From a virus (lineage: Duplodnaviria; Heunggongvirae; Uroviricota; Caudoviricetes), in the IMG/VR virus record IMGVR_UViG_3300046359_000179, positions 75,944 to 92,786 of that record: 16,843 bases of DNA; one strand, written 5' to 3'. Positions 1 to 16,843 of this stretch are shown in pieces. The position numbers and the translations under genes were made by a program. The notes under the pieces are model-generated. The model worked only from the letters and a program-made list of their open reading frames with translations. It was not told the DNA's origin and did no database searches. Position 1 is the stretch's first letter. Each line of letters starts with the position of its first letter.

Positions 1-131
1 GACCCAGAAATAACTTTATTCAGTGCCAAGTTACCAGTTGAATACCAAAATCGGGGTGGAGAGAAATCGGTAACGATTGTCTCCATTTTAGAAAGTGATT
101 TTTTGAAATCTTTTAAAAAACTTAAACTCAT
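1..131 (-). CDS. uvsX: UvsX/RecA-like recombinase, 5' fragment running off the window edge
   Basis: Not in the ORF track. Manual translation from ATG at 131 gives MSLSFLKDFKKSLSKMETIVTDFSPPRFWYSTGNLALNKVISG. STGNLALNKVISG matches the N-terminal TGxxxL(D/N)xxxxG motif of RecA/UvsX proteins. SD GGAG at 140-137; lies next to gene 32. Confidence 0.75.
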   Translation of the reverse strand, partial: MSLSFLKDFKKSLSKMETIVTDFSPPRFWYSTGNLALNKVISG

Positions 132-140
132 ATTTTCTCC

Positions 141-183
141 AAAAAAATAAGGGACCTAAGACTTATCGATCATCTTAGGTCCC
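141..183 (-). terminator. Rho-independent terminator after the gp32-like gene
   Basis: Perfect 11-bp inverted repeat GGGACCTAAGA (151-161) / TCTTAGGTCCC (173-183), followed on the minus strand by TTATTTTTTT (150-141). Confidence 0.8.
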
Positions 184-193
184 AAAGAACAAA

Positions 194-1060
194 TTACTCT
201 TCTGCTTTGGCCGCTTTTGCGCGAGCGCGAAGCTGTTCTAGAACTGAAGATGATTTGCTTACTACCGGTTCTTCAGCTTTAGGCTGTTGAGCTTGGGTAG
301 TTTCAGTGCGCTCCGTCTTTGGCTCTTCAGTTTTAGCCGTTTCTTTTTGTTGCTTAGGCGCCGCGCTTGAACCAGTTTGTTCTGCCAGAAGCAAAGCCTC
401 TACTACAGAGCGTTCAGGTTTAACGCCCACATAATCACGCAGGTTAAACAAGTTGATTTGCTCAATAACATCATCATCAAGACTCGTCTGCTTTGGCGAG
501 AAGCTTGAAGTGCTGTAGGACGCATATTGACCAGTTTTGGTCTTCTTGATACGGAAGTTATAGCCGCCGTGGAATGCGTAAGGAACTTCCTCTAGATCTC
601 CTGATTGGAATGCAGATTGAATTTGTTTAAACACTGCAGGACCAAAATCAATGAGTTTAACCAGTTGATTCTGATCGTGCTCAATTGGTGATTCAACTAC
701 GATAACCTGACCGATATAGCTTTTCTTGCGATAATACTTTTTGCCCAAGGTCTCGTTCTTTTCATCATAGAACTTGCGTGAGAGAGCGCAAATAGGACAA
801 TCTTCGTCAAACATGGACAAACATGGAATACGATGAGTTTGGCCATTTACAACCAATTCATGTTCAAGTTTTTCCACTAGGAATTGAAGATTATTGTCTT
901 CGTCAAGGTCTGGAAGGAATCGCACAACTGCTTGCGAATCTTCTGGCATTTTCCAGAATGGGTATTTCAATTTCCACGTTTGATCGCCACCGTCGCCAGA
1001 ACCAGTAGCCTTTTTGTCAAATGCACCTTTGAGAGCGTCTAATTTGTTTTTGATTGTCAT
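194..1060 (-). CDS. 32: T4 gp32-like single-stranded DNA-binding protein
   Basis: 288 aa with AVVRFLP motif, Zn-site pattern H...C-x7-CPIC, RKKSYIGQVIVV, GPAVFKQI, GYNFRIKKTKTGQYASYSTSSF and a low-complexity C-terminal tail, all typical of gp32. Confidence 0.9.
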   Translation of the reverse strand: MTIKNKLDALKGAFDKKATGSGDGGDQTWKLKYPFWKMPEDSQAVVRFLPDLDEDNNLQFLVEKLEHELVVNGQTHRIPCLSMFDEDCPICALSRKFYDEKNETLGKKYYRKKSYIGQVIVVESPIEHDQNQLVKLIDFGPAVFKQIQSAFQSGDLEEVPYAFHGGYNFRIKKTKTGQYASYSTSSFSPKQTSLDDDVIEQINLFNLRDYVGVKPERSVVEALLLAEQTGSSAAPKQQKETAKTEEPKTERTETTQAQQPKAEEPVVSKSSSVLEQLRARAKAAKAEE

Positions 1061-1150
1061 AAAGTTTCCTAAATTTAAAGTTGTAAAATTTTTTCATCAT
1101 AAAATAAAGTTGCATCAAACTTTTAAAAATACAGCAAAAAGCTGCAAAGC
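1060..1150 (-). promoter_or_regulatory. AU-rich leader of gene 32 with a 5' hairpin and three AACTTTA repeats; candidate translational operator
   Basis: Hairpin UGCAGC-UUUUU-GCUGUA (1146-1130). AACTTTA at 1111-1105, 1082-1076 and 1066-1060. SD AGGA just before the last copy. Confidence 0.5.
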
Positions 1151-1158
1151 TATTTATA
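1151..1158 (-). promoter_or_regulatory. T4-type late promoter TATAAATA upstream of gene 32
   Basis: Exact TATAAATA on the minus strand about 90 nt upstream of the ATG, in an intergenic region. Confidence 0.6.
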
Positions 1159-1230
1159 AACTGGTGTCAGCTTTTGGGGGAATTTTATGTTCTTCACTAC
1201 CTATGCATTGCACATAGAGAACATTTGCAG

Positions 1231-1255
1231 TATCAGGTTCAATTATAACCTGATA
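1231..1255. repeat. Perfect 9-bp inverted repeat, possible operator or hairpin
   Basis: TATCAGGTT (1231-1239), 7-nt spacer, AACCTGATA (1247-1255). No U-tract on either side. Confidence 0.5.
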
Positions 1256-1283
1256 AGGTCAATAAGTAATCTTTTTCTTAGCT

Positions 1284-1772
1284 TCAAAATACATTTACGA
1301 GTTGGTCATACTCGTCAATCGTCGGTTCCTGCATTCGCATATACATATCTCTAATAATTTGTTCTGGCACCACTTTGTCTGGGCGGGACGCTTGGCGATC
1401 AATCGCGACTTGCAAGGGAACCATCACGTTCACAGCAACAATTTTAAACCCCTTAGCCTTCGCATCTTGAATCCATTTGGCCCTTGACTTTTTAGTCAAG
1501 TTGGTATTGTCGACGAATAGATTATCAGCTTTCAAAGCGTGCTGCCAACGCAAATTTACGAAATCGTCAAATTCCTTTTTATTGTTATTTGCTTTTTCAA
1601 ATGCAAGGCGGTAAGCAAGTTTTTGTTCGCTTTCAGGATAATCCTTTCCGAGAAATGCCAAGCGGCATTCGTCTAGCGAAAAAGTCGAAACATTGGGTAG
1701 TCCTAGTTTGCTGTTTACAAACGTAGACTTTCCAGATCCAGGGACGCCAATCATAATATAACATGTTTTCAT
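1284..1772 (-). CDS. P-loop kinase, polynucleotide-kinase (AAA_33)-like
   Basis: Walker A GVPGSGKST, LFVDNTNL, lid-like R-x2-R (IDRQASR) and VPEQIIRDMY, as in Pnk-type kinase domains. Confidence 0.8.
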   Translation of the reverse strand: MKTCYIMIGVPGSGKSTFVNSKLGLPNVSTFSLDECRLAFLGKDYPESEQKLAYRLAFEKANNNKKEFDDFVNLRWQHALKADNLFVDNTNLTKKSRAKWIQDAKAKGFKIVAVNVMVPLQVAIDRQASRPDKVVPEQIIRDMYMRMQEPTIDEYDQLVNVF

Positions 1773-2005
1773 TTGGGGCTTTCCTCAAAAATAATCCATT
1801 TAGGAATGCAAATGTCCGCGCTTTGTGCTGGAACAATTACCCCATTTTCTACTGCGCACCGTTCAGCAAATTCTTTTGCTTGTGAAGACATTCTTGCAGC
1901 ACCATGAATGATAAGAAGCGCAAAACAGATAACCGCTACCGCAATTACTGCGAGAGTGATAATTATACCCTGTTCAGAAATTGATTCATTTAAATCTTTT
2001 TCCAT
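1769..2005 (-). CDS. Small single-pass membrane protein, hypothetical
   Basis: Hydrophobic run IIITLAVIAVAVICFALLII; its stop overlaps the ATG of the kinase gene. The track starts at TTG 2017; ATG 2005 is preferred but the start is uncertain. Confidence 0.6.
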   Translation of the reverse strand: MEKDLNESISEQGIIITLAVIAVAVICFALLIIHGAARMSSQAKEFAERCAVENGVIVPAQSADICIPKWIIFEESPK

Positions 2006-2586
2006 TCTTTCATCCAATCATCAACTGCGGCAAGTTTTAAATGCTGATCATCAGAAATCCGACCATGTTGATCTGATAACAGAAAATCCAAATAGGCTTC
2101 ATGCCCATGTTCTCCAGCTCGAGCAATCAAAGAATCTTTTAAGACTTTCCGCTTGCGAGGGTTCTTCATTGAAAACGGTACATGGTGCTCAATAAAAAAG
2201 GCAATATTACCTACGTCATTTGCATCAATTTTGAGCAGTTCAGAAATCATTGCAAAGTTTGTCAAAGCGTAATCAACCCACATGCGAGCAGAAACAAGTT
2301 CGTGTCCATGATACGCCCTATATTCGCCCCGCTCTTCGGAAAACTTAATAATCTGTGATGGCGGTTTACCGATATCATGCATCAAGCACGAAATCATTGT
2401 CAACATGCGCTGACTATCAGTTCGCGACAAATACAAATTGTCTTTGTACCATTTGAGCAGCATCTCAGTATGAACTGAGACATTTTCTTCTCGGTGCCAA
2501 GGCGAACCTTCTCGAGTCAACTGCATATTGCGCCAAATATCGGTTTTCTTAAAACGCGATAAAAATTCTTCGAAGCGATCAATCAT
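1990..2586 (-). CDS. HD-domain phosphohydrolase
   Basis: PWHREENVSVHT, LMHDIGKP (HD motif), YHGHELVSA, IEHH and D-x2-GR, which together give the metal-binding pattern of HD domains. Confidence 0.85.
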   Translation of the reverse strand: MIDRFEEFLSRFKKTDIWRNMQLTREGSPWHREENVSVHTEMLLKWYKDNLYLSRTDSQRMLTMISCLMHDIGKPPSQIIKFSEERGEYRAYHGHELVSARMWVDYALTNFAMISELLKIDANDVGNIAFFIEHHVPFSMKNPRKRKVLKDSLIARAGEHGHEAYLDFLLSDQHGRISDDQHLKLAAVDDWMKEWKKI

Positions 2587-2789
2587 GTATTACAGCCTTT
2601 AGTTTGCATTGTGCTTAGATCAATAATTGGCGTAATCGCAGAAATTTTCCCGTTCTCTCCGACTACTGAATTATAAAGAATCCCATTATAACACGAGTGA
2701 AACGTAGAAGGCGTTTCACTTATGATGCGAACAAAAGCAGTAACAAGAAACCAAATCACGAACGCTATCAGGAATCGGTTCATGGTCAA
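2583..2789 (-). CDS. Small membrane-anchored hypothetical protein
   Basis: N-terminal hydrophobic helix FLIAFVIWFLVTAFV; 4-nt overlaps with both neighbours. The start may be ATG 2783. Confidence 0.6.
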   Translation of the reverse strand: MTMNRFLIAFVIWFLVTAFVRIISETPSTFHSCYNGILYNSVVGENGKISAITPIIDLSTMQTKGCNT

Positions 2790-3106
2790 TCCATTCTAGA
2801 TTCGGCGAATGCATTTATGCCATTAGCACGAAGAACTTCTGCAAATGCGTTTGCCCCTGCAAATTTTGCATTCATGCTTTGTGTCCCGTTTCCAGACGGG
2901 TCATAAACAACAAATCCTCCTTTAAATGCATCAATTTGACCAGCATCAAGTTCTTTTAAATGAGCGACAAATTTTCCCCGTGCTGGTCGAATACGAACCC
3001 AAGCAAATCCACAGGGAAACCATTGTTCTGGATTTTTGTCCAAATAATCAGCGGTTGCAATGCTTGCTGATTTGAATGCATCTTTTGCAATTTGTTCAAC
3101 GTCCAT
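2786..3106 (-). CDS. Hypothetical phage protein (CGFAWV motif)
   Basis: 106 aa, SD AGGAG upstream, packed in the operon. The CGFAWV...Q-x-M-x2-K...AFA-x-VL pattern looks like a widespread phage hypothetical family (from memory, not searched). Confidence 0.7.
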   Translation of the reverse strand: MDVEQIAKDAFKSASIATADYLDKNPEQWFPCGFAWVRIRPARGKFVAHLKELDAGQIDAFKGGFVVYDPSGNGTQSMNAKFAGANAFAEVLRANGINAFAESRMD

Positions 3107-3114
3107 AATTACTC

Positions 3115-3453
3115 CTAAAAAGAATCATCGCCTGCACAGGCTGCAGTGAAACCTGTAAGAACTCCCTGCAAATACGAAATTACGCATTCTGCAGAGCTTC
3201 CACTTCCTTCATCTGGTTCACCAGCACTATACGAAATATCGATTATTTGCCATGGTTCATCACCGCCTACATAGAGATAAACCCAATACACTGGATAAGT
3301 GCTAGATTTCTTCCACCATTTTCGTTCCAGTTTAACAACCGCTTCCACGACTTGGAAGTTTTCGCGAGTTAACCCACGAACAATTTCTAACAGCGAGTTA
3401 ATGTGAACATTGCGTGTTGGCTCATTATACAGTTCGCCGTCTATAAATTGCAT
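3115..3453 (-). CDS. Hypothetical protein
   Basis: 112-aa ORF tightly packed between co-oriented genes; no recognisable motif. Confidence 0.65.
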   Translation of the reverse strand: MQFIDGELYNEPTRNVHINSLLEIVRGLTRENFQVVEAVVKLERKWWKKSSTYPVYWVYLYVGGDEPWQIIDISYSAGEPDEGSGSSAECVISYLQGVLTGFTAACAGDDSF

Positions 3454-3456
3454 GCG

Positions 3457-3693
3457 TTAATTCCAGGTATGCGCCAATTCAACAAGTTTTTCCGCTTCAT
3501 CGAGTTCAAAAGATATTTCAAAATATCCTTCAGAAGTCAGTTCGACGCCATATTGCGGTATCTCGATCAAGAGCAGAGTATCGCCAATCCTTCGTACTTC
3601 TCCGCCACCTCCGTCATACCAATTGATATAGCATGTTTCCTCATGCTTGAGTTGCTTTACCTTCTCGATATCTTTTTCTTTGAGCGTGTTCAT
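3457..3693 (-). CDS. Hypothetical protein
   Basis: 78-aa acidic ORF with SD AGGAG (3703-3699). Confidence 0.65.
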   Translation of the reverse strand: MNTLKEKDIEKVKQLKHEETCYINWYDGGGGEVRRIGDTLLLIEIPQYGVELTSEGYFEISFELDEAEKLVELAHTWN

Positions 3694-3714
3694 TTATTCT
3701 CCTAAGTTAAGGGA

Positions 3715-3723
3715 ATTATAACA
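3715..3723 (-). promoter_or_regulatory. Extended -10 element TGTTATAAT
   Basis: Exact TGnTATAAT overlapping the stop codon of the peptidase gene, about 20 nt before the next ATG; no good -35. Confidence 0.4.
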
Positions 3724-4132
3724 TTATTTCCTCGTAAAAGGCTTCGACAAGAGAAAACATTTCTTCATATGCCTCGATTTCCCACGGCTGCTCTTCATAA
3801 GAATAATGCTCGGCATCTTCACCAAGCCAAATGTGATGCCCGTCAATTATTTGCAGGCGCCCATCTAAAAATTGCTTAACATGAATAAACTCATGGGCAA
3901 GAGCAAGACACAATTCCATTCCGCTAACTTTAGGGTCCACTACTAAAATCGCAGTGTTGTGCTCCGAGAGATAGGTGGTCCCTGCTAACCCATCGAGTTT
4001 AACAGCCGCGGTTGTCATAATCCGCAGCCCTCCCTCTAATGAATGCAGCCCCAACTTTTTAGAAAAGCAATCAGTCATCTGGGAAATATGTTCCCGCTTC
4101 TTGCTTTTCCTAGTTGAAATAGAAATTATCAT
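3716..4132 (-). CDS. Putative zincin-like metallopeptidase
   Basis: LAHEFIHVKQ (HExxH) plus downstream QPWEIEAY; ATGA overlap with the upstream gene. Confidence 0.75.
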   Translation of the reverse strand: MIISISTRKSKKREHISQMTDCFSKKLGLHSLEGGLRIMTTAAVKLDGLAGTTYLSEHNTAILVVDPKVSGMELCLALAHEFIHVKQFLDGRLQIIDGHHIWLGEDAEHYSYEEQPWEIEAYEEMFSLVEAFYEEIML

Positions 4133-5076
4133 TTGAATGCGCGATTCTTTTCAAAGTCGCCCATGTCATGCCAATCTCGATAGCTATTGATTTTTGAAAC
4201 ATCAACATCTTTAAGGTTCCGATTGATATGTTCATCTGAACCAACGTTAATAAAAATGGCATGTTTACTAGAGCGTTCAACAAAATTTGGCCAAGCTTTT
4301 GCATCATAAGCTGCAGTTGACGGGAATGGCATGGTTTTTGCCGCAGGATGAGCTTTTAGAAAGGGCATCGTAGCAGACTCAACAACTGCATCTCCGATTT
4401 CGCCTTTATGAATATTGCGAGCGACTGCTACACCGAAAGCTTTCGCTTCTGGCCAACCAATCTGTAGAGCACGGGTCATTGTCCCTGTTGATACTGCACA
4501 CCAAATTTCAGTGGGATTTAGCCCCAAATCTGTTGAAATATTTTTGCACATGTTGACTAGACCAGCAGTCACAGTCGCATTGCCAGATAATCCAAATGGA
4601 AGAAATTGTGCATTGTTATTTTCTGCCCATTTCTTTGCATAGGAGTTTAACACCGGCATGGCCGCAATACGAACAAATCGCATATCTACGTGAGGATATG
4701 CGAATAACGCCGCTTGATGGTTAGAAACTTCTTTACTAGACGGGCAAAAGAACACTACTTTTTTGTTATAGATCGCCGCCAGCATTGCGATAGCGTCCAT
4801 AGCATGCCCCTGCCGAGGGGCACAATAAACAAGAGTATCAAATGGGGATTTTGCAATAACCTGTTCTGCACCAAAAGCTTTTAAGCCACCAGGGGCAAGG
4901 TCGGCACGGAGAACAAAGCGATCATCGCCAAATTTCTCTACAATAGGTTTGTCTACCTTTGTTTTGAAATCCCCCCACATTTTAAGATAATAATCTCGAG
5001 CGCTCTTACGATCCATTCCTTGCGGGATGTCTTTGTTCGTGGCGTCATCTGTAACTGTGAAAACATTTACTCCCAA
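4129..5076 (-). CDS. Fold-type II PLP-dependent enzyme, probably acting in DNA base hypermodification
   Basis: LRADLAPGGLKAFG (Schiff-base Lys region), P-x2-GHA-x2-AIA and WCAVSTGTMTRAL (phosphate-binding loop). TTG start with SD AGGAG 6 nt upstream. Confidence 0.75.
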   Translation of the reverse strand: MGVNVFTVTDDATNKDIPQGMDRKSARDYYLKMWGDFKTKVDKPIVEKFGDDRFVLRADLAPGGLKAFGAEQVIAKSPFDTLVYCAPRQGHAMDAIAMLAAIYNKKVVFFCPSSKEVSNHQAALFAYPHVDMRFVRIAAMPVLNSYAKKWAENNNAQFLPFGLSGNATVTAGLVNMCKNISTDLGLNPTEIWCAVSTGTMTRALQIGWPEAKAFGVAVARNIHKGEIGDAVVESATMPFLKAHPAAKTMPFPSTAAYDAKAWPNFVERSSKHAIFINVGSDEHINRNLKDVDVSKINSYRDWHDMGDFEKNRAFK

Positions 5077-6038
5077 TTTTTTCTCCTGTAGTGTTGTGGG
5101 GAAATATGCACGCTAGATGCATTTTCCATGTATTTCTTAGCGTACTCTTCGCCATCCATATTGTACCATGTTTCAGGGGGTTTGACTACTTTACCGCCTG
5201 ATTTTTTATTGAGCAGATCGATAAAGCAAAGCGTCATGTTTAAACGTTCTTCGCGGGACCCAAAGAACGGGGTCCCTTTAAAATAGCCAGTTTGCGGAAG
5301 TTTACGGCCTTCATGTTCTACTGGGACTGGAGCACAGTAAAACACTTCGCAGGCAAAAGTCTTTTCAATACTTTGGCCCTGCTTAACATATTCTGAAATC
5401 AGTTCGTCGAGATTAACCCCTGCATGGCGCAAAAGATGATGTCGAATATCAATTGACCCGAATGACAGCGTTATTTCCCCGAACGGTTTCAAGCCCCTGA
5501 AATTCGTAATGATACCAGAACCTAATGAACCGAAAAGAGTCTTCCCATTAGCACGAAGAACAATATCATTCGCCTGAGAAAAAGCCGGGGTATGAGAATC
5601 ACCCACAGAAATGCCAGTGAATTTATTAGAAACCGATTGCAGATTTTCCTGTTTTAGCGAAGGGATGCCCTTAATTCGTTCACTTAGTCTATTACACCAT
5701 TCGTTTGTTATCTCTTTGCAAGTAGTCGGTGCACCAATTCGCTTACGAAGCTGTTCGCCCCATGGAGGCATATCATAATCAAGGGAGACTACATTCGGAT
5801 GCTGCATTACCCGATTAATGCGTTCATAGATTTCCTTTGTTGCTCCTCCGAAGAGGTTCAGAGTTCCGCCAAAATTGACGCCATGTTCTAGGAACACCTT
5901 TTCGTATTTGTCGATATCTGGGGAGCAACGATGATCAATTTCGGCTCCCAGTTGTTCAGCCCAAACAAGCGACCAACCAAGAACATGTGAATTTTTTAAT
6001 AACGGTATATTGCTAATAGGATTAGTGATTACGTGCAT
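5067..6038 (-). CDS. SGNH/GDSL-hydrolase-like protein in the modification cluster
   Basis: VGDSH (block I), FGSIDIRHH (block III-like) and C-terminal SSVHISPQHY (block V-like). Start moved from GTG 6050 to ATG 6038 because GAGGA lies just upstream. Confidence 0.55.
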   Translation of the reverse strand: MHVITNPISNIPLLKNSHVLGWSLVWAEQLGAEIDHRCSPDIDKYEKVFLEHGVNFGGTLNLFGGATKEIYERINRVMQHPNVVSLDYDMPPWGEQLRKRIGAPTTCKEITNEWCNRLSERIKGIPSLKQENLQSVSNKFTGISVGDSHTPAFSQANDIVLRANGKTLFGSLGSGIITNFRGLKPFGEITLSFGSIDIRHHLLRHAGVNLDELISEYVKQGQSIEKTFACEVFYCAPVPVEHEGRKLPQTGYFKGTPFFGSREERLNMTLCFIDLLNKKSGGKVVKPPETWYNMDGEEYAKKYMENASSVHISPQHYRRKNWE

Positions 6039-6052
6039 ATGATTCCTCACGA

Positions 6053-7027
6053 TTAAATTCCGAAAATCTTTTTACCGTCTTTTCGTTTTGCCAAATCAAA
6101 AGTTTCTGGAAAGATCCACTGATAGGGAATGCGTTTAGTGGGGCTTTTAACGCCATGGTTAATAGCGATGTGTTTATAAAATAGGCATGTCTTATCTTCG
6201 ACATTAACCCATTTTTGTTCTTTCATGGGGTTCCTGACATCATTACAAAGCAAATTCATTTGCTCAAGCCAAACGTGACCATACTTATTGTCAGCGACAA
6301 ATTGACCATTTGCATCAATGTGATATTTTACTTTTCCGTTAAGGCTATTCCCGCCAAAAATTTGTTGCATGCCATCAAAATGCCCAGTCCCGCCAAATAA
6401 TACAGAATTTGGGTCCACAATATGTGGATATGCAAATGCCATATATCGTGCAGTATTTTTACACGGATATAACGGACTTCTAAAACCTTGATGGGTTTTA
6501 AAATATGCTTCTAGCCGTTTTGCAAATTCCATCATAGTAAATGGTCGACCCATTGTCTTCGGTTCGTCCAATAGTGTTTGCAAATCTTCACCGGCCTTCA
6601 ATGGTCCACTAATCAACCATTCTTTAACATTAGTGCTTTTTGGAAAATAAATTTGAAAAAGATCATTACGAGCATGACGTTCAGTTTTAAATCGCTCCTG
6701 TGTTTTCGGAATGCCATCATGCAATAATGACATAAATGTCCCCCAGTGTTCATTGCTGAATGAAAACACAAGAGTCAAAAACAGCCGCATTTTGTTGTCA
6801 GTAACTAAACGCATTTCATCTACGAATGGATGTTCATGCCAATGCAGCCTATGAGAGAAAATTTGATAGTCTTCTCTCAGTAAATCATCATCTCGTTCAT
6901 CAAACGCTTTACAATACTCGAAAAATTTTTCAATTCGTTGGTCTTGCGTCCAAGATTTCATCCAACTGTCTGTAGGTTTACCATTTTTTAAATCTACTGT
7001 AACGGTATTTGGATAGGTTATATTCAT
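6053..7027 (-). CDS. aGPT-Pplase / 5-hmdU DNA kinase-like helical-superfamily protein, paralog 2
   Basis: MAFAYPHIVDPNSVLFGGTG and NVEDKTCLFYKH resemble the G-x-G and (D/E)-x-E/D-x2-C-x-(F/Y)-x-K motifs of this HhH-related family. Adjacent to a PLP enzyme gene. Confidence 0.55.
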   Translation of the reverse strand: MNITYPNTVTVDLKNGKPTDSWMKSWTQDQRIEKFFEYCKAFDERDDDLLREDYQIFSHRLHWHEHPFVDEMRLVTDNKMRLFLTLVFSFSNEHWGTFMSLLHDGIPKTQERFKTERHARNDLFQIYFPKSTNVKEWLISGPLKAGEDLQTLLDEPKTMGRPFTMMEFAKRLEAYFKTHQGFRSPLYPCKNTARYMAFAYPHIVDPNSVLFGGTGHFDGMQQIFGGNSLNGKVKYHIDANGQFVADNKYGHVWLEQMNLLCNDVRNPMKEQKWVNVEDKTCLFYKHIAINHGVKSPTKRIPYQWIFPETFDLAKRKDGKKIFGI

Positions 7028-7085
7028 ATTTTATATGTTGGTCGAGTTGGCCGTTGTGAAAATTAAAAAGGAATTATACCCCCTG

Positions 7086-8231
7086 TTATTTCAATTCCTT
7101 GCATTTTTGTTTATACTGTTCGACGGTCATCCCGTTTGCAGCAATGATTTTGTCGTCAGACGGATGCGATTTCATCCCGTTAAAAGTTTTGATGAGGCCC
7201 AAATCAAGCATCGCTTTTTGTCGGCCGAACGGATGATCTTTAATCTTGCAAGAAGACCAGATTTTATCAAAATCTAGATCGTCATAATCCGAACCCGGCT
7301 TAATATAGTTTTCTACATACCTGATAAAATCGCAACAGCAATCTTCTGCATTGTAAGGAACAGAGCCCGTATCCTCATAGATTTTAATCATAACTTCATC
7401 AAGCAATGCATCGCCTTTGTATTTTTTATTTGGCTTGACCAAATACTTTATGCATTCACGGGTATTGGTCCCATAATAAAATAGGCTTTCTCGAACAACA
7501 TACTCTGGGAACCAATCAGCAATATCGGCAACAACTGCAGCATATTGAAAGTGATATTGGCGCAATCCATGTTTCACGTTCCACTTAAGCATCCAGTCGC
7601 CAATTTGGCGCAACGTATGTTTTTGGGCAGTAGCGAGAAAGTCTGCAAGCTCTCGAGCAAGCTTTGGGACATATTCGGCAAGAAAGTAATCGCCGCCACG
7701 TTTATATTCGGAAGTCGGTTTTGGAAATGCGGGGAATTGGTAGCCCACTGAAGTGTAAAAAGATTTTTTATAATTTTTAACAATCTTCACCATATCTTCA
7801 ATAGTTCCTGCCGAATGCAAATCAAACAGGATAGTATTATGATAACCACTGGGCTTAATGGCATAATTAATTGCGCTGCCGCAAACCCGATGCAAGATAA
7901 ACACATACAGCCATTCTGGAAGAGAGAAATCAGAATGTTTTCCAGTCCAATTAGTTGCAACGGTTTTTCTAAATTCGTGGCAGGTTCCGTCCTTCATTTT
8001 GCCCCAGTACGGGTGCTTATTTGTCCACCCGTAAAAGACATCATTAATAATTTGGCTAAACCCGGCGTATTTTCGTTCAACCACATCATAAAGATGAACA
8101 TTCTTCATTAAGTCATCATCGATGCTCGAATTCATATAGTCCAAAGAACCCAAATTGCATTCCTTCTGCTGAACTTCGGCCATTCGATAGTATCGCAAAA
8201 ATTCGTCGTAATATTCCGTAGTCTCAATCAT
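7086..8231 (-). CDS. aGPT-Pplase / 5-hmdU DNA kinase-like helical-superfamily protein, paralog 1
   Basis: IADWFPEYVVRESLFYYGTN and NAEDCCCDFIRY align with the matching motifs in 6053-7027. Confidence 0.55.
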   Translation of the reverse strand: MIETTEYYDEFLRYYRMAEVQQKECNLGSLDYMNSSIDDDLMKNVHLYDVVERKYAGFSQIINDVFYGWTNKHPYWGKMKDGTCHEFRKTVATNWTGKHSDFSLPEWLYVFILHRVCGSAINYAIKPSGYHNTILFDLHSAGTIEDMVKIVKNYKKSFYTSVGYQFPAFPKPTSEYKRGGDYFLAEYVPKLARELADFLATAQKHTLRQIGDWMLKWNVKHGLRQYHFQYAAVVADIADWFPEYVVRESLFYYGTNTRECIKYLVKPNKKYKGDALLDEVMIKIYEDTGSVPYNAEDCCCDFIRYVENYIKPGSDYDDLDFDKIWSSCKIKDHPFGRQKAMLDLGLIKTFNGMKSHPSDDKIIAANGMTVEQYKQKCKELK

Positions 8232-8524
8232 TTAGCTTCCCTAGGTTGATAATAAATTTTCGCTTGTAAACCTGGCATTTGTTCATTTGTGCTCTTAAAA
8301 GAGAATAATTTCTCTCCGCTAAAATCTTCAGCGCTGTGCAAAACAAAAAAGATAACTCTCCCGGTTTTAATAGAACGTATTCCAAATCCTGCAGTAAAAT
8401 CATCTGAAGCCAGTTGTCTTAGACAGCCCGGTACATCGAAATAATCTGCAGAAAACGTTTGTGTTTCTGAATTATACGTAAACAGATTTGAGGGGTAAAT
8501 TTCGCCAACAAGTTTAAAGGTCAT
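8228..8524 (-). CDS. Hypothetical protein
   Basis: 98-aa ORF with ATGA overlaps at both ends. Confidence 0.7.
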   Translation of the reverse strand: MTFKLVGEIYPSNLFTYNSETQTFSADYFDVPGCLRQLASDDFTAGFGIRSIKTGRVIFFVLHSAEDFSGEKLFSFKSTNEQMPGLQAKIYYQPREAK

Positions 8525-8949
8525 AGAACGTTTAGCGTTTTAGCGTTAATGATATTCCCCGCATTCGGAAACCAAAGTTTTCCTGTTTCTGCTTCTTGCG
8601 GCAAACAGCCATGCTTTTCAACATAATCTTGCTCTGCTTCCGTGGAAACAATTCGAATGTTCTTAGCAGAGGTACACTGAATAATGTAAACCGACTGCGT
8701 CTTAATTGTCAGGGTTTTTAAATTAGGGTACAAGAGCTTTACGCGTTCATAAATGCTGCGCTCTTCTACGATGTTTAGCCATCGCTCGGGATAGGAGAAA
8801 TATAGCGAAGTTGTTTTTTCATCAACTCGTTCATGATCAAATAAGTTCTCTAGATGAGTTTTGCCCATATGCAGTTCATATTCGAGGCTCTCGCAGCGCA
8901 TATGTGGGCGACGGTGGACATAGACTAAAATTTCAAAAGGGTAATTCAT
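8521..8949 (-). CDS. Hypothetical protein
   Basis: 142-aa ORF with ATGA overlaps at both ends. Confidence 0.7.
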   Translation of the reverse strand: MNYPFEILVYVHRRPHMRCESLEYELHMGKTHLENLFDHERVDEKTTSLYFSYPERWLNIVEERSIYERVKLLYPNLKTLTIKTQSVYIIQCTSAKNIRIVSTEAEQDYVEKHGCLPQEAETGKLWFPNAGNIINAKTLNVL

Positions 8950-9200
8950 TTTTTAAAGTAAAAAGCTAGTGTAAGCCAAACAGTGTATGCTACGGCAATA
9001 GCAACATTAGTCCACATGCTAAACGTTTGCTTAAGCATGTGGAACATATAAATCCCCCAGTACCCCCAAAGAGTAAAGAAGAAAATCATTCCAATGCTTA
9101 CGCCCTTGAGCTGGCGGTCTTTTAGCAGCATGCGAATGTTATCAAGCAAGAAAATAACTGCTCCGATTTGGAACAAAGAAGTGATAAGGTCGAGTGGCAC
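8946..9200 (-). CDS. Three-TM SemiSWEET/PQ-loop-like membrane protein
   Basis: Three hydrophobic helices with the pattern I-x4-K-x4-KGVS...W-x2-W-x2-Y...N...L-x3-FKK; the PQ dipeptide itself is absent. Start reassigned to GTG 9200 because SD AGGAG (9211-9207) is 6 nt upstream. Confidence 0.55.
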   Translation of the reverse strand: MPLDLITSLFQIGAVIFLLDNIRMLLKDRQLKGVSIGMIFFFTLWGYWGIYMFHMLKQTFSMWTNVAIAVAYTVWLTLAFYFKK

Positions 9201-9230
9201 AAAAATCTCCTGTTTTAACCGTCCAAGCAG

Positions 9231-9259
9231 ATTGTACACCGTAAACGGGAGATTTTGAA
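9231..9259 (-). promoter_or_regulatory. Sigma70-like promoter candidate for the leftward operon
   Basis: TTCAAA (9259-9254), 17-nt spacer, TACAAT (9236-9231), just downstream of the terminase stop. Confidence 0.35.
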
Positions 9260-9263
9260 AATT

Positions 9264-11255
9264 TTAAACTAGACCAAAGGGAACGGGTTCGCCTCCGAAC
9301 TGGTCCCCGTCTAAAGATGTATCAAGGTCAGAGTCTGCAGCGACATTCTCATACACTAGTTTCTGCGCAATTTCGCTTTCACCAGAAAGATATTTTAGCA
9401 GCTTAATAACAAGTAGGGTTGCTGAAATAGTGTCGTCTGTTGCTCCTTTTTTCGCAGCATAGGACCCACCAGCAGCAATATAATTTTGAAGTTCAAAATG
9501 CAAAACATCAGAATTGATGATCAACCCGTTATTAATTCGCTCAATCAAGTTCTTCATTTGCATACACGCTAGCAGTTTTGAAGAGCCCGTAGTATAGCAC
9601 CCGAACTTTCCATTATTCTCATTATACAAATTGACGCCGTCAATATCAACGCCTTCTCCATCATCATTTTGCAACATTGCAACTAAAGCTTCGCCAATAC
9701 CATTCCGTTCAAAAGTCCAAAGAACTTCTGCTGAATTACGATTGGCATCAGAAGCCCTAAGGTGTTTAAGAAGCCATTTAATTTTGGCATAAATTAATGG
9801 GATATTAACAGTGTTTAAGCGAAGTTCGGCGACCTGTTCCAATGACGGAAACTCGAACACTTCTATAGCAGTGAAATCGCTTCCTGTGCCAGTAGCAGGA
9901 TCGACACCGACTAAGTACATTCGGTTGGGGCCTGAAACTTCTTTCCAAAATTTAAAGCCCATATTTTCAAATAGTGGCGGTTTTGTTTGTAAGGAATGAA
10001 GTTTGCGGGTATCTACTAGCAACGCATCTGAAGAAAGGAATTCGCAGTCTACTTCTTGGCGAACTTTAACTGGGCCCAATTTGCCTTTCATTTCGTCATA
10101 GTATTTTTGGTCACGTTCTGGATGTTCATGCCAAAGAGCTTTTACGGGGAAAAATGAATTTTGGCCAGAATTGGCACCGCGCCATATAGTTGCAAATAGG
10201 TCACTATCTCCGTTGGGAGTACTAGTCAGAATAAATTTGCCACCTGTGGACAATGAAGGCGCAATAGAAGCCCACATTTCTTCTTGAATTCTTCGATTTA
10301 AGAAGGCAATTTCATCGATAAAAAGGCAGTTATGACTTATGACGGAATTAGTAATATAAGAATGGACATCTTCAACCTGAACCAAATCATAGACCGTTTG
10401 GCTTTCGCAGTGTGGCAGTAGACTCAGAACTTTTAAATTCCGGTCAATAATATCGCCAGTCAATAATTCGCTAGCGGGCCTAAATTCACCGTTGGCAAAT
10501 ATCTTGTGATCTGGTGTGCAAATTAGATTAGACCTATCACTAAACTCCAGTTTCAAAGTTTTGGAGTTTTTAGTTTCTAGTAATCCGGTAAAGTCTTTAA
10601 ATCCTGAACCAGTTAAAACCTGAAAGCCCGCTATTTCGTAAAATCCTTTTCGTGGAAGTTCTGATAAGTAGTCTACAAGACTAAGGATACGTTCAATCGG
10701 AATAACTTGTATTTCACCAGTTTCTTTATTCCTAATGGTTATTTTTGTAGACCCGTCTACGCATGACGGCGAACCACCTCGACCTGTCTTTTCGCTAGTT
10801 GCTTCAGATTTTATTTTTGATCCATTGTCAAATTCTATACTCGTCCTAGAATAATACCGACATCCCGGTTTCAACCAAGCGGGCAATTCTTCATATGCGA
10901 ATTTTATGCGTGACATAATCTCTGTTGCGTGGTTCATTGCTTTAGATGCAATAACTGCAAGTTTGTCATCTGCAAAGCATGTTAACCAAAGGATGTACAT
11001 TGCGACGACAGTTGTTTTTCCCAATTGTCTGCTGGCAAGCACCACCGTGTCCTTTTTCTCATGTATGGCCGCTAACATCCGTTTTTGGTATTCATACAGT
11101 TCCATTGGCAATATTCCCTTTGTAGGGTGCTGGACTTTTACGAACTTCTCGATGAAATACACCGGATCGCTTTTACACCTTATGAGGTCTTGAATTGATT
11201 CTGGGGTATACTCAGTTTGAGCATACGCCTTTTTGATTGATAGATTGGTTGCCAT
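9264..11255 (-). CDS. 17: Large terminase subunit (T4 gp17-like) containing an intein
   Basis: Walker A ASRQLGKTT, Walker B LFIDEIAF, coupling motif LTSTPNG, nuclease motifs GVDPATG, FERNGIG and DDTISA. 663-aa precursor, 518 aa after splicing. Confidence 0.95.
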   Translation of the reverse strand: MATNLSIKKAYAQTEYTPESIQDLIRCKSDPVYFIEKFVKVQHPTKGILPMELYEYQKRMLAAIHEKKDTVVLASRQLGKTTVVAMYILWLTCFADDKLAVIASKAMNHATEIMSRIKFAYEELPAWLKPGCRYYSRTSIEFDNGSKIKSEATSEKTGRGGSPSCVDGSTKITIRNKETGEIQVIPIERILSLVDYLSELPRKGFYEIAGFQVLTGSGFKDFTGLLETKNSKTLKLEFSDRSNLICTPDHKIFANGEFRPASELLTGDIIDRNLKVLSLLPHCESQTVYDLVQVEDVHSYITNSVISHNCLFIDEIAFLNRRIQEEMWASIAPSLSTGGKFILTSTPNGDSDLFATIWRGANSGQNSFFPVKALWHEHPERDQKYYDEMKGKLGPVKVRQEVDCEFLSSDALLVDTRKLHSLQTKPPLFENMGFKFWKEVSGPNRMYLVGVDPATGTGSDFTAIEVFEFPSLEQVAELRLNTVNIPLIYAKIKWLLKHLRASDANRNSAEVLWTFERNGIGEALVAMLQNDDGEGVDIDGVNLYNENNGKFGCYTTGSSKLLACMQMKNLIERINNGLIINSDVLHFELQNYIAAGGSYAAKKGATDDTISATLLVIKLLKYLSGESEIAQKLVYENVAADSDLDTSLDGDQFGGEPVPFGLV
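10329..10763 (-). mobile_element. Mini-intein (145 aa, no homing endonuclease) in terminase
   Basis: Block A CVDGSTKI (Cys165), block B LICTPDHKIF, block F VYDLVQVEDVHSY, block G SHN followed by Cys+1. Excision rejoins GRGGSPS to CLFIDE. Confidence 0.92.
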
Positions 11256-11283
11256 AATTTTCCATATTTAAAATATAACAAAG

Positions 11284-11291
11284 TATTTATC
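11284..11291 (-). promoter_or_regulatory. Near-consensus late promoter for terminase (GATAAATA)
   Basis: 7/8 match to TATAAATA, 28 nt upstream of the terminase ATG. Confidence 0.45.
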
Positions 11292-11295
11292 AACT

Positions 11296-11332
11296 ACCTA
11301 ACAGCTAAAGGCTGTTAAGGTTGCTGTTAGGT
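11296..11332. repeat. Inverted repeat with an alternative internal arm between divergent promoters
   Basis: ACCTAACAGC (11296-11305) / GCTGTTAGGT (11323-11332) is a perfect 10-bp pair; a third arm GCTGTTAAGG lies at 11311-11320. Confidence 0.55.
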
Positions 11333-11348
11333 TTTCTTGCTTATAATT

Positions 11349-11356
11349 TATAAATA
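11349..11356 (+). promoter_or_regulatory. T4-type late promoter TATAAATA upstream of the LRR array
   Basis: Exact consensus 42 nt before the ATG at 11399; a TATAAT hexamer (11342-11347) lies just upstream. Confidence 0.65.
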
Positions 11357-11398
11357 AGGAAATGCAATAATTTACTGACGCTTGCCACGGGGAATAAA

Positions 11399-12043
11399 AT
11401 GAAATTAAAACAATTATTTGAATCTACATCTAAACAAGAAGTTGAAACAGTCTTAAACAGGTACGGGATTGAGAACTACACCATCAATGATGACTTGTCC
11501 GTGGATGTCGATGGAGATGTTGATCTAAGTGAAAATAAGTTGAGTTCGATTCCTGTCAATTTTGGGAAGATCAGTGGAATTTTTGACTGCTCTAACAACC
11601 TGCTAACCTCTTTACAAGGAGCACCAAGAGAAATAGGCGGGTATTTCGGTTGCTCTGGTAACCAATTAGCCTCCTTACAAGGAGCACCAAGAGAAGTCGG
11701 TGGGGGCTTTAAATGCTCTGATAACAAATTAGCTTCTTTGCAGGGTGCGCCAAAAGAAGTAGGCGGGCATTTTTGGTGCTATCATAACCAATTAACCTCT
11801 TTGCAAGGCGGGCCAAGAGAAGTTAATGAGGGTTTTGATTGCTGTTATAACAAACTGACATCTTTACTGGGCGCGCCTAGGGTAGTAGGCTGGCATTTCA
11901 ATTGCTTTAAAAACCGATTAACCTCTTTGCAAGGTGCACCTAGAGAAGTAGGCGGGGAGTTTAATTGCCGTTTTAATCCAAAATTGACCTCACTTGACGG
12001 AATTGGCAATGTTGCCGGACAAATTAAAAGCGACCTATCATGA
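11399..12043 (+). CDS. Variable LRR protein 1 (7 FxC units)
   Basis: MKLKQLFES N-cap, 21-aa repeats LTSLQGAPREVGGxFxCxxNx, C-cap LTSLDGIGNVAGxIxSD. Confidence 0.9.
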   Translation: MKLKQLFESTSKQEVETVLNRYGIENYTINDDLSVDVDGDVDLSENKLSSIPVNFGKISGIFDCSNNLLTSLQGAPREIGGYFGCSGNQLASLQGAPREVGGGFKCSDNKLASLQGAPKEVGGHFWCYHNQLTSLQGGPREVNEGFDCCYNKLTSLLGAPRVVGWHFNCFKNRLTSLQGAPREVGGEFNCRFNPKLTSLDGIGNVAGQIKSDLS

Positions 12044-12693
12044 AATTAAAACAATTATTCGGATTCTCGTTTTCGACCTCAAAAGAAAAAGTTGAAAACG
12101 TTCTTAAGAAATACAAAATCACAAACTATACAATCAATGACGATCTGTCTGTTGATGTGGATGAGGATATAGATTTTCGTGGTTCAAATTTAAAAAGATT
12201 TCCAATCAAATTTGGCAAAATAAAGGGAAATTTTAATTGTTCTAACACCCAGTTGGAAACGCTTAAAGATGGCCCGAATGAAGTCAGCGAAAACTTTTAC
12301 TGTCACAATAACCAATTAGTATCTTTGGAAGGTGCGCCAAAAGAAGTGGGCGGGAGTTTTTGGTGCATGAAGAACGAATTGATTTCTTTGAACGGTTCAC
12401 CAAGGGAAGTAGGCGGGGATTTCAACTGCGACTTAAACCGACTAGCATCCTTACGGGGGGCCGCGCGTGAAGTGGGTGGCGCATTTGGCTGCGAGAGTAA
12501 TGAACTGCAGACTTTGGAAGGATGCCCTCGCATTGTAGGCGGGGATTTTTATTGCTCTAAAAACAAATTAACATCTTTGCACGGCGCACCTAGAGAAATT
12601 GGCGGGGATTTTAATTGCCGTTTTAATCCAAATTTGACCTCACTTGACGGGATCGGCAATGTTGCCGGAGAAATTGAAAGCGATCTATCATGA
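12040..12693 (+). CDS. Variable LRR protein 2 (7 units, most divergent paralog)
   Basis: Same architecture; N-terminus MKLKQLFGFSF; ATGA overlap with gene 1. Confidence 0.9.
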   Translation: MKLKQLFGFSFSTSKEKVENVLKKYKITNYTINDDLSVDVDEDIDFRGSNLKRFPIKFGKIKGNFNCSNTQLETLKDGPNEVSENFYCHNNQLVSLEGAPKEVGGSFWCMKNELISLNGSPREVGGDFNCDLNRLASLRGAAREVGGAFGCESNELQTLEGCPRIVGGDFYCSKNKLTSLHGAPREIGGDFNCRFNPNLTSLDGIGNVAGEIESDLS

Positions 12694-13463
12694 AATTAAA
12701 ACAGCTGTTTGAATCAGTGTCTAAACAAGATGTGGAATCCATCTTAAAGAAATACGGGATTAAGAACTATACCATCAATGATGACATGTCAGTCGATGTT
12801 GATGGGGACGTGAAGCTAAATAATAATCACTTAAGTTCGATTCCTGTTAATTTTGGGAAAGTAAGTGGGCATTTTTGGTGTCATAAAAACCAATTAACTT
12901 CTTTACAAGGTACACCTAAAGAAGTCGGTAAGGATTTTGATTGTTCTCACAACCAATTAACTTCTTTACAAGGTGCTCCTGGGGAAGTTGGTGGCGGCTG
13001 TTTTAATTGCCACAACAACAAATTGACCTCTTTACAAGGTGCACCTAGAGAAATTGGTGGAAGTTTTTGGTGCGCTGATAACAAATTAACTTCTTTACAA
13101 GGCGGGCCAAGAGAAGTCGATGGGAGTTTTTCGTGCGCTAGTAACCAATTGTCCTCTTTACAAGGCGCTCCAAGAGAAGTTGGTGGGCATTTTTATTGCT
13201 CTAAAAACAAATTGACCTCTTTACAAGGTGCTCCTAGAGAAGTTGATGGGCATTTTTATTGCTCTAACAACCAATTAACTTCTTTGCAAGGTGCTTCAAG
13301 AGAAGTTGGCGGAGGGTTTTGGTGCCATAATAACCAATTAACTTCTCTACAAGGCGCACCTAAGGAAGTCGGTGGGGATTTTAATTGCTCTAACAATCCG
13401 AATTTGGCATCACTTGACGGAATCGGCAATGTTGCCGGGCACATTTTTAGCAATCTATCATGA
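12690..13463 (+). CDS. Variable LRR protein 3 (9 units)
   Basis: Same architecture; one repeat has a single-residue insertion (GGGCFNC). Confidence 0.9.
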   Translation: MKLKQLFESVSKQDVESILKKYGIKNYTINDDMSVDVDGDVKLNNNHLSSIPVNFGKVSGHFWCHKNQLTSLQGTPKEVGKDFDCSHNQLTSLQGAPGEVGGGCFNCHNNKLTSLQGAPREIGGSFWCADNKLTSLQGGPREVDGSFSCASNQLSSLQGAPREVGGHFYCSKNKLTSLQGAPREVDGHFYCSNNQLTSLQGASREVGGGFWCHNNQLTSLQGAPKEVGGDFNCSNNPNLASLDGIGNVAGHIFSNLS

Positions 13464-14167
13464 AATTAAGGCAATTATTCGAATCTACATCTAAGCAAGA
13501 TGTAGAATCCATCTTAAACAAATATAAAATAGCAAACTACGCTATCAATGATGACTTATCAGTAGATGTCGATGGAGATGTGGATCTGAGTAATAAGAAG
13601 TTAAGTTCGATTCCTGTTAATTTTGGGAAAGTAAGCGGAATTTTTGACTGCTCTAACAACCTGCTAACCTCTTTACAAGGCGCACCTAGGGAAGTTGGTG
13701 GTGATTTTAATTGCTCTTATAGCCAGTTAACTTCCTTACAGGGTGCTCCTACCATAGCCTATGGTAATTTTATTTGCTCTGCCAACCAATTAACATCTTT
13801 GGAAAGGGCACCTAGGGAAGTAGGTGGGGATTTTATTTGCTCTAATAACCGTTTGATTTCTTTAAAGGGTGCACCTAGAGAAGTTGGAGGGCATTTCAGT
13901 TGCGCGCGTGCCAAACTGACATCTTTAGAAGGTGCACCTAGAAAAGTAGGTGGGAATTTTTGGTGTGTTAGCAACCAATTGCCCTCTTTACAAGGCGGGC
14001 CTAAAGAAGTTGGTGGGGATTTTAACTGTAATAGTAACAAATTGACCTCTTTACAAGGCGCACCAAGAGAAGTTGGTGGGAGTTTTTGGTGCCGCAACAA
14101 TCCGAATTTGACCTCACTTAACGGAATCAGTAATGTTGGCGGAGACGTTTTTAGCGACATAAAATGA
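13460..14167 (+). CDS. Variable LRR protein 4 (8 units)
   Basis: Same architecture; ATGA overlaps. Confidence 0.9.
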   Translation: MKLRQLFESTSKQDVESILNKYKIANYAINDDLSVDVDGDVDLSNKKLSSIPVNFGKVSGIFDCSNNLLTSLQGAPREVGGDFNCSYSQLTSLQGAPTIAYGNFICSANQLTSLERAPREVGGDFICSNNRLISLKGAPREVGGHFSCARAKLTSLEGAPRKVGGNFWCVSNQLPSLQGGPKEVGGDFNCNSNKLTSLQGAPREVGGSFWCRNNPNLTSLNGISNVGGDVFSDIK

Positions 14168-14940
14168 AATTAAAACAATTATTTGAATCAGTTGCAGTCC
14201 CTAAACAAAAAGTTGAATCCATCCTTAAAAAATACAGGATCGAGAATTACGCCATTAATGATGACTTGTCAGTAGATGTCGATGGAGATGTGGATCTAAG
14301 CTACAAGAAGTTAAGTTCGATTCCTGTCAATTTTGGGAAGGTTAGTGGCAGTTTTTATTGCTCTGACAACAAATTGACTTCTTTAGAAGGTGCACCGAGA
14401 GAAGTCAGTGGGGATTTTGATTGCACTCATAACCAATTAACTTCTTTACAAGGTTCACCTAGAGAAGTAGGCGGGCATTTTTACTGCTATCATAACCAAT
14501 TAACTTCTTTACAGGGTTCACCTAGGGAAGTCAGCGGACATTTTTGGTGCTATAGCAACCAATTAACCTCTTTGCAAGAAGGTCCTAGAGAAGTCGGAGG
14601 GAATTTTAATTGCTCTGATAACGAATTGGTAACCATGCAAGGTTCACCTAGGGAAGTAGGCGGGCATTTTAACTGCTCTACCAACAAATTGACTTCTTTA
14701 CAAGGTGCACCTAAAGAAGTAGGTGGGGATTTTAGGTGCTCTGGCAACCAATTAACATCTTTGGAAAGGGCGCCTAGAGAAGTTGGTAAGGATTTTATTT
14801 GCTCTGATAACAAATTAACTTCTTTACAAGGCGCACCTAGAGAAGTTGGTGGGCATTTTTTTTGCTACAACAACGTAAATTTAAAATCACTTGACGGAAT
14901 CGGTAATGTAGCCGGAGAAATTGAAAGCGACCTATCATGA
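14164..14940 (+). CDS. Variable LRR protein 5 (9 units)
   Basis: Same architecture; ATGA overlaps. Confidence 0.9.
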   Translation: MKLKQLFESVAVPKQKVESILKKYRIENYAINDDLSVDVDGDVDLSYKKLSSIPVNFGKVSGSFYCSDNKLTSLEGAPREVSGDFDCTHNQLTSLQGSPREVGGHFYCYHNQLTSLQGSPREVSGHFWCYSNQLTSLQEGPREVGGNFNCSDNELVTMQGSPREVGGHFNCSTNKLTSLQGAPKEVGGDFRCSGNQLTSLERAPREVGKDFICSDNKLTSLQGAPREVGGHFFCYNNVNLKSLDGIGNVAGEIESDLS

Positions 14941-15644
14941 AATTAAAACAATTATTTGATTCAACTTCTAGACAAAAAGTTGAATCTATCCTGAAAAAAT
15001 ATAAAATAACGAACTACGTCATTAACGACGACTTGTCTGTAGATGTCGATGGGGATGTGGATTTGGATAGTAAACGCCTAAGTTCGATTCCTGTTAATTT
15101 CGGAAAAGTTAGTGGGAGTTTTGATTGCTATAAAAACAAATTGACCTCTTTACAAGGTGTTCCGAGAGAAGTCGGTAAGGGTTTTGATTGTTCTCATAAC
15201 CAATTAACATCTTTACAAGGTGCGCCTGGGGAAGTTGGTAGGGATTTTAACTGCTCTCATAACCAATTAACTTCTTTACAAGGTTCACCTAGGGAAGTCA
15301 ACAGACATTTTTGGTGTTCTCACAACCAATTAACTTCTTTGCAAGGAGCACCTAGAGAAGTAGGTGAGCTTTTTACTTGCGCTAATAACCAATTAACATC
15401 CTTACAAGGTGCACCTAGAGAAGTCGGTGGAGAGTTTTACTGCTATGGTAACAAATTGACCTCTTTGCAGGGTGCTCCTAGAGAAGTTGGCGGAGGGTTT
15501 TGGTGCAATAATAACGAATTGACCTCTTTGCAGGGTGCTCCTAGAGAAGTTGGTAAGGATTTTTGGTGTGGCAAAAATCCGAATTTGAAATCCCTTGACG
15601 GAATCGGCAATGTTGCCGGAGAAATTAAAAGCGACATAAAATGA
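14937..15644 (+). CDS. Variable LRR protein 6 (8 units)
   Basis: Same architecture; N-terminus MKLKQLFDS. Confidence 0.9.
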   Translation: MKLKQLFDSTSRQKVESILKKYKITNYVINDDLSVDVDGDVDLDSKRLSSIPVNFGKVSGSFDCYKNKLTSLQGVPREVGKGFDCSHNQLTSLQGAPGEVGRDFNCSHNQLTSLQGSPREVNRHFWCSHNQLTSLQGAPREVGELFTCANNQLTSLQGAPREVGGEFYCYGNKLTSLQGAPREVGGGFWCNNNELTSLQGAPREVGKDFWCGKNPNLKSLDGIGNVAGEIKSDIK

Positions 15645-16297
15645 AATTAAAACAACTATTTGAATCAGTTGCAGCCCCTAAACAAGAAGTTGAATCTATC
15701 CTAAAGAAATATGGTATCGAAAACTACACCATAAATGATGACTTGTCAGTAGATGTCGATGGAGATGTGGATCTAAGTAATAAACACCTAAGTTCATTTC
15801 CAGTGAATTTCGGAAAAGTTAGCGGGAGTTTTGATTGCTCTGACAACAAATTGGCAACTTTAGAAGGCGCACCAAGAGAAGTCGGCGGGGATTTTATCTG
15901 CTCTTCCAACAAATTGGCCTCTCTAAAAGGAGCGCCTAGAGAAGTCAGCGAGATTTTTAATTGCTCTTATAACCAATTAACTTCTTTGCAAGGAGCGCCT
16001 AGAGAAGTGGATATAGATTTCATTTGCTCTTATAACAAATTAGCTTCTCTAAACGGCTCGCCAAGGGAAGTGGGTGGGAGCTTTTATTGCTTTAAAAACC
16101 AATTAACATCGCTAAAAGGAGCTCCTTGGGAAGTCAGCGAGAATTTTGATTGCTCTGACAACAAATTGACGACTTTAGAAGGCGCACCTAGAGAAATAGG
16201 TGGAAATTTTTATTGTTATGATAACCCAGATTTAAAATCCCTTGATGGAATCGGTAACGACAGCGTTGCCGGAGAAATTGGAAGCGACATAAAATGA
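15641..16297 (+). CDS. Variable LRR protein 7 (7 units)
   Basis: Same architecture; 2-aa insertion in the C-cap (GNDSVAG). Confidence 0.9.
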   Translation: MKLKQLFESVAAPKQEVESILKKYGIENYTINDDLSVDVDGDVDLSNKHLSSFPVNFGKVSGSFDCSDNKLATLEGAPREVGGDFICSSNKLASLKGAPREVSEIFNCSYNQLTSLQGAPREVDIDFICSYNKLASLNGSPREVGGSFYCFKNQLTSLKGAPWEVSENFDCSDNKLTTLEGAPREIGGNFYCYDNPDLKSLDGIGNDSVAGEIGSDIK

Positions 16298-16843
16298 AAT
16301 TAAAACAATTATTTGAATCAACTTCTGGACAAGAAGTTGAATCTATCCTAAAGAAATACGGTATCGAAAACTACACCATAAATGATGACTTGTCAGTAGA
16401 TGTCGATGGAGATGTGGAGTTAAATAATAATAGCTTAAGTTCAATTCCTGTCAATTTTGGGAAAGTTAGCGGCAGTTTTAATTGCCTTTTTAACAAACTG
16501 GCTTCTTTGCAAGGCGCACCAAGAGAAGTCGATGGAGATTTTATTTGCTCTCATAACCAATTAACTTCTTTACAAGGCGCGCCAAGAGAAGTCGGAGGGA
16601 ATTTTTATTGCTATCACAACAAATTAACTTCTTTGCAAGGTGCTCCTGGGGAAGTTGGTGGAAATTTTTATTGCTATCGCAACAAATTAACCTCTTTGCA
16701 AGGTGCATCTAGGGAAGTGGGTGGGAGTTTTGATTGCTCTGAAAACCAATTAACTTCTTTGCAAGGTGCACCGAGAGAAGTAGGCGGGGCTTTTAATTGC
16801 TCTGGCAACCAATTAACATCCCTACAAGGTGCACCTAGGGAAG
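16294..16843 (+). CDS. Variable LRR protein 8, partial (at least 6 units, runs off the window)
   Basis: Not in the ORF track. Manual translation from ATG 16294 gives MKLKQLFESTSGQEVESILKKYGIENYTINDDLSVDVDGDVELNNNSLSSIPVNFGKVSGSFNCLFNKLASLQGAPREV..., open to the window end. Confidence 0.9.
   Translation, partial: MKLKQLFESTSGQEVESILKKYGIENYTINDDLSVDVDGDVELNNNSLSSIPVNFGKVSGSFNCLFNKLASLQGAPREVDGDFICSHNQLTSLQGAPREVGGNFYCYHNKLTSLQGAPGEVGGNFYCYRNKLTSLQGASREVGGSFDCSENQLTSLQGAPREVGGAFNCSGNQLTSLQGAPRE

Follow-up and report, generated by a model that had tools for sequence, protein, structure and literature searches.

A tandem array of leucine-rich repeat genes behind a T4-type late promoter motif in an uncultured giant phage, with a leader octapeptide that resembles T4 capsid-targeting sequences

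The contig examined here ends in a run of tandem genes whose products are leucine-rich repeat (LRR) proteins that all begin with nearly the same residues. The locus raises the question of why a phage should place one short peptide at the front of a whole set of such proteins, and where those proteins go. The stretch of DNA analysed, called the window below, is 16,843 nucleotides long and makes up the final 16.8 kb of an IMG/VR viral contig of 92,786 bp. CheckV estimates this contig to be 26% complete, which points to a jumbo phage with a genome of about 350 kb. The source is an uncultured giant T4-related phage, and the best cultured matches of its gp32 are in RsoM2USA (46% identity), XacN1, Xoo-sp13, Atu_ph07, and PA5oct. 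A first-pass annotation, made from the sequence alone, had proposed that a late promoter together with the leader MKLKQLFE marks the LRR proteins for packaging in the capsid and for maturation by a protease.

The array comprises eight paralogous plus-strand ORFs, encoding 183 to 258 amino acids each, that run to the contig end (Table 1). Every junction between neighbouring ORFs is a 4-nt ATGA overlap. In paralogue 3 the Pfam match to LRR_4 reaches 42.6 bits, above the cut-off of 27. AlphaFold, run on a 32-sequence alignment, gave a model of paralogue 1 with a mean pLDDT of 94.9 and a pTM of 0.87, which consists of one helix (residues 12-21), an N-cap, and then a regular solenoid of 21-residue repeats. 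All top Foldseek matches of this model are LRR domains, the best being IpaH/SspH (TM 0.54-0.61), and the best PDB matches are 3cvr, 5b0n, 5b0t, and 4nkg. By predicted structure, the array products are LRR solenoid proteins with LxxLxLxxN-type repeats. The repeat includes a conserved Cys and a G-A-P-x-E-V-G-G loop; terminator-like matches inside the array proved to be repeated APREVGG codons and not terminators. With pI values of 4.6-7.5, the proteins range from acidic to neutral. The annotation had found no signal peptide or TM helix, in agreement with the absence of a hydrophobic N-terminal stretch and with the all-solenoid, soluble fold of the model.

Table 1. Features of the LRR locus (positions are those of the window).
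Feature	Position	Strand	Basis
Predicted T4-type late promoter TATAAATA of the LRR operon	11349..11356	+	exact match
Shine-Dalgarno-like GGGGA, 5 nt 5' of first ATG	11389..11393	+	sequence reading
Leader codons MKLKQLFE of paralogue 1, with candidate L-F-E cleavage site before S9	11399..11422	+	
LRR paralogue 1, 214 aa	11399..12043	+	ORF; Pfam LRR_4 below curated cut-off; AlphaFold solenoid
LRR paralogue 2, 217 aa, leader MKLKQLFG without Glu8	12040..12693	+	ORF
LRR paralogue 3, 257 aa	12690..13463	+	ORF; Pfam LRR_4 E 6e-11, above cut-off
LRR paralogue 4, 235 aa, leader MKLRQLFE	13460..14167	+	ORF
LRR paralogue 5, 258 aa	14164..14940	+	ORF
LRR paralogue 6, 235 aa, leader MKLKQLFD	14937..15644	+	ORF
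LRR paralogue 7, 218 aa	15641..16297	+	ORF
LRR paralogue 8, at least 183 aa, cut off by contig end	16294..16842	+	ORF

Paralogue 3 has more than 5000 homologues, nearly all of them metagenomic, and the family is common in large viral contigs of up to 597 kb. A megablast search of the array against 50,697 phage records gave no match, and searches of PHROGs and Pfam with the LRR proteins and the other leader-bearing ORFs described below returned families of unknown function only. The structural matches call to mind IpaH of Shigella, SspH of Salmonella, and YopM of Yersinia, effectors delivered into another cell to bind its proteins, which likewise form a solenoid, built of repeats of 20-22 residues and variable on its concave side. 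Identity to these is about 20%, however, and the window proteins have neither an E3-ligase domain nor a type III secretion signal; they resemble these effectors in fold alone.

The octamer TATAAATA stands in a perfect copy ahead of the array, as the annotation had stated, with about 42-43 nt between it and the first ATG. The motif is that of the T4-type late promoter, a -10 element with no -35 partner, and on the contig it lies upstream of late genes. Within the window alone its two copies are unremarkable (two or more occurred in 49 of 200 shuffles). Over the whole 92,786-bp contig, all nine copies are intergenic and in the sense orientation to the downstream gene, mostly 22-43 nt 5' of an ATG. 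The contig is 11% intergenic, 8-mers of the same composition are 27% intergenic, and none of the copies falls within 82 kb of coding DNA, where about nine would be expected. Elsewhere on the contig the octamer stands ahead of the endolysin gene, gp32, a tRNA cluster, the gene that opens the tail-fibre block, and one more gene with the leader. The related contig G001 and RsoM2USA each have a gene for a gp55-type late sigma factor (E 8e-31 and E 6e-33, respectively); none was found on the 26%-complete source contig. Judged by this placement, TATAAATA is a genuine T4-type late promoter motif of the source phage, and the annotation's late promoter is borne out. In the 143-bp gap ahead of the array (11256-11398) a search for sigma-70-type promoters gave only weak 9-of-12 matches, nothing comparable, and a sigma-70 promoter was rejected as an alternative for the LRR operon. 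Given the promoter evidence and the lack of a good sigma-70 competitor, we read the eight genes as one late operon with translational coupling. A late promoter alone is not diagnostic of internal proteins, since none of the three T4 ip genes has TATAAATA within 80 nt in the T4 record (NC_000866). The second copy in the window, at 1151-1158 on the minus strand, is 91 nt upstream of a gp32-like gene (194-1060, minus strand), a position that fits late as well as early expression of this ssDNA-binding protein.

All eight array proteins begin MKL(K/R)QLF, and residue 8 is Glu in six, Asp in one, and Gly in one, just as the annotation had read them. In the model of paralogue 1, residues 1-8 are exactly the sole low-confidence part (pLDDT <50), and the fold begins near residue 10. 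Among the 32 homologues, K2 and E8 of the leader are at least 90% conserved, while indels cluster directly after FE(S/N), in what amounts to a variable-length linker. The leader DNA is nearly identical between paralogues within the array. In related loci, Leu6 is encoded by five synonymous codons and Glu8 is invariant, which argues for selection on the leader peptide and not on the RNA.

Nor is the leader confined to LRR genes; the first-pass annotation had proposed looking for such a start in other late or head genes of the genome. Three non-LRR ORFs of the source contig begin MKLSTLFE, MKTQELFE, and MKIQEIFD, and the gene for the last of these is 22 nt downstream of another TATAAATA. When the ORFs of the source contig are pooled with those of G001 and of 68 related loci, M[KR]xxx[LIMV][FY][ED] occurs at 40 of 1719 ORF starts (2.3%) against 4 of 6753 internal Met residues (0.06%), an excess of about 39-fold; M[KR] begins 533 of these 1719 ORFs. 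The 40 pattern-bearing ORFs represent 17 families without other mutual similarity. The leader is thus a conserved, disordered, portable tag on otherwise unrelated proteins. Leader patterns gave no matches in XacN1, Atu_ph07, PA5oct, and Xoo-sp13. In the 735-kb uncultured phage LR756501, a 1014-aa protein that starts MKKLNELFD (L002:5959-9003, plus strand) has the same N-cap and LRR module followed by about 800 residues of repeated small domains, so that the leader-LRR unit also serves as the front end of much larger proteins.

Two of the non-LRR leader genes have tRNA genes close by. Contig positions 17277-25157 (L003:3277-11157) include six tRNA genes (two Ser, Phe, Asn, Met, Glu); the Asn-Met-Glu trio sits between a TATAAATA and the MKTQELFE gene, and the Ser(tga)-Phe pair is just upstream of the two-gene unit that holds the MKLSTLFE gene. 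The MKTQELFE gene (contig 24303-24710, 135 aa) looks truncated relative to a 201-aa paralogue, and it neighbours a mobile-element-like gene pair (198 aa and 411 aa; contig 22418-24246, minus strand; L003:8418-10246) that reads, from its sequence, as an IS607-type serine recombinase and TnpB. This pair shares 88% and 85% protein identity with a copy in G001, the genomes otherwise being about 48% identical, and two tandem copies of TATAAATA lie just upstream of it. On its minus strand the window encodes a P-loop kinase, an HD-domain protein, the gp32-like ssDNA-binding protein, and a T4-type large terminase that an intein appears to interrupt, besides several ORFs for which no family was matched. 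In the terminase (663 aa, 9264-11255, minus strand) Pfam places Terminase_6N at residues 72-157 and Terminase_6C at 449-615, with an apparent mini-intein between the ATPase and nuclease parts; this Hint-like insert starts at Cys (CVDGST), ends SHN before Cys, and has a sub-threshold match to Pfam Intein_splicing. In G001 the terminase region is split among several ORFs. In the window, a run of four ORFs of 381, 324, 327, and 315 aa (4129-8231, minus strand) is flanked by small ORFs and the terminase; they match no Pfam family save for a weak PLP-dependent-enzyme match on the last, and could form a nucleotide or DNA-modification cluster.

The closest precedent for such a tag is in T4, where propeptides of 10-20 residues direct proteins to the prohead and are cut off behind a Glu (PMC5694885, PMC3012670). 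According to Mullaney and Black (1996), as cited in those two papers, the capsid-targeting sequences (CTS) or propeptides of IPI, IPII, IPIII, Alt, and gp24 are removed by the gp21 protease. The annotation had invoked the internal-protein leader MKTYQEFIAE, and this is indeed how both IPII and IPIII begin in the T4 record NC_000866, where IPI begins MKTFKEF...ITE, gp24 MAKINELLRE and then S, Alt MELITE, and gp22 MLKEQLIAE. The window leader has M1, K2, Q5, and F7 in common with MKTYQEFIAE, and its end, L-F-E before Ser, may be compared with L-R-E before Ser in gp24. In both systems, short N-terminal leaders stand on otherwise unrelated cargo, have an M-K-x-hydrophobic-(K/Q)-x-F core (MKTFKEF in IPI, MKTFKQF in RsoM2USA ORF89, MKLKQLF in the window), and end in (L/I)-x-E ahead of a small residue. 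Short, outside the folded cargo as modelled, portable, and T4-like in sequence, the window leader has several of the features by which a CTS of the T4 type would be recognized. Differences are also evident. The leader has 8 residues rather than the 10-19 of T4; its cargo is a tandem array of at least eight diversified LRR binders, whereas that of T4 consists of small globular proteins; and the LRR operon has a late promoter motif, unlike the T4 ip genes. The window proteins are acidic to neutral, whereas T4 IPII and IPIII are basic.

The 26%-complete source contig carries no head genes, protease, or sigma factor that we could find, and what can be said of these rests on relatives. G001, an IMG/VR contig of 291,687 bp that is 82% complete, is syntenic with the source contig, with 43 common ORFs in conserved order at about 48% identity. 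It encodes a canonical S77 protease (E 5.6e-28) within a portal-protease-scaffold-capsid block, and its leader and LRR genes begin 1.6 kb past the capsid gene. The motif [LI]xE occurs 19 times in the G001 scaffold against 8 expected, as compared with 16 against 5.7 in T4 gp22, control motifs being flat in both. This enrichment suggests that the protease probably keeps the T4 specificity, which LFE would satisfy. The annotation's proposal that LFE is a matching cleavage site gains from this for the copies that have Glu8, and fits less well the two of eight that lack it. Depletion of [LI]xE from the mature LRR domains (2 seen, 12.8 expected) was considered as a sign of protease avoidance and rejected: controls are equally depleted ([LI]xQ, 0 against 9.0; [LI]xxE, 0 against 12.6), because LRR repeats fix most positions, and the comparison is uninformative. 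The S77 protease is present in five of five large related records and in one of three further IMG/VR records, the two without a match being fragments that are 28-34% complete. It was set aside as a discriminator, as it also occurs in Vibrio phage SRILMA, where the LRR protein lacks the leader.

No exact TATAAATA was found upstream of the G001 leader genes. The late promoter motif in G001 is instead CTAAATAG, with 42 sites. Of these, 36 fall in intergenic DNA, which makes up 5.5% of the contig, and they mostly stand 20-50 nt 5' of an ATG (for example L085:10211-10218, G001 being L082-L096). The motif precedes the protease gene, other structural genes, and four leader-bearing genes, and also a gene starting MLVSELFE that lies shortly ahead of the LRR cluster at 167 kb. 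The two motifs suggest that the late -10 element has drifted within the lineage.

Evidence from virus particles comes from RsoM2USA, a Ralstonia jumbo phage with a 344-kb genome and 486 genes. Its ORF89 starts MKTFKQFLSES, with six of seven residues the same as in T4 IPI, and its homology to the window family begins at residue 1 (BLASTP 3e-11; hhalign 96%, E 1.3e-9). The order of parts (leader, helix, N-cap, LRR) is that of the window proteins; the differences are the leader variant MKTFKQFLSE, more degenerate repeats, and three local paralogues (ORF88-90) in place of an eight-gene array. A degenerate DNA search of the whole genome finds that ORF89 and ORF132 are the only genes starting MKTFKQF, and both are among the ten named bands obtained from purified virions by SDS-PAGE and LC-MS/MS (PMC8504454). 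That paper words its band assignments as 'most likely', treats ORF89 and ORF132 as uncharacterised, and makes no mention of leader, LRRs, or processing (PMC8504454). The chance that two particular genes among 486 would both fall in ten bands is about 4e-4. Homology to ORF89 thus suggests that the LRR proteins of the window are probably carried in the virus particle. At the level of the phage lineage, the likeness to T4 extends, in relatives, to an S77 protease, an (L/I)xE-rich scaffold, and a tagged virion protein. The earlier suggestion of a capsid-packaging tag draws strength from the T4-like portable leader and from the presence of ORF89 among the virion bands; the proteins are not basic, and in that respect they differ from T4 IPII and IPIII. 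Elsewhere in RsoM2USA, tandem paralogues ORF403-405 (L106:3359-6010, plus strand) and ORF357 (L107:4283-5077, minus strand) have CTS-like leaders (MTTFKEYLTE; MKLEDLFE, after an upstream start; MKFKDLYE). They adjoin neck, tail-sheath, and fibre genes and match PHROGs families of unknown function only; their assignment as Alt-like ADP-ribosyltransferases is unsupported by Pfam or PHROGs.

On balance we lean toward the view that the array is a late LRR operon whose products bear a CTS-type octapeptide, are loaded into the prohead, cleaved after Glu8, and injected to bind host molecules. The operon behind TATAAATA would be read by host RNA polymerase with a phage gp55-type sigma factor, and its genes would be translated by coupling through the ATGA overlaps. 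MKLKQLFE would be this lineage's version of the T4 capsid-targeting propeptide, bringing each LRR protein into the core of the assembling prohead, and the gp21-type prohead protease would then probably cut it off behind Glu8 (L-F-E|S). Once matured, the LRR proteins would be retained in the particle and pass into the host together with the DNA, and could there bind host molecules through their variable faces. Loading into the head interior, cleavage, ejection, and targets are the parts of this scheme that we infer. Against head loading stand, among other points, the Gly or Asp in place of Glu8 in two of eight copies and the acidic-to-neutral character of the proteins.

Both facts bear on an explanation in which the LRR proteins sit on the particle exterior, as adhesins or as decoration of capsid, neck, or fibres, and the leader is an uncleaved tag for assembly or docking. 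LRR domains are classic surface binders, the best structural matches of the window proteins are protein-binding LRRs, and acidic proteins are poorly suited to co-packing with DNA. Virion detection in RsoM2USA, moreover, does not place ORF89 within the particle, and ORF89 adjoins the virion-detected ORF86, which bears a Walker-A (GVGKT) motif. An exterior location is harder to reconcile with proteins as small as 183-258 aa that have no recognisable anchoring domain, with a leader that matches T4 head propeptides as far as the Glu-ended (L/I)xE site, and with leader and LRR genes in G001 that adjoin protease, scaffold, and capsid genes, not tail genes. We regard it as unlikely, yet as a live rival, because of the copies without Glu8, the acidity, an S77 protease that does not discriminate, and a depletion test that does not inform.

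The shared N-terminus might instead serve expression, stability, or some other sorting of late cytoplasmic binders that act in assembly or lysis and are never packaged. Highly expressed phage genes commonly have AAA as their second codon and begin A/T-rich, M[KR] starts are frequent in the pooled ORFs (533 of 1719), and near-identity of the leader DNA within the array is what recent duplication or gene conversion would give. Expression or duplication accounts poorly for a Leu6 kept through five synonymous codons, for an E8 invariant across distant relatives, and for a motif with an approximately 39-fold excess over internal Met sites and a spread over 17 families; and, as the homologue ORF89 is found in purified RsoM2USA virions, a role outside the virion becomes less likely, so that we consider this account more improbable than the exterior one. 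By far the least credible is the notion that there is no signal at all, the start being merely inherited from a common ancestor and TATAAATA a chance A/T-rich octamer. The eight genes are paralogues and the two copies in the window are within shuffle expectation, but non-homologous families share the leader, and the nine contig octamers are all intergenic and sense with none in 82 kb of coding DNA, two findings that already contradict such a reading.

Among known systems outside T4, phiKZ-like giant phages such as SPN3US eject many head-packaged proteins into the host, which a gp21-related protease has first cut behind Glu; the propeptides there, however, are mostly >100 residues long, the motif is (A/S/G)-x-E, and the lineage is different (PMC5694885, PMC7411985). 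No LRR arrays are reported for SPN3US-type phages. In the literature searched, combining capsid targeting sequences with either jumbo phages or LRR proteins led only to studies of T4 and of phiKZ-like phages, and to no paper that describes the present arrangement. The CTS principle of T4 is known; what is new is the leader variant, the class of cargo, and a much wider spread.

The textbook example of phage proteins that travel into the host with the DNA and disarm its defences is the set of T4 internal proteins, usually regarded as a small peculiarity of T-even phages. A short and recognisable loading tag would alter that picture. A doubtful but possible extension of the head-loading reading is that T4-related jumbo phages maintain germline libraries of LRR binders, CTS-loaded and injected to neutralise host defence or other host proteins. 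Such a library, on the same tentative footing, might combine a fixed scaffold with variable concave faces, as a ready-made panel delivered with the DNA. If this is true, the LRR protein-delivery arsenal would be far larger and more modular than the three T4 internal proteins, and its members would be natural candidate binders of host immunity proteins. The cultured phage RsoM2USA offers a system in which the proposed head-loading tag can be tested directly, and the tag itself could serve for packaging foreign proteins into jumbo-phage capsids. If the tag marks dozens of unrelated late proteins in uncultured jumbo phages, whole arrays of diversified LRR binders among them, the injected proteome of these phages would be predictable from sequence alone, and large.
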